Source: Myxococcota bacterium
Lineage (GTDB): Bacteria > Myxococcota_A > UBA9160 > UBA4427
Direction of reading: 5' to 3'
NCBI GenBank assembly: GCA_965250285.1
Contig: OZ252299.1
Coordinates: 3,488,001-3,552,000 of the forward strand
DNA length: 64,000 nt
Part shown: positions 1-64,000 of the stretch, in pieces
Position numbering within the stretch: position 1 is the stretch's first letter
Layout of the letters: every line of letters starts with the position of its first letter
Made by a program: the position numbers and the translations under genes
The notes under the pieces: model-generated
What the model was told of the DNA's origin: nothing
Seen by the model: the letters and a program-made list of their open reading frames with translations, nothing else
The model's database searches: none

Positions 1-917
1 GCGTCTACTTCTCGAACTCGGGAGCCGAGGCAAACGAGGCCGCGCTCAAGCTCGCCCGGCGCTACTACCACGACAGGGGTGAATCGCGCTTCGAGATCAT
101 CGCCTTCGACGGGGGCTTTCACGGCCGCACGCTCTTCACCGTGTCTGCGACCGGCACAGCCGCGTACCACGAAGGCTTCGGCCCCCTCGTCCCCGGCATC
201 CACCATGTCCCCTACGGCGACCTCGACGCGGTGAAGTCGAAGCTGAACGAGCACACCGCCGCGATCCTGATCGAGCCGATCCAGGGCGAAGGCGGCGTGC
301 GCCCGGCGCCCAAGCAGTTTCTCGAAGATCTGCGCCGGGCAGCCGACGAGAACGGCTGCCTGCTGATCTTCGATGAGGTGCAGTCGGGCATGGGGCGAAC
401 GGGCCGACTCTTTGCCTACGAGCACACCGGCGTCGAACCCGACGTGATGACGCTGGCGAAGGCACTCGGCAACGGCATCCCCATCGGCGCGATGTGTACC
501 CGCAGCGAGCTGGCCTCGAGTCTCGTGCCGGGCACGCACGCATCGACCTTCGGCGGCAACCCGCTGGCCGCCGCGTGCGCGAACGCCGTATTCGAAGTAC
601 TGCTCGACGACGGCGTGCTCGCGCACGGCGCGGAGATGGGGCACCGGCTCGCGGAGCGACTCGAACAGATCGCCGAGAAGGCGGGGCCGAGCGTCGTGCG
701 CGAGACGCGAGGCCTCGGCCTGCTGCGCGGCATCGAGCTGGCACCGGAGGTGAACGCGAACGACGTGCGCTCGGCCTGCACCGATCGGGGCGTGCTCGTG
801 ATCACCGCCGGGGGCAACACGCTGCGCATGGCGCCGCCGCTCGTCGTCACCGAAGCCGAGCTCGATGAGGGGCTCGCCGTGATCGAAGACGTGCTCTGCC
901 GCGCCGTTCCCAGCTAG
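1..917 (+). CDS. argD: Acetylornithine aminotransferase (class III PLP aminotransferase), 5'-truncated by the window edge
   Basis: Frame open from base 3 (VYFSNSGAEANEAALKLAR); class III motifs EPIQGEGG, DEVQSGMGRTG, AKALGNG (PLP Lys), HASTFGGNP. Confidence 0.85.
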   Translation, partial: VYFSNSGAEANEAALKLARRYYHDRGESRFEIIAFDGGFHGRTLFTVSATGTAAYHEGFGPLVPGIHHVPYGDLDAVKSKLNEHTAAILIEPIQGEGGVRPAPKQFLEDLRRAADENGCLLIFDEVQSGMGRTGRLFAYEHTGVEPDVMTLAKALGNGIPIGAMCTRSELASSLVPGTHASTFGGNPLAAACANAVFEVLLDDGVLAHGAEMGHRLAERLEQIAEKAGPSVVRETRGLGLLRGIELAPEVNANDVRSACTDRGVLVITAGGNTLRMAPPLVVTEAELDEGLAVIEDVLCRAVPS

Positions 918-977
918 TCGACGCGGCGCCTTCGTGCGCGGACAGCCCCGGGCGGTCGCGGCCGCCCTCCACTTCGG

Positions 978-1361
978 TCAGGAGCCGGCGGTGGCCAGCT
1001 CGGGGTCGAAGACCCAGCCCATGTCTTCCATGCACTCGCCGGCGAGGGCGAACTGATGGAGCGGGTGGGCGCGCACGTAGCCCTCGTCGGCGAGCAGCTT
1101 CTCGCGGCACGTGCGCACGTCGGCCAGCGCGTCGCGCTCACCGGGCTGGCCGTCGGGCCAGCGGACCATCGTGACGGCCTTCTCATCCCACTGAGAGACC
1201 TCAGCGTTGCGCTCCTCGACGGTCATCGAAGCGAGGTCGGGGCCCGCCTGCGACGGCAGACCCGCGCCGCCACGCGGGCGCATCGGCTCTTCATCGACGC
1301 CGCATGCGGCGGCTGCGAGGGCCGCGATCACGAGAGCTGCTCTCAACGCCTTGCCATTCAT
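978..1361 (-). CDS. Hypothetical lipoprotein
   Basis: ATG at 1361 preceded by GGAGG; signal peptide with lipobox-like LAAAAC; Cys pair in the C-terminal part. Confidence 0.65.
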   Translation of the reverse strand: MNGKALRAALVIAALAAAACGVDEEPMRPRGGAGLPSQAGPDLASMTVEERNAEVSQWDEKAVTMVRWPDGQPGERDALADVRTCREKLLADEGYVRAHPLHQFALAGECMEDMGWVFDPELATAGS

Positions 1362-1601
1362 CGTGCTTCCTCCGTTGCGCGTGTTCGGGCCGGGTGCGCA
1401 GGACCGACGCGCGTCTCGTGCAATCGGTCGATGCAGCGCTGCGCTCGAGCCCATTGCGGCGTTGGAACCCGGTCGTTCGACGCCGTCTTACGCCAGCGCG
1501 CGGGAGTGTGGACGAGCAGGCTCGCGTTCGGAAGTCGGACGAAACCCGTGTCCCCGCGGGATCCGGGCCGGCCCGGGTCGCGCGCTGATAGACTCGCTGC
1601 C

Positions 1602-2660
1602 ATGGAGCGCGCCCCGAAGGTCTATCTCGCCCGAGCGCTCCTGCTCTTGGTGAGCCTCAGCCTCGTCTTCGCCGTCGGCGAGATCTGGGTGCGGCTCGCG
1701 TTGCCCGATACGGACCCGATCCGATCGGCAACACCCGACGAGGTGCGCGGGCTGCCGCTGCTGAAGACCATGCACGAGCTGCGGCAGCCGAACGTGCGCG
1801 GGCGGCACGTCAACCAGGTGCACCGCACGAACTCCTTCGGTCTGCGTGGGCCCGAGTGGGCGCGCGAAGCCGCGCCCGGGACGACACGAATCGGCGTCGG
1901 TGGCGATTCGGTGACGATGGGATGGGGCGTCGAGGAGTCGGATCGCTACAGCGACCAGCTCGAGCGCGCCCTCGACGGGTCGGCGGGCGAGGCGTCGACC
2001 GAGGTGGTGAACACCGGGCTCGCGGGCTTGAACGCGATCCAGGGGGTGCGCCGGCTGCTTCGCTTCGATGACGTCTACGGCTTCGACCTGCTCGTGTACG
2101 GGTTCACACCGAACGACGTCGAGGGCCCCGACTACGTGCACCTCGGTCCGGAGGGCGGTCACGCCGGCCGCTTCAAGCGGTTGACCCGTGCACGCACGTC
2201 GCCCTCACGGCTGTGGCGGCGCGTGTGGCCCGGGCTGATCACCTTCTACGAGCAGATCGCGCCGTGGGAGCAGACGCTCGAAGAAGAGCTCGCGTACAAC
2301 ATCCTCGAGAACGAACGCGCGTGAGCGCAGATCGACCAGGCCCTCGCGCTGCTCGCCGACGCAGCGGCCGCGAACGGCCGATGCGGCCTCGTCCTGATCC
2401 ACACCCCGCTCACGAACCTCTCGCCGATGCGTCCGCTCGACCGGGCGCTCGAGAAGGTCGAGCGCTCCGCCACCGATAAGGGGCTGGTCGCGGTCCCGAC
2501 GCTCGACGCGTTCACGGGCCTGTACGGACCGAACCTGTGGGTGAGCGGGTTCGATCCGCATCCCAATGCCGCGGCGCACGCGCTGCTCGCCGAACGACTC
2601 GAAGCGGCGGTGCGCGACCTTCCGCCGACGTGCTTCGAGCGGTCGCGCGTCGCCGGCTAG
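1602..2660 (+). pseudogene. Membrane-anchored SGNH/GDSL hydrolase interrupted by one in-frame TGA at 2322-2324
   Basis: N-terminal TM helix, NSFGLRG, block I GDSVTMG, NTGLAG and PND lie before the stop; the same frame continues to TAG 2660 and carries the block V motif DPHPN. Confidence 0.75.
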
Positions 2661-3430
2661 CGCCCCTTCCAGACGGGCTTGCGCTTCTCGGCGAAGGCGC
2701 GTGGCCCTTCCTTGAAGTCGTCGCTGCGCAACATCGCGCCGATGCCGTCGTAGCGCGCAGCCATGGCGTCTTCGATCGAGCCGTGCGCCAGGCCTTCCAT
2801 CGCGACCTGTTTGGTCGCGCGCACCGAGAGCGGCGCACACTCGATGATCTGATCCGCCCACCGATGGGCCGCAGGCAGCAGGTCTTCGGGCGCGACGACC
2901 TCGTTGACGAAGCCGAGCCGCTCGCCCTCTTCGGCCGACACACGACGACCGGTGAGCAGCATGCCCATCGCCTGCTTGAGACCGATCTGGCGCGGCAGTC
3001 GGTGCATGCCGCCCGCGAGTGCCGCGAGCCCGACTCGGGGCTCGGGCAGCGCAAAGGTCGCCTTGCTCGACGCGATGATGAGATCACAGGCGAGCGCGAT
3101 CTCGAACCCGCCGCCCATCGCCACGCCGTTCACGGCGGCGATCAGCGGCTTCACGTTGTCGTAGCGATCGGTCAGTCCGGCGAAGCCCTTCTTCGGCACG
3201 GCCACTTCGCCGCCGCCCGCCTGGAACTTCAGATCGTTGCCGGCCGAGAACGCGCGCTCGCCTGCGCCCGTCAGGATCGCGACCCAGAGGTCGGAATCTT
3301 CGACGAACTCGTCGAAGACGGCCTCGAGCTCGAGGTTCGCCGGAGGATGGAGCGAGTTCATCACCTCGGGGCGCTCGATCGTCACGGTCAGAACGTGTCC
3401 GTCGCGGGACGTACTGCAGAACTCGGGCAT
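2657..3430 (-). CDS. Enoyl-CoA hydratase/isomerase (crotonase, CaiD-like)
   Basis: AFSAGNDLK, AAVNGVAMGGGFEIALACD, ALPEPRVG, EGPRAFAEKRKPVWKG; GGAGG RBS. Confidence 0.9.
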   Translation of the reverse strand: MPEFCSTSRDGHVLTVTIERPEVMNSLHPPANLELEAVFDEFVEDSDLWVAILTGAGERAFSAGNDLKFQAGGGEVAVPKKGFAGLTDRYDNVKPLIAAVNGVAMGGGFEIALACDLIIASSKATFALPEPRVGLAALAGGMHRLPRQIGLKQAMGMLLTGRRVSAEEGERLGFVNEVVAPEDLLPAAHRWADQIIECAPLSVRATKQVAMEGLAHGSIEDAMAARYDGIGAMLRSDDFKEGPRAFAEKRKPVWKGR

Positions 3431-3526
3431 CGGGGCCTCCTACAAGTCGACGGTCGAAGGTACCACCGGTGGGCGCGGCGGCGCGGCTTCGCAGCCGGGT
3501 CGGCTCCGGGCGGGCGCGAGCTCGAA

Positions 3527-3550
3527 TCGGAGTCGGAGTCGGAGTCGGAC
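3527..3550. repeat. Hexamer microsatellite, (TCGGAG)x3 plus TCGGAC, intergenic
   Basis: Read directly from the sequence. Confidence 0.8.
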
Positions 3551-3588
3551 CGGCGAACCACGTGGCTCGGCTCGAGACCCGTCAGCAG

Positions 3589-4656
3589 CTAGCCCCGGCG
3601 CTTGCGAACGGCCTCGGCGAGCTCGTCGAAGAGCGGGACGGTCTGCTCCCAGCTCATGCACTTGTCGGTGATCGACTGGCCTCGGGTCAGGTGCTCGGTC
3701 GAGGCGCTCTGCTGCGAATGACTCTGATTGCCCTCGACGAGAAAGCTCTCGAGCATCAAGCCGAAGACGTGCTCACCGCCATCGCCCACCCGTCCTGCGA
3801 GATCGCGGGCGACATCGGGCTGGACACGGTGATCCTTGCCGCTGTTCGCGTGGCTGCAGTCGACCATGACGCGCGGCGTGAGTCCGGCCGATTCGAGGCG
3901 CTCGGCCGCGGCGTCGACCGACGCCTTGTCGTAGTTCGGACCGCTCTTGCCGCCTCGCAGGATCAGGTGGCACGCATCGTTGCCCTTGGTCGCGACGATC
4001 GCGGCGACCCCCTGCTTCGTCACCGAGAGGAAGTGGTGCGGGTTGGCGGCCGACCCGATCGCGTCGACCGCGATCTGCACCGAGCCACCGGTGCCGTTCT
4101 TGAAGCCAACGGGCATCGAGAGCCCCGAAGCGAGCTCGCGGTGGACCTGGCTCTCGGATGTGCGCGCGCCGATGGCGCCCCACGACACCAGGTCGGCGTA
4201 GAACTGCGGGGTGATCGGATCGAGGAACTCGCTGGCGGCCGCCAGCCCGAGATCGAGCACGCCGAGCAGGAAGCGTCGCGCTTCATGCAGACCCTCGTTG
4301 ATCGAGAAGCTGCCATCGAGATGGGGGTCGTTGATCAGCCCCTTCCAGCCGACGGTGGTGCGGGGCTTCTCGAAGTACACCCGCATCACGATGCAGAGGT
4401 CTTCTCTGTACTGCTCGCGTGCCTGGGCGAGGCGCGCCGCGTACTCGAGCCCCGCCTCGGGGTCGTGGATCGAGCAGGGACCGCAGACCACGACGAGGCG
4501 GTCGTCCTCGCCCTTCAGGATCGCGCCGATCGAGTCGCGCGCATCGGCGACCGTCGTCGACGCGGCCTCGGTGAGCGGCAGCTCCTCCATCAGGATCGCG
4601 GGGGAGATGAGAGGGCGGAGCCCCTCGATTCGGAGATCGTCGGTCTCGTGGAACAT
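3589..4656 (-). CDS. aroG: 3-deoxy-7-phosphoheptulonate (DAHP) synthase, class I-alpha (AroF/G/H type)
   Basis: DDLRI, GPCSIHD, RVYFEKPRTTVGWKG, IGARTSESQVHRE, DCSHANS, GQSITDKC; feedback isoform cannot be assigned. Confidence 0.9.
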   Translation of the reverse strand: MFHETDDLRIEGLRPLISPAILMEELPLTEAASTTVADARDSIGAILKGEDDRLVVVCGPCSIHDPEAGLEYAARLAQAREQYREDLCIVMRVYFEKPRTTVGWKGLINDPHLDGSFSINEGLHEARRFLLGVLDLGLAAASEFLDPITPQFYADLVSWGAIGARTSESQVHRELASGLSMPVGFKNGTGGSVQIAVDAIGSAANPHHFLSVTKQGVAAIVATKGNDACHLILRGGKSGPNYDKASVDAAAERLESAGLTPRVMVDCSHANSGKDHRVQPDVARDLAGRVGDGGEHVFGLMLESFLVEGNQSHSQQSASTEHLTRGQSITDKCMSWEQTVPLFDELAEAVRKRRG

Positions 4657-4751
4657 CTCGGGTCCTGGGCCTCGGACGGCCCCTCCAGGCGCGGTGCGAA
4701 ACCGGGTGTGTATCACCCTTGACGACCGGTTTCACGCCGGGGCGCGGGGCA

Positions 4752-4954
4752 GCCCTGATTCGCCCCCGAGATGGTTCAGACGCGGCCGCCCCGATTCGCC
4801 CCCGAGATGGTTCAGACGCGGCCGCCCCGATTCGCCCCCGAGACGGTTCACGCGCGGCCGCCCCGGTTCGCCCGCGAGACGGTTCGCGCGAGGCCGCCCC
4901 GGCTCGCCCCCGAGACGGTTCACGCGCGGCCGCCCCGGTGTCGCCCCCGAGATG
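4752..4954. repeat. 36-bp tandem direct repeat, 5 full copies plus 1 partial, no spacers
   Basis: Unit GCCCCGATTCGCCCCCGAGATGGTTCAGACGCGGCC starting at 4752, 4788, 4824, 4860, 4896, partial at 4932. Confidence 0.95.
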
Positions 4955-5011
4955 CGTCCGTCGAGCCCGGCCCGTGCGGACGAGGACCGCGCTCGGGCGC
5001 AGCGGCGGCGG

Positions 5012-5269
5012 TCAGTCGTACCCGCGCCAGTCCCGAGCCCCTGCGTACGCAGCCCAGACGCAGATGCCGTGCACGAGGAATCCCGGCAGCAGCACCGCCG
5101 AGTAGGCGAACCCCGTGGCCAGGAACCAGAGCGCGCCGGCGAAGAGACGCCCGTTGTAGACCTGCCCCAGCCCCGGGATCACGACCGAGAGCACGGCGGA
5201 GATGCCCGGGCTGGGCGCACGGCGGACGTAGACGTCGTCGGGCAGGGTGTCTTCGTAGCGACTGATCAT
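5012..5269 (-). CDS. Small membrane protein (TM2/DUF5683-like, SxxxPGLGQxY motif)
   Basis: ATG 5269 with GAGGAG RBS; PGISAVLSVVIPGLGQVYNG followed by hydrophobic helices. Confidence 0.75.
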   Translation of the reverse strand: MISRYEDTLPDDVYVRRAPSPGISAVLSVVIPGLGQVYNGRLFAGALWFLATGFAYSAVLLPGFLVHGICVWAAYAGARDWRGYD

Positions 5270-5344
5270 GCGGGTTCTCCTCTGCGGCCGGGTTCGAATC
5301 AGGGCCGCACCCGCGATCGCGAGCGCGCCCCTCGATGCACCCCG

Positions 5345-5414
5345 TGAGCCATGGGCCATGAGCGAAGAGCTATTGGCTATGAGCTATTGGCTATGAGCTA
5401 TGAGCTATGAGCAA
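5345..5414. repeat. Heptamer tandem repeat (consensus TGAGCTA), about 10 copies, in a divergent intergenic region
   Basis: tgagcca tgggcca tgagcga agagcta ttggcta tgagcta ttggcta tgagcta tgagcta tgagcaa. Confidence 0.9.
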
Positions 5415-5574
5415 GCTGCGTGCCCGCCCGATCGAACGCCGAACGGGCCCCAGAGCCGCGCCCTCGGGAAAGCCCAGCGATGTCCGCAGCTCTCAGGCGA
5501 CAGTGCAACCGAATCCCTGCATGCGCGCCGACGCATCCTGCGGGGATGCGCCGCGGATCGCCTACACTGAGGCC

Positions 5575-6420
5575 ATGCAATCCGACCCGACGCGGCGCTT
5601 CGCCGACCTGGCGGCTCTGCCCGATCCCGAGATCGACGTGGCGCTCGGCGCATTCCTGATCGCGGCCGAGCAGGCGCCCGGCCTCGACGTCAGCGCCCAG
5701 CTCGAGCGCCTCGACCTGATCGCCGATCGCCTGGCGCCGGAGGTCGCGTCGGCGCCCGACGACGCGGCGCGGATCGAGCTGTTGAATCGTGGCCTGTTCG
5801 ACGATCTCGGGTTCCATGGCAACCGAGACGACTACGAAGACCCGCGCAACAGCTTTCTCAACGAGGTGCTCGATCGCCGTACGGGCATCCCGATCACGCT
5901 CGCGCTCGTCTACGTCGAGGTCGCGCGTCGGCTCGGCATGAACGCGGCCGGGGTCGGGTTTCCGGGCCACTTCCTCGCCAAGATCAGCGACGTCGCCACG
6001 CCCGACGGCAACGACGAGGTCGTGATCGACGCCTTCTTCGGCCGGACCATCGGGCTTCACGAGTGCCAGGAACGGTTGCGCCAGGCGCTCGGCCCGGGCG
6101 CTCACCTCGGGCCCGACAGCCTGCGCGCAGCCACGTCACGCGAGATCCTGACCCGGATGCTCTCGAACCTGAAGGGCCACCACCTGCGCCGGGCAGAGCC
6201 GCTCGACGCACTGTCGTGCATCGATCGCATCTTGATGCTGTGGCCCGGCGCCGCGCTCGAGTACCGAGACCGCGGCCTGATCAACGACCAGCTCGGCTTC
6301 AGCGAGCCGGCCCGCGCCGACCTCGAGCGCTTCCTCGAGCTCGCGCCGATGCATGAGAGCGCGGCACAGGTGCGTTCGACGCTCGAGCGCATCGGGACGA
6401 CCCGACCGCTGATTCACTGA
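5575..6420 (+). CDS. SirB1-family protein (transglutaminase-like core plus TPR)
   Basis: GFHGNRDDYEDPRNSFLNEVLDRRTGIPITL, GVGFPGHF, RMLSNLK, TPR-like RDRGL. Confidence 0.85.
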   Translation: MQSDPTRRFADLAALPDPEIDVALGAFLIAAEQAPGLDVSAQLERLDLIADRLAPEVASAPDDAARIELLNRGLFDDLGFHGNRDDYEDPRNSFLNEVLDRRTGIPITLALVYVEVARRLGMNAAGVGFPGHFLAKISDVATPDGNDEVVIDAFFGRTIGLHECQERLRQALGPGAHLGPDSLRAATSREILTRMLSNLKGHHLRRAEPLDALSCIDRILMLWPGAALEYRDRGLINDQLGFSEPARADLERFLELAPMHESAAQVRSTLERIGTTRPLIH

Positions 6421-6432
6421 CGCGGGCGCGTC

Positions 6433-8301
6433 TCAGGGATTGGCGAGGAGCGCCGGCCAGACCCGGTCGACACCGGCGGGCGCGGCGACCGATCCATCGA
6501 TCTTCCCGGTCCAGACGTACGGCGCGAAGCCGCTCTCGATGTCGTCGAAGACCTGGACCTTGCCTTCGAGGCTGGGGGCCGTGCTGCCACCGACGGCGAC
6601 CTCGAGGCGCCCATCCCCATTGAGGTCGGCGAGCATCGGCGCGAGCACTTCGAGCTCGAGTCCGGGGATCGCCGCCGACTCGTTCACCACCAGGCGACCG
6701 AAGCCGGCTTGTGCGTCGTCGTAGACGTCGATGACCGTCCGACCGCTGCGGTGCGAGGCCACGACGATCTCGGCGCGTCCATCGGCATCGACATCGCCCC
6801 CGGCCACATCGGTCGCGCCGTCGTAGTCGAGCGTCGCGTAGAGCGGGACGACGTTGACCAGATCTTCGAACGTGCCGCTCGGGCGGATCGGCTGGTACAG
6901 CTCGAGCGCGTCGTCGAGCACCGTGATCGTGCCCTGCCCCTCTTCGGTTCGACCGATCAGGATCTCATCGCGTCCGTCGCCGTCGACGTCGGCCAGCGAC
7001 GGCTTCGTCGATCCGAACGAGTAGTAGAAGACGCCGAGGCGCGACGAGAGCGAGAGCGTCGAGATGCGAGGGCCCGACGTACCGGACATCGTCGCGTAGT
7101 TCGCCCCCTGGTCGTCGAGCATCATGATGCTCGCCCAGGCCGACGCACCCAGGCCCACCGCAATCTCGTTCAGGCCGTCGCCATCGACATCCCCACACGC
7201 AGGGATCGTCTCGCCATTCGAAGCCGCGTAGTCGGGATCGGTGCCCACGATCACTTCTCGGTCGACGACCGCGAGATCTTCGAGTGTCAGCAGGAGCAGG
7301 CGCGACCCCGACCCGCGCCCGAAGCCGACCACCAGGTCGCGGTCGCCGTCGTCGTCTAGGTCACACCACGTCGGACGGGCGCCGTAGTTGCGAATCAGGT
7401 CGTCGCGCACCAGCAGCTCGCTGCGCCCGTTGAGCCGCAGCAGACGCAGGCTGTCGCTGACTGCGTAGAGACCGACCACCTGGGACTCGGGCGTGGCCTG
7501 GGCGACCGGGGGAAGCCCGGGGAGCGCCCCGGGACCCGAATCCGGCTCGGGATCGGGCAGGACCTGCGCGTTCGCCACCTCGAACGTGCCCGTCATCGGC
7601 GGACTGGCGACGCCGGTCGCGCCGTTCTCGGACCACGCGACGACCTCGTACGAGTGCATCCCGTCGGAGAGGAGCGCCGTGTTGAAGGGTTGGATCGTGG
7701 CGGGGCCGCCGCCGTCGCCGGCGAGCGACCACGGCGCGGCGTTCTCGATGCGATACAGCGCGCCGTCGATCGCGAACGTGACGCTCTCGACGGCGCCCTC
7801 GACCCGCGCGGTGACCTTGATCGCGCCATCGGCGACCGTTCCGAAACCGCGCACCGACGTGACGCGGGGGCGCGGCACGGCCTCGAGCGTGATCTGGTTC
7901 GAGGGGACCGACACGAGCCCACTGCCCCAGGCCTGGAGCGACGCGATCCACGTGACGCTGTCTTCGATCTCGACGACCGCGCTCATCCGCCCGCCGACCT
8001 CGGCCGGGAGACCCAGCGCGTGCTGAACGGTCTCGGCTCCATCCGCGCTTCGCAGCGTCAGGATGTAGCCCTCGACGCCCTGCGAAGGCGACGGGAGCCA
8101 CTTGAAGGTGTGATTGGCCGCATCGGCCCAGGCCGCAGACGCACACGCGAAGACGGCGGCGAGGGCGGCAGCCGCGAGCGACGCGAGCGAAGAGAACGGG
8201 CGGGCGCGGGTCAGTGCCGGGCGTGAAGAGTGTGCGAGCGCAGACACACGAGGCGCGACGCTCCACCACGAGGTCGAATTCGGGTTGTGGGGAGCGTGCA
8301 T
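6433..8301 (-). CDS. Secreted FN3-like + Ig-like + FG-GAP/VCBS repeat protein (paralog 1)
   Basis: Signal peptide ending ASAAWA; WLPSPSQGVEGY domain; Ig-like FNTALLSDGMH; five DxDxDG motifs; start uncertain. Confidence 0.75.
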   Translation of the reverse strand: MHAPHNPNSTSWWSVAPRVSALAHSSRPALTRARPFSSLASLAAAALAAVFACASAAWADAANHTFKWLPSPSQGVEGYILTLRSADGAETVQHALGLPAEVGGRMSAVVEIEDSVTWIASLQAWGSGLVSVPSNQITLEAVPRPRVTSVRGFGTVADGAIKVTARVEGAVESVTFAIDGALYRIENAAPWSLAGDGGGPATIQPFNTALLSDGMHSYEVVAWSENGATGVASPPMTGTFEVANAQVLPDPEPDSGPGALPGLPPVAQATPESQVVGLYAVSDSLRLLRLNGRSELLVRDDLIRNYGARPTWCDLDDDGDRDLVVGFGRGSGSRLLLLTLEDLAVVDREVIVGTDPDYAASNGETIPACGDVDGDGLNEIAVGLGASAWASIMMLDDQGANYATMSGTSGPRISTLSLSSRLGVFYYSFGSTKPSLADVDGDGRDEILIGRTEEGQGTITVLDDALELYQPIRPSGTFEDLVNVVPLYATLDYDGATDVAGGDVDADGRAEIVVASHRSGRTVIDVYDDAQAGFGRLVVNESAAIPGLELEVLAPMLADLNGDGRLEVAVGGSTAPSLEGKVQVFDDIESGFAPYVWTGKIDGSVAAPAGVDRVWPALLANP

Positions 8302-8435
8302 GACGGGCGGGCGCGGACCTTCTGCAAAGAGGACGGGTCTTCGAGGTGGCCCATCGTTAGCAGCGTCCGCGCCGGGGTTCGGGAACTGACGTCACAATTC
8401 TCGACCTATTTCGGATGAATCGATGCGAACGCATG

Positions 8436-8719
8436 TTCGACCTCATGCGTTCGCGTCGGCCGGTCTCCCGGTGCGACCGGACGCGACCGGTTGGCCCGGC
8501 CGCACCCTTCATCTTCGACCTCATGCGTTCGCGTCGGCCGGTCTCCCGGTGCGACCGGACGCGACCGGTTGGCCCGGCCGCACCCTTCATCTTCGACCTC
8601 ATGCGTTCGCGTCGGCCGGTCTCCCGGTGCGACCGGACGCGACCGGTTGGCCCGGCCGCACCCTTCATCTTCGACCTCATGCGTTCGCGTCGGCCGGTCT
8701 CCCGGTGCGACCGGACGCG
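8436..8719. repeat. Perfect 78-bp tandem repeat (3 full copies plus a 50-bp partial) with an internal inverted repeat, REP/BIME-like
   Basis: Copies begin at 8436, 8514, 8592, 8670; each has CGCGT..CCGGTC / GACCGG-ACGCG arms. Confidence 0.95.
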
Positions 8720-8722
8720 TGT

Positions 8723-10615
8723 TCAGTCGCGGGGCTCGAGCGCCGGAAAGACCGCGCCGTCGCCCGGGGCCCCGACCACGATGCCCTCGGCATCGCCCGT
8801 CCAGATGAGCGCGGAGAAACCCGTAGTGAGGTCGTCCAATACCCGAATCTCGCTCGCGTTCGATGCGCCGGGTGCGGGCCCGACCACCAGCTCGGCGAAG
8901 CCGTCGCCGTCGATGTCGGCCACGCTCGGCACCCCGGCACCGAGAATCGGCCGCCCCGTTCGGTCTTCGACCATCCGAGCGAAGCCCTGCGTGGCGTCGT
9001 CGAGGACATCGATCATCGGGCCGTCCGCTGCCATGAGGGTGACGGCGATCTCGTCGATGCCGTCGCCGTCGAGGTCGCCCACAGCGATCCGCGTAGTGCC
9101 ATCGGACGCCTGGTAGGCCGCATCGGTCACGGCCTCGAGCACCCCGAGCTCGAGGCGCAGCGGCTCGAAGAGCGCAAAGCCGGTGGTCGCGTCGTCGAAG
9201 ATCGAGATCGTTCCGCCCGCACCTTCGCTGCGGCCGACCACGATCTCATCGATGCCGTCGCCATCGATGTCGCCCAGATGGGGCCGGGCCACGCCGTCGC
9301 GGGCGTAGTCGATGCCGAACATCGCCACGAAGGGCAGCGATCGAAGCAGGTTGCGGAGCGATGCCTGCATCGGGGCGTAGCCCGTCGCACGATCGTCGAA
9401 GATCGACATGCTCGCGATCGACATGCCGCCGAGCCCGACGACGAGCTCGCTTGCGCCATCGCCATCGATGTCGCCGCAGCTCGGGAAGGTCTCGCCATTG
9501 CGACTGATGTAGCGACCGTTCGTGCCGGCCATGTCGCGCTCGTCGGTCACGCTGAGGCCGTCGAGCTCGAGCAGCAGGACCCGGGCGCGCGAGCCCGGCC
9601 CGAAACCGATCACCAGATCCTGATCACCATCGCCATCGAGGTCACACCAGTCGGGGCGCAGATCGCCGGCCGCGGCGAACTCGCTGTTCGTGATCAGCGT
9701 CGTCGATCCATCGACGTGCACGGCGACGATGTCACCCGACGGCGTTCCCTGGAGACCCGCGACCGCGCCGGCCGGGCCGCTCGGGATCGGGTCGGGGACG
9801 GGATCGGGATCGGTGGACGTATCCGGATCGGGATCGGGCGTCGGGTCGGGCACCGGATCCGGATCGGGGATGGGATCGACCTGATTGTCGACGTAGAACG
9901 TCGCGCTGACCGATGCGCCCTCGACGCCGCCGGCCGAGTCACCCGAGTAGCCCACCGCGGTGATCGTGTGCTCACCGTCGGGCAGCTGCGTCGTGTCGAA
10001 CGGTCGCTCGGTTCCGATGTCACCGTCGTCGCTCTCGATCGAGTACGGCAGTGCGTTCTCGATGCGGTACGAGCTGCCATTCAGCAGAAATTGCACGCTC
10101 TCCGTCGCGCCGTAGACCTGCGCAACGACGACGATGTCGCCCGAGACGACGCCGCTCGCGCCATCGATCTTCGACACGCCGAAGCCGGGCTCACCCGGTG
10201 CCGGTGCAGCCGCCACGACGATCTCGTTCGAGTAGTCGGAGACGACGCCACTCCCGTACGCACGCAATCGCAGGTAGAGATCGACGCTGTCTTCGAGCTC
10301 CATCACCGACTGGATCTGACCGTTCTGCTCGGCCGGAAGCCCGAGGTCGAAGGTCGACGCCGTGGCGCCGGAGCTCGTACCGACCGCGAGTTCGTAGCCC
10401 TCGACGCCATCGGAAGGCGACGGGATCCAGCGCACGGTGTAGTCGCGGAGCTCGGCATGCGCGGGCGCGCCCGAGCCGAGCGCGACGAACCCGACGCAGA
10501 GCACCAGGGCGGCACGCGCGATCGCGATGGAGATCGTGGGACGAGCAAAGACGTCGAAGGGGCGAGCAGCGTGACGTGTTCGCGCGAAGGAGCGGACGGA
10601 CGAGTCGATCATCAT
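8723..10615 (-). CDS. Secreted FN3-like + Ig-like + Pro/Asp linker + FG-GAP/VCBS repeat protein (paralog 2)
   Basis: Signal peptide ending APAHA; WIPSPSDGVEGY; FDTTQLPDGEH; (DP)n linker; five DxDGDG motifs; start could be GTG 10642. Confidence 0.78.
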   Translation of the reverse strand: MMIDSSVRSFARTRHAARPFDVFARPTISIAIARAALVLCVGFVALGSGAPAHAELRDYTVRWIPSPSDGVEGYELAVGTSSGATASTFDLGLPAEQNGQIQSVMELEDSVDLYLRLRAYGSGVVSDYSNEIVVAAAPAPGEPGFGVSKIDGASGVVSGDIVVVAQVYGATESVQFLLNGSSYRIENALPYSIESDDGDIGTERPFDTTQLPDGEHTITAVGYSGDSAGGVEGASVSATFYVDNQVDPIPDPDPVPDPTPDPDPDTSTDPDPVPDPIPSGPAGAVAGLQGTPSGDIVAVHVDGSTTLITNSEFAAAGDLRPDWCDLDGDGDQDLVIGFGPGSRARVLLLELDGLSVTDERDMAGTNGRYISRNGETFPSCGDIDGDGASELVVGLGGMSIASMSIFDDRATGYAPMQASLRNLLRSLPFVAMFGIDYARDGVARPHLGDIDGDGIDEIVVGRSEGAGGTISIFDDATTGFALFEPLRLELGVLEAVTDAAYQASDGTTRIAVGDLDGDGIDEIAVTLMAADGPMIDVLDDATQGFARMVEDRTGRPILGAGVPSVADIDGDGFAELVVGPAPGASNASEIRVLDDLTTGFSALIWTGDAEGIVVGAPGDGAVFPALEPRD

Positions 10616-11384
10616 GGGCCGATTGATCGGAGTCGACCTCACGAGGTCCCGTGATGATGCTCACCCCATGTCACGACTTGAACGAACTCGCGAAAAAAAG
10701 ATCGCGAGACTTCGGAACACGCGCACGTATCGCGTCGAAAAGCGACGTATGTCACGACGCAGAAGACGATGCATGCGATCGACACGTGCGACCGAACGCC
10801 GAGCGTTGCGCACCGAGGCAACGCCAGTCACGTCATCGCCACACGAAGTGCGACGTGCATCACGCGGTCATGAGCACGTCGTTGCGATGCGGATCACGTC
10901 GTCGAAGAGAGCGTTCGCGGCCGCATGAAGATCGTCGCGACCCGCCTCGCTTCGGTGCATATCGCGGTGCAGAAGCGAACTCGCGGACCGAGATGCAACG
11001 AACGTTCGACACGCAACGCGTGACAACGCGGTGGGTCGAAGCGCCCGATCTCTCGCACGCGAACGACCCTGCCATCGTGACCCGGTGATTTCCCCGAGCG
11101 CGCACCGGGCTCGTTCCGTGTTTCACCCGATCACCGAACGGGTGAACGGTCGACACATGATCGCGTCCCCCTACGCCCGCCGATGCAGCGGCGGTCGCGT
11201 GCCTTCCCGATGAGACCCGGCGCTGCGCCGACGACGAAGAGCCGGCGTCGCACCGAGAGATGCCCGGCGACGCATCGACCGGGCAGACGTCGAAGAATGC
11301 GATGGGGGTCACCGGGCCGCGGTGGTCGATCGGGTCATCGGCCGCGGCCGACCTCGATGTGCCAGCGCTCGAGGGTGAGGAGGG

Positions 11385-11458
11385 CGCCCCGGACAGGATT
11401 CGAACCTGTGACCGGTCGCTTAGAAGGCGACTGCTCTATCCAACTGAGCTACCGGGGC
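11385..11458 (-). tRNA. tRNA-Arg(UCU), CCA not encoded
   Basis: Cloverleaf with GCCCCGG/CCGGGGC acceptor stem, TAGCTCAGTTGGATAGAGC D arm, GTCGC-CTTCTAA-GCGAC anticodon arm, GTTCGAATC T loop. Confidence 0.95.
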
Positions 11459-11591
11459 GCGGCGGGTCGGAACCGAGGGACCGCTCTGGGCCCGCGTCGG
11501 CCGTGACCCGCAGACGCGCTGCGTCGGATGCGGTGCCCCTCCAGCAGCCGATCCGGCGAAATCAGGGAGCTGGGCCGTCGATCCGGCCACG

Positions 11592-11620
11592 TTGACACCC
11601 CCAGACGCCGAAGATAGCTT
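11592..11620 (+). promoter_or_regulatory. Sigma70-type promoter for tRNA-His
   Basis: TTGACA (11592-11597), 17-bp spacer, TAGCTT (11615-11620), then a GC-rich discriminator. Confidence 0.7.
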
Positions 11621-11642
11621 CCGGCGCCCCGAAAGCTGGCGT

Positions 11643-11720
<78 letters not shown>

Positions 11721-11972
11721 GCGCGGCTCCTTCGCTCGTTTGGGCCGAGTCTGCTCTCGTTGGCCGACGCCGCGGCCCGGCCCGCGGCGCCGCGGGCCGA
11801 GCGCTGCGCCGCATCTGGATCCGCCCCTTGGGAAGCCGGGATGGGGCCCTCCACACGGCCACCGCGCCCGGTGGCCGATCGAAAAGCCCTTTGGGCACGC
11901 GCACCTGCACCGACCCCTCGCCGCGGGCGCTAAGATGAGGGGCGACCGCCGCCGCTGCACAAGGACCCCCCG

Positions 11973-12218
11973 ATGAACCGCATTCGCGCCGCCCGTCAGG
12001 CCCTCGGCTGGACCCAGAACGACCTTGCGATCAAGGCCGGTGTCTCTGCCCGCACCGTGCACGCGGTCGAGAAGGGCCGTCCGTGCCGACAGACGACGAA
12101 GCGCCAGATCTTGAATGCGTTGGGTGTGCCGTGGGAGATGCGCGACGACTACTTCGTCCGCGCGCGCCCGGTCCGCCGGCCGGTCACCAACGAGACGTCG
12201 CGCATCCGCACCGCCTGA
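11973..12218 (+). CDS. Small XRE-family helix-turn-helix regulator
   Basis: IRAARQALGWTQNDLAIKAGVSARTVHAVEKG HTH_3 pattern; AAGGA RBS. Confidence 0.85.
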   Translation: MNRIRAARQALGWTQNDLAIKAGVSARTVHAVEKGRPCRQTTKRQILNALGVPWEMRDDYFVRARPVRRPVTNETSRIRTA

Positions 12219-12369
12219 TCCGAACCGTTCATCGCGTCCATCGCGTGCACCGGGTGCAGCGTGTGCATCGATCCGCAGCGCGATCGTGCGGGCCGCCGAG
12301 CCGCCTTGCCTCGAAGGTCGCACCACGCCGGGCCGGTCCCGGCAGAGCGAACCGCGCCGGCGTCGGGGT

Positions 12370-13662
12370 TCAGGTGGCCACGCCCGCGCGCAGCGCCTCG
12401 GCGAGATCGAGCACCTCGCTCACCGTGCGATCCATGAACGCAGTCAGCATGACACCGGCACGGTCTTCTTCGCCGGCCGCCGCCTCACGCCGCGCCTCGC
12501 GCTCCACTTCGATGCGCTCGCTCTCGACGCGCGCTTCGAAGGCCGCGAAAGCAGCGCTCACCTCGGGCGCCTTCGTGGCGTAGTCCATCATCACCGCTTC
12601 GTTCAGCTGGTGAAACGTCCACCAAGCCGAGTCGAGATCGCCGGGGGTGAGCTCGCCGTGCCCGCGCGCAAGTGCGGCCGGCAGCGCCCCCTGCAGATAG
12701 ACCGGGATGAACACGCTGATGCACGGTGATCCGAACGACACGTAGACCGCCCACGGCGCCACGCGGTCGATGGGGAGCGGCGCAACCAGGCTCGCCGTCG
12801 TCGTGCCCGCCGGTTCGGCATGCATGCACAGCGTGTAGTAGCCAGCGTCTTCGGGCGTGAGGTCGAACGGCGGCGTCGTGGCGCCGTCGCCGTGATCCCG
12901 CAGCAGCGCCTTCATCGCCATCACGTCGTGCTTGCCGCGCCCGGCTTCGAGCAGCGCGCGCGACCGGTCGAGGCGCCCTTCCGAGAGACGCCCCGGCACG
13001 TGGGGGTTGCGATACGCGGTCGTGAGGTCGAGCCGTTCGAGGTCGCGCCACCACCCCTGCCCCCGCGCGAACGACTCGAGATCGCGTGACCCGATCGACC
13101 AATCGTCGTGCAGCGTGATGTGGTTGGAGAGCGAAGAGAGCGCGACGGGTTTGCCCGCCCAGCGTCGCCCGCTCGTCTCGAGCACCCAGGCCGTCTCGGG
13201 ATCGGCGATCAAGAAGCTGTTGTGGTAGCCGCCCTCGCCCGGCCCGAAGGCCGCGCCGCCCTGGCCGTGTTGCTCGAGCAGCGTCGCGATCACCTCGAGC
13301 GCCTCTCGCGCGTCGCGGCCGCGTTCGAGCCCGAGCCGCACGAGATCCATGCCGATCAGGCCGGGCGTCTCCTCGACCGGCTCCTTCGAGAACACCGTGT
13401 GGTTGCCGATCGCGACGCCGTGCTCATTGACGCCATGCTCGAAGCCCCACACCCACCACGGCGAGGCGCCCATCGCCGCATACGTCTCGGCGACCTGGGG
13501 GATCTCGATGTGGGTGCAGCGCACCGTCGAGCCGCGGGGATGAAACGCCGCCGGCTGCTGGACGAAGGGCTGGCATTCGCCGCGGTGGCGATCGCTGTTC
13601 TTCGCGAACAGCGTCGTGCCGTCACGGGTCTCTGCGCGGGTTGCGACCACCGAATCGCACAT
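12370..13662 (-). CDS. Peptidase C69 family (secernin/dipeptidase-like Ntn hydrolase)
   Basis: N-terminal MCD nucleophile, FAKNSDR, GVNEHGVAIGN, GMDLVRLGLERG, YHNSFLIAD. Confidence 0.88.
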   Translation of the reverse strand: MCDSVVATRAETRDGTTLFAKNSDRHRGECQPFVQQPAAFHPRGSTVRCTHIEIPQVAETYAAMGASPWWVWGFEHGVNEHGVAIGNHTVFSKEPVEETPGLIGMDLVRLGLERGRDAREALEVIATLLEQHGQGGAAFGPGEGGYHNSFLIADPETAWVLETSGRRWAGKPVALSSLSNHITLHDDWSIGSRDLESFARGQGWWRDLERLDLTTAYRNPHVPGRLSEGRLDRSRALLEAGRGKHDVMAMKALLRDHGDGATTPPFDLTPEDAGYYTLCMHAEPAGTTTASLVAPLPIDRVAPWAVYVSFGSPCISVFIPVYLQGALPAALARGHGELTPGDLDSAWWTFHQLNEAVMMDYATKAPEVSAAFAAFEARVESERIEVEREARREAAAGEEDRAGVMLTAFMDRTVSEVLDLAEALRAGVAT

Positions 13663-13817
13663 GGGACGATGCTAGCAGGGCTGGCATCGACGCCCGAATC
13701 GGACACCTCAGCCTCGCCTCCGTGCAAGGATCGAGATTCTGGGGGTCGCCTATCCTCCCAGGATCGCCGCGCCGCGGCCAACCCTGCGGATCGAACTCGC
13801 CTTGGAGAGGACACCCG

Positions 13818-15245
13818 ATGCTCGATTGGGCCCAGCTCGAAACGAATCCCTACCTCCGCGACAACGCATGTCCGATCGAGGAGGAGATGGAGGTCGCCCG
13901 GTGCGAGGTCATCGGTGAGATCCCCGAAGCCCTGTCGGGCGCCTTCCTGCGCAACGGCTCGAATCAGCAGTACGAGCCGCGCGGGCCCTACCACCTCTTC
14001 GACGGCGACGGGATGATCCACGCGGTCTATCTCGAGAACGGTCAGGCGGGCTACCGCAATCGCTGGATTCTCTCGAAGGGGCTCGAATACGAGCGGAAGG
14101 TCGGGCACGCGATCTGGGGCGGCATGCGCGACGTGTTCCCGCCCGACGAGCAGGCCCTCGCCGAGGTCGGCCGGGCCAAGAACGTCGCGAACATCCACCT
14201 CGTCGAACACGCGGGCCACCTGCTCGCGCTCTGGGAGGCGGGCAAGCCCACTGAGGTCACCGCGCAGCTCGAGACGGTCGGTGAGTACAGCTTCGGCGGC
14301 AAGCTGAAGGGCGGGTTCTGCGCGCACCCACACTTCGACGAACGGACCGGCGAGATGTTCGGCTTCGCGTACCGGCCGATTCCGCCGTTCCTCATGTACT
14401 ACGTCGTGGACAAGCACGGGCAGCTCAAGGTGAGCGAGGAGATCCCGGTCGAGAAGCCGGTGATGATGCACGACTTCGCGATCTCGGAGAACTACGCCGT
14501 CTTCTTCTATGCACCCGCGGTCTGGGACGTGATCAAGGCGATCCAGGAGGGCGGCCCCGCGATGACATGGCAGCCCGAGCGCGGCTGTCAGATCGGCCTG
14601 ATGCCGCGCTATGGCAAGGGCAGCGAGATTCGCTGGTTCGAAGCCGACGTCGGCTGGTGCTTCCACTTCGCCAACGCGTTCGAGCGGGGGAACGAGGTGA
14701 TCCTGGATGCCGTCCGCACCGATCGCGTGGACGACGACGTCAACGCGGCCGACGACGGCGGCTACACGGTGGGGTCGTTGCTCACGCGCTTCACGGTCAA
14801 CCTCGAGACCGGCGGGCGGGCGACGACCCAGCAGTTCATGACCGAGCGACACTGCGAGTTTCCGCGCGTCGCGCGCCACATCGAGGGCCAGCATCACCGC
14901 TACGCGTACATGCTCGGCACCGACAACGCGACCGACCTCGTCGCGTTCGACAGCTTCAACCACGTTTGCCGCTTCGACTACGAGACCGGCGAGAGCAACG
15001 TGTTCAAGGTGGACGACCTCGGCGGCGACGCGACCGAGTTCTCCTATGCGCCGAACCCCGAGAGCGACCGCGAAGAGGACGGCTGGCTCATGGGCTACGT
15101 CTATCGCAAGGCGACGCACTCGAGCGAGCTGGTGATCCTCTCGGCGGGCGACCCGTCAGCTGGGCCGGTCGCGCGGGTCCTGCTCCCCCAGCGTGTGCCC
15201 GAGGGCTTCCACGGCTCCTGGATCCCCGGCCTGCCGTTCACCTAG
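13818..15245 (+). CDS. Carotenoid cleavage oxygenase family protein (RPE65/lignostilbene dioxygenase-like)
   Basis: HLFDGDGM and four Fe-binding His (AHPH, MHDF, FHFANA, GFHGSW); EEDGW; GAGAGG RBS. Confidence 0.92.
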   Translation: MLDWAQLETNPYLRDNACPIEEEMEVARCEVIGEIPEALSGAFLRNGSNQQYEPRGPYHLFDGDGMIHAVYLENGQAGYRNRWILSKGLEYERKVGHAIWGGMRDVFPPDEQALAEVGRAKNVANIHLVEHAGHLLALWEAGKPTEVTAQLETVGEYSFGGKLKGGFCAHPHFDERTGEMFGFAYRPIPPFLMYYVVDKHGQLKVSEEIPVEKPVMMHDFAISENYAVFFYAPAVWDVIKAIQEGGPAMTWQPERGCQIGLMPRYGKGSEIRWFEADVGWCFHFANAFERGNEVILDAVRTDRVDDDVNAADDGGYTVGSLLTRFTVNLETGGRATTQQFMTERHCEFPRVARHIEGQHHRYAYMLGTDNATDLVAFDSFNHVCRFDYETGESNVFKVDDLGGDATEFSYAPNPESDREEDGWLMGYVYRKATHSSELVILSAGDPSAGPVARVLLPQRVPEGFHGSWIPGLPFT

Positions 15246-15257
15246 GGGGCGCGGGCC

Positions 15258-16316
15258 ATCTCCGAGCCGACCCCGACCACGTCGAGCGCCTCCGACGGGG
15301 CGCCGCCCGCCCCGCTCGACCCGCTGACCGCCGAGCGTGGCGCTGGCTACGCGTTCGCGCTCGGCTCGGCTCTGTGCACGGCCGTCGCCACCATCCCCTA
15401 CAAGCTCGCGGCCACCGAGGCGCCCCTCGAGGTCGTGGTGTTGCTGCTGCTGGCGAGCGCGGCGAGCCTCAACACGGCGACCGCCCTCGCACGGGGTGGG
15501 GCCCGCTGGCTGCGCGCGAGCGTCGCATCCACGGCCAACGGCGACGCCACGGACGGGGGCGACCCAACCGAGGGCCCGGGCGCCCCACTGAAGAACCAAG
15601 TCTCGTGGCGCATCACGCTCTGGGCGAGCCTGCTGAGCGGGGCCCTGGCCGCCGGCGCGAACGCCGGGGCGACCGAGGCGATCGCCCGACTCGATCCATC
15701 GGTCGCGGTGCTGCTGATCCAGCTGCAGGTGGGCGTGGCGGCCGTGCTCGGTTGGCTCTGGCTCGGCGAACCCGTCTCGCGCCGCTTCGTCGCGGGCGGT
15801 GTGGTCGCGATCGTCGGCGTCGCGGCCCTGGCGGAGGGCGGTCTCACGGGCGATCTCGATGCCGCCGCCGTCGGGTGGGGCCTGGTCGGTGCGCTGTGCT
15901 TCGGCAGCCTCCACGTGGTGATCCGCCGCTACGTCGACCGCATCGATCTCGTGTGGACCAACGCCCTCCGCCTGTGGATCGCGGTGGCCGTCGTCGCCGC
16001 CAGCTCGGGCGCGCTCGCCGAGCTGCTCGGCGCGCCCCCGCGGATCGTGCTGCTGTCGGCCACCGCGGCGACCGTGGGCCCCTTCGTCGGTCGACTGATG
16101 ATGATGCGGGCCACGCGCAGCCTGCCGGCCGCGACGAGCACGCTCTTCGGCCTGGCCTCGCCGGTCCTGACCGTCGGCACGGCCTGGCTCTTCCTCGGCA
16201 CCCTCCCCTCGCTGCGCGAAGCAGTGGCGGGCGCCGTCGTTCTCGGCGGGCTCGCGCTCGCCCTCACCCCCGCCTGGACGGGATCCGTTCGCACTCTGGA
16301 AAGGAGCACACCGTGA
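15258..16316 (+). CDS. DMT/EamA-family transporter; start codon ambiguous (ATC at 15258 proposed)
   Basis: About 10 hydrophobic helices, LGEPV, two EamA-like halves; the first helix lies upstream of the first canonical start at 15435. Confidence 0.75.
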   Translation: MSEPTPTTSSASDGAPPAPLDPLTAERGAGYAFALGSALCTAVATIPYKLAATEAPLEVVVLLLLASAASLNTATALARGGARWLRASVASTANGDATDGGDPTEGPGAPLKNQVSWRITLWASLLSGALAAGANAGATEAIARLDPSVAVLLIQLQVGVAAVLGWLWLGEPVSRRFVAGGVVAIVGVAALAEGGLTGDLDAAAVGWGLVGALCFGSLHVVIRRYVDRIDLVWTNALRLWIAVAVVAASSGALAELLGAPPRIVLLSATAATVGPFVGRLMMMRATRSLPAATSTLFGLASPVLTVGTAWLFLGTLPSLREAVAGAVVLGGLALALTPAWTGSVRTLERSTP

Positions 16317-16840
16317 TCGAGTTTGCCCCCGAGAAGACCTGGCTGCCGGTCGAACAACGCATGGAGGACGAGACCAACCCGCGCATCCGCTCGAACCTCG
16401 AAGAGGTGCGCAACCACATGCGCGCCGAGATTCGAGGCGAGCACGGCCCGCTGATGGAGACGCTCACCCAGGATCCGCAGTATCACATGTGGGGCCTCCC
16501 CGAAGAGACCGGGCCGAAGGGGCGCGAAGTCGTCTCGGAGTTCTACGAGAACATGATCGCCACGGGCGGCAACCGGTTTCACTTCGACGTGCGACTGATC
16601 TGCGCCGATGAGCGCTCGGTCGTGACCGAGGGCGTCATGCGCACGCTGTTCACCGGACAGGTGGTGAAGGCGATGGGCATCGAAGAGGTCGAGGGAGAAG
16701 CGGTCGAGGACAAAGACGAGTACGTGAGCGAGTGGCAGATCCTCACGGTGTGGCCCATCGACGAAGCGGGCAAGATCATCGGGGAAGACATCTACTTCGG
16801 AAGCACGCCGATGAAGACAATCGGCCGGCGCGCACCGTGA
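16313..16840 (+). CDS. SnoaL/NTF2-like fold protein
   Basis: GTG overlapping the upstream TGA, AAGGAG RBS; HMRAE..G, GREVVSEFY, VVTEG, GKIIGEDIY. Confidence 0.7.
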   Translation: MIEFAPEKTWLPVEQRMEDETNPRIRSNLEEVRNHMRAEIRGEHGPLMETLTQDPQYHMWGLPEETGPKGREVVSEFYENMIATGGNRFHFDVRLICADERSVVTEGVMRTLFTGQVVKAMGIEEVEGEAVEDKDEYVSEWQILTVWPIDEAGKIIGEDIYFGSTPMKTIGRRAP

Positions 16841-16880
16841 CCGACGAAACGGGGTGCGCGCCGGCCGCCGGATCGACGAC

Positions 16881-17825
16881 GTGACGATCGATCTCGGGGG
16901 CCGGGTCGCCATCGTGACCGGCGCGGGACGAGGCATCGGGCGCGCGACCGCGCTCGAGCTCGCGCGCCTCGGCGCGAGCGTCGTGGTGAACGATCTCGGC
17001 GTCACGACCGATGGCGCACACGCCGACGATGCGCCGGCTACGCAGGTCGTGCGTGAGATCGAGGCCGCAGGCGGACGCGCTGCCGCCAGCACCGACTCGG
17101 TCGCCGAGTTCGACGGGGCCCGCGCCATCGTCGCGACGGCCGTCGAGCAGTTCGGTGGCGTCGACATTCTCGTGAACAACGCCGGCCTATCGGCCGGTGC
17201 ACCGATCTGGGCACTCGCCCCGGATCTCTTCGAGCGCGTCTGCTTCTCGCACGTCGTCGGCGCGTTCAACTGCACGCGCTGCGCCGTCCCCGTGATGATG
17301 GATCGAGGCTTCGGCCGCATCGTGAACCTCGTCTCGCGAGCCGGCCTGCTCGGCATGCCGGGGACGGCTGCGTACGGCGCCGGCAAGGGCGGTGTCTTCG
17401 GGTTGACCAACGTGACCAGTCGCGATCTCGCGCCCCATGGCATTACGGTCAACGCCGTGAACCCGGCCGCCACCGATACCCGCATGGTGACCGAAGCCAT
17501 CGATCGCATGCAGAGCGACGGCGACCCCGAATCGATCGACGTCGCGCGCGGCCTCCGTGCAGCGCTGCAGCGTCCCGAGGCGGTGGCCTCGGTCATCGGA
17601 GCGCTCTGCTCGCCCCAGGCGAGCGGGATCACCGGCGAGATCTTCTACGTATCGGGCGACGAGGTGGGCGTCTTCGAGCCGCTGCACGTGCGGCAGACGC
17701 GGCGGCGCGAAGACGGGTGGACGAGCGAGGCGCTCGTCGACGTGCTCGGCGAGTTCGAGACGCACGCGCTCGAGGGCCCGTACTCGGGCGAGCGCGAAGC
17801 GACCGACGGCGACGACACGACCTGA
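16881..17825 (+). CDS. Short-chain dehydrogenase/reductase (3-hydroxyacyl-CoA dehydrogenase/MFE-2-like)
   Basis: [24 protein letters not shown] catalytic motif. Confidence 0.9.
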
Positions 17826-18384
17826 TCGCGCGAGCGGCGCACGCGTCCGCATCGGCTTGCCGGACCGGCCGCCGGGTGTCTCGCGCTACGCGCGAAACCC
17901 ATCGAGCTCGCGCCTCGATCGCGCATCGACCGCGTTGCTCCCCCCACGATGCTCCCACCCCGAGCGTCTTCAACGCGGCTCCTGGCCAGCGGGTTGCCGC
18001 AACCAATCGCAGCACGCCCAGGAGCGGCTCCTCAATCCACGGGCACCCGCCGTGAAATTACGCCCGGCTGCGCGTGCTCTTCGCCCCGATCCGACACGCG
18101 TCGGTGGCGAGCGTGCGCATGGGTTGGCCGCGCTCGACCTGGACGACCTCAGGACAACGCGCGCTCAGCGGCACGCGGCGCCCGTGCTGACGGCCGCCCC
18201 GCGTGAAGATTTCCGACCCGCACCTGATCGAATCGAAATGAGGTGCAATCGTCTGCAGCAGTGGCGACGGCGGTGGCTACGCCGAAGCTTCGGACGAGCG
18301 CACGGGCCAACCACCATCGCATCGACACGTCCACTGCGGTGGGGACCCGTTCGGCGCTCGCGCAGCCAAACGGGGGATTCGCAC

Positions 18385-19836
18385 ATGAGCGATGCGTCGT
18401 CGGTGTCGAGCGGGTCCGACGCCTACAACTACACGGTGGTGCGCCAGTTCACGATCATGACGATCGTCTGGGGCATCGTCGGCATGCTGGTCGGTGTCGT
18501 GATCGCAGCACAGCTCGCGTGGCCCGAGCTGAACTTCGACGTGCCGTGGCTGTCGTACGGCCGTCTGCGGCCTCTGCACACCAACGCGGTGATCTTCGCA
18601 TTCGGTGGGTGCGCACTGTTCGCGACGTCGTACTACTGCGTGCAGCGCACCTGCCAGGCCGGGCTCTTCGGTGGTCCGCTCGTCGCATTCACGTTCTGGG
18701 GCTGGCAGCTCGTCATCGTCGCGGCCGCGATCAGCCTGCCCCTCGGCATCACGGCGACGAAAGAGTACGCCGAGCTCGAGTGGCCGATCGATGTGTTGAT
18801 CGCGCTGGTGTGGGTCGCGTACGCGGTCGTCTTCTTCGGGACGATCGTGAAGCGCAAGACCCCCCACATCTATGTCGCCAACTGGTTCTACGGGGCGTTC
18901 ATCCTGACCGTCGCTGTGCTGCACATCGTGAACAGCCTGGCGATCCCGGTCACGATGACGAAGTCGTACTCGATCTACCCGGGCGCCCTCGATGCCATGG
19001 TTCAGTGGTGGTACGGACACAACGCCGTGGGCTTCTTCCTGACCGCCGGGTTCCTCGGCATGATGTACTACTACGTACCGAAGCAGGCCGAGCGTCCGAT
19101 CTACTCGTACCGGCTCTCGATCGTCCACTTCTGGGCGTTGATCTCGATCTACATGTGGGCGGGTCCGCACCACCTGCACTACTCGTCGCTGCCCGACTGG
19201 GTGCAGTCGGTCGGCATGGTGTTCTCGTTGATCCTGCTCGCCCCAAGCTGGGGAGGCATGATCAACGGCATCATGACCTTGAGCGGCGCCTGGGAGAAGC
19301 TGCGCGACGACCCGGTGATTCGATTCATGGTCGTCTCACTCTCGTTCTACGGCATGTCGACCTTCGAGGGCCCGATGATGTCGATCAAGACCGTGAACGC
19401 GCTCTCGCATTTCACCGACTGGACGATCGGCCACGTCCACTCCGGCGCGCTCGGATGGGTCGCGATGATGACCATCGGATCGCTCTACTACCTGATCCCG
19501 CGGCTCTACGGACAGACGCAGATGTGGAGCGTGCGGCTGATCAACACGCACTTCTGGCTCTCGACCATCGGCGTCGTGCTCTATGTCGCCAACATGTGGA
19601 TCGCGGGCGTGATGCAGGGCCTGATGTGGCGCGCGGTGAACGAGGACGGGACGTTGACGTACACGTTCGTCGAGAGCCTCGAAGCGACGTGGCCCTACTA
19701 CGTCGGTCGCCTGCTCGGAGGATTCGTCTTCTTCACGGGCATGTTCGTCATGGCGTACAACACGTGGAAGACGGCGAGCGGGTCTGGAGCCGAGGCGAGC
19801 GACGAGTCGCTGGCACCGGTGGAGGTGCCGGCGTGA
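18385..19836 (+). CDS. ccoN: cbb3-type cytochrome c oxidase subunit I
   Basis: [38 protein letters not shown]. Confidence 0.98.
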
Positions 19837-20444
19837 ATCACGATCTCATCGAAAAGAACATCGGGCTCATGATGGTGCTGATCGTCGTGGTGATCAGTCT
19901 CGGCGGGCTGGCCGAGATCCTCCCGCTCTTCGCCGAAGGCATCGCGAGCGAGCCGGTCCCCGGCCTTCGCCCGCTCACCGCGCTCGAGCTCGAGGGACGC
20001 GACATCTACCAGCGCGAAGGCTGCATCGGCTGCCACTCGCAGATGATCCGCCCACTGCGGGCCGAGACCGAGCGCTATGGCCACTACTCGCTCTCCGGCG
20101 AGGTGGCGTACGAGCATCCGTTCTTGTGGGGCTCGAAGCGCACGGGGCCCGACCTCGCTCGCGTCGGGGGTCGCTACAGCGACGACTGGCACCGACAGCA
20201 TCTGATCAATCCGCGCATCCTCGTGCCCGAATCGAACATGCCCGGCTTTCCGTGGCTCGAAGAGACGCTGCTCGATGGCGCCGAGACCGGCGCCAAGATG
20301 TCGGCGCTCAGGATCGTGGGCGTGCCGTACACCGACGATCAGATCGAAGGCGCCCAGGCCGCCGTCGCGGGCAAGACCGAGATGCAGGCGGTGATCGCCT
20401 ACCTCCAGCAGCTGGGCACCCACCTCGACCGGGGGGCGCGCTGA
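19833..20444 (+). CDS. ccoO: cbb3-type cytochrome c oxidase subunit II
   Basis: GTGA overlap; [25 protein letters not shown]. Confidence 0.97.
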
Positions 20445-20623
20445 TGGAAATGGGTTGGGCGCGCGGCGTGATCGCCGTGCTCACGCTGGTCGTGTTCCTC
20501 GGAATCTGCTGGTGGGCCTATCGGCCGGGGAACAAAGAGCGGTTCGAGGAAGACGCGATGATGCCGTTCGCAGACGACGACACGTCGGCGCGTGACGAAG
20601 GCGACGAAGGAGCGAATCGATGA
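20444..20623 (+). CDS. ccoQ: cbb3-type cytochrome c oxidase subunit CcoQ
   Basis: TGATG overlap; single TM then WAYRPGNKERFEEDAMMPF; located between ccoO and ccoP. Confidence 0.9.
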   Translation: MEMGWARGVIAVLTLVVFLGICWWAYRPGNKERFEEDAMMPFADDDTSARDEGDEGANR

Positions 20624-21516
20624 GTACCGGCTGGAGCATCTTCGTCATCGTGCTCATCGTGGTCAACGTCGTCGGCTGCATGTGGCTGCTGTTCGCGAAC
20701 CGCACCATCAAGGTCGACCCGGAGACCAAGGGCAAGTCACTGGGCCACGACTTCGACGGGATCGAAGAGCTGAACAACCCACTCCCGGCATGGTGGAGCT
20801 GGCTCTTCGTGCTCACGGTGGTGTTCTCGATCGCCTACTTCGTGCTGTACCCGGGCTTCGGCAACGTCGCTGGCGTGCTCGGGTGGACGTCGACCAATCA
20901 GTACGACGCCGAGGTGGCGGCCGCCGACGCACAGTGGGGGCCGATCTTCCGTGGCTACCTCGAGACGCCGATCCCCGATCTGCTGAACGACGAGCGGGCG
21001 CTGCGCATGGGCGGGCGCATCTTCGCGAACAACTGCTCGCCCTGTCATGGATCGGACGCGCGCGGCAACACGGGCTACCCGAACCTGACCGACGGCGACT
21101 GGCTCTACGGCGGTACACCCGAGGCCATCGTGCACTCGGTCACCCACGGCCGAAACGGCCTGATGCCGCCGTTCGGCGATGCGGTGGGGGGCGAGCCCGG
21201 GATCGCCGCTGTGACCGAGTACGTGCTGTCGCTCTCGGGCCGCGAGCACGACGCCGCGCTGGCCGCCGACGGCAAGCAGCACTTCGATACGATCTGCATG
21301 GCGTGCCACGGCATGGACGGAACCGGGAACCAGGCCATGGGCGCACCGAACCTGACCGACGACATCTGGCTGCACGGGGGTCGACGCGAAGACATCCAGT
21401 ATCAGGTGCGCGTCGGAAGGCTCAACCAGATGCCCGCCTGGGGGCCGATCCTCGGCGACGAGCGCGTGCATCTCGTCGCGGCCTACGTGCTCTCGCTCTC
21501 CCAGGGCGACGAGTAA
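20620..21516 (+). CDS. ccoP: cbb3-type cytochrome c oxidase subunit III (diheme)
   Basis: GHDFDGIEELNNPLPAWW; heme motifs CSPCH and CMACH. Confidence 0.97.
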   Translation: MSTGWSIFVIVLIVVNVVGCMWLLFANRTIKVDPETKGKSLGHDFDGIEELNNPLPAWWSWLFVLTVVFSIAYFVLYPGFGNVAGVLGWTSTNQYDAEVAAADAQWGPIFRGYLETPIPDLLNDERALRMGGRIFANNCSPCHGSDARGNTGYPNLTDGDWLYGGTPEAIVHSVTHGRNGLMPPFGDAVGGEPGIAAVTEYVLSLSGREHDAALAADGKQHFDTICMACHGMDGTGNQAMGAPNLTDDIWLHGGRREDIQYQVRVGRLNQMPAWGPILGDERVHLVAAYVLSLSQGDE

Positions 21517-21590
21517 CCCGCGTCGACGGATCGACCCATCCAACCCGACCGAGAGCCCCTCGAAGGACGCCCGCTGAGACAGGATCTGCC

Positions 21591-23009
21591 GTGAACACCG
21601 CCGCCCCTCAATCCGAACCCGAGACGATCTCCCTCTACGAGAAGTGGCGGAAGATCTACCCCCTGTGGGTCGACGGATCGTTCCAGACCTGGCGTCGGAT
21701 CACGCTCGTCGTCCTGCTGCTGATCTTCTACGTGAGTCCGTGGCTCACCTGGAACGGGCAGCGCGGCGTGCACTTCGACCTCGAGCATCGCCGCTTCACC
21801 CTGGCATTCGTGACCTTCGTGCCCGAAGAGTTCTACCTGCTTGCCTGGGCGCTGATCATCGCCGCGTTCACGCTGTTCTTCGTCACGGTGGTCGCCGGGC
21901 GCATCTTCTGTGGCTGGGCCTGCCCGCAGACCGTCTGGTCGCTGGTCTACTTCACGATCGAGTACCTGGTCGAGGGCGACCGCAGCGCGCGAATGCGCCT
22001 CGACCAGGGGCGATGGAACGCCAACCGGATTCGCAAGAAGCTGCTCAAGTTCTCTCTGTGGACAGTGCTAGCACTCTCGATCTCGATCACGTTCATGGGC
22101 TACTTCCAGCCCTTGCCCGAGTTCTTGCCGCGGCTCGCGCGCGGCGACCTCTCGGGCATGGAGTGGGCGATGATCGGCCTGCCCGCGCTCGCCACGTTCA
22201 TGATGCAGGGCGTGCTTCGCGAGCAGGTCTGCTTTCACATGTGCCCGTACGCGCGATTCCAGAGCGTGATGTTCGACCGCGACACGCTGATCATTGCCTA
22301 CGACAAGGAGCGCGGAGAACCCCGGGGCAAGCGCCGGCGCGGCACCGACCCCGACGAAGCCGGCCTCGGGTCATGCATCGACTGCAAGAAGTGCGTGAGC
22401 GTGTGTCCGACCGGCATCGACATTCGCGAAGGCCTGCAATACCAGTGCATCGGCTGCGCGAACTGCATCGACGTGTGCAACGACGTGATGGACCAGATGG
22501 GCTACCCGCGCGATCTCGTTCGCTACAGCAGCGAGAATCGCGACGAACACGCACCACGACACAAGCTGCGCCCGCGCCTCGTCGGCTACCTGGCCATGCT
22601 CGTCCTGGTCTCGAGCCTCTTCGGTTGGCAGGTGACTCACCGAGAAGCGCTCTCGATGGACGTGTCGCGCGATCGGTCGCGTCTGTACCGAGAGAACTGG
22701 GATGGCAGCGTCGAGAACGTCTACACCCTGCACGTGCAGAATCGGACCGACGCACCGGCCGCCTACGCGCTGACCGTCGACGCCGAGGTGCCCCTGACTT
22801 GGGAAGGGCCGGAGCAGATCGAGTTGGCTGCGCGCGAACGTCAGAGCGTATCGATCCGCCTCGTGATGAGCCCCGAAACCCCGACGAGCAGCACGCAGAG
22901 CCCCGTGTTCTTCGACATCCGAGCGCTCGGCGAGAGCGACGCCAGTGCGCGCAAGCAGAGCCGGTTCATCCGGCCCGAAGAGGTGTACCGAGAGGGGGGC
23001 TCCCCGTGA
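21591..23009 (+). CDS. ccoG: Cytochrome c oxidase accessory 4Fe-4S protein CcoG/FixG
   Basis: GRIFCGWACPQT, CPYARFQ, CIDCKKCVSVCPTGIDIR, CIGCANCIDVC. Confidence 0.95.
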   Translation: MNTAAPQSEPETISLYEKWRKIYPLWVDGSFQTWRRITLVVLLLIFYVSPWLTWNGQRGVHFDLEHRRFTLAFVTFVPEEFYLLAWALIIAAFTLFFVTVVAGRIFCGWACPQTVWSLVYFTIEYLVEGDRSARMRLDQGRWNANRIRKKLLKFSLWTVLALSISITFMGYFQPLPEFLPRLARGDLSGMEWAMIGLPALATFMMQGVLREQVCFHMCPYARFQSVMFDRDTLIIAYDKERGEPRGKRRRGTDPDEAGLGSCIDCKKCVSVCPTGIDIREGLQYQCIGCANCIDVCNDVMDQMGYPRDLVRYSSENRDEHAPRHKLRPRLVGYLAMLVLVSSLFGWQVTHREALSMDVSRDRSRLYRENWDGSVENVYTLHVQNRTDAPAAYALTVDAEVPLTWEGPEQIELAARERQSVSIRLVMSPETPTSSTQSPVFFDIRALGESDASARKQSRFIRPEEVYREGGSP

Positions 23010-23557
23010 GCACGACGGCCCCCCTGCCCTGGTACCGGCACTTCTGGCCCTGGTTCGTGCTCGGCCTGCTCGGCACTTCCATCGTCGGCAGCCTGACGAC
23101 CGTGTACATCGCGTTCTCGGGTCGCGACCCCGAGGTGCGCGACACCTGGTCGAGTGACGCCAAGGCCGTCACGCGCGACGACGCGCCTGATCAGCTCGCG
23201 GATGCACTGGGCCTGAGCGCACGGATCGTCGCGCTCGACGGTGCACCGATCGTGCGCGTGACCCTCTTCAGCACCGCCGACGCCGCGCTGGCCGATCGAA
23301 TCACCGCCCGGCTCGTCCACCCGACGCTCCAGCAGCGCGACCTCGAGATCACGCTGCGGAGTGTGGGCGTCGACGCGTACGAAGGCGAGCTCGCTTCGCC
23401 GATCACGGGGCGATTCCACCTGCTGCTCGAGGGTGAAGCACGCGTTCTGGGCGAGGCCGAACCCGCGCCCTGGCGGCTCGGCACCCGGACCGACGTCGTC
23501 CGCGGCCGCGCGATCGAGATCGGCCCGATCCCCGACGCCGGTCGGGTCGGCTCTTGA
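23006..23557 (+). CDS. ccoH: FixH/CcoH family protein
   Basis: GTGA overlap; PWYRHFWPWF then a TM helix; HPT motif; operon position. Confidence 0.85.
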   Translation: MSTTAPLPWYRHFWPWFVLGLLGTSIVGSLTTVYIAFSGRDPEVRDTWSSDAKAVTRDDAPDQLADALGLSARIVALDGAPIVRVTLFSTADAALADRITARLVHPTLQQRDLEITLRSVGVDAYEGELASPITGRFHLLLEGEARVLGEAEPAPWRLGTRTDVVRGRAIEIGPIPDAGRVGS

Positions 23558-26010
23558 CTGCCGCGCCGCAGGACGGCGGCGGCGACTGCTTTCACTGCGG
23601 GCTTCCGATCCCGCGCGGCTTTCATGCCGAGGCCTTCGTGCTCGGCGCCGCGCGGCCGATGTGCTGTCATGGCTGCGCCGCCGTGGCGCGGACGCTCGAA
23701 GCGCAGGGTCTCTCGGACTACTACCGACATCGCACCGAACGTCCGATGACGCCGGCCGAGCTGCCCTCGGCCCTCGAGGCCGAGCTCGTGCCCTTCACGT
23801 CTGCGGATCTCGCCCATGACGTGGCACCCCTCGACGATGACGGCCTTCGCACCGCGTCCCTGCTCGTCGAAGACATGCGCTGCGCCGCCTGCGCCTGGCT
23901 GATCGAAGAGCGCCTTCGAGGCCGACCCGGCGTCGCGCGCGCGAGCGCGAACCTCGGCACACATGTCGTCCACGTCGCGTTCGAGCCCGATACGACCTCG
24001 CTCGACGAGACGCTCCGCACGCTGCACGAGATCGGCTACCGCGCGCGACCTCGTCGCCCCGACACGCTCGCCGCGCACCGCACCCGCGAACACCGCCGCG
24101 CCCTCATCCGACTCGGCGTCGCGGGGCTCGGCGCCATGAACGTCATGACCTACGCCGCGGCGCTCTACGCAGGCGCATTCGTCGGCATGGAGGCTCGCTA
24201 CGAGACGCTCTTTCGGTGGGTGAGCTGGGTGGTCAGCACACCGGTCCTGCTGGTCGCCGGCGAGCCGTTCTTGCGTGCAGCCTGGCGCGACCTGAAGGCG
24301 CGGCGCCCGGGCATGGACGTGCCCATCGCGCTCGCGATGACGAGCGCGTACGTCGCGAGCGCGTGGAACACGTGGCGCGGGACCGGCGAGGTCTACTTCG
24401 ACTCGGTCTGCATGTTTGCGTTCTTCCTGACGCTGGGCCGCTCGATCGAGATGTGGGTGCGGCATCGATCGGAGGACGCGACCGACCGCCTGCTGCGCGC
24501 CGAGCCCGAGACGGCGTGTCGACTCGAGCACGGCGAGGAGAACTGGGTCCCCGCCGCATCGCTCGAGGTCGGCGATCGGGTGCTGGTGAGACCGGGCGAA
24601 TCCATCCCCTGCGACGGGCGGATCGTCGACGGCCGGACGAGCGTCGGCGAATCGCTCTTGACCGGCGAGCCGTGGCCGCGCGACGTCGACGTTGGCGGTC
24701 GTGTCCTCGGCGGCAGCACCAACGTCGATCAGCCGATCGTCGTCGAGGCCGTTCGCCCCGGACGCGAGTCGGTGCTGGCCTCGATCGTCGCGCTGCTCGC
24801 CCGCGCGCAGAGCGAAACGCCCCCCATCGTGCAGCGCGCCGATCGCGTCGCCCGCTGGTTCGTGAGCGGCGTACTGCTGATGGCCACCGGGACGGCCGCG
24901 GTCTGGCTTCGCATTGCGCCCGATCGCGCCTTCGAAGTCACGCTCGCGGTGCTCGTGGCGACCTGCCCCTGTGCGCTGTCGCTCGCCACACCGGTCGCCA
25001 TCGCCGCCGCGCAGTCGGCGCTCGCCGGCGCGGGGTTCCTGGTGACGCGCGGCCACGTGGTCGAAGCGCTGGCCGAGACGCGGCGGATGCTCCTCGACAA
25101 GACCGGCACGCTCACACGCGGACGACCGACGCTCGACGTGACGCACGCCCAGCGCGAGGGCGACCCGAACGCCATGCTCGCGCTCGCGGCCCGCCTCGAG
25201 GTCGGCTCGGAACACCCGGTCGCTCACGCGCTGCTCCGCGCCGCGCAGTCCGTGCCCGCACACGAGGGCGAGCTCACCGAACGACAGGCCGTCCACGGCT
25301 CGGGCATCGAAGCGCTGGTCGATGGTGAGCGCATTCGGATCGGTCGCCCCGACTGGGTCGATGCGCTCGCCACCGACGCGCGCGCTCGGGCCGAAGAGCC
25401 CGCGCAGGACGATCACGTCTGGGTCGCGCTCGGTGACGAGAAGGGGCGCATCGCGCTCTTCGGCCTGATCGACCCGATGCGAGACGATGCGCCTCCGGCC
25501 GTCCACGACCTGCAGGCGCTCGGGCTGACACTCGAGCTCGTCACGGGCGACTCGAGCCCAGCTGCATCGCGGCTCGCCGACGCCCTCGGAATCGAGGAGC
25601 ACGTCACGGGCGCGTCGCCGAACGCCAAGCGGGAGCGGATCCGCACTCTGCAGCGCCAGGGGGAGCGGGTCGCGGCCGTCGGCGATGGCGTGAACGATGC
25701 ACCGCTGCTCGGTCAGGCCGAGGTCAGTATCGCCATGGGCGGCGGCACCGACCTGGCGAAGGTCGGCGCCCACGCCGTGCTCATGAACGATCGACTTCGG
25801 TTGATTCCACGCGCGGTGTCGCATGCGCGCCGAACGCGGCGCATCGTGCGACAGAATCTCGCGTGGGCGGCTGCGTACAACACGGCCGTGATCCCGCTGG
25901 CCGTGCTGGGCGAGCTCGCCCCCTGGCAGTCGGCCCTCGGCATGTCGATCAGCTCGCTGCTGGTCGTGGTCAACGGCGTCCGCGCGGCCCGGTGGAGGGC
26001 GGCGTCATGA
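23554..26010 (+). CDS. ccoI: Cu-transporting P1B-type ATPase CcoI/FixI
   Basis: CFHCG, CCHGC, CAAC, TGE, CPC, DKTGT, GDGVND. Confidence 0.95.
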   Translation: MTAAPQDGGGDCFHCGLPIPRGFHAEAFVLGAARPMCCHGCAAVARTLEAQGLSDYYRHRTERPMTPAELPSALEAELVPFTSADLAHDVAPLDDDGLRTASLLVEDMRCAACAWLIEERLRGRPGVARASANLGTHVVHVAFEPDTTSLDETLRTLHEIGYRARPRRPDTLAAHRTREHRRALIRLGVAGLGAMNVMTYAAALYAGAFVGMEARYETLFRWVSWVVSTPVLLVAGEPFLRAAWRDLKARRPGMDVPIALAMTSAYVASAWNTWRGTGEVYFDSVCMFAFFLTLGRSIEMWVRHRSEDATDRLLRAEPETACRLEHGEENWVPAASLEVGDRVLVRPGESIPCDGRIVDGRTSVGESLLTGEPWPRDVDVGGRVLGGSTNVDQPIVVEAVRPGRESVLASIVALLARAQSETPPIVQRADRVARWFVSGVLLMATGTAAVWLRIAPDRAFEVTLAVLVATCPCALSLATPVAIAAAQSALAGAGFLVTRGHVVEALAETRRMLLDKTGTLTRGRPTLDVTHAQREGDPNAMLALAARLEVGSEHPVAHALLRAAQSVPAHEGELTERQAVHGSGIEALVDGERIRIGRPDWVDALATDARARAEEPAQDDHVWVALGDEKGRIALFGLIDPMRDDAPPAVHDLQALGLTLELVTGDSSPAASRLADALGIEEHVTGASPNAKRERIRTLQRQGERVAAVGDGVNDAPLLGQAEVSIAMGGGTDLAKVGAHAVLMNDRLRLIPRAVSHARRTRRIVRQNLAWAAAYNTAVIPLAVLGELAPWQSALGMSISSLLVVVNGVRAARWRAAS

Positions 26011-26207
26011 ACATTCTGCTGCTGCTGATCCCGCTCGGTCTCGGGCTGCTCGCCATCGCGCTGGGATTTTTCGTGTGGGCCGTCCGAAACGGTCAGCTCG
26101 AAAATCTCGACCAGGAGGGCATGCGCATCCTGTTCGACGAAGACTCGCCGAACGACATCGGCACCGAGCGCCGATCGGATGGCGAACGCAAGGACGAGCC
26201 GTCATGA
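26007..26207 (+). CDS. ccoS: cbb3 oxidase maturation protein CcoS/FixS
   Basis: ATGA overlap; LLIP TM helix, WAVRNGQLENLD..RILFD. Confidence 0.92.
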   Translation: MNILLLLIPLGLGLLAIALGFFVWAVRNGQLENLDQEGMRILFDEDSPNDIGTERRSDGERKDEPS

Positions 26208-27016
26208 GCGAGTCGATGGCGGCATCCACGATCGGCGCGTTCTTGTTCGGTCTGTTCGGGAGCCTCCACTGCGTGGGGATGTGCGGCGGCATCGTGTCGG
26301 CGCTCGGCCAGGCCGGCTCGGCCGGCTCACCGCACGGTGCCAGGGTGGCGACCGAGGCGATCCCCTATCACGTCGGGCGCATTTCGAGCTACGCGGTCGC
26401 CGGCGCAATCGTCGGCCTCGTCGGAGCCGCCTTCGCGCTGAGCCTCGACGTGCGGTGGCTGATGCGACTCGTCGCCGGGCTGCTGCTGATGGCGGCCGGC
26501 GCGTACGTTGCCGGCTGGTGGCTCGGCCTCGCGTCGCTCGAGCGCTGGTTCGCGCCGCTCTGGCAGCGCATCTCGCCCTGGACGAGTCGACTGCTCCCCG
26601 CCGACACCGCGGGTCGACGGCTGGCGCTCGGCGCGCTCTGGGGCTGGCTGCCGTGCGGCCTCGTGTACTCGGCGCTCGTGCTCGCTGCGGCGAGCGGGGG
26701 CGCGACCGCAGGCGCGCTCACGATGCTTGCCTTCGGCCTCGGGACCGCGCCGAGCCTGCTCGCGGTGGGCGCCTTCGGCGGGTTCGTCAGCGGGCTCGGG
26801 CGACGCCTCTCGGTGCGCCGGGGCGCGGGCGTCGCGCTGTGCCTCTTCGGCGTGTGGACGGCCATCGGGCCGGGCCTCTTGCCGGGCGGGCATCATGGGG
26901 CCCACGGCCACGGGGGCGGGCCGTCGCACGCACCGAGCGCGCCGTCCGACCCGACGACCGAGACGCCGTCGCCCCACCATGGCCACCACGAGCACCCCGG
27001 GCCGACGCAGCCCTGA
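26204..27016 (+). CDS. DsbD_2/TauE-SafE-like membrane protein with a His-rich tail
   Basis: SLHCVGMCGG, YHVGRISSY, GWLPCGLVY, AFGLGT; usual position after ccoS. Confidence 0.9.
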   Translation: MSESMAASTIGAFLFGLFGSLHCVGMCGGIVSALGQAGSAGSPHGARVATEAIPYHVGRISSYAVAGAIVGLVGAAFALSLDVRWLMRLVAGLLLMAAGAYVAGWWLGLASLERWFAPLWQRISPWTSRLLPADTAGRRLALGALWGWLPCGLVYSALVLAAASGGATAGALTMLAFGLGTAPSLLAVGAFGGFVSGLGRRLSVRRGAGVALCLFGVWTAIGPGLLPGGHHGAHGHGGGPSHAPSAPSDPTTETPSPHHGHHEHPGPTQP

Positions 27017-27128
27017 CCGCATCGCCCGCCACAAAGGACGTCGCCGCCGCGGGATCTTCACCGGTTGCGGCTGCACCGGGCGGGGCGCGCTCCTATGCTC
27101 GCCGCGTCCACCGCTCGAGGAGGCCCAG

Positions 27129-28862
27129 ATGGCTCGGCGACCCCACCCTCTCACGAGCGCGCTCTTCGGCATGCCAGCCGCCGCGCTCGGGTCTGCGCTC
27201 GCGCTCGGCCGCACCCTCTCCGTCGCGCTCGTTCTCGCGCTCGCACTCGCCGGCACGAATGCGCAGGCCGACACGGCCCGCGGCACCGTCTTCGAGGACG
27301 CCAACGGGGACGGCGTGCGCAGCGCCGGCGAGACGGGCGTCGCCGGGGTGCGCGTGTCGAACGGACGGTCGATCGTGAAGACCGACGCCGACGGGCGTTA
27401 CGAGATCGACCTCGAGCCCGGCGAGGTGCTCTTCATCACGAAGCCTTCGGGCTGGATGACCCCGGTCGACGCACATCAGCTGCCTCGCTTCTACTACGTG
27501 TACTCGCCCGAAGGATCGCCGAAGCTTCGCTACCCGGGTGTCGCTCCGACCGGCCCGCTCCCCGAAGCGATCGACTTTGCGCTCGTCCCGCGCGAGGAGG
27601 CGTCCCGCTTCGAAGTCATCCTGTTCGCCGATCCACAGCCCCAGAGCGAGATCGAGCTCGGCTATCTGCGCGACGACATCGTGGCCGAGCTGATCGGCAC
27701 CGACGCGCTCTTCGGCATGACCATGGGCGACATCCTCTTCGACGATCTGTCCTTCTTCCCGCGCTCCAACGCAGTCATCGCCCAGATCGGGGTGCCCTGG
27801 TACAACGTGCCGGGCAATCACGAGCTGAACCTCGACGCAGCAAACGACGCCGAGTCGCTCGAGACCTTCAAACGATTCTTCGGCCCGCCCTACTACTCGT
27901 TCGAAGTGGCCGATGCCGTCTTCTACGTGCTCGACAACATCGACTACCAGGGTGCGGGCGAGAGTGATCCTGCCGACTTCAGGCGCAAGGGCAGCTACGA
28001 AGCCCGAATCGGCAAGCGGCAGCTCGATTGGCTGAAGCGTGATCTGCAGTCCGTGCCCGACGACCGGCTCGTGTTCCTCGCGATGCACGCGCCCCTGCGC
28101 ACGTACCTGGGCGATTACGCTGGGGCGAACACACAAGACCGCAAGAAGCTCTTCGACGTGCTGCGTGGGCGCGAGCACCTGTACGCCGTGGCGGGCCACA
28201 CGCACACGACCGAGCACCACTACTTCGGCGAAGACGACGGCTTCCGTGGGCCCGGCGAGTTCCATCACCACGTCCTCACGACGGGTTCGGGCAGCTGGTG
28301 GAGCGGCCCGGTCGACCCGCGCGGTGTCGCCGCGGCCGATCAGCGCGACGGGACGCCCAATGGCTACCACGTGCTCGAGGTCGACGGCGTCGAGACGACG
28401 GTGCGCTACAAGGCGGCGAGCAAGCCGGCCGACTTCCAGATGCGCATCATGATCGACTCGACCGAGCACCTCGTCGAGGCGCCCGTGATCCGGCAGTACC
28501 GCCCGGGAGAGCTCCTCGACGGCCAGGTGCGGGCCGACGCGATCCCGCCGGCCCGCGTTCTCGTCAACCTCTTCGACGGCGGCCCCAAGTCGAAGGTGGC
28601 GTACGTGATCGACGACGGCGCGCCCGTCGAAATGACGCGCACGTCGATGATCGATCCGTTCGTCAACGAGCTCTACGTTCGCCACCCCGATGAGACGAAG
28701 CCCTGGGTGAAGGCCATGCCATCGAGCCACATGTTCGTCGCGCCCCTGCCCGCCGACCTTTCGCCGGGCACGTACACCCTCTCTGTCCAGGCCGTCGACG
28801 AATTCGGCCGCACACACCACGGCCACCGGGTGCTCGAGATCATCGGGTCGTCCGGGCGCTGA
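27129..28862 (+). CDS. Secreted calcineurin-like metallophosphoesterase (MetallophosN/C domains)
   Basis: GAGGAGG RBS; signal peptide; ADPQ, MGDI, PGNHE, AMH, GHTH, GSWWSG, DGTPNGY. Confidence 0.9.
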   Translation: MARRPHPLTSALFGMPAAALGSALALGRTLSVALVLALALAGTNAQADTARGTVFEDANGDGVRSAGETGVAGVRVSNGRSIVKTDADGRYEIDLEPGEVLFITKPSGWMTPVDAHQLPRFYYVYSPEGSPKLRYPGVAPTGPLPEAIDFALVPREEASRFEVILFADPQPQSEIELGYLRDDIVAELIGTDALFGMTMGDILFDDLSFFPRSNAVIAQIGVPWYNVPGNHELNLDAANDAESLETFKRFFGPPYYSFEVADAVFYVLDNIDYQGAGESDPADFRRKGSYEARIGKRQLDWLKRDLQSVPDDRLVFLAMHAPLRTYLGDYAGANTQDRKKLFDVLRGREHLYAVAGHTHTTEHHYFGEDDGFRGPGEFHHHVLTTGSGSWWSGPVDPRGVAAADQRDGTPNGYHVLEVDGVETTVRYKAASKPADFQMRIMIDSTEHLVEAPVIRQYRPGELLDGQVRADAIPPARVLVNLFDGGPKSKVAYVIDDGAPVEMTRTSMIDPFVNELYVRHPDETKPWVKAMPSSHMFVAPLPADLSPGTYTLSVQAVDEFGRTHHGHRVLEIIGSSGR

Positions 28863-28889
28863 TCCCATGAGACGAGCCCAGGTGACGGG

Positions 28890-29558
28890 TTGACCGTGCA
28901 GAGCTGGATCCTACTCGGTGCGGTGCTCGCCGCGGTCGATCTGGCTTCGTGCGTGGCCTTTCATTCGAGCCAGCGCCGCCGCGTCGCCCGTCGCCAGCGA
29001 CGTGGTGGTGTCGACGTCGCAGTCGTGCTCTTCGGCGGCTCCCCTCACACGGGTGCGCTCGATGCGACGACCTGCAGGCGCCTCGAACGCGCGCTCGCGT
29101 TGCTGCGCGACGGACACGCCCACGCCGTGCTGTGTGCCGGGGGGGCGCGCGCACACGCCGACCACGTGGGCGCCCGGATGATGCGCGAAGGGCTGCTGGC
29201 AGATGGAGCCGATCCGGCGCGGGTTCACATCGATGCCGGCTCGTGGGACACGGAGAGCAGCTGGCGGAGCGTCGTCGCGGCGTGCCAGGCGCGCGGCTGG
29301 CGAACGGCGACGTTCGTGAGCGGGCCCGTTCAGCTCGCCCGAATCCTCCGGTACGCCGAACGCGACGGGGGGCTCGACGCGTCGACCGACGCGATCGATG
29401 AGGAGGATTCGATTCGGGCCATCGGCGCGCTGCGTTGGTGGCGCGGGACGCATCGGCGGCTCGCGCTCGCTCTGGTGGAAGGGCTGGTGCCGACGTCGAC
29501 GTACCGGCGTTGGGTGCGCCAGAGACGCTACGAGGCCGCGCCGACTAGTCGGCGCTGA
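28890..29558 (+). CDS. YdcF/DUF218 family protein
   Basis: N-terminal TM, VVLFGG, RRLERAL, CAGG, SWDT; motifs are degenerate. Confidence 0.65.
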   Translation: MTVQSWILLGAVLAAVDLASCVAFHSSQRRRVARRQRRGGVDVAVVLFGGSPHTGALDATTCRRLERALALLRDGHAHAVLCAGGARAHADHVGARMMREGLLADGADPARVHIDAGSWDTESSWRSVVAACQARGWRTATFVSGPVQLARILRYAERDGGLDASTDAIDEEDSIRAIGALRWWRGTHRRLALALVEGLVPTSTYRRWVRQRRYEAAPTSRR

Positions 29559-30969
29559 TGGCTCCGGGCGGCTTCATGTAGCTCGGCACCGACAATCCGT
29601 AGAGGTCGAGCAGGAACGGCGCCATGTCGAGCGTCGAGACCTCGGCCCGGTGATTGTTCGCGTACTCGTGCTGCGGGTCGTAGAAGATCAGCGTGCCCTT
29701 TGGGATGTGGTACGCCGTGCTGCCCGCTTCGTCCTGAACTTCGTTCACCGCGATCCCGAGCTCCGAGAACGTGCGCGCCTCGTCGCCGACGTAGATCGTC
29801 TCGTAGCCGGCGTCGAGATTCTTGCCCGGTACGTTCCAACCGACGAAACCGCCCTCGTGCACCGTGGGCTGGATCGTCCACTCGAGCAGTCGAATCGACT
29901 CGAGATACCGGACGAGCTCGTCGACGCGCTCCGGCGCAACAACGACGGCGACGCGCGGCTCCATGGCGTGGCGCTTCTCGAACTCGTCTGCGCCGAAACC
30001 GCCCGCTGCCATGAACTGCGTCAGGTCCCCCACCGTCACCTGATTCTTGACGACCGCCGACGACTCGGGCCCCTGGCCCATGCTCGACGAGATCATCACC
30101 CGGTACTCGGGGTGCTTCTCGGCGAACGCGACGGCCCGCCCATAGAAGTCGTCGGCGATGTCCATCGAGAAGAGGATCTCGCTCGAGTAGCGGGCCACCC
30201 ACTCGTCGTCGAACTCCATCTCGTCGCTGTCGAACTGTTCGGGGAACGTCGCGGCCCAGTAGCGATGCATCGACGACGCGACGTGATTCGTGAAGACGTT
30301 GCAGAAAGCGGGCTGCGTCTTCTTGAGCAGGTGCATGAAGAGGTCGTAGGCGACGACAGGCTGATACGAGCGACGCCGGATCTTCTTCCACGGCGTGCGA
30401 CGCTCGTCAACGAGGTGACGAAGCACATCGACGCCCGTCTTCGGCCTCAGGCCGATGAAGGGCGCGCGTAGGAGGAACCCGAGGGCCGATGCCCAGTCGA
30501 TGCCCGACTGGACGTTCCGGCCCGACGCGCGGGTCATGATCAGGTTGAATTCCTGGAACGACTCGAGCGACTTCGGCCAGCTGCGCGCGTCGCCGGCGAA
30601 GGTGTCAGGCAGATAGAACGCGTACTTGTCGAAGTCATCGGGGAGCGGGTAGCTGTTGAACGGACCAAATACGCCCGTGCTCACACCGCCATCGGCCAGC
30701 AGCGACCAGATCGCCGGGTACTCGTGATTCACCTCGGACAGCACCTGCCCGATGTTCTTGATGCCGTGCGTCGTCTCGGGGACGCCGCGATGGTACGTCG
30801 ACCACGTGCGCCAGGGCGCGAGCGGCATCGAGTCGGGGGAGACCGTCGTGTACTGCTTGCAGCGACCGATCGTTCGGGCAATCAGCGAGTCGGGGCGCTG
30901 GGCGCAGTAGTAGTCGAAGATCTCGTACGGGACCTCGTTGAGCTCGATCGAGATCAGCTTTCGTTCCAC
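29545..30969 (-). CDS. Hypothetical protein, possibly alkaline-phosphatase/phosphodiesterase superfamily
   Basis: Long ORF with coding-like codon usage; IELNE, PWRTWSTYHRG, NHVASSMHRYW, YHIPKG; GAGGAG RBS. Confidence 0.6.
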   Translation of the reverse strand: MERKLISIELNEVPYEIFDYYCAQRPDSLIARTIGRCKQYTTVSPDSMPLAPWRTWSTYHRGVPETTHGIKNIGQVLSEVNHEYPAIWSLLADGGVSTGVFGPFNSYPLPDDFDKYAFYLPDTFAGDARSWPKSLESFQEFNLIMTRASGRNVQSGIDWASALGFLLRAPFIGLRPKTGVDVLRHLVDERRTPWKKIRRRSYQPVVAYDLFMHLLKKTQPAFCNVFTNHVASSMHRYWAATFPEQFDSDEMEFDDEWVARYSSEILFSMDIADDFYGRAVAFAEKHPEYRVMISSSMGQGPESSAVVKNQVTVGDLTQFMAAGGFGADEFEKRHAMEPRVAVVVAPERVDELVRYLESIRLLEWTIQPTVHEGGFVGWNVPGKNLDAGYETIYVGDEARTFSELGIAVNEVQDEAGSTAYHIPKGTLIFYDPQHEYANNHRAEVSTLDMAPFLLDLYGLSVPSYMKPPGAISAD

Positions 30970-31389
30970 AGCCCGGTCTCCTCACTGGCGTGGGTAGGTG
31001 GCAATCCCGACGGGATCGGTGACGCCCGAGTGTGCGTCCTCGCGCGATGTGATCGGCCTGGGCTCACATCCAGCTGAGCGCGACGAGAACGGTTGCGCGA
31101 CGCGCGTTGGCCAATCCGACCACAGCGCCAGATCTTACGAGCGGCCCTGCGTGCTTGTAAAGCAGCATCTCCCATCGGCAGATCGGGGGCAAAGTGGACG
31201 ACCCTTCGCTCGGACGACGTGTCTCCTTGCCGGCGACCCACCCGAGGGGTCGGACGGGTCCATCGATCGGTTTGCCTGTCCGGGCGCGGTGCGGGTCCGT
31301 CGCACGCTCGTCATCCGTTCTTGCGCCTCGCTTGACCGAGCCACGGGGGCGGCTGCCGTACCCTTCGGCTGCCCCCCCGCGGAGTCCGC

Positions 31390-32283
31390 ATGCGGCCGAC
31401 GCGAAGCAACCTTCTGTGTGCCTGTCGATGCATCTCGATCTGGATCGGGATCACGACGGCGGCCGTCGCGGGCGACGGTCGAGAGACGCCGGCGCACCTC
31501 CTGGCACCCCGTCCGATCGAGCTCGAGCACCCGATTCACGTCGACAGCGTGGTCGACGGCGGCTCACTCCTGGGCGAGGTGTGGAGTGTCTCGCCCGCCC
31601 CCTTCGAGACGGTGGCCGCCGAACTGCGTCACCCCGAGACCTGGTGCGACATCGTGACGCTCCACCTGAACGTGAAGGCGTGTGTCCACGAGGTTCGCGA
31701 CGGCCAGCAGTGGATCACGATGTTCATTGGCTACCGCACCTTCCAGACGCCCGAACAGGCCCACCCGCTGGTCGCGGTGCTCGACGTCGACGAGGTGCCG
31801 GGTGAGCTGCGCGCGACGCTCCGCGCCGCCCGAGGCCCGTTCGGCACGTCGAATCATCGACTCGATCTCACCGCGAAGCCCACGGCCGATGGTCGAACGC
31901 GCCTCGAGTTCGACTTCACTCAGCGCTATGGCTGGTGGGCCAAGCACGCCATGAAGGTCTTCCTCGCCACCTGGTCGCGACATCGGGTGGGCTTCACCGA
32001 GCTCGAGCCGGGGCGCTGGGTGCGGGGCTTCGAGGGGCTCATGGAGCGCAACGTCGTCCGCTACCACCTCGCGCTCCAGGCGTACCTCGAACATCCCCGA
32101 GACGGCCTCGCCGCGACGCGGGAGGCCCGCTGGGCTCGGTGGTTCGCGCTCACCGAGCGTCATCCTCGGCAGCTCCGCGTCGTCACGCGTGAGGCGTATC
32201 TCGAAACGATGCACCGCGAACACGCCGAGCAGATGCGGCTTCAGAGCGCCGTGTCGAGCGAGCGAGTGGCGCTCGCGCACTGA
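31390..32283 (+). CDS. Hypothetical, probably secreted protein
   Basis: Signal-like N-terminus; WCDIVTLHLNVKAC; coding-like codon usage; start uncertain. Confidence 0.6.
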   Translation: MRPTRSNLLCACRCISIWIGITTAAVAGDGRETPAHLLAPRPIELEHPIHVDSVVDGGSLLGEVWSVSPAPFETVAAELRHPETWCDIVTLHLNVKACVHEVRDGQQWITMFIGYRTFQTPEQAHPLVAVLDVDEVPGELRATLRAARGPFGTSNHRLDLTAKPTADGRTRLEFDFTQRYGWWAKHAMKVFLATWSRHRVGFTELEPGRWVRGFEGLMERNVVRYHLALQAYLEHPRDGLAATREARWARWFALTERHPRQLRVVTREAYLETMHREHAEQMRLQSAVSSERVALAH

Positions 32284-32301
32284 CGGGTCACCGGTGACGA
32301 A

Positions 32302-34119
32302 TCAGTCGCGATGCTCGAAGGTCAACCCCTCGAAGCGTCCCGAGCTGCGCCACTTGTCGATGTACTCGAAGTACGCCACCGGCCCCTGCGGAAAGCCGGA
32401 GAGCCCCAGCCGCTGTTGGCGCTCGATCGGGCCGCCCTCATTGTTGTAGTAGCCGGGCGTGCAGTCGGGGTTGCCGAGGAAGGCGCCCTCGTTCGATTCG
32501 AGCAGCGCGACCCAAGCCTGCTCGGCCTCGCTCGTCACCTCGACCTCGTCGGCGTCGGTATCGATGGCGTGGCGCAGGATCGCCGCAATCGTCGAACCGG
32601 CCTCGGTCAGGTTGTGGGTGATGTTCGAGATCAGGTTCGCTCCCTGGCCAGGACCGACGATGAACAGGTTCGGGAAGCCGTGCACGTGGATGCCGTGCAG
32701 GGTCTCCATGCCGTTCTTCCAGCGCGCAGACAGGTGCATCCCGTCGCGACCCACCGGGTCGAAGCCGGCCCGACGGTCGTAGTCGGTGCCGACCTCGAAG
32801 CCCGACGCAAAAATCAGGCAGTCGAGTTCGTAGTGCTGGCCTCCGACCCAGACACCGGCCTCGTCGATGCGCTCGACACCCTTGCCGCTCGTGTCGACGA
32901 GGTGCGCGTTGGGTGCGTTGTACGCCTGCAGGTACTCGTCGTGAAAGCAGGGACGCTTGCAGAGCTGGCGATACCACGGCTTGAGCGCGGCTGCGGTGGC
33001 CTCGTCCCCGATGATCGAATCCACGCGGGCACGGATCTCCTCCATCTTCTCGTCGTCGCTGTCCTCGTAGGCCTTCTGCATCAGCTCCGGGCCGAGCTGT
33101 GCCCCCTCTTTCCCCAGCTCGGCAACCACTCGGTCGCGAATGCGCTGCGAGATGTCGGTCCAACCATCCTTCACCAGATCTTCGTCGGCGAAGCCCCCGG
33201 TCTGCAGCGTCGCGAAGTTGAGCAGCCACTTGCGCTGCCACCCGGGCTCGAGCGCATCGAAGAAGTCGTCTTCGATCGGGTGGTTGTTTCGCTCGTCGAT
33301 GGACGAAGGCGTGCGCTGAAAGACGAACAGCTCTTGCGCGTCCCGCGCCAAAGCGGGGATGCACTGCACCGCGGTCGCGCCGGTCCCGATGATGCCGACC
33401 CGCTTGTCAGCGAGCTTCTGCATCGGGGCGCCTTCGTAATTGCCTCCGGTGTAGTCGTAATCCCAGCGGCTCGTATGGAATGCGTGGCCGCCGAACGTCT
33501 CGATGCCCGGGATGCCGGGAAGCTTCGGTCGGTGAAGCGGCCCGGGCCCCATCGTCACGTACTTGGCGCGGATCTCGTCACCTCGGTTCGTACGGATGAT
33601 CCAGCGCCCGATCGATGCGTCCCACTCGAGGCCGGTCACCTCGGTCGAGAACAGCGCGTTCTCGTAGAGCCCGAAGTGCTCGGCGATGCGCCGCGCGTGG
33701 CCATAGATTTCGGGGGCGAAGACGTACTTCATCGACGGCTTGTGCCCCGTCTCCTCGAGCAGTGGCAGGTAGATCATCGCCGCCGTATCGCACATCGCGC
33801 CGGGATAGCGGTTCCAGTACCAGGCCCCGCCGACGTCACCGCCGCCCTCGATCAGACGAACGTCGTCGATCCCCGCCTCCTTCAGTCGGGCACCGACACA
33901 CAGCCCCGAGAAGCCGGCGCCGATCAGCGCAACCGTGACCTCGTCACGAAGCGGCGCGCGCTCGGCCTTCTCGACATACGGGTCATCGAGGAAGTGCGCG
34001 AAACGGCCGGTCGGCTCGATGTACTGGTCGTTGCCGTCGGGCCGAATGCGCTTGTCGCGCTCTTCGGCGTACCTCTTTCGCAGGGCGTCGCGATCGATCG
34101 TCTGAGCAGGGGTCGTCAC
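32302..34119 (-). CDS. Type I Baeyer-Villiger monooxygenase (PtlE/PntE-like subgroup)
   Basis: GAGFSG, GGAWYWNRYPG, fingerprint FGGHAFHTSRW, GTGATAVQ, CKRPCFHD, CTPGYYNNEG. Confidence 0.93.
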   Translation of the reverse strand: MTTPAQTIDRDALRKRYAEERDKRIRPDGNDQYIEPTGRFAHFLDDPYVEKAERAPLRDEVTVALIGAGFSGLCVGARLKEAGIDDVRLIEGGGDVGGAWYWNRYPGAMCDTAAMIYLPLLEETGHKPSMKYVFAPEIYGHARRIAEHFGLYENALFSTEVTGLEWDASIGRWIIRTNRGDEIRAKYVTMGPGPLHRPKLPGIPGIETFGGHAFHTSRWDYDYTGGNYEGAPMQKLADKRVGIIGTGATAVQCIPALARDAQELFVFQRTPSSIDERNNHPIEDDFFDALEPGWQRKWLLNFATLQTGGFADEDLVKDGWTDISQRIRDRVVAELGKEGAQLGPELMQKAYEDSDDEKMEEIRARVDSIIGDEATAAALKPWYRQLCKRPCFHDEYLQAYNAPNAHLVDTSGKGVERIDEAGVWVGGQHYELDCLIFASGFEVGTDYDRRAGFDPVGRDGMHLSARWKNGMETLHGIHVHGFPNLFIVGPGQGANLISNITHNLTEAGSTIAAILRHAIDTDADEVEVTSEAEQAWVALLESNEGAFLGNPDCTPGYYNNEGGPIERQQRLGLSGFPQGPVAYFEYIDKWRSSGRFEGLTFEHRD

Positions 34120-34241
34120 GCAGGGTCTCCCGGGCGCATCGGGGAATGAAAGATCCTACCGAGCCACACGGAAAGCCGCCGCAAGGGGAAGCCCGAACGT
34201 CTCCTATGAGAAACGCCGGAATTCGTCCGCATTGCGACGCG

Positions 34242-35204
34242 TCAGCCCAGGACCTTCGCAGCGATCTCGCCGAGCAGATGGATGCGCTCGGTCAGATGAC
34301 CGTTCACCGGCAGATCGACGGTCACGCCGTCGAGCCCCTTCGACACGGCCTGCTCGAGCGCCTCGCCGACGGTGTCGGGATCGCCCGAGATCAGCTGGCC
34401 CTTCGCGGCCTCGACGACCTGGTCGTTCCACCCCTTGGCCTGCGCCACAGCGGCGTAGTCGGCATCGAGCTCTTCCTGAGTCGGCGCAACCGCGACCATC
34501 ATGAGCTTCGTGACCGTCACCTCTTCGCGGTCACGGCCGAGCCGCTCACAGTGGCCGGCCAGCGCCTCGAGCTTGCGCGGGACCTCGTCCGTCGCGCAGA
34601 TCAGGTTCGACTCGTCGGCGTACTGGGCCACCATCCGCAGTGTCTTCTTCTCGCCCGAGCCACCGATCATGATCGGGATGCGCGAGATCGGCGCCGGCTG
34701 GTTGGCGGCCTCGGTCACCCTGTAGTGCTTGCCGGCCAGCGTGGGGCGTTCGTCGGAGAGCATCGGCTTGATGATCTGCAGCGCCTCTTCGAGCTTCTCG
34801 AAACGCTCGCCGAAGGTGCCGAATTCGAAGCCGAGGTCGTCGTGTTCCTTCTGGAACCAGCCTGCGCCGATGCCGAGCGTCGCCCGACCATGCGACACGT
34901 GGTCGAGGGTCGTGAGCGTCTTCGCGAGCAGCGCCGGGTTCCGATACGAATTGCCGGTGACGAGGGCCGAGAGCCGAACCCGCTCGGTGTGCTGCGCGAG
35001 GGCCGAGAGCATCGCGTAGCACTCGAACATCGGTTCGTCGTACGCGCCGATCCCCGGCAGCTGATAGAAGTGATCCATCACGAACACACGGTCGTAGCCG
35101 GCGGCCTCGGCAGCCTTGGCCTGCTCGACGACGTTGTCGAAGATCGCAGCGGGCGCAACGCCGGGATACGTGAAGTTCGGGATCTGGTAGCCGAGTCGGG
35201 TCAT
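34242..35204 (-). CDS. LLM-class, probably F420-dependent, oxidoreductase (Rv1855c-like)
   Basis: MDHFYQLP, LVTGNSYRNPALLAK, GIGAGW, IGGSGEKKTLR; GAGGAG RBS. Confidence 0.88.
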   Translation of the reverse strand: MTRLGYQIPNFTYPGVAPAAIFDNVVEQAKAAEAAGYDRVFVMDHFYQLPGIGAYDEPMFECYAMLSALAQHTERVRLSALVTGNSYRNPALLAKTLTTLDHVSHGRATLGIGAGWFQKEHDDLGFEFGTFGERFEKLEEALQIIKPMLSDERPTLAGKHYRVTEAANQPAPISRIPIMIGGSGEKKTLRMVAQYADESNLICATDEVPRKLEALAGHCERLGRDREEVTVTKLMMVAVAPTQEELDADYAAVAQAKGWNDQVVEAAKGQLISGDPDTVGEALEQAVSKGLDGVTVDLPVNGHLTERIHLLGEIAAKVLG

Positions 35205-35331
35205 GCCGAGCTCCTCTGTCGGGTGGGGGTAGGACGGGGTCGCACGCGCACGCTGCGACCTCGATCCATGGATGCCGTCGCGGGCGCGCCGTCGCGCGCC
35301 CCGCCGACATGACAGCGGGCCTTCGCGCAGA

Positions 35332-36630
35332 TCAGCCCTTGGGGTGCACCCGCACCTTCATCTCGTGGTAGCCCTTCACGAACGCGCTCTTCACGCGGGT
35401 CGGCGGCTCGACCACCTCGATGAAGCTGAAGCGCTCCATGATCTCTTCCCAGAGCACACGCAGCTGCATCTCGGCGAGTCGGCTGCCCATGCAGAAGTGC
35501 ACGCCCCAACCGAACGAGAGGTGCTTCTTCGAATCCTTGCGGTCGATGATGAAGTCGTTCGCGCGCTCGATCGCATCCTCGTCGCGGTTCGCCGAGACGT
35601 ACCACATGACCACGCGATCGCCCTTCTTGATCTGCTTGCCCGCGAGCTCGGTGTCGCGCGTCGCGGTGCGCCGCATGTGCGCGAGCGGCGTCTGCCAGCG
35701 GATCATCTCGTCGACCATCGAGGGGATCACGCTCGGGTCGTTGCGCAGCTTCTCGTACTCGTCGGGGTTCTCATTGAGCGCGAGGACGCCGCCCGTGATC
35801 GAATTTCGCGTCGTATCGTTGCCGCCGACAATCAGCAGGATCAGCGTGCCGAGGTACTCGAGCGGCGAGACGTCGGGAGCGACATCGGCCGTCGCCTCCG
35901 AGTTCGCGAGCGCCGAGACGAAGTCGAGCTCGCCACTCGCGGGCTTGTCCTTGCGTTCGTTCCACAGGTTGGTGAAGTAGGCGAGGCACTCGCGTAGATC
36001 GCGCTCGCGGTCGTCGGGCGTCTTGCCCATCTCGGCGAGCTGCTCCTCGCTCACGGTCGTCATGTCGGACCAGTACGTGAGCTTGCGACGCTCCTCCCAC
36101 GGAAAGTCGAACATCGTCGCGAGCATACCGGTCGTCAGCTCGATCGAGACGCGATCGACCCAGTCGAAGGTCTCGCCGACCGGCAGGCCGTCGAGGATCT
36201 CGCAGACGCGCTCGCGGATCAGCGGCTCGAGGCGCTTCAGGTTTCGCGGCGAGGCGACCGGCTGCACCGTCTTGCGGTGGCGATCGTGTCGCGGCCCGTC
36301 CATCGAGATGAACCCGGCCTGCAGCGGAAACTCGGGATCGGGATCGGCAATGACGATCGAGGGCTCCGAAGAGAACGTCTCGGGATCCTTCTCGACGGTG
36401 ACGATGTCGTCGAACTTGGTGACGGACCAGAACGGACCGAACTCTTCGTTGTCAGCGCAGTAGTGGACGGGGTCCTCCTTGCGCAGCCGTTCGAAGTAGC
36501 CCCAGAGCGTGTCGGTCTCGAACAGCTCGGCATCGGAGACATCGATCTTCTCGAGCGCGATCGAGTGCGGATCGACCCCCGCCTGTCCCTTCGAGGGAAA
36601 CGGATTCGTCGTATCGGTGGCTTCACTCAT
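35332..36630 (-). CDS. Cytochrome P450, CYP153-like
   Basis: LLIVGGNDTTRNS, EMIRWQTPLAHMRRTA, HLSFGWGVHFCMG. Confidence 0.92.
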   Translation of the reverse strand: MSEATDTTNPFPSKGQAGVDPHSIALEKIDVSDAELFETDTLWGYFERLRKEDPVHYCADNEEFGPFWSVTKFDDIVTVEKDPETFSSEPSIVIADPDPEFPLQAGFISMDGPRHDRHRKTVQPVASPRNLKRLEPLIRERVCEILDGLPVGETFDWVDRVSIELTTGMLATMFDFPWEERRKLTYWSDMTTVSEEQLAEMGKTPDDRERDLRECLAYFTNLWNERKDKPASGELDFVSALANSEATADVAPDVSPLEYLGTLILLIVGGNDTTRNSITGGVLALNENPDEYEKLRNDPSVIPSMVDEMIRWQTPLAHMRRTATRDTELAGKQIKKGDRVVMWYVSANRDEDAIERANDFIIDRKDSKKHLSFGWGVHFCMGSRLAEMQLRVLWEEIMERFSFIEVVEPPTRVKSAFVKGYHEMKVRVHPKG

Positions 36631-36910
36631 GGGGGACTCCGGGGTTGCGGCCGGGCGAGCCTGGATCGAAAGAAACGCGGATTGCATACGCTACCGCGGC
36701 TCGCGCGCGAGGCAGCACACAACGGTGTGGAAATCGTCCGGCGCCCGGGATTTCAGTTTGCGGGGTGTCCCCGAGTCGGGTGAATCCCCGGCTCGGCGTT
36801 CGCGCGAGCCCTCGCGCCGATCTCGCACGCAACGCAGCGCGTCGACGCCGAGTCAGGCCGGCAACGCTCCCCCGCCGCGCGGCGCGCGGGGGCATCGACG
36901 CCCCGCCCGG

Positions 36911-38155
36911 TCAGCCGAGGGCGACGTGCATCGACTTGATGCCGTTGATGAAGTTCGACTGCAGCCGATCGGGTGCACCCGCGACCCGGGCGCCGGGAAA
37001 CCGCGCCAGCCAGGCTTCGAACGCGACGCGCATCTGGAGCCGCGCCATGTGGCTGCCCGCGCAGAAATGGGTGCCGGTCCCGAAGGCGAGGTGCGGGTTC
37101 GAGGTGCGGGTGATGTCGAAGCGCTCGGGCTCGTCGAACACGGCCGGGTCGCGATTGGCGGCGCCGTAGTACATCACGAGCTTGTCGCCGGCGCGTACGG
37201 GCTGCCCTCCCACCTCGACGTCCTGCGTCGCCGTGCGACGAAACTGCATCACGGGCGTGACCCAACGCAGCATCTCCTCGATCGCCCTCGGCAGCAGCTC
37301 GGGCTCGCGCAGCAGTCGTTCGAGCTGATCGGGGTGGGCGCAGAGCGCCTCGAAGCCGCCCGAGAGCGCGTTGCGGGTCGTCTCGTTGCCCGCCACGATC
37401 AGCAAGAAGTAGTTCATGCCGAGCTCGAGATTCGTGAGCGGCGCGCCATCGATGTCACCGTGCACGAGATTCGAGAAGATGTCGTCGGTCGGGTGACGAC
37501 GACGCCGACGGGCTGCTCGGGCGGCATAGAAGAAGATCTCGAGCACCGCCAGACGCCCGCGCAGCTGACTGCTGACCTTCGGGTCGGATGAACCGATCAG
37601 CTTGTTCGTCCACTTGTAGAACTTCTTCGCGTGCCGGTCGGGCACGCCGAGCAGATCGGTCAGGCCTCCCAACGAGATCGGCGCCGACACGTCCTCGACG
37701 AACTCGCAGGTGCGCCGCCCTTCGAGCCGATCGAGCGCCTGGTCGACCCGCGCGCGCATCCGCGCCTCGGTGCGCCGGACGGCGCCGGGCTTGAAGTGCG
37801 GGTTCATCAGCTTGCGCAGCTTCGTGTGCCGCGGCGGATCCATGTGGATCAGCTGTTGCTGCATGTTCGCGAGATCGCGCGGCGGCAGATCGACCAGCAC
37901 CGACGTGCCGATCTCCGACGAGAACAGCTCGGGATGCTTCGATACGAAAGCGACGTCGGCATGGCGCGTGAGCGCCCAGTAGCCCGGGCCAGGGGGCGCC
38001 CCCGACGCGCCGACCTCTTCCTGCCAGTACACGGGCGCGTGCGCACGCAACCACCGGAATGTCTCGTGGGGCGGGCCGGTGACGAAGCTGGCCGAGTCGG
38101 AGAGATCGACGAGCGGCGGCGCCGGCGATCGAGCGGGTTCGGCGGCCTCGGTCAT
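36911..38155 (-). CDS. Cytochrome P450, CYP124/125/142-like
   Basis: MDPPRH, VAGNETTRN, EMLRWVTPVMQFRRTA, HLAFGTGTHFCAG; start overlaps the rbsK stop. Confidence 0.92.
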   Translation of the reverse strand: MTEAAEPARSPAPPLVDLSDSASFVTGPPHETFRWLRAHAPVYWQEEVGASGAPPGPGYWALTRHADVAFVSKHPELFSSEIGTSVLVDLPPRDLANMQQQLIHMDPPRHTKLRKLMNPHFKPGAVRRTEARMRARVDQALDRLEGRRTCEFVEDVSAPISLGGLTDLLGVPDRHAKKFYKWTNKLIGSSDPKVSSQLRGRLAVLEIFFYAARAARRRRRHPTDDIFSNLVHGDIDGAPLTNLELGMNYFLLIVAGNETTRNALSGGFEALCAHPDQLERLLREPELLPRAIEEMLRWVTPVMQFRRTATQDVEVGGQPVRAGDKLVMYYGAANRDPAVFDEPERFDITRTSNPHLAFGTGTHFCAGSHMARLQMRVAFEAWLARFPGARVAGAPDRLQSNFINGIKSMHVALG

Positions 38156-39105
38156 CGTCGATCTCCGGCGGCCGAAGGCGGGGTCGCCATCGTCGCGATG
38201 CGGGCTTCGATCTCGGCACCGGTCGGCGCGGCAGGTTGGGCGCCTTCCCGCGTGACCGAGATCGCTGCACCGGCGTTGGCGAAGGCGAGGGCGTCGGAGC
38301 GTGCGTCGCCGCGCGCCAGCGAGGCCGCAAGACATCCGGCAAAGACGTCCCCGGCGCCGGTGCTGTCGACGCAGTCGACCCCCTGCCCTTCGACATGCAG
38401 CGCGGAGTCGGCGTCGACCCAAAGCGCGCCCTCGGCTCCGAGCGTCACGACGACCCTGCGCGCGCCCTGTGCGCGCAGCGACTGAGCCGCACGCCCGGCC
38501 GTTTCGACGTCATCGATCGCGAGGCCCGTGAGCTGCGTAGCCTCGGTGACGTTCGGCGTCAGCACATCGACGCGCGCGAGCAGTTCGCCGGGCAGCGTCT
38601 GCGCCGGCGCGGGATCGAGCACGACCTGTACGCCGGCACCGTGCGCTACGTCGATCGCCGCCGCGACGGTGTCGAGCGGTGTCTCGAGCTGCACCACCAG
38701 CACGTCGGCCGCCTCGATCGCTGCGCGCTCCGCCTCGACGTGCGCCGGTCGCAGCGCCGCGTTCGCGCCCGAAGCGACGGCGATCGCGTTCTCGCCGGCC
38801 TCGTCGACGACGATGAAGGCGACGCCCGAAGCGGTACCGCTCGCTGTGACGAGGCCGCCCACGTCGATGCCCTCGGCCTCGAGGCCCGTGCGCGCCGCGG
38901 CGCCGAGATCATCGTCGCCGACGCTGGCGACGAGACGAACGTGGGCGCCGGCCCGCGCGGCGGCCACCGCCTGGTTCGCGCCCTTGCCGCCCGCGGCCCG
39001 CGCGAAGCGACCACCGATGACCGTCTCTCCCGCGCCAGGCAGGCGCGGCACGCGGACGATCATGTCGGTGTTCGAGCTGCCGACGACGACGATCTCGCCG
39101 CTCAT
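38152..39105 (-). CDS. rbsK: Ribokinase (PfkB family)
   Basis: VVGSSNTD, GGKGANQAVAAAR, QLE, PNVTEA, DSTGAGDVF. Confidence 0.93.
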   Translation of the reverse strand: MSGEIVVVGSSNTDMIVRVPRLPGAGETVIGGRFARAAGGKGANQAVAAARAGAHVRLVASVGDDDLGAAARTGLEAEGIDVGGLVTASGTASGVAFIVVDEAGENAIAVASGANAALRPAHVEAERAAIEAADVLVVQLETPLDTVAAAIDVAHGAGVQVVLDPAPAQTLPGELLARVDVLTPNVTEATQLTGLAIDDVETAGRAAQSLRAQGARRVVVTLGAEGALWVDADSALHVEGQGVDCVDSTGAGDVFAGCLAASLARGDARSDALAFANAGAAISVTREGAQPAAPTGAEIEARIATMATPPSAAGDRR

Positions 39106-40022
39106 CCTGCGTTCTCTCCGAGCCAGGCCTGCAGGAGCCCCGCGTTCAACCGCGGCAGGTCGACGTCGCGCGCAGCCTCGATGGCCGCGCCCGTCGGCTC
39201 CATATGAGCCACCGCTCCCGAATCGAGGCGGATCTTCACGGGTTCGAACCGGCAGACGTCGGGTTCGACAAGGGTCATCGCGGCGAGCGGGTCGTGCAGG
39301 TGCACGCTCGGCCGCTTCGACTTGAATCGCGTGCGCTGCACCTCCAGCCACTCCGTACAGAGCCGCGCAAGCGCGCGCGCGAGCTCGTCGCCGCCGGCCA
39401 GTCGGCCCCACTCTTCCTCGGGCAGCAGCGTCCGCATGGTGACCTCGATCGGGACCACGCGCGGGGGCGCGAGGGTAGGGGGAGAAGCGCCGAGCACCGC
39501 CACGACCGCGTCGGGATCGCACCACCAGTTCCACTCGGGAATGTGATGCAGTGTGCCGGGGATCTCGACGTCGGCGAGCTTGCCCCCCATCACCGTCAGC
39601 GGCGGCAGCACGTGACCGGCCCGCGCGAGCGCACCGAGGTTCGTCATCGGACCGATGGCCAGGCACGCATCGGGCCGGGCGGTAGCGAGGGCCACCGCCA
39701 GCGCGTCGGTGCGCGCGGCCGGTTCGTCGTCGCGGTCGACCCGCATCCGAGGCGCGGCGTCGTCGAGGAGCCCGCGCCCTTCGTGCCCGAACATGTGGCC
39801 GGCCCGCTCGGCCGTGAGCGGCGCTCCGAGGCCGGTGACGACGGGCACGCCCTGCGCCCCGGCGAGCGCCAGGAGCGCTTCGGCGATGCGGGTGCGGAGC
39901 GCGACGTCGCCAAAGACGGTCGACACCCCGACGAGCTCGATATCGGGGTGTCGCAGCGCGTACGCGAGCGTCAGCGCATCGTCGACGTCGCTTCCAACAT
40001 CGGTATCGATCCAGAGCCGCAT
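39102..40022 (-). CDS. Nucleoside hydrolase (IU-NH family)
   Basis: IDTDVGSDVDD Ca-binding motif, IGPMTN, MGG, EWN..DP, LHDPL. Confidence 0.88.
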   Translation of the reverse strand: MRLWIDTDVGSDVDDALTLAYALRHPDIELVGVSTVFGDVALRTRIAEALLALAGAQGVPVVTGLGAPLTAERAGHMFGHEGRGLLDDAAPRMRVDRDDEPAARTDALAVALATARPDACLAIGPMTNLGALARAGHVLPPLTVMGGKLADVEIPGTLHHIPEWNWWCDPDAVVAVLGASPPTLAPPRVVPIEVTMRTLLPEEEWGRLAGGDELARALARLCTEWLEVQRTRFKSKRPSVHLHDPLAAMTLVEPDVCRFEPVKIRLDSGAVAHMEPTGAAIEAARDVDLPRLNAGLLQAWLGENAG

Positions 40023-40311
40023 GATCTGCCACCCGAGTTCGCGCCGGGGAGGCCAGCGCGCTTCGAGCAGCGTATTTGCTGCGCCGCCGGGTGTCAAAAT
40101 CCGACGGGCGCGCGCGACGAGCTCGACTCGGACGCAGCCGCGAGGTGTCGCGCAAGGCGATGGCCTGTGGTTCGATTGGGCGCGATGAAGGGTCTCGTCA
40201 CGCATCGCGCTCGTCGCTCGGCCGGCGCCCTACCGGCCCGGGCACGCGTTGGGCGCCCGACCCAACTCGCCGACGCGATCCGGCGGCCCCGCGCACACCC
40301 GAGCCATCGCT

Positions 40312-41889
40312 TTGGGTTCTGACCTCAACGAAGCACAGAAGAAGCGGCTCTTCACCGCGCTCACGGTCGTCGGCTGCTTTGTGATCATCGCAGGGCTCTT
40401 CGCGGTCGCCCTGCTCGCGCTCGGCGCACGCGGGCCCGCCACGCTCGGCGACGTCTGGACGCTGGCCGACGACCGAGACCGCGCCGAGCTGCAGAACTTC
40501 TTGCAATCGCAGGTCGGCGGCATCCACGACACCGTGCCCGATCCCGAGATCGGCCGGGTGCTGCAGCGCAACGTCACGAAGCCTTTCGGCGGCGTCGAGG
40601 TGCGAACGAACAATGCGGGGATGCGGGACGATCGAGCCTACGGCCCGAAGGCTGAAGGCACCTTCCGCATCATCGTGCTCGGTGACTCGTTCGCGTTCGG
40701 ACACGAAGGGCTCGAAGAAGACCGCGTCGGTGAACAGCTCGAGGCGCTACTGCGAGCGCACGCGACCGTGCCGGGTGACCTCGAGGTCGAGGTGCTGACG
40801 ATCGCCCAGGGCAGCTGGACCGGCGTGAACGAGACCGCGTACATGGTGAGCCATTTCACCGCGTATGACCCCGACCTCGTGATCGCGCTGCTGGTGCCGA
40901 ACGACCTCGACGACACCCAGGGCGTGCGCGGTTTCGGCGCCGTCACCAACTCGTTCAGCCCCGAGTACCGCGACGACGGCTCGACGTTCTTCTCCCTCGG
41001 CAACCCGGCCCACTACGGCTTTCGCACGATCAGTCTGCTCTATGGCGGTCTCGGCCCAGAGTCGATCCGGCGGTGGAACAAGGTATTCTCGGGCTTCGCC
41101 CGACTCGAGCGCGTCGTCGAAGCGGTCGACGCTCGCCTGCTTCTCACGGTCTTCGATCCATATGCGTCGATCGCCGATTGGAACCCGATGAGCCTCTGGC
41201 GAGATCTCGTGATTGAACACTACGACGGCGCGCAGCTGACCAGTCCGCTGCTCTTCGTCGACCCGTACCTCGAGCCCGACTCGATCGTCGGTGTGCACCC
41301 GAATCGCCGGGGCCACGCGACCCTGGCCACACACTACGCCCACGCGCTCGAAGCACTCGGCTGGATCGATGTGCAGGCCGACGCCCCTCTGCCGGTTGCG
41401 CACCCGGGCATGTCGATGGACATGCGACACGCGGCCGACGCCGATCGCATACGCCGCCTGCGCGCGGGCTGGGTCGATGCCCATCTGCGACCTCAGCTCG
41501 ACTTCACCCGCATCGACCGTGCGGCCGCGATGAGTATCTACGCGGGAGCTCTCCCCGACGGCGAGTGGATCTCGGCCGCGAGACGCATGGTCTTTCTGCT
41601 CGCGCGACCCGAGGCGGCCCACTCGATCGAGGTGCGCGTAGTCGTCCCGGAACGCCCCGAGCTGTATCCGTTCACGCTCGACGTTTCGGTGCAGGGCTAC
41701 CCGGCCGGACGCTTCGAGCTCGCCGACGTCGGTCAGGCCGGCGAGCACACGTGGCGTGCGCCTCTCCCAGGCGAGCTGCCGGCGTCGGGCGCACTCGAAG
41801 TCGAGCTGCGCGCGCACTCGCACTGGTCGACGATCGAGGACGCGACCATGCGCAGCTACTACCCCTTGCGCGTTCGACTCGTCGAGTGA
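40312..41889 (+). CDS. Membrane-anchored SGNH/GDSL hydrolase-family protein
   Basis: N-terminal TM, NNAGMRD, LGDSFAFG, PND, HPN; start uncertain. Confidence 0.75.
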   Translation: MGSDLNEAQKKRLFTALTVVGCFVIIAGLFAVALLALGARGPATLGDVWTLADDRDRAELQNFLQSQVGGIHDTVPDPEIGRVLQRNVTKPFGGVEVRTNNAGMRDDRAYGPKAEGTFRIIVLGDSFAFGHEGLEEDRVGEQLEALLRAHATVPGDLEVEVLTIAQGSWTGVNETAYMVSHFTAYDPDLVIALLVPNDLDDTQGVRGFGAVTNSFSPEYRDDGSTFFSLGNPAHYGFRTISLLYGGLGPESIRRWNKVFSGFARLERVVEAVDARLLLTVFDPYASIADWNPMSLWRDLVIEHYDGAQLTSPLLFVDPYLEPDSIVGVHPNRRGHATLATHYAHALEALGWIDVQADAPLPVAHPGMSMDMRHAADADRIRRLRAGWVDAHLRPQLDFTRIDRAAAMSIYAGALPDGEWISAARRMVFLLARPEAAHSIEVRVVVPERPELYPFTLDVSVQGYPAGRFELADVGQAGEHTWRAPLPGELPASGALEVELRAHSHWSTIEDATMRSYYPLRVRLVE

Positions 41890-41920
41890 ACCCAGTCGGG
41901 TGCTCAGCGCGGCTGCTGCA

Positions 41921-44233
41921 TCAGCCCACCGAGGCGGGGCCGGGGTCACCGGGAGCCGGCTTCGCATCCAGCTCGTAGTAGGCCCCGAGGAACGAGTCGT
42001 ACTCGTTGACGCACAGACGCTCGGCGAGATCGGCGGGTGCGGGGGGGACATCGAGCGCCAGCAGGCGGTCGTTGACGGCGGCCGCGTCGCGCATCAGCTC
42101 GAGCGCAAGCACTTCGCCCCATTTTGCCTCGGTGACGCGCTCGGCGAGGGCGCCGAGATCGAAGACGACGGGATACAGCCGTGCACGCAGCACGGAAGAA
42201 AGGGTGAAGCACCAGGTCTCGGGCGTGAGTGAGGGCAGGAGCGCGACGTCGCATCCGCTCTCGGCGATCACGCGTTCGGCCTCTTCGGGCCGGTACCGGC
42301 CCGACACCTCGACGCCGGCCTCTTCGGCGTCCGCGTCGTTCATCGTGTAACCAACGACCCGAAACCGGATCGGCAGCTTGCGGCGCCGCGCATCTTCGGC
42401 GCACTCGAGGATCAGCGCGTAGCCCTTCTGCTCCCCGATCGCGCCCGGCACCGCGACCCGGATCGGATCCCCGGGACGGCGGTTCGCCGGCGGCGCATGC
42501 GATGCCGAGGCCGGCAGCCGCTCCGGATGGGGCCGAATGCTGTACTCGACGTTCGGGAAGTAGCGCGCCATGCGGTCGGCGACGTCCCGGCTCGGACAGA
42601 TCACGCGACGCGCGCCGTCGAGCAGCGGCTGCCAGCTCGGGCGCCAGCGCCACATCGGGTAGTAGCCGTTCGGGCTGCCGAACGACGCGACGCAGCGCTC
42701 GCACTCGTCGATGTCCGGTTCGCCGCAGTAGTGCCCATCGGGCAGGTTGAAGTGCAGCCGCGGACACACCGGGGCGTAGTCGTGAAGCGTCAGGTCGTAG
42801 GCACAGCCGAGCCGCTCCGGCAGCGAGCGAATCCAGTCGGTGCCGAAGAGCCCGAACCCCCCCGCGTGATGGACGTGCACATGATCGACCCCGAGCAAAC
42901 CCAGCGCCTCGATCAGCTCGTCGCGACTCTGATTCATCGCGATGCGCTCCGAGTTCGGCAGCAGGTGTCGCTTGTTGCGCAGTCGCGGTCCGCGCAGCGT
43001 GACGGCTGGCGTCGCGTGATCTTCGTAGGGCTGCAGTCGAAAGACGTTCACCCCCTCGGCCTCGAGTGACCGCGTCATCAGGTCGACGTGCTGCTCGACC
43101 CCGCCGCCCCAGTCGTGCACCACCATCAGCACCGTGCGCGCAGGCTTGGCATGTCGCGCCGAGCGCCGAATGCGCGCGGCGTCGAGCCGCAGGCGCGCCG
43201 CGACCATCGGGTCTCGCGCGATGAAGCGCCCGACATCTCGCTCGTAGTCGGGGTAGCGATCCATCAGCCGCTCGAGCGCCCTGCGCATCTTCTCCTGCTT
43301 GGCGCGGCCGCGCCCGAACGAGACCGAGCCGAAGTGCGTGACGAAGACATCCGCGGCGAGGATGCTCGCAAACCCCGACTCGGCTGCGCGCAGGCAGAAC
43401 TCGTTCTCTTCACCGTACCCTGCTGCGTAGGCCGCATCGAAGTCGCCCACCTCGTCGAGGCAATCGCGGCGAATGTACAAGCAGAAGCCGACGCCCGTCG
43501 GCACGTCGAACGCAAGCCCGGCATTCACCTCGCCCGCGATCGCATCGAGCTCGGCGTGACTCAGCTCGAGCTGATTGGGGTTGTCTTCCATCCAGCGCGG
43601 ATAGCTGGCGAGCTCGCCGTTGTTCGTCAGCGGTGTCACCGTGCCGACCCGCTCGCCGCTGGGCGACGTTCGGCTCGCCGCGCGCTGCAGCCGCGCGAGC
43701 CAGTCGCCGTAGACCACCGTGTCGCTGTTCAACAGCACGACGTCGCGATCACCACGCAGCGCCATCCCTCGATTGACCGTCAGCGCGAAGCCGAGGTTTC
43801 GCTCGTTTCGGTGCAGCTCGAAGAGGCCGAGCTCGGCGAGATCGGCCAGCGCCGCACTGAGCTCGGCCTCGGGGCTCGCATCATCGATGACGACCAGGTC
43901 GGTGGTCGGGTCGGCATCGAGCACGCTGTACAGACAGGCGAGCGTCTCGTCGTAGCCCTTGTAGACCGGCACCACGACCGAGGGCGCACCGACGCCCCCG
44001 ACCGCCGCGGCACTTCGGCGCGCAGCGAGCGCCTGCCACTCGGTTTCGGCGGGGGCGGTGGGATCTTCGAGGCGTCGATTCAGCAGCTCGTTTCGACGCC
44101 ACTCGCGGTAGTTCGGACTCCACGTGAAGAAGCGCCCCGCCCGCCGATAGATCGCCCGCTTGAGCTGGCGCTTTCGCTCGGGGCCGAGCGGAACCAGTCG
44201 ATAGAGTCGGTTGATCAGGTAGTGGGGACGCAT
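41921..44233 (-). CDS. Bifunctional glycosyltransferase (GT2 plus GT4-like)
   Basis: VVVPVY, IDDASP, NLGF, LLNSD, GYGEE in the N-terminal half; HDWGGG, TLHDY, KG, PETWCFTLS in the C-terminal half. Confidence 0.88.
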   Translation of the reverse strand: MRPHYLINRLYRLVPLGPERKRQLKRAIYRRAGRFFTWSPNYREWRRNELLNRRLEDPTAPAETEWQALAARRSAAAVGGVGAPSVVVPVYKGYDETLACLYSVLDADPTTDLVVIDDASPEAELSAALADLAELGLFELHRNERNLGFALTVNRGMALRGDRDVVLLNSDTVVYGDWLARLQRAASRTSPSGERVGTVTPLTNNGELASYPRWMEDNPNQLELSHAELDAIAGEVNAGLAFDVPTGVGFCLYIRRDCLDEVGDFDAAYAAGYGEENEFCLRAAESGFASILAADVFVTHFGSVSFGRGRAKQEKMRRALERLMDRYPDYERDVGRFIARDPMVAARLRLDAARIRRSARHAKPARTVLMVVHDWGGGVEQHVDLMTRSLEAEGVNVFRLQPYEDHATPAVTLRGPRLRNKRHLLPNSERIAMNQSRDELIEALGLLGVDHVHVHHAGGFGLFGTDWIRSLPERLGCAYDLTLHDYAPVCPRLHFNLPDGHYCGEPDIDECERCVASFGSPNGYYPMWRWRPSWQPLLDGARRVICPSRDVADRMARYFPNVEYSIRPHPERLPASASHAPPANRRPGDPIRVAVPGAIGEQKGYALILECAEDARRRKLPIRFRVVGYTMNDADAEEAGVEVSGRYRPEEAERVIAESGCDVALLPSLTPETWCFTLSSVLRARLYPVVFDLGALAERVTEAKWGEVLALELMRDAAAVNDRLLALDVPPAPADLAERLCVNEYDSFLGAYYELDAKPAPGDPGPASVG

Positions 44234-44296
44234 CGAACCTGGGGCGGTGGGGTGGCCGGGATCGCGCGCGATGGCGCTCCGAGAGCGTAATCGATC

Positions 44297-44327
44297 GCGG
44301 CCCGCCCCGTCGCCCGGTGCGGGCCGC
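44297..44327 (-). terminator. GC-rich stem-loop right after the DUF5916 stop
   Basis: GCGGCCCGC / GCGGGCCGC 9-bp inverted repeat; no clear U tract. Confidence 0.3.
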
Positions 44328-44329
44328 CG

Positions 44330-46510
44330 CTAGAAGCGGAAGGTCCAGACGAGCTTGACGGCCTGCTCACCGCGCGCGGGGTCGAAGGTGCCTCGCTCCT
44401 GCTCGTCCCAATCCTGTGAGACGACGATCCAGAGGTCGTTGCCCGGGTTGACCTGCCAGCGAAAGATGCTCGAGAAGCGCAGTACGCGCGTCGAGCGCTC
44501 GTACTGTGCCGTGTTCGTCCAGCTGACTTCGGGCGTGAAGGCGAAGTTGACGTTGAGGCGCATCAGGCGTTTCACGAAGTCGCCCTCGGGCAGGTTGCCG
44601 TCGTCCTGCTCGTACTCGAACTCGAAGAACGCATACTTCGTGGGACGCAGCGCGATCGTCCCGATCAGCTGCAGCATGTCGCCCGAGAAGAAGCTGCCCC
44701 AGATGACCTCGGCGGCGACGCTCACCGGTCGCGCGTTGGCTGTGTCGAAGAGGACGCTGTATCGATTGAAGCGGTAGTCGCCGAGCGGGATGACGACGCC
44801 CGGATCGATCTCGAAGGGCTGGCGCAGCAACCGCTCATCGTTGTACGAGTACGAGAAGCGAAGCCCGTCGCCGAGCTGATTACGCAGCTCGAGCGGCACC
44901 CAGGTGACGCGCACCGTCTCGAGCTGCTGCTGACGGTCGGTGACGACGAGCCCGGTGACCGACGTGTCGATCGTGCGCAGGTATCCGCCCGGGCGCCAGC
45001 GACGTCGCCCGAAGGCGTCGTACTGCTGGATCCCGCGGCGAATCACGAAGCCGAGGCGGGGATCGAAATCCTGGCCGATCTGGGTGTACGCCAGCCTGCC
45101 GTTCCAGCGATCGTTTGGATACTCGAGCGAGACGCCGCCCGCCTGCACGTCGTCGCCGCCCTCGTTCGAGAAGGTGCGCATGTAGTAGGCGTTGCTGGTG
45201 AAGATCTGGCCGTTGCCGATGTCGCTGTTGTAGTACTGAAAGTCAGCGCCCACGAGACCATTCTTCGTCTCGTCGCTGGGGTCGCCCCAGGTGCCGATCA
45301 CGCCGATGGCCGACTCCTCGAGCACTCTGTACTGCGCGCGCCCCACGACGAGCTGAGTTCGGTCGATGCCTTCCTGGGCCGGCTGCGTCACGCCGAGACC
45401 GCCGAATGTGAGACGCCCGAGGCGCCCGGTCACCTTCGAACCGCCGCCGATCTCGAGGGGCTGCTCGTTCAGCCGGCCGATGCGGCGCGAGAAGAAGGGC
45501 TGGCCGTTGCCGCGAAGCCCGCCGAACTCGAAGATGCCCGCATCCTGCAAGAAGAAGTCGCGACGCTCGGGCAGGCTCGGGGGGAACCGCGTGAGGATCG
45601 TGCGCAGGTCGTCGGGCGGCGCTTCGATGAAGTTGGTGTTCATCGTGCCGAGGACCACGACCGACGGATAGACCTTCATCGCGACGTCGCCGGCTGGCTC
45701 GACGATCGACTGGCTCTCGGCCGAGGTGAGGTCGGGATCATCGATCGGCCAGGTGCGGTCGTGGCCGAGCGCGAGGCTCGGCTTCACGTCGATACCGGTC
45801 GCCTGCACGTCGCGAATGCCGTCGATCACGCCGATGCCGGCGACGTCGACGATGCTGCGATTCTGTCCCGGGTTGGCCCAGCGATCCTTCTCGTTCTTGC
45901 GCCGGATGATCCGCTCGGCCTCGAAGCCCCACTTCGCACTCTCGGCCGACATCGAAACGGTCTGAAACGGGATCGCGAACTCGGCGGTCCAGCCGAGCTC
46001 GTCGACGTGGGCCTCGGCGTACCAGATGCCGTTCCAGTCGCGCCGAAAGACCGAGTTGTTCTCGATCAGGGCGTCGCTGCGCGTGCCAACGGGGTTGATC
46101 TGAAAGAAGTAGGCGTTGCGGTGATCGAAGAACGTGTCGAAGACGAGGTTGATGCGATCGTCCGACGTCATGTCGCCATCGAGCACCATCTGCTTCGCGA
46201 TCAGCTTCTGCGGATCGGTGTCGTACATTCGAACGCCGACGTAGATGTAGTGATCGTCGAACCCGATGCGCATGTCGGTCGGCTCGGTGGGCACCGCCCC
46301 CTGCAGCGGCTCGCTCTGCACCATGGGCCCCATCGGCGGCAGCTCGCGCCAGATGGCCTCGTCGAGCCGCCCGTCGATCTCGGGAGGCACCGAGACACGC
46401 TCGAGGATCGCCGTGCGAGGGCCGATCGACTGCGCCGATGCACCGGTCGCTGCGAGAGCGACCCAGCTCGCGACGAGCGCGAGGCGGCGAAGCAGCAAAC
46501 CGGCGGGCAT
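44330..46510 (-). CDS. CBM9-like plus DUF5916-type outer-membrane protein
   Basis: Signal peptide; IDGRLDE..W, GWTAEFAIPF, ERRDFF, FFSRRIG; C-terminal beta-barrel signal WTFRF. Confidence 0.82.
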   Translation of the reverse strand: MPAGLLLRRLALVASWVALAATGASAQSIGPRTAILERVSVPPEIDGRLDEAIWRELPPMGPMVQSEPLQGAVPTEPTDMRIGFDDHYIYVGVRMYDTDPQKLIAKQMVLDGDMTSDDRINLVFDTFFDHRNAYFFQINPVGTRSDALIENNSVFRRDWNGIWYAEAHVDELGWTAEFAIPFQTVSMSAESAKWGFEAERIIRRKNEKDRWANPGQNRSIVDVAGIGVIDGIRDVQATGIDVKPSLALGHDRTWPIDDPDLTSAESQSIVEPAGDVAMKVYPSVVVLGTMNTNFIEAPPDDLRTILTRFPPSLPERRDFFLQDAGIFEFGGLRGNGQPFFSRRIGRLNEQPLEIGGGSKVTGRLGRLTFGGLGVTQPAQEGIDRTQLVVGRAQYRVLEESAIGVIGTWGDPSDETKNGLVGADFQYYNSDIGNGQIFTSNAYYMRTFSNEGGDDVQAGGVSLEYPNDRWNGRLAYTQIGQDFDPRLGFVIRRGIQQYDAFGRRRWRPGGYLRTIDTSVTGLVVTDRQQQLETVRVTWVPLELRNQLGDGLRFSYSYNDERLLRQPFEIDPGVVIPLGDYRFNRYSVLFDTANARPVSVAAEVIWGSFFSGDMLQLIGTIALRPTKYAFFEFEYEQDDGNLPEGDFVKRLMRLNVNFAFTPEVSWTNTAQYERSTRVLRFSSIFRWQVNPGNDLWIVVSQDWDEQERGTFDPARGEQAVKLVWTFRF

Positions 46511-46611
46511 CGCGGGATCGAATCATCGCCGCGCGTCCCGGTCAAGCGACCCAGGCCCGAGCGTTCAGCCGGGGGAAGCGGTGCGAGCAGCGCCCGTCGC
46601 CGCTTTGGCGC

Positions 46612-47640
46612 TCACCAGATTCTCCACCAGGGGCGCGAGGGCGGTTCGGCCGCCAGACACTTCGGGTGCAACAGCCGCAGGGCGAAGGCACCGTATCGCT
46701 TGCGCGCGGCGCCGCAGGCGCCGGGGTCGACCGGGCAGGTCAGATCCGTGCCCATCGCCTGCGATAGCTCGGCGATGCGCGCGTCGACCATCGCTTCGAT
46801 CTCGGGGGTTCGGTAGCTGCAGCAGTTCACGGCCTCGTCCCAGACCGGCGTGACATAGTCATCGAGATCGAAGCCGCGCACGACGCGAAACCTGCGCTCG
46901 CCGAAGAGCCCGAGGCGGCGACCACACTTCACATAGGGCCGGGCGCGTCGGCTGCGCTTCGCCAACGGGTCGGCGCCCTCCCCCACGAGCCGCGACCAGA
47001 AGCGCAGGCCCTCGAAGTTCGCCACGAGGTCGGCGTACGAGCGAACGCCCGTGGTATAGCGACCGAAGTACGTGTCCTCGGTGTCCTCGCCCCAGGTCAT
47101 CGCGGCATCGACGCCTTCGCCGTCGAGCTGCGACCGCTCGAAGTAGGCCCAGCCCTCGACGACGAAGTGCCCGATCTTGTCGACACCCATCACGGTATCG
47201 CCGACGCGCACGACGCTGCTGAGATCCTTCCAGTGCAGGCTCACGCCGTCGAGCAGACCGAGGTCGCGATAGATCGAGTCGCTGCGCAGCACGCGGCGCC
47301 GATCGAGGGTCTCGTCGGCATCGAGCGACTCGGTGATCGAGTGCCCGATGAAGGGCCAGGCGAAGGCGTCGCGCAGCGCGCTGCGAAGCGCGGCCACGTC
47401 GCAGACGCTCCCCGACTCGTTGGCTTGGTCGACCGCTTCCTGCAGCGCGGCGTCGAAACGCCGCTCGATGCCGCGCCGGGCATCGCGCAGCGGCTCATCG
47501 CGCCGCGTCACGCCGTCGATCTCGGCCGCCGCAACCGCCCCGCCCGCGCACACCACGAATGCGAGGACGAACCATGCGGCCAGGCCCCCTGACCGCCTGC
47601 GGCGTCTCTCGAGTGTCGGAGCCGATCCCATCTCGGACAT
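46612..47640 (-). CDS. Hypothetical secreted Cys-containing protein
   Basis: Signal peptide; GVDKIGHF, TTGVRSYADLVANFEG; Cys-rich C-terminus. Confidence 0.65.
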   Translation of the reverse strand: MSEMGSAPTLERRRRRSGGLAAWFVLAFVVCAGGAVAAAEIDGVTRRDEPLRDARRGIERRFDAALQEAVDQANESGSVCDVAALRSALRDAFAWPFIGHSITESLDADETLDRRRVLRSDSIYRDLGLLDGVSLHWKDLSSVVRVGDTVMGVDKIGHFVVEGWAYFERSQLDGEGVDAAMTWGEDTEDTYFGRYTTGVRSYADLVANFEGLRFWSRLVGEGADPLAKRSRRARPYVKCGRRLGLFGERRFRVVRGFDLDDYVTPVWDEAVNCCSYRTPEIEAMVDARIAELSQAMGTDLTCPVDPGACGAARKRYGAFALRLLHPKCLAAEPPSRPWWRIW

Positions 47641-47728
47641 TCTAGGCGAGCGCCCGGCCCGCCTGACGGCCGGGCATCGAACCCGGTACGCTGCGGCCGA
47701 CGTGCCCCTCCCACCCCGAGGTCCCGAC

Positions 47729-48520
47729 ATGCTCGAGCTCTACCACAACGCGTTCTCCAGCTGCTCGCAAAAAGTGAGGATCGTCCTCGGCGAGAAAGGC
47801 CTCGAGTGGAAGAGCCACGAGATCGACCTGATGGGCGGCGGTCAGCACGACCCCGACTACGTGAAGCTGAACCCGAACCACGTCGTGCCGACACTCGTCC
47901 ACGAGGGTCGTGTGCTGACCGAGTCGACGCTGATCAATGAGTACCTCGACGACGCGTTCCCGACCCCGTCGATGCGACCCGACGATCCGGTGGCCCGTCA
48001 CGCGATGCGCCTGTTCGTGAAGCACGTCGACGAGGGCGTCCACCCCGCGGCCGGCGTGCTCACCTACGGCATCGCGACGCGTCCGATGGTGATGGCCCGC
48101 CCCCCCGAAGAACGCGCAGCAGCCTGGGAGAACATCCCCGACCCCGCGAGACGCGCAGCGCGCAAGAGCGTGGTCGAGCACGGCGTCGCAGCGCCCGAGA
48201 TGCGCGGCGGGATCGCGTCGTTCATCGGCATGCTCGACGAGATGGAGAAGCGCCTCGCCGACTCGACGTGGATCGCGGGCGACGCGTTCAGCCTCGCCGA
48301 CGCCGCGGCCCTGCCCTACGTGCTCCGGCTCGAGCACCTCGCGCTCGGCGATCTCATCGCGGCGAGGCCCCGGGCCGCCGACTGGTTCGCGCGCATCCAG
48401 CAGCTCGACTCGTACCCGGCGATGATCACCGATCTTCTCCCCGAGCCGATCGTGGCGCTCTTCCGAAAGAACGCCGAAGACGTGAAGGGCGAGCTCGACG
48501 CGCTGATCGCGTCGCTCTGA
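47729..48520 (+). CDS. Glutathione S-transferase family protein
   Basis: SSCSQKVR, LNPNHVVPTL, ESTLINEYLD, FSLAD. Confidence 0.9.
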   Translation: MLELYHNAFSSCSQKVRIVLGEKGLEWKSHEIDLMGGGQHDPDYVKLNPNHVVPTLVHEGRVLTESTLINEYLDDAFPTPSMRPDDPVARHAMRLFVKHVDEGVHPAAGVLTYGIATRPMVMARPPEERAAAWENIPDPARRAARKSVVEHGVAAPEMRGGIASFIGMLDEMEKRLADSTWIAGDAFSLADAAALPYVLRLEHLALGDLIAARPRAADWFARIQQLDSYPAMITDLLPEPIVALFRKNAEDVKGELDALIASL

Positions 48521-48541
48521 ATCGACCCGCGCCGGACGTCT

Positions 48542-49561
48542 TCAGGAGCGACCGCTCGGCGGCCAGGGCACCCAGACCGAGGTGCGCTGCTGGTAGGCGC
48601 GGTAGTCGGCCTCCCGCTCGGGCACCGCGAGCATCCGGCGCTCGGTCATCACCGTCACACCGGCGAGCACCGCCGAGTTGAACGCCGTGCCGATCACCAC
48701 CCAGGGCTGTCCGCACATCACGCCGAAGCCCGCGATCGACCACCAGAAGAGCTGCTCGCCGAAGTAGTTCGGGTGCCGCGACCATCGCCAGATGCCGACG
48801 TCGAGCAGGCGCACGGGCGCTTCGCCCGCCGCGCGCCGCGTTTCGTTCGCCCGCATGAAGCGATCGAGCGTGCCGTCGGCCGCGTGCGCGACGCCGATGC
48901 CGGCGAGCGCCGAGGCGAAGAGCATTCCGTCGGCCGGGCCGAAAGGCACGTCGAAGAACGACAGCGCCCAGAATGGCAGTGACAGACCGACGAGCATCGC
49001 GTGCTGGGCGAGGTGCACGACGAAGAGCTGCTCCCACCAGAAGCCCGGTCGCTCGCGCCGCATCTTGGCGTAGCGCCAGTCTTCGCGCAGACCGAATCGC
49101 CAGCCCTCGCGGCGAAAGTAGTTCCAGGTGAGGCGCGTGCTCCAGATACCGAGCGCGAGCCACGCGAGCGCGAGGCGGGCCGCGTCGAAGTCGGCCAGCG
49201 GATGCGTCGCAAAGAAGAGCGCGATGAGCGGCGGCAGCAGCGTCCAGTATGGGTCGATCAGCCAGCTGCTCCGCTGCACGAGCGCGATCGCGAAGAACGC
49301 AGCGTCGAAGAAGAGCAGCACCATCAAGTTGATGCTCGCGATCGGGTGGTGCAGCAGCCACGCCGCGAGCGCGTCGGCATCGCCGACGTCGGCCCAGGCG
49401 GGGGCGGGGGGAATCGCGCCTTCCGGGAACCAGTGAAAGAGCACCCAGGCCGCGACGACGGGCGGCACGGGCACGATCGCTGCGATCGCGGCGTTGCGCA
49501 GGTTGTCTGGGCCGAGACGGGGCCACTGCGCCGTGTCGGGTAGGCCGATCTCCACGGTCAT
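48542..49561 (-). CDS. DUF1295 / steroid 5-alpha-reductase-like membrane protein
   Basis: IDPYW, REDWRY, GIWRWSRHPNYFGE, YQQRTS. Confidence 0.85.
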   Translation of the reverse strand: MTVEIGLPDTAQWPRLGPDNLRNAAIAAIVPVPPVVAAWVLFHWFPEGAIPPAPAWADVGDADALAAWLLHHPIASINLMVLLFFDAAFFAIALVQRSSWLIDPYWTLLPPLIALFFATHPLADFDAARLALAWLALGIWSTRLTWNYFRREGWRFGLREDWRYAKMRRERPGFWWEQLFVVHLAQHAMLVGLSLPFWALSFFDVPFGPADGMLFASALAGIGVAHAADGTLDRFMRANETRRAAGEAPVRLLDVGIWRWSRHPNYFGEQLFWWSIAGFGVMCGQPWVVIGTAFNSAVLAGVTVMTERRMLAVPEREADYRAYQQRTSVWVPWPPSGRS

Positions 49562-49664
49562 ACGATGGCACCTCCACGCACCGATCTCCATGCGCGCGGG
49601 CCAAACGACGACGGCCGGCACCCCGCTCGGGTACCGGCCGCCTCGGATCACTCGTGCACCGACG

Positions 49665-50819
49665 CTAGGGCAACGGGATGAAGTCCTCGACGAGGTCTTC
49701 CCAGGTGCCGAGTGAAGGATCGACGAGACCCGACGACCACTCGTCGAGCGTCACGCCATCGATCGTCTGCGAGTAGAAGAGCGGGCTCTGCACCGCGGTG
49801 TGCGAATCGTCGCCGCTCTTGATGAACCGCTTGTAGCGGTTCGGGTGGTTGGCCTGCAGCTCGCCCGACTGCTCGAGGATCAGATCTCGGTACGCCTCCT
49901 GTGTCGGAACGTTCAGGAAGAACCGGTTCGTGGCGTCACCGTCGGTCTCGTACCACGCCTCGCGAATCGAGCGATCGCGCTCGAGGCGCCAGTCGATCAC
50001 GGCCGTCGCCTTGCCGAACGCGCTGCACTCTTCGCAGCTCTTCGGGTAGAACTGGCCGAACTGCCAGTCTTCGGCGCGGGCGGCGATCGCATCGACCTCG
50101 TCGAGGTTGACCGTGACCGGCCCCGCATCATTCAGCACGGAGAGGTCGGCCCGGTTGCCCCAGAGGAAGCGAGCGAGGAAGGGCGCGAAGCCGTCGACGC
50201 CGACGCCACCGGCGCTCGAGCCCGACAGCGTGATGTTCTTCGCGTGGGGATAGAGCGACTTGGCGACGTCCATTGCCGCCGACTGGTTGCGCAGGCCGCG
50301 GTGGAAGCGAACCGGACCGAACGGGAAGTTCGGATCGACCACTTCGTTGTCGCCCGAGAAGACCGAGCCGTCGCAGTACGGCATGTAGACGATCGAGTAG
50401 TCGGCGAACGGGTTGTCGGGGTTGTCGAAGTCGTAGATACCGACGGGCGGTGCGGGCGGCTCCTGGTCTTCAGACAGCACATTGCAGAAGTAGAAATCCT
50501 GCCAGCAGGCGCCGCCGCCCTGCTGGAAGATCAGCAGCTTCTCGGGGTCGCCGTCGCGGGTGAACGCCGAGAACGGCGTGCCGGCGATGCAGATCGGACC
50601 CTCGCCGCCGTCGGGGTCGAAGGTGTGCTTGGTCCAACCGTCTTCGATCTCGGTTGAAGACGCCGGCGTATACTCGCCGAGATACTTGTTGACGCCCGCA
50701 GCCTTGAGCTCGAGCTTGGCGAAGAAGTCGAGGCCCTTGCAGCGCGCGCCTGTGAACAACAGCGCGACGAACACGAGCGTCAGTACGAGAAAAGTGCGAT
50801 GGCCGGGCTTGCGAGTCAC
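49665..50819 (-). CDS. Pectinacetylesterase-family (Notum-like) secreted hydrolase or lipoprotein
   Basis: GGGACW, PYCDGSVFSG, nucleophile GSSAGG, C-terminal HT; GGAGG RBS. Confidence 0.8.
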   Translation of the reverse strand: MTRKPGHRTFLVLTLVFVALLFTGARCKGLDFFAKLELKAAGVNKYLGEYTPASSTEIEDGWTKHTFDPDGGEGPICIAGTPFSAFTRDGDPEKLLIFQQGGGACWQDFYFCNVLSEDQEPPAPPVGIYDFDNPDNPFADYSIVYMPYCDGSVFSGDNEVVDPNFPFGPVRFHRGLRNQSAAMDVAKSLYPHAKNITLSGSSAGGVGVDGFAPFLARFLWGNRADLSVLNDAGPVTVNLDEVDAIAARAEDWQFGQFYPKSCEECSAFGKATAVIDWRLERDRSIREAWYETDGDATNRFFLNVPTQEAYRDLILEQSGELQANHPNRYKRFIKSGDDSHTAVQSPLFYSQTIDGVTLDEWSSGLVDPSLGTWEDLVEDFIPLP

Positions 50820-51103
50820 GGGACCCTCCTCCTGTGGCAGCCTGATAATCGAACTCGCACCCTCTCATCGATGTTGTGGCGGTGTCAATGCGAAAGCTGC
50901 GCCTTCGTGCGCCCGACTGAGCTGCCCGCCCACCCCAGGCTGAACGGGTGCGAATCGCCTCGGACAGATCGGAACGGGCAGCGATCGCGGAGCCTTGGGA
51001 CGCTGCGACTTCGAGTCATGTACGAACCGCCCGCACGCCGTTGCGCCGGCGCGGAGTGGTAGCGTTGGCGATCCGCCGGCCCCGGTGAAGGAGGATCCAC
51101 CCC

Positions 51104-51862
51104 ATGCGTTCGACCCCCTCGCTGCCCCGCCGCGCCCTGGCGTGGCTCGCGCTGCCGCTCGTCGGCCTGGCCGGCTGCTCGAGCATGCAGATGCCCGACC
51201 TCACCCAGATCTTCACGGGCTCGGGTGCGCTCGACGAGGCCACGGTCGCCGATGGCCTGCGCCAGGCGCTCACGATCGGCACCGAGCGCGCGACCGAAGA
51301 GCTCTCGGCGCAGGGCGGGTTCGCAGACAACCCCGCCCTGCGACTCGTACTGCCCGACCAGCTCGATCCGCTCGTCGACACGGCGCGAACCATCGGGCTC
51401 GGCTCGGTGGTCGACTCGCTCGACGACGGCATGAACCGCGCGGCCGAGCTCGCCGCCGGCGAAGCGGTACCCGTGTTCGCATCGGCCATCAAGCAGATGA
51501 CGATCGCCGATGCGTTCGCGATTCTGCGCGGCCCCGACGACGCTGCGACGCAGTACTTCCACGAGAAGACCACCGGGCCGCTCGAAGCGCGCTTCGAGCC
51601 CGTCGTGAAGCAGGCGATGGACGACGTCGGCGTCTACGCCCAGTACAAGAAGCTGATCGGCCGCTACGAGATGCTGCCCTTCGCGAAGCCGATGCCGCCG
51701 AGCCTCGAGGGCTACGTCACGCAGAAGACGCTCGACGGGCTGTTCAGCGTGCTCGCGCAAGAAGAGGCCCGTATCCGCGAAGACCCGGTCGCGCGCACCA
51801 CCTCGCTGCTGCAGAAGGTGTTCGGCTCGCAGCAGGCCGAAGAGGCCCGGGCCACGCCCTGA
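51104..51862 (+). CDS. DUF4197-family lipoprotein
   Basis: Lipobox LAGC; GLRQAL, MNRAAE, DAFAILRG.DDAATQYF, IREDPVARTTSLLQKVFG; AAGGAGG RBS. Confidence 0.9.
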   Translation: MRSTPSLPRRALAWLALPLVGLAGCSSMQMPDLTQIFTGSGALDEATVADGLRQALTIGTERATEELSAQGGFADNPALRLVLPDQLDPLVDTARTIGLGSVVDSLDDGMNRAAELAAGEAVPVFASAIKQMTIADAFAILRGPDDAATQYFHEKTTGPLEARFEPVVKQAMDDVGVYAQYKKLIGRYEMLPFAKPMPPSLEGYVTQKTLDGLFSVLAQEEARIREDPVARTTSLLQKVFGSQQAEEARATP

Positions 51863-52066
51863 ATCGACGAGCCGAGCGCGCACCCACCGGCCCGGGTGCA
51901 CGGCGCCTGTCCGACCGGCTTCCCACTCCACGCGAATCTTCCTCTCCCGCTGCGCGGCTCTGCGCTGGGTTGCGGCGAGCGTGATTGCGCTCGCCCCGTG
52001 CCCACGGAGCGCCGATGTAGAGACGCGCCCGCGCGGTCTCGCGCGAACGCGGTAGGAGAGATTCGC

Positions 52067-53320
52067 ATGAGCGCCACCCGTGAGCCCCGGCGCAAGCCGC
52101 CCGGGCGGATCACCCGATTTCTGTGGTCGTGCGCGGGCGCCGACCCCGACATTCTCGCGCGCTGTCCGCACACCGACTCGGTGAAGTTCCAGGGCGTGGG
52201 CGGCGTCGTGCTCGCGACGTCGGTGCTCGCCTTCGCCTCGGGCTCGTATGCCTTCTATACCGTGTTCGAGCCCAAGACCGGCATGGCCCTCGCGCGCGAC
52301 ATCCACTGGCCGACGGTCGCGATGGCGGTGTTCGCCGGCCTCGTCTGGGGCCTGGTCATCTTCAACATCGACCGCTTCATCGTGTCGAGCACCGGCAAGG
52401 GCGACGGCACCGAGGCGGTAACCCTGCGCGAGATCGGTCAGTCGATCCCGCGCCTCGTCATGGCCGTGCTGCTCGGCGTCGTGATCTCGGCGCCTCTCGA
52501 GATCCGCATCCTCAAGCCCGAGATCGATGCCCAGCTCGAGCTCGAGCAGAACGAGTACCTCGCGCAGCTGAATCAGCACTCGCAGCAGATGTTTCAGGCT
52601 TCGAAGGACGAGCTGCGCGCCAAGCTCGCTTCGGCGATGAGTCGCCTCGACGAGCGCGAGAGCTACTTCGAGAAGCGTCGCATCGAGATCAACGCGCAGC
52701 GACGCCTGCTCGAGCTCGAGGCCGAGGGCCGCACCGGCAGCGGCGTCGCCGGCCGGGGCCCGGCCTGGCGCGACAAGCGCGACACCCTCGACCAGATGAC
52801 GGCCGAGCTCGAACGCGACCGCGCGCGCGACGCCGAGAAGAGCGAATCGATCGTGCAGGAGGTCGCGCGCTGGAAGACCGAGCTCGCTTCGGTCGACGAC
52901 CGCCTCGACGAAGCGATGGCAAGCAACCTCGAGCAAGCGCGCCATCTCGACGGCTTGATGAAGCGCATCCACATCTCGCACGAGATCGGTGGCGTGGTGC
53001 CCTGGGTGATCCTCCTGCTGCTGCTCGCCATCGAGACCGGGCCCATCTTCTTCAAGATGATGCTGCGCAAAGGCGCCTACGATCATCTCGTCGAAAACGA
53101 GATGCGGGTCGCCATGGCCAGGGCCGGCATCGAGGTCGATGCGCAGATCTATCTGCCCGACACGCGCGAGGAGATTCGCGTCGACGTCTACCACCAGGCC
53201 GAGGCCGCGTTCGAAGACGCGCGTCGGCGCATCGCGAGCGCGCGGGCGCCCGGGGCAACACCGCGACCGCAAGCCGCCGCGGCGCCGAGCCCTCGAGCCG
53301 AGGTCGAAGCGCCCAAGTGA
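52067..53320 (+). CDS. DUF4407-like membrane protein (3 TM, long coiled coil, 1 TM)
   Basis: AGGAG RBS; CAGAD..IL, WGLVIFNIDRFIVSS, PRL, ISAPLE, EGRTGSGVAGRGP, IETGPIFFK. Confidence 0.8.
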   Translation: MSATREPRRKPPGRITRFLWSCAGADPDILARCPHTDSVKFQGVGGVVLATSVLAFASGSYAFYTVFEPKTGMALARDIHWPTVAMAVFAGLVWGLVIFNIDRFIVSSTGKGDGTEAVTLREIGQSIPRLVMAVLLGVVISAPLEIRILKPEIDAQLELEQNEYLAQLNQHSQQMFQASKDELRAKLASAMSRLDERESYFEKRRIEINAQRRLLELEAEGRTGSGVAGRGPAWRDKRDTLDQMTAELERDRARDAEKSESIVQEVARWKTELASVDDRLDEAMASNLEQARHLDGLMKRIHISHEIGGVVPWVILLLLLAIETGPIFFKMMLRKGAYDHLVENEMRVAMARAGIEVDAQIYLPDTREEIRVDVYHQAEAAFEDARRRIASARAPGATPRPQAAAAPSPRAEVEAPK

Positions 53321-55215
53321 ACGACGGCTGGATCGAAGGACGCTTCGAGGGCACCTACGAAGGCGAGCGCCTCGACGACGATGGCGGCGCCGCGCGCGGC
53401 CGGCGTTTCAGCTTTCGTCTGCGCTCGGGCGCCGTGCTCGATGCGACGCCCGTCGATGGCCCCTTCGAGCGCGATCCGGCCACCGAGACGCCCGACGAGA
53501 TTCGGCAGGACCGCGTCGGCGAGATCCGACTGACGGTGCCGGTGCTCGAGATCGATCGCAGCGACACGTCGCTGTTCGATGTGCGCATCGTCGACTGGCG
53601 CCTGTCGCACGGGGCCGAGAGCAAGCGCCGAAGCCACGGGCGCATCGTCGGGCGCGTGCGCGCACGGCTCTTGCCCGGCGCGCCGCCGCCGGTGCCCGAG
53701 GAGCTCGATGAAGCGCCCGATCTCGAGACCACTGCGTTCACCGAGCTCGAAACCCACGACGCAGCCCTCGAGCTCGCCGAGCCGCCGCGACGCGCACGCG
53801 TTGCGCCTCGGGTCGCGACGGGTGAGCTCGCGCATCCCGCGTCGACCGAGGTCGAGGCCCCCGATGCCGACCTCGTCTATGACCGGCTCTGGTTCATCGC
53901 CTCGGTGATCGCCGCACTCAGCGCAGCGCTCGCGATTCGCATCGGCTGCGGCGAACGGCTGGCCTGGCTCTGGCTCGCCGCAATCGGCACCGGCATCTTG
54001 CTGCGCTATTTCGCACGCGACGCGATCCGGGCACAGACCGGCGGGCAGACCGCGCTGGCGACGCTCGTCGTCGGCTCGCAGCTCGTGCTCTGGCTCGAGC
54101 CGCTCGCCTGGGGCGCGAGCCTCTGGTGCACGACACCGACGCAGTGGCAGCTCGGCGGGCTCGGTGGCGCCGTGCTCGCCGCTTCGTTGCTGCGGCGGCG
54201 CATCGTCTTCGCGACGACCGCGCTGGTCTGGACGGCGACGGTGTGCCTGTGGTGCAGCGCGATGAACGGCGCCTGCGTGGCGCCCGCTGCGGCGTTCGGC
54301 GAACGGGATCCGTCGTCGCTCGAGACCCCGCCGCCCGCGTCGACGACGCCCCATGCAGCCCCCCCGCGCACGTCGCCCGACGGGCACTGGCCGGTCATGC
54401 CCGGCCTGCGGCCCGGCGGCGGAGGCGGAGGGGGTACCGGCCTTGCGGGGCAGCCTGGTTTCACTCGCCGGGGTGCCACCGGCGGCAGCGCCGCGGGGAG
54501 CGGCGGAGACCGCTGGTCGGGCGCACCGGGCGCACGCGCCCCGAACCTCGACGCACTGGCGGCGGGCTCGGGCTTGGCCGCGAGCGCGGGCTCCAGCACG
54601 CGTGCGAACGACCAAGCGATCACCGATTCGCCCGTGGCGTCTTCGGGTGAAGCCGCGTCTCGACTCGGCGCCGCGAGCGACCGCACCGAAGCACCGGCGC
54701 CGCCCGACGCCGCGCCGAGATCACCGCAGCCGCGCGGCAGCGGCGCGTCGACCACGCGCGGCGGCTGGGTCGCCGCCGACCACCGCGAGGCGAGCGGCCG
54801 CGCCGAGCTGATCTCGCTCGAACACGCGAACCGCGTGCCGGGCTCGTTCTTCGACAGCGGCGGCGAGCGCCGCGTGTACGTACCGACCGATGCGATCTTC
54901 GAGCCGGGCAGCGCCGACGTGCGTGCGACCGGGGCGCTCGCACTCGGCCGCGTCGCCGCGCTGCTCGAGCTCGAGCCCGAGCGGCGCAAGCTGCTCGTCG
55001 TCCACACCGACGTCGGCGCCGGGCTCGACGTGCAGCAGCGACTCAGCGATCGCCGCGCGGCGAGCGTACGCGACTGGCTGCAGTCACGGGGCCACGTCGA
55101 GGGCGACCGATTCGAGGTCGTCGGCGCAGGCGGCGCCTACCCGCTGGTACCGCCCGACGGGAGCTACGCCGCCCAGGCGCCGAATCGGCGCATCGAGATC
55201 GACCTGATCGACTGA
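53317..55215 (+). CDS. Multi-pass membrane protein with a C-terminal OmpA/MotB-like peptidoglycan-binding domain
   Basis: GTGA overlap with the upstream stop; about 5 hydrophobic helices; Gly/Ala/Pro/Ser linker; DAIFEPGSA, HTD, LSDRRAASV, NRRIEI. Confidence 0.8.
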   Translation: MNDGWIEGRFEGTYEGERLDDDGGAARGRRFSFRLRSGAVLDATPVDGPFERDPATETPDEIRQDRVGEIRLTVPVLEIDRSDTSLFDVRIVDWRLSHGAESKRRSHGRIVGRVRARLLPGAPPPVPEELDEAPDLETTAFTELETHDAALELAEPPRRARVAPRVATGELAHPASTEVEAPDADLVYDRLWFIASVIAALSAALAIRIGCGERLAWLWLAAIGTGILLRYFARDAIRAQTGGQTALATLVVGSQLVLWLEPLAWGASLWCTTPTQWQLGGLGGAVLAASLLRRRIVFATTALVWTATVCLWCSAMNGACVAPAAAFGERDPSSLETPPPASTTPHAAPPRTSPDGHWPVMPGLRPGGGGGGGTGLAGQPGFTRRGATGGSAAGSGGDRWSGAPGARAPNLDALAAGSGLAASAGSSTRANDQAITDSPVASSGEAASRLGAASDRTEAPAPPDAAPRSPQPRGSGASTTRGGWVAADHREASGRAELISLEHANRVPGSFFDSGGERRVYVPTDAIFEPGSADVRATGALALGRVAALLELEPERRKLLVVHTDVGAGLDVQQRLSDRRAASVRDWLQSRGHVEGDRFEVVGAGGAYPLVPPDGSYAAQAPNRRIEIDLID

Positions 55216-55344
55216 GCCGCGGGGCGAGTTGCCGGCGCGTTGCCGGTGAACTGCACATTCGCAAGCGGCGGGCTCACCCGGGCCCGACCTGCGTCGCGCA
55301 CACCCAAGAATACCGGCACGTGCGCCGATGTAGCCGAAGACACC

Positions 55345-56463
55345 ATGGAAGCCTCGCCCCGTCAGCTCGCTCTCGATCGACTCGAGCAGTTCCTCTCGTA
55401 TGGGACCGCGCGACTGTCCCGCGCCGATCTGCTCCTCACCCGCCGAGCGCGCGGCTTCGGGCTCTTCGGGCTCGGGATCGTCACGCTCATCGCGCTGGTT
55501 GCCTCGATCAGCATCTCACCCGCCCTCGTGCTCGTCGGCTGGGCCGTGCTGGTGTCGTCGATCGCGGGCTCGCTCTCACTCAGCTTCGTGAAACAGGCGC
55601 GCTACACGCGCCTCTTCAGCCACTTCGGCATCGGCTCGATCCTCGCGGGCATCTTCGCGACGTCGCTCTACATCGGGCCATCGGCCGGCGTCGGCGCGAC
55701 TTTCCCGATTCTGCTGATCCTGGTCACCTGCTACATCCTCGGCGCGAAGGCGGCCGTCGGTTGGACGGCCATGGCCATCGCCGCCCTCGGCTTCGAGACC
55801 TTCACGAGCGATCCGGGCTTTCATCAGGTCGCGGGCGTCGAGTCTTCTCGCGAGTCGTACTTCGGCCTGCGCGCGCTGGTCTTTCTGGGCGTGTGCGCCC
55901 TCGCGGCCATCGAACGCCGCTTCGCCGACGGCAAGGATGCCCAGCTCGAGTTTCTCGCCCGCCACGACGAGCTCACCGGGCTCTGCAACCGTCGGGCGTT
56001 CGAAGAGCGCGCCACCGAAGGCCTGGCCCGAGTGAAGCGTCACGATCGCAGCCTCGCGATGCTCGTCATCGATCTCGATGGCTTCAAGGCGGTGAACGAT
56101 CGCTACGGCCACGCTGCGGGCGACGCGGTGTTGCGCACCGTCGGCCAGCGCATCTCGAGCCGCACGCGCTCGACCGACACGGCATGCCGCATGGGCGGCG
56201 ACGAGTTTCTGGTGCTGCTCGAGGACGTGCGCGAAGAGAAGGACGTCGTGCTCTACGCCGAGCGTCTGGCCCATGTGCTCTGCGAGCCGGTCGTCGTCGG
56301 CAACGACGCGCTCCGCGTGGGCGCCAGCGTCGGCATCGCGTTCGCACCGCGCGATGGCATCACACCCGAAGACCTGAGCCGCGCCGCCGACATCGCCATG
56401 TTCTCGGCCAAGAAAGAAGGCGGCAACGGAGTGCACGTCTACGACGGAGCGCCGCTGGCCTGA
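55345..56463 (+). CDS. Membrane-bound diguanylate cyclase (GGDEF)
   Basis: About 6 TM; HDELTGLCNRR, DLDGFKAVNDRYGH, RSTD I-site, RMGGDEF. Confidence 0.93.
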   Translation: MEASPRQLALDRLEQFLSYGTARLSRADLLLTRRARGFGLFGLGIVTLIALVASISISPALVLVGWAVLVSSIAGSLSLSFVKQARYTRLFSHFGIGSILAGIFATSLYIGPSAGVGATFPILLILVTCYILGAKAAVGWTAMAIAALGFETFTSDPGFHQVAGVESSRESYFGLRALVFLGVCALAAIERRFADGKDAQLEFLARHDELTGLCNRRAFEERATEGLARVKRHDRSLAMLVIDLDGFKAVNDRYGHAAGDAVLRTVGQRISSRTRSTDTACRMGGDEFLVLLEDVREEKDVVLYAERLAHVLCEPVVVGNDALRVGASVGIAFAPRDGITPEDLSRAADIAMFSAKKEGGNGVHVYDGAPLA

Positions 56464-56496
56464 ATTCGCGCGAACGGGTCCACCCGCACGGGGGCG

Positions 56497-58140
56497 TCAG
56501 TACCCGGCCGCGAGCCCGTCCTTGCGCCGATCCGACGCACCGTGGAGCACGCCCGTCTCGGGATGAATCGCGATCGCCTGCCCGCCTCCGAAGCCGCCGC
56601 GCAGGGCTGCGTGGGCGGCGGGCCGAACGGTGTGACCGCGGGCTTCGAGCGCTACGCCTTTCTCGTCGGTGAAGTCGTGTTCGAGCGCGACGTCGCAGCC
56701 GCCCATGAAGTTGAAGCGCGGCGCATCGAGCGCCTCTTGCACGTTCATCCCGTGATCGACGAGGTTCGAGACGAACTGCAGGTGCGCCTGCGCCTGGATG
56801 TCGCCGCCCATGATGCCGAACGAGACGAGGGGCCGGTCGCCTTCGAAGAGCATCGCCGGGCAGAGCGTATGAAAGGGGCGCTTGCCCGGGGCGAGCTCGT
56901 TCGGGTGCCCGGCTGACAGCGAGAAGCCGCGACCCCGATTCTGCAGCACGATGCCCGTGTCGCCCGCCACCAGGCCCGAGCCGAAGGGCCCGTAGAGGCT
57001 GTTGATGAACGAGACCACGTTGCCCTCACCATCGGCCGTCGTGAGATAGACGGTGTCGCTGCCCCGGGGCGGCGCGCCGCCGAGATCGCGCGCGGCGCGC
57101 GCCGGATCGATGGCCTGGGCCCGGCGGCGCAGTGCTTCGGGGTCGAGCATCGCCTCGAACGAGCGCGTCATGTGGTCGGGGTCGGCCACGTCGGCGTCAC
57201 GGTCGAGAAACGCCGCCTTGACCGCCTCGACGCGCAGGTGCAGTGCGTCGACCGAGCCGGGCTCGAGCGCGGGCATGTCGAAGTGCGAGAGCATCTCGAG
57301 CGCAATCAGCGCGGTGATGCCCTGCGAGTTGGGCGGCACCTCGAAGACCCGGTGCCCCCGATACTCGCCCGAGATCGGCTCGACCCAATCGGGGCGCGCT
57401 TCGGCGAAATCCGTCGCCGTGAACTGGCCGCCTTCGGCCTGCAGGGCCGCCCGAATGGCGACGCAGAGCTCGCCCTCGTAGAACGCTCGGGGCCCTTCCT
57501 TCGCGAGCACGCGAAGCGAACGCGCCAGATCTTCGAAGCGCACGACTTCGCCGAGCTTGGGCGCACGGCCCGACGGCGCAAAGCAGCACCGGGCCGCATC
57601 GTTCTTGAGAAAGCCAAGATCGACGACGGCGCCCCATTCGAAGCCGATCACCTCGCTCACGGCGAACCCGGCCTCGGCGATCTCGATGGCCGGCGCGAGC
57701 GCGTCGCCGAACGAGCGGGTGCCGAAGCGGGCGAGCAGGGCATCCCAGGCGCCGACCGCGCCCGGCACGGTGACGGTCTCGATGCCCTGGGCGGGCATGA
57801 CTTCGTGGCCGGCGGCGCGCAGCCGCTCGGCCGAGGCCGACGCGGGGGCGCGACCGCTGCCGTTCAAGGCGTACAGCTGCTGGTCGCGCGCGCTCCACAC
57901 GAGGGCAAAGCAGTCGCCGCCGATGCCGGTGTTGTAGGGCTCGACCACACCGAGCACGGCCGCCGCGATGACCGCGGCGTCGATCGCGTTGGCGCCCTCG
58001 CGCAGCGCCTGCAGCCCGGCCTGCGAGGCGAGGGGCTGGCTCGCGCACACCACGCCGTTGCGCGCGAGCACCATCGAACGGTGGCTGCGAAAGGGATCGC
58101 GCGCGGCGAGGCGTCGTGAGCCGAAGGCAGGGTGGGACAC
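56497..58140 (-). CDS. ggt: Gamma-glutamyltransferase (no signal peptide seen)
   Basis: GANAIDAA, GIGGDCF, TVPG, PPNSQG, nucleophile DTVY, PGKRPFHT, SDRRKDG; start approximate. Confidence 0.92.
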   Translation of the reverse strand: MSHPAFGSRRLAARDPFRSHRSMVLARNGVVCASQPLASQAGLQALREGANAIDAAVIAAAVLGVVEPYNTGIGGDCFALVWSARDQQLYALNGSGRAPASASAERLRAAGHEVMPAQGIETVTVPGAVGAWDALLARFGTRSFGDALAPAIEIAEAGFAVSEVIGFEWGAVVDLGFLKNDAARCCFAPSGRAPKLGEVVRFEDLARSLRVLAKEGPRAFYEGELCVAIRAALQAEGGQFTATDFAEARPDWVEPISGEYRGHRVFEVPPNSQGITALIALEMLSHFDMPALEPGSVDALHLRVEAVKAAFLDRDADVADPDHMTRSFEAMLDPEALRRRAQAIDPARAARDLGGAPPRGSDTVYLTTADGEGNVVSFINSLYGPFGSGLVAGDTGIVLQNRGRGFSLSAGHPNELAPGKRPFHTLCPAMLFEGDRPLVSFGIMGGDIQAQAHLQFVSNLVDHGMNVQEALDAPRFNFMGGCDVALEHDFTDEKGVALEARGHTVRPAAHAALRGGFGGGQAIAIHPETGVLHGASDRRKDGLAAGY

Positions 58141-58247
58141 GGGGCGGTGCACTCCCTCGTCGTTCGCGGCGGCCGGGCTCCGAGGCCGGCCCACCGCGCG
58201 CATCCGAGCAGGGTATCACGCAGGCGGCCGCGGCTCGGTGCGCGCGT

Positions 58248-58997
58248 TCAGAAGGGCTGTCGCGGCAGCACATCGCGCGGGTCGACGGGCGTCTCGCCCA
58301 CGCGAATCTCGAAGTGAAGATGCGGGCCGGTCGATCGGCCGGTCGATCCCACTGTGGCGACGGGGTCGCCCCGAGAGACCCTGGCGCCCTCACGCACGAG
58401 CAGGCTCGTCGCATGCGCATAGAGCGTGGTCGTCTCATTGACGTGCCGCACGATGACCGTGCGCCCGTAGCCGCTCAAGCCGTCATCCGAATAGATCACG
58501 GTGCCGCTCGACGCGGCGTAGATCGGCTCGCCGACGTCGGCCGCGATGTCGATGCCCTCGTGCGCCCGGCCGCCGCGCTGACCGAACTCGCTGCTGATGA
58601 CGCCCGCCTGCATCGGCCACGCCCACCGCGAGTCGGATGTCGGTTCGGGCGGCGCTTCAGGGGACGGCGAGGGACGAGGCGCACCGCCCGGCCCGGGCAT
58701 CGGCGCGATCACGCCCGCGTCTTCGAGCACGTCGAGCACCTCGCGGCTGTCGAGCTGCCCGTCGTCGTGGTAGCCCTTCAGCTTCTTTGCGATCGAGGCG
58801 TAGTGGTCGTAGCGCTTCAGCTTCTCGCGGCCCTCGGGTGTGACCGAGAGATACGCGCGCGTGACCTGGTCGGCGATCTGGCAGTGCGCGTTCGTGATGA
58901 CGACCGAGACGAGCAAGGCGACGCGTGCCCCGCGCCAAAACGCGCCGCGGTGGTCGAAGGCGCGAGCAGGTAGTGAGGCGCGGGCGGGGTCGAGCAT
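58248..58997 (-). CDS. M23-family peptidase
   Basis: HEGID, YG, LYAH, STGRSTGPHLHFE; N-terminal hydrophobic segment. Confidence 0.9.
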   Translation of the reverse strand: MLDPARASLPARAFDHRGAFWRGARVALLVSVVITNAHCQIADQVTRAYLSVTPEGREKLKRYDHYASIAKKLKGYHDDGQLDSREVLDVLEDAGVIAPMPGPGGAPRPSPSPEAPPEPTSDSRWAWPMQAGVISSEFGQRGGRAHEGIDIAADVGEPIYAASSGTVIYSDDGLSGYGRTVIVRHVNETTTLYAHATSLLVREGARVSRGDPVATVGSTGRSTGPHLHFEIRVGETPVDPRDVLPRQPF

Positions 58998-59007
58998 CGG
59001 TCGGGTG

Positions 59008-59859
59008 CTACAGCAGCCCGTTGCGACGAATTCGGCGCACGTAGTAGAGCACGAGCGGGATCGTCACCGGAAAGGCCAGCGCCATCGTCGTGAGGCCGAG
59101 CCAGTACGCGGCGCGTTCACTCGGCGGCGCGGCGCGAATCTCGGGCCGCCGCGGCTCGAACGCGGTGGCCGTGTACAGATGGTCGTAGTCGGCGAAGCGC
59201 GCCTGCATGGTCGAGATCCAGAGGCGCAGTCGATCGAGCTTGGGCTCGGTGCGGATGATCTCGTGCGCCTCGCCAGGCACGCTCGCGCACATCTGCACGA
59301 GGCCGAAGAGCTGGAGGTCGACCGTGTCGGGAACCTCGCCCGCGATGAAGTCTTCGCCGGGCGCGAGGTGCGCCTGCCACCCCGCGAGCGCCTCGACGAC
59401 GGCGTCTCGCCCCGGCGGCTCGAGGCGCCGGCCGAACAGCCGAATGATGATGAAGAAGTAGAACATGGCGAACGAGCGCCAGAACTGATCCCAGAGTCGA
59501 GCCGGCCACGCTGCATCGTCGGCGCGGACGAAGCTGAAGCGGTGAAAGAAGAGCCACGCATCGTCGGTGCGGCGCAGGGCGGTCAGACCGAACAGGCCCT
59601 GCAGCGCGCTCCGATCTTGCTCGGAGACGGGCGCGTAGCCGAACGCGCCGAGGATCCGCTCGCTGTCGAAGGTCCACGGCCCGCCGTCGATGCGGGCCGC
59701 CGGCATCAGCACACCGGCTTCGAGAAAGAGCGGCAGCGGCGGGGCCAGGTCGATCGTGTGGGCGATGCGCTTCTCGTGCAGGCCGAGCAGCACGGCCTGC
59801 ACCCACGGCGAGTGATCGTTGCCGCAGAGCCGAACATGGCGCGGCAGGGCATCGGACAT
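59008..59859 (-). CDS. GST-like protein (prostaglandin E synthase 2-like) with a C-terminal TM helix
   Basis: HSPWVQAV, MP..DSERI, FIAGEVPDTVDLQLFG. Confidence 0.6.
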   Translation of the reverse strand: MSDALPRHVRLCGNDHSPWVQAVLLGLHEKRIAHTIDLAPPLPLFLEAGVLMPAARIDGGPWTFDSERILGAFGYAPVSEQDRSALQGLFGLTALRRTDDAWLFFHRFSFVRADDAAWPARLWDQFWRSFAMFYFFIIIRLFGRRLEPPGRDAVVEALAGWQAHLAPGEDFIAGEVPDTVDLQLFGLVQMCASVPGEAHEIIRTEPKLDRLRLWISTMQARFADYDHLYTATAFEPRRPEIRAAPPSERAAYWLGLTTMALAFPVTIPLVLYYVRRIRRNGLL

Positions 59860-60076
59860 CGACGAATCGCGATCGGGCACGCCGCCCAGTCTAGTTCAGA
59901 ACGCCACGCGGCCCGGCCCGCGAGCGAGCCACGTGGTGGACCTGCGCCGCGCCACGCCGAACCAAGCCAGAGCGGCGGCATGACCGCGGCCCCTCTGGTA
60001 GAGTCCGCCCGAAGCCGGCGCCCTCGTGGCGCCGCACCCAGGGTTCACGCCGGGGATCCCCTCCCCTGCCAAGCGC

Positions 60077-60153
60077 GCGCCGGTAGCTCAGCTGGATAGA
60101 GCATCAGGCTTCGAACCTGAGGGTCGGGGGTTCGAATCCCTCCCGGCGTGCCA
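60077..60153 (+). tRNA. tRNA-Arg(UCG) with encoded CCA
   Basis: GCGCCGG/CCGGCGT stem, TCAGG-CTTCGAA-CCTGA anticodon arm, GTTCGAATC T loop, GCCA end. Confidence 0.95.
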
Positions 60154-60387
60154 TTGAATCGAAGTCGCTATGTGCTTCGCCGTCGGTGACCCTCAGGTGC
60201 CTGACCTGAGCGTCGAGCCTGGCTCGCTGCGCGAATCGCGGGCGTGCACGCGCAATTGCGGACATGCTCCGCCGATCCAAGCGCCGAATCTCGCCAGCGA
60301 AATCCGGCGAACGGCCCGCGCTATCCTTCGAACACAGCCCCTACGCGGCGTCCGCCACGGCGTCGCGGCAAACGGTCGCCAAACCCC

Positions 60388-60924
60388 ATGAGCACACCCA
60401 ACGAACTCGAAGACCAGATCGTCGCGTCGATCCGTCGGATCATTCGCGCGATTGATCTCCAGTCACGGCGCCTGCAAGATCGCCACAAGCTGACAGGGCC
60501 CCAGCTCGCCACCCTTCGAGAGGCGGAGCGCGTCGGCCAGCCGTCGATCAGCGCCCTCGCCCGCGCCGTCCACCTGAGCCAGCCCACGGTGTCGGGGATC
60601 GTCACGCGCCTGGAGCGCCGAGGTCTGGTTACGCGGAAGCGATCAGAGGGCGATCGACGCAGCGTGGGCATCGAGGTCACGAGGGAAGGACTCGACGTCC
60701 TGGACGAAGCGCCGTCCCTCCTTCAGGAAGACTTCCGCGCCGAGCTGGCGCGGCTCGAAGACTGGGAGCGCCACTGGATGCTGTCCGCGCTCGAGCGGAT
60801 CGCGTCGATGATGGATGCCGAACACCTCGACGCCGCCCCGATCCTCGAGACGGGCCCGGTTGCGCAGCCGGCCGAAGAGGCGCCGACGCCCGGCGGACTG
60901 GACCCCGAAGGGGATCCGTCGTAG
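60388..60924 (+). CDS. MarR-family regulator (EctR-like)
   Basis: IRRIIRAIDLQSRRL..LTGPQL, LSQPTVSGIVTRLE, RSEGDRR, PSLLQEDF, ASMMDAEHLDAAPIL. Confidence 0.88.
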   Translation: MSTPNELEDQIVASIRRIIRAIDLQSRRLQDRHKLTGPQLATLREAERVGQPSISALARAVHLSQPTVSGIVTRLERRGLVTRKRSEGDRRSVGIEVTREGLDVLDEAPSLLQEDFRAELARLEDWERHWMLSALERIASMMDAEHLDAAPILETGPVAQPAEEAPTPGGLDPEGDPS

Positions 60925-61128
60925 GCGACACGATCAATCCAATCCATTGTGTTCTCAATGAATTTTCGGTCGAAGCGGCCTGAGAACCCCCTGAACGCCC
61001 AATTGAGACTTCTCGTTCCATAGTTCTCACTCGGTCATTGCATTGCACTGAATGGATCTGACGACTACCGTGCCCCTCTTCCGCGGGCCGGCTCTCGGCC
61101 CCGAGATCTTCGCCAGATAGAGGGGCCC

Positions 61129-61983
61129 ATGTCGTCCAATCCGACCGAAATCCTTCGCGAGCAGGCCGAACGATCACTGCGCGCCGTCAACCAGGAGTTC
61201 GGCGAATCGCCGACCGACGTTCGCGAGACCAACCACTACCAGGCCGAGTACGTCCAGACCTTCGTCGAGAAGTGGGACGAGCTGATCGACTGGGGGTCAC
61301 GCGCCGAGAGTGAGGGGCGCTTCTTCATCGAGCAGCTGAAGGCGCGCGGCAAGATGAAGGTCCTCGACGTCGCGACCGGCACCGGCTTCCACTCGATCCA
61401 GCTCGCCGACGCGGGCTTCGAGGTGACGAGCGTCGACGGCAACGCCGTCATGCTCGCCAAGGCGTTCCAGAACGCGACCGACCGGCACCTGATCCTCAAG
61501 ACGATTCACGCCGACTGGCGCTGGCTGAACCGCGAGGTGCATGGAAAATTCGACGCGATCATCTGTCTGGGCAACTCGTTCACCCATCTCTTCGACGAGC
61601 AGGACCGAAGACGCGCGTTGGCCGAGTTCTACGCCGCGCTGAAGCACGACGGCATCCTGATCCTCGACCAGCGCAACTACGACTCGATCCTCGACAACGG
61701 CTTCTCGTCGAAGCACAAGTACTACTACTGCGGCGACGACGTCAGCGCCGAGCCCGAGCACATCGACGAGGGTCTCGCCCGTTTCCTCTATTCGTTCCCC
61801 GACGGCTCCGAGTTCCGACTCAACATGTTCCCGCTTCGCAAGAACTACACGCGCAAGCTGATCCGCGAGGCCGGCTTCGCATCGGTCAAGACGTACGGCG
61901 ACTTCCAGGAGACCTACCAGGAAACCGACCCGGACTTCTTCGTGCACGTCGCCGAGAAGCACATGGATCACCCCGATGCCTGA
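61129..61983 (+). CDS. bsmA: Glycine/sarcosine N-methyltransferase (GSMT)
   Basis: HYQAEYVQTFVEKWDELIDW, VLDVATGTG, CLGNSFTHLF, DQRNYD, TYGDFQET, PDFFVHVAEK. Confidence 0.9.
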   Translation: MSSNPTEILREQAERSLRAVNQEFGESPTDVRETNHYQAEYVQTFVEKWDELIDWGSRAESEGRFFIEQLKARGKMKVLDVATGTGFHSIQLADAGFEVTSVDGNAVMLAKAFQNATDRHLILKTIHADWRWLNREVHGKFDAIICLGNSFTHLFDEQDRRRALAEFYAALKHDGILILDQRNYDSILDNGFSSKHKYYYCGDDVSAEPEHIDEGLARFLYSFPDGSEFRLNMFPLRKNYTRKLIREAGFASVKTYGDFQETYQETDPDFFVHVAEKHMDHPDA

Positions 61984-62821
61984 GGAAGCCGGCGCCGCTT
62001 CGGTGACGGCCACGACCGAGGCCTACTACGACAGCGACGAGGCAGATTCGTTCTACGCCGAGATCTGGGGTGGCGAAGACATCCACATCGGCGTCTACCA
62101 GGGGCCTGACGAGGACGTCGCCACGGCGAGCGCGCGCACGGTCGAGACCGTGGCGAGCCACGTCGACTTCTTGAAGCCAGAGCATCGCGTGCTCGACCTC
62201 GGCGCGGGCTACGGCGGCGCCGGGCGATACCTGGCGACGAGATTCGGCTGCCAGGTCGACTGCCTGAACCTCAGCGACGTTCAGAACGAGCGCAACCGTG
62301 CCCTCACCGAGAAGGCTGGGCTGTCCGACCGCGTGCACGTGGTGCACGCGAACTTCGAATCGATCCCCGGATCCGATGCTCGATACGACGTCGTGTGGTC
62401 GCAGGACGCGATCCTCCACAGCGGCGCACGCGAGCGGGTGCTCGCCGAAGTCGCACGCGTTCTGAAGCCCGGCGGACACCTCGTCTTCACGGACCCGATG
62501 CAGACGGACGACTGCCCGCCCGACGTGCTCCAGCCCGTGCTCGACCGCATCCACCTCGACTCCCTCGGTTCACCTGGCTTCTACCGCAAGAACCTGGGCA
62601 GCCTCGGCTTCGAAGAAGTTGCGTTCGCCGAGATGACGAACCAGCTGCGCAACCACTACGACCGCGTTCGACAGGTGCTCGGAGCCCGCCGCGAAGAAAT
62701 GACCCGGCGCTGCGGCGCCGACTACGTGACGCGGATGCTCGAGGGATTGGGGCACTGGGTGAACGGAGCCGATCGGGGCCATCTCACCTGGGGGATCTTC
62801 CACTTTCGGAAGACGGGCTGA
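61976..62821 (+). CDS. bsmB: Sarcosine/dimethylglycine N-methyltransferase (SDMT)
   Basis: YYDSDEADSFYAEIWGGEDIHIG, LDLGAGYGG, WSQDAILHSG, FTDPMQ, RIHL; overlaps the GSMT stop. Confidence 0.9.
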   Translation: MPEEAGAASVTATTEAYYDSDEADSFYAEIWGGEDIHIGVYQGPDEDVATASARTVETVASHVDFLKPEHRVLDLGAGYGGAGRYLATRFGCQVDCLNLSDVQNERNRALTEKAGLSDRVHVVHANFESIPGSDARYDVVWSQDAILHSGARERVLAEVARVLKPGGHLVFTDPMQTDDCPPDVLQPVLDRIHLDSLGSPGFYRKNLGSLGFEEVAFAEMTNQLRNHYDRVRQVLGARREEMTRRCGADYVTRMLEGLGHWVNGADRGHLTWGIFHFRKTG

Positions 62822-62829
62822 GCGCCAGC

Positions 62830-64000
62830 GTGAAAGCAGACTGGTCGCGCATCGAGCCGGCGGTCTTCCTCTCGTCGGCCGGGGTCGTGCTGGCCCTACT
62901 CGCGTTCGGCGTCGCCGACCCGGCGGGAGCGAAGGATCTCTTCCTCGGGATCCAGGACTGGATCGTCGGCACCTGGGGCTGGCTCTTCGTCGGCTCGACC
63001 GCGTTCTTTCTGCTCTTTTCGGTCTGGTGTGCGCTCGGCAAGCGGGGCGCGATCCGGCTCGGTCCAGAAGACGAGCGCCCCACGTTCGGCCTGCCCTCGT
63101 GGTTCGCCATGCTCTTCAGCGCCGGGATGGGCATCGGCATCATGTTCTTCGGCGTCGCCGAGCCGGTGACGCACTTCGCGAACCCGCCGGTCGGGCCCGC
63201 CGGCACGCCCGAAGCCGCGCGCCAGGCGATGACGATCACGTTCTTCCACTGGGGCCTGCACGCCTGGGGCGTGTACGCCGTCATGGGTCTCGCGATCGCC
63301 TACTTCGGCCACCGCCAGGGCCTCCCCCTCGCGATCCGCTCGACCCTCCACCCACTCTTCGGCGACCGGATCCATGGATGGCTCGGTCACGGTGTCGACG
63401 TGTTCGCCGTCTTCGGCACGCTCTTCGGCCTCGCGACCTCGCTCGGCCTCGGCGCCATGCAGATCAACGCCGGTCTGGCCCGGCTCTTCGATGCTCCGGT
63501 GTCGTCCAGGGTGCAGGTGGGGGTGATCGCTGTGATCACGGCGGCTGCGACGACGTCGCTCGTCCTCGGCCTCGACCGCGGGATCAGGCGGCTTTCCGAG
63601 CTCAACGTCGCGCTCGCAACGCTGCTTCTGCTCTTCGTCGCGTTTGCCGGGCCGACATGGGCCTTGGCCCAAGCCTTCCCCACTCTCCTCTTCGACTACG
63701 TCGCAGCGCTCGTTCCAATGGGCAGCGGGGTTCAGGCGATCGGCTCGCCCGATTGGCAGAAGGGATGGACCCTCTTCTACTGGGCCTGGTGGATCGCCTG
63801 GTCGCCCTTCGTCGGAATGTTCATCGCCCGCATCTCGCGCGGCCGCACCATCCGCGAGTTCGTTCTCGGCGTCTTGGTCGTGCCGACGCTGATCAGCTGC
63901 CTCTGGTTCACCGTCTTCGGCTGGTCGGCGATCACCCTCGACACCCAGAGCCCTGGGCTCGTCGCGGCCGTCGAGGGCAACAATGCGATCGGGATCTACG
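62830..64000 (+). CDS. BCCT-family (betaine/choline/carnitine) transporter, 3'-truncated by the window edge
   Basis: Absent from the ORF track because there is no stop in the window. Translation from GTG 62830 gives AMLFSAGMGIG, FFHWGLHAW, WTLFYWAWWIAWSPFVGMFIARISRGRTIREF. Confidence 0.92.
   Translation, partial: MKADWSRIEPAVFLSSAGVVLALLAFGVADPAGAKDLFLGIQDWIVGTWGWLFVGSTAFFLLFSVWCALGKRGAIRLGPEDERPTFGLPSWFAMLFSAGMGIGIMFFGVAEPVTHFANPPVGPAGTPEAARQAMTITFFHWGLHAWGVYAVMGLAIAYFGHRQGLPLAIRSTLHPLFGDRIHGWLGHGVDVFAVFGTLFGLATSLGLGAMQINAGLARLFDAPVSSRVQVGVIAVITAAATTSLVLGLDRGIRRLSELNVALATLLLLFVAFAGPTWALAQAFPTLLFDYVAALVPMGSGVQAIGSPDWQKGWTLFYWAWWIAWSPFVGMFIARISRGRTIREFVLGVLVVPTLISCLWFTVFGWSAITLDTQSPGLVAAVEGNNAIGIY

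Follow-up and report, generated by a model that had tools for sequence, protein, structure and literature searches.

A DUF4407 protein and its OmpA-C-bearing partner: a two-gene locus predicted to link inner membrane and cell wall in a Myxococcota bacterium

Several described bacterial systems connect the inner membrane with the peptidoglycan. Tol-Pal comprises an inner-membrane complex, a helical element reaching into the periplasm and an OmpA-C wall binder, namely Pal, which is an outer-membrane lipoprotein; the Asp and Arg of the OmpA-C domain are the peptidoglycan-binding residues. The 5:2 ion-driven rotary motors include MotAB, ExbBD, TolQR and ZorAB. For the latter, the part of the published account drawn upon here describes an anti-phage ZorA5B2 motor, i.e., a wall-anchored membrane complex able to sense phage, in which the ZorA tail is cytoplasmic and ZorB Asp26 is mechanistically essential (PMC11946911). 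The envelope-stress operons of PspA, again as far as the corresponding part of the source goes, contain DUF350 as well as pairs of flotillin with a YqiJ/YuaF-type protein (PMC11237479).

In the window, i.e., the whole stretch of 64,000 nucleotides that was analysed, two adjacent genes, hereafter A and C, encode a DUF4407 protein and a membrane protein ending in an OmpA-C-like domain, respectively (Table 1). The sequence-only reading of this DNA had located both ORFs and their GTGA overlap correctly, and the motifs it had picked out are present, namely IDRF (residues 101-104), PRL (128-130), PLE (143-145), IETGP (322-326) and the Gly-rich turn EGRTGSGVAGRGP (220-232) in A, and HTD (563-565) and LSDRRA (576-581) in C. 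The overlap, found identically in one relative (G001), other close relatives having an A-C gap that ranges from a few bases to about 20, suggests translational coupling of the two genes. The sequence AGGAG stands upstream of the ATG of A. Longer ORFs with GTG or TTG starts (51896, 52123) share the frames of the two genes; these additional upstream stretches were rejected as unsupported because the homologues of C begin at the equivalent of 53317. With a GC3 of 0.90 for A and 0.87 for C, both inside the range of the window genes (0.82-0.92, median 0.885, n=46), the pair has not been inserted recently from a foreign source.

Table 1. Features of the A/C locus, in positions of the window
Feature	Positions	Strand	Basis
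Gene A, DUF4407 protein, 417 aa	52067..53320	+	ORF, PF14362 profile, AlphaFold2 model
A, TM1-TM3, about residues 42-66, 82-100, 128-146	52190..52504	+	alignment, topology, model
A, helical hairpin, residues 150-307, arms each about 60-70 residues	52514..52987	+	alignment, model
A, TM4 with intramembrane Glu323 (53033-53035), E-x-G-P-I-F-F-K motif	52997..53062	+	alignment
GTGA stop/start overlap of A and C	53317..53320	+	sequence
Gene C, 632 aa: N-domain, 5 TM, low-complexity linker, OmpA-C-like domain	53317..55215	+	ORF, Pfam, homologues, model
C, all-beta N-domain (residues 1-122), predicted cytoplasmic	53317..53682	+	profile searches, model
C, five-helix membrane bundle, residues 184-319	53866..54273	+	alignment, model
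C, G/A/S/P-rich linker, poorly conserved save short RT-x-x-x-G-x-W-P motif	54277..54756	+	homologues
C, pre-OmpA conserved segment (481-515) and OmpA-C-like domain (516-632)	54757..55212	+	Pfam, NCBIfam, homologues

Protein A is a full member of the DUF4407 family, exceeding the gathering cut-off of PF14362 over the whole domain (E 7.6e-67, 226.1 bits vs 31.3, profile positions 1-296 of 297); no described function for this family was found in the literature searched, where its mentions are table rows only. The AlphaFold2 model (pLDDT 80), with helices at 35-67, 81-108, 127-148 and 311-332 and a hairpin (150-219/232-292) bearing a Gly turn at its tip, bears out the earlier description of three TM helices, a long helical segment with a Gly turn midway and a fourth TM helix. 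The protein is laid out as four TM helices, a predicted periplasmic alpha-helical hairpin, and N- and C-terminal helices predicted to be cytoplasmic; at 1.5 A per residue, a hairpin arm of 70 residues would project about 10 nm into the periplasm. At the hairpin tip (52724-52762), G231 is invariant and G229 and P232 nearly so. Also invariant are N100, R103 and F104, the G110-D113-G114 loop, and P128 and R129, on a side that we infer to be cytoplasmic, and the Glu323 position is acidic in 75/75 homologues. Across phyla, A is strongly conserved (35-80% identity). The fold search, driven almost entirely by the hairpin, which filled the match list, gave generic coiled-coil matches among those listed; it bears little on whether the TM part has a membrane fold like that of MotA, ZorA or ExbB.

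The N-domain of C belongs to a family of 258 clusters at 50% identity, with no match in Pfam, NCBIfam, PADLOC or PHROGs and no convincing match to a PDB sequence. In the model of residues 1-328 (pLDDT 83), five beta strands (5-117) precede five membrane-length helices (184-211, 213-232, 244-264, 276-290 and 295-319); libraries, model and alignment agree here with the initial recognition of an unfamiliar domain of about 120 aa followed by about five TM helices with cysteines. In an N-in arrangement of the five TM helices, all four Cys would be on the outer side, namely Cys 271 and 320 (kept in 98%), Cys 211 (66%) and Cys 313 (56%), and Lys/Arg follow TM2 and TM4. By this topology, the beta domain is predicted to be cytoplasmic and the OmpA-C domain periplasmic, i.e., the latter on the outer side as first proposed. 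The match to OmpA (PF00691) covers residues 528-614 (E 8.1e-10, 39.4 bits vs a cut-off of 27.2), and the two peptidoglycan-binding residues singled out beforehand are conserved, Asp565 (55009-55011) in 75/86 homologues and Arg580 (55054-55056) in 80/86; this domain is predicted to tie the complex to the cell wall. Neither A nor C has a sequence or fold match to any protein of known function.

Wall anchoring, central to the initial reading, is not the invariant part of the system. In the N-domain search, 86 of the 154 C proteins have an OmpA domain and 67 lack it, about 50 of these with the TM bundle; because of these about 50 proteins, the core function does not require wall binding. The outer domains of the C family interchange, i.e., OmpA-C, transglutaminase-like, Ig plus vWA, or none. 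In one protein (P0080), the N-domain and TM region are followed by Ig-like and vWA domains; its matches to CglD and MIDAS adhesins lie below the cut-off. A C paralogue of Bacteroidota, absent from the window, has Cys, His and Glu invariant in 15 sequences, with weak sub-cut-off matches to the Pfam transglutaminase family (best E 0.0066; 5/15 at best E 0.017) and no PDB sequence match. C proteins of the Bacteroidota type have one predicted TM.

The pairing of A and C, as had been anticipated, is conserved in other genomes. A C-type gene (N-domain or OmpA) lies on the same strand in 71/80 loci of A relatives, and since order or adjacency recurs in so many related loci, it is more than chance; in all nine N-domain genomes among 301 genomes of the phylum, the N-domain is encoded within about 3 kb of A, and both occur in the same 5/61 relatives. 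Within DUF4407, only the A subtype pairs with C, a C-type partner being present in 8/9 fetched A-type loci vs 0/11 loci of more distant DUF4407 types. The distribution is patchy (5/61 relatives; PF14362 at E below 1e-50 in 11/301 phylum genomes); accessory or conflict genes would show such a pattern as well. Most carriers bear the label Myxococcota or Bacteroidota.

Two genes are not the usual form of the system, contrary to what the window alone had led one to expect, and a second DUF4407 paralogue (B) is found in 69/80 loci. The lineage of the window lost this paralogue, leaving the minimal A+C pair. As a two-gene version of a larger operon, the locus designates one DUF4407 protein and one N-domain/TM partner as the indispensable parts; compared with the three to six genes found elsewhere, it is the simplest form to express, purify, solve and reconstitute. 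Bacteroidota operons add the transglutaminase-like C paralogue and DUF350. Relatives of DUF350 occur in 23 loci, and 7 loci have an SPFH/flotillin gene accompanied by one for a small membrane protein (sub-threshold NfeD match in 1/3, E 0.034), in three different arrangements; these 7 loci are not independent because all are confined to one 12-leaf part of the A tree. A profile search of the window's genome found neither DUF350 nor the flotillin pair, and a Pfam scan (1e-5) of 87 neighbours revealed no pspA/ESCRT-III-like gene.

Compared with the systems above, A/C resembles Zorya in that a gene for a polytopic membrane protein with a coiled coil lies next to one for a membrane protein that carries a peptidoglycan-binding domain, and possibly in sensing the distance from membrane to wall; unlike the ZorA tail, placed in the cytoplasm by that account, the coil of A is predicted to be periplasmic (PMC11946911). 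Protein C further differs by its cytoplasmic beta domain, five TMs, long linker, missing membrane Asp and often absent anchor. There is no zorC/D/E among the two flanking window genes or 150 neighbours (one per cluster, 80 loci), nor any Zor model among the PADLOC matches of A or C at E up to 1. With MotAB, ExbBD and TolQR, C shares an OmpA/MotB-type C-terminal domain on a long linker, but the likeness, weak MotB-family matches included, ends at that domain; A matches no MotA/ExbB/TolQ model in Pfam or NCBIfam at E up to 0.1, and no flagellar or TonB genes recur near A/C loci. The early conclusion that the pair is neither MotAB nor ZorAB therefore holds on firmer ground, since no TM column of C contains a conserved acidic residue (D/E share at most 8% in any of the five TM ranges, 122 sequences; Bacteroidota single-TM forms viewed by eye), whereas the reason then given, a multi-pass anchor, is weak because the Bacteroidota-type C proteins have one predicted TM. 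As in Tol-Pal, an inner-membrane complex would combine a periplasm-reaching helix with an OmpA-C wall binder, but C is an inner-membrane protein without signal peptide, and no TolQ/R/A/B relatives recur nearby.

Our favoured reading, held tentatively and with somewhat less than even confidence, is that A and C form an inner-membrane scaffold, predicted to be wall-tied by the OmpA-like domain of C and most likely serving envelope surveillance or stabilisation. The composition of this complex is undescribed; its function is what we infer. Protein A would oligomerise, as a homo-oligomer in the window lineage and as an A/B hetero-oligomer elsewhere, and C would dock on it via its membrane bundle and beta domain, the long flexible linker enabling its OmpA-C domain to grip peptidoglycan. 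Any strain between membrane and wall, or their separation, could then pass via C to the A core, where the invariant Glu323/Arg103/Arg129 cluster may act as a gated polar path or as a switch relaying to the cytoplasmic beta domain. The link to envelope stress would be guilt by association, via DUF350 and the flotillin pair, both shared with PspA operons (PMC11237479, in part); on the other side, no PspA was among the neighbours scanned, the accessories are missing from the window's genome, and that part of the source does not describe DUF4407 or C. A bolder version, which we consider doubtful, would be a new class of envelope-spanning machine, in which a DUF4407 oligomer with its periplasm-crossing hairpin and intramembrane Glu acts as a gated channel or as a mechanical switch under the control of plug-in partners (a new cytoplasmic beta fold, swappable outer domains), the window holding the minimal two-gene form. 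New here are the minimal pair, the evidence on topology and the modular nature of C's outer domain; a wall-coupled sensor or channel, if true, would be a further kind of inner-membrane complex anchored to peptidoglycan, without relation to the 5:2 motors.

An anti-phage or anti-competitor system, in which C would detect disturbance of the wall and oligomers of A would open a pore at Glu323, depolarising the cell or arresting it, is unlikely. Its patchy presence, changing flanks, invariant intramembrane Glu and variable outer domains would suit such a role, as would the finding, in one locus (L074), of two DUF4407 genes flanking a gene with a caspase domain, and the precedent of ZorAB for phage sensing (PMC11946911, in part). 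Defence, one of the options raised at the start, nevertheless receives little support from the neighbourhood: flanking genes are mostly metabolic, A and C have no meaningful PADLOC match (best E 0.031), and at 1e-5 PADLOC matched 12/150 neighbouring proteins (cluster representatives, out of 151 chosen across the 80 loci; a count without background set), mostly because of generic domains (ATPase, helicase, kinase or WYL); clear-cut defence types were PDC-S01 (2 loci), the caspase and a methyltransferase-like match to mad2. The conservation of A across phyla and the native codon use also speak against it. Just as unlikely is a platform for building, exporting or anchoring surface structures for adhesion, gliding or predation, where the hairpin of A would bridge the periplasm and the types of C would provide an anchor to the wall, a cysteine enzyme that modifies wall or proteins, or a vWA domain resembling those of adhesins. 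Myxococcota and Bacteroidota, the main carriers, are known for surface motility, and the adhesin-like matches of P0080 and the Cys-His-Glu set of the Bacteroidota paralogue point the same way; against this, the neighbours include no recurring outer-membrane, ATPase or secretion gene, and the presence is too patchy for core motility. Somewhat less probable again is a transmembrane signalling receptor, C being the sensor and its beta domain addressing regulators encoded elsewhere, e.g., the diguanylate cyclase (GGDEF) encoded downstream of C on the same strand. Interchangeable outer domains on a constant membrane and cytoplasmic core would fit, as would the Cys-pair (zinc-ribbon-like) N-terminal extension of some C proteins, but the GGDEF gene does not adjoin the pair in the close relatives examined, two-component genes occur in only 8/80 loci at varied positions, and the cassette has no catalytic or DNA-binding output domain. 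A very distant 5:2 rotary motor, suggested by the gross layout of polytopic and peptidoglycan-binding subunits, the single-pass C of Bacteroidota and the MotB-family matches, is highly improbable, being largely refuted by the missing Asp in C; the absent MotA/ExbB and ZorA profile matches and the predicted periplasmic coil of A also speak against it.

The scaffold favoured here would also gain support from P0135, a lone sequence and perhaps an assembly or frameshift artefact, in which a segment resembling B (E 3e-6) is fused with an N-domain and a TM region.

Gene A, which encodes a DUF4407 (PF14362) membrane protein, and its partner C, which encodes an N-terminal domain (N-domain, residues 1-122), five transmembrane (TM) helices, a linker and an OmpA-C domain, form an envelope module that is real, conserved and uncharacterised, here at its smallest, with a role that is predicted. 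The two ORFs lie on the same strand with a 4-base overlap (GTGA), the GC and GC3 of the pair agree with the genome, and every sequence motif cited by the sequence-only reading was found within them. In NCBIfam, C gave OmpA-type matches below the cut-off and confined to the last 120 residues, while scanning A and C against PADLOC, a library of defence-system profiles, gave no meaningful match. Among the closest relatives that bear titles, most carry the label Myxococcota or Deltaproteobacteria, labels to be taken with care because several record titles (L010, L011, L042, L060 and others) disagree with the GC or the sequence similarity of the locus concerned.

Gene pair and immediate neighbours (window positions)
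Feature	Position	Strand	Description
DUF4197 lipoprotein-like gene	51104-51862	+	upstream of pair
A	52067-53320	+	ORF, 417 aa; DUF4407, E 7.6e-67
C	53317-55215	+	ORF, 632 aa; OmpA domain at residues 528-614, E 8.1e-10
GGDEF diguanylate cyclase gene	55345-56463	+	membrane-bound; downstream of pair

Among the best 80 of 133 loci of A relatives from GTDB genomes, a same-strand N-domain or OmpA gene was present in 71, a second DUF4407-like gene (B) in 69 and a further gene (Y) in 31. For the nine loci where no partner was scored, downstream sequence was shorter than 1.7 kb in six and upstream sequence about 1 kb or less in two, and the ninth (L047) has a divergent C recognised by inspection. Profile comparison (hhalign probability 98.4) identifies B as a genuine paralogue of A, and homology to the N-domain is seen at the N terminus of Bacteroidota C and at that of Y (probability 95 for either); the C-terminal domain of Y has invariant Cys, His and Glu with weak transglutaminase-family matches. 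In the reverse direction, with 13 candidates scored per genome, the N-domain occurred in 9 of 301 phylum genomes, always no more than about 3 kb from a DUF4407 gene, and among 61 relatives A and the N-domain gene were both found in the same 5 genomes; both samples overlap the 80 loci and the training set of the N-domain profile, and kin are not independent. Conservation of the pairing in other genomes, the absence of which would have refuted the sequence-only reading, is upheld by 71/80 A loci and 9/9 phylum genomes with an N-domain. In an A-type comparison set, 8 of 9 loci have the partner, the ninth lying on a 4.6-kb contig, and no N-domain or OmpA partner was found in the 11 loci fetched for distant DUF4407 types. 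One such more distant type (L131-L137, seven loci fetched from one family; Pfam E ~1e-24 to 1e-27) has the DUF4407 gene without B or C.

By profile search, the window's own genome (G000) contains a single DUF4407 gene and a single N-domain gene, B and Y being absent; the B profile matched A alone in this genome and in G001, G008, G020 and G026, which are 83-98% complete. In a midpoint-rooted FastTree tree of A, the seven B-less loci represented there group into a single clade (support 1.0) that falls within the B-bearing ones, the nesting being read without a formal clade test, which suggests that B was probably lost once in the window's lineage, where A would then likely act as a homo-oligomer.

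Regarding C, six full-length homologues (36-53% identity, best local alignment) conserve the N-domain, the TM bundle, the pre-OmpA segment and the OmpA-C domain, while the linker is not conserved. A profile built from 40 N-domains retrieved 258 clusters among 1.84 billion representatives. Within 154 C-type proteins (146 newly listed ids plus the window protein and the 6 homologues closest to it, a total that includes one false hit, a repeat protein), an OmpA domain was found in 86, a transglutaminase-like domain in 1 and neither in 67; about 50 of the latter have the TM bundle, the remainder being fragments or lacking it, and OmpA-less genes end at true stops within contigs (e.g., L016, L017 and L028). 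In one such protein (P0080), the N-domain and TM part are followed by an Ig-like and vWA outer part, with matches to CglD and MIDAS adhesins below the cut-off. The constant core is A with the beta domain and TM bundle of C, the outer domain of C being interchangeable. Residues 1-328 were modelled (pLDDT 83) as an all-beta domain of five strands followed by five membrane helices; neither part had a match in Pfam, NCBIfam, PADLOC or PHROGs, nor a convincing structure match, the beta domain having been modelled as part of this segment. Lys/Arg clusters lie C-terminal to TM2 and TM4, and Cys211, 271, 313 and 320 (66, 98, 56 and 98% conserved) all lie on the opposite side, a pattern that fits an N-in/C-out topology with disulfides on the outer side and, in the periplasm, the OmpA-C domain, whose binding residues Asp565 and Arg580 are retained in 75/86 and 80/86 homologues. 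As side observations, a subgroup of C proteins (P0113, P0115, P0120, P0129, P0130 and about ten more, as well as L074:851-2764) carry an extra, zinc-ribbon-like N-terminal extension of ~90 aa with Cys pairs ahead of the beta domain; P0132 has its N-domain region in three near-identical tandem copies, possibly an assembly artefact; and P0135 (477 aa), with a B-like DUF4407 segment (E 3e-6, B profile), an N-domain and a TM helix, is possibly a natural B-C fusion or else an artefact.

The layout of A, from the family profile and an AlphaFold2 model (pLDDT 80, pTM 0.58), comprises an N-terminal helix, TM1-3, a two-helix hairpin (150-219 and 232-292) tipped by the Gly-rich turn, then TM4 and further helices at the C terminus; the hairpin would be periplasmic, since the N terminus is taken as inside. 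In an alignment of 75 proteins, out of 80 loci-plus-window candidates after excluding fragments and one near-duplicate, 34 columns are invariant, Glu323 of TM4 is present in 75/75, Arg103, Arg129 and Lys330 are as invariant, and no conserved acidic residue was found in TM1-3. Fold and sequence searches with A returned nothing beyond generic coiled coils, the hairpin taking up the fold matches so that the TM part was barely compared.

Our preferred, still tentative, reading is an inner-membrane scaffold joining membrane to wall and monitoring or stabilising the envelope: oligomers of A would extend the hairpin, C would dock onto A and grip peptidoglycan via its long tether, and the Glu323/Arg cluster may relay strain; each of these properties (peptidoglycan binding, oligomeric state, ion flow, output) is a prediction. 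A defence pore seems unlikely: of 150 neighbour proteins, 12 matched PADLOC at 1e-5 (a raw count, without a background set), mainly through generic domains, and none matched Zorya. A platform for a surface structure, to be considered beside the adhesin-like outer part of P0080, is about equally doubtful, and a signalling receptor slightly more so, the GGDEF neighbour of the window not recurring beside the pair in relatives. A distant 5:2 motor is highly improbable, the likeness to ZorAB and MotAB being in layout alone: whereas PMC11946911 describes ZorA5B2 as a 5:2 ring with cytosolic effectors, in which ZorB Asp26 is essential and the tail of ZorA lies in the cytoplasm, C has no conserved membrane Asp (Asp/Glu at most 8% in every TM column), and neither a ZorA/ZorB profile match nor effector genes among the neighbours scanned were found. 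The pair was rejected as a known motor or defence system, in agreement with the initial view that it is neither MotAB nor ZorAB. Within the accessible literature text, DUF4407 is named in 3 papers and PF14362 in one of these, in table rows only, and searches combining features of the module gave nothing relevant among the records listed.

In close relatives, the flanks of the pair vary and are mostly metabolic in content, and the DUF4197 gene of the window does not recur there. DUF350 relatives occur near the module in 23 Bacteroidota-labelled loci. In 7 mutually related loci (A tree) there is an SPFH/flotillin gene accompanied by a small membrane partner, either upstream and divergent, downstream on the same strand, or downstream and convergent; both gene kinds are contained in PspA envelope-stress operons, according to PMC11237479. 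Neither was found in G000 by profile search. Other small genes accompany the module, namely (i) a gene of ~120-130 aa directly 5' of A in seven related loci (L033-L039, e.g., L034:5558-5950), with no match in Pfam or NCBIfam, and (ii) unmatched genes between C and A in L043, L074, L076 and L123. In L074 (3422-8082), downstream of a C gene, a ~700-aa caspase-domain (Peptidase_C14) gene is flanked by two DUF4407 genes. Further along the window (60388-64000, +) lie putative genes for a MarR-like regulator, for two proteins resembling SAM methyltransferases and for a transporter-like protein, a set that may serve to methylate glycine and sarcosine to glycine betaine, the transporter then being a BCCT carrier.
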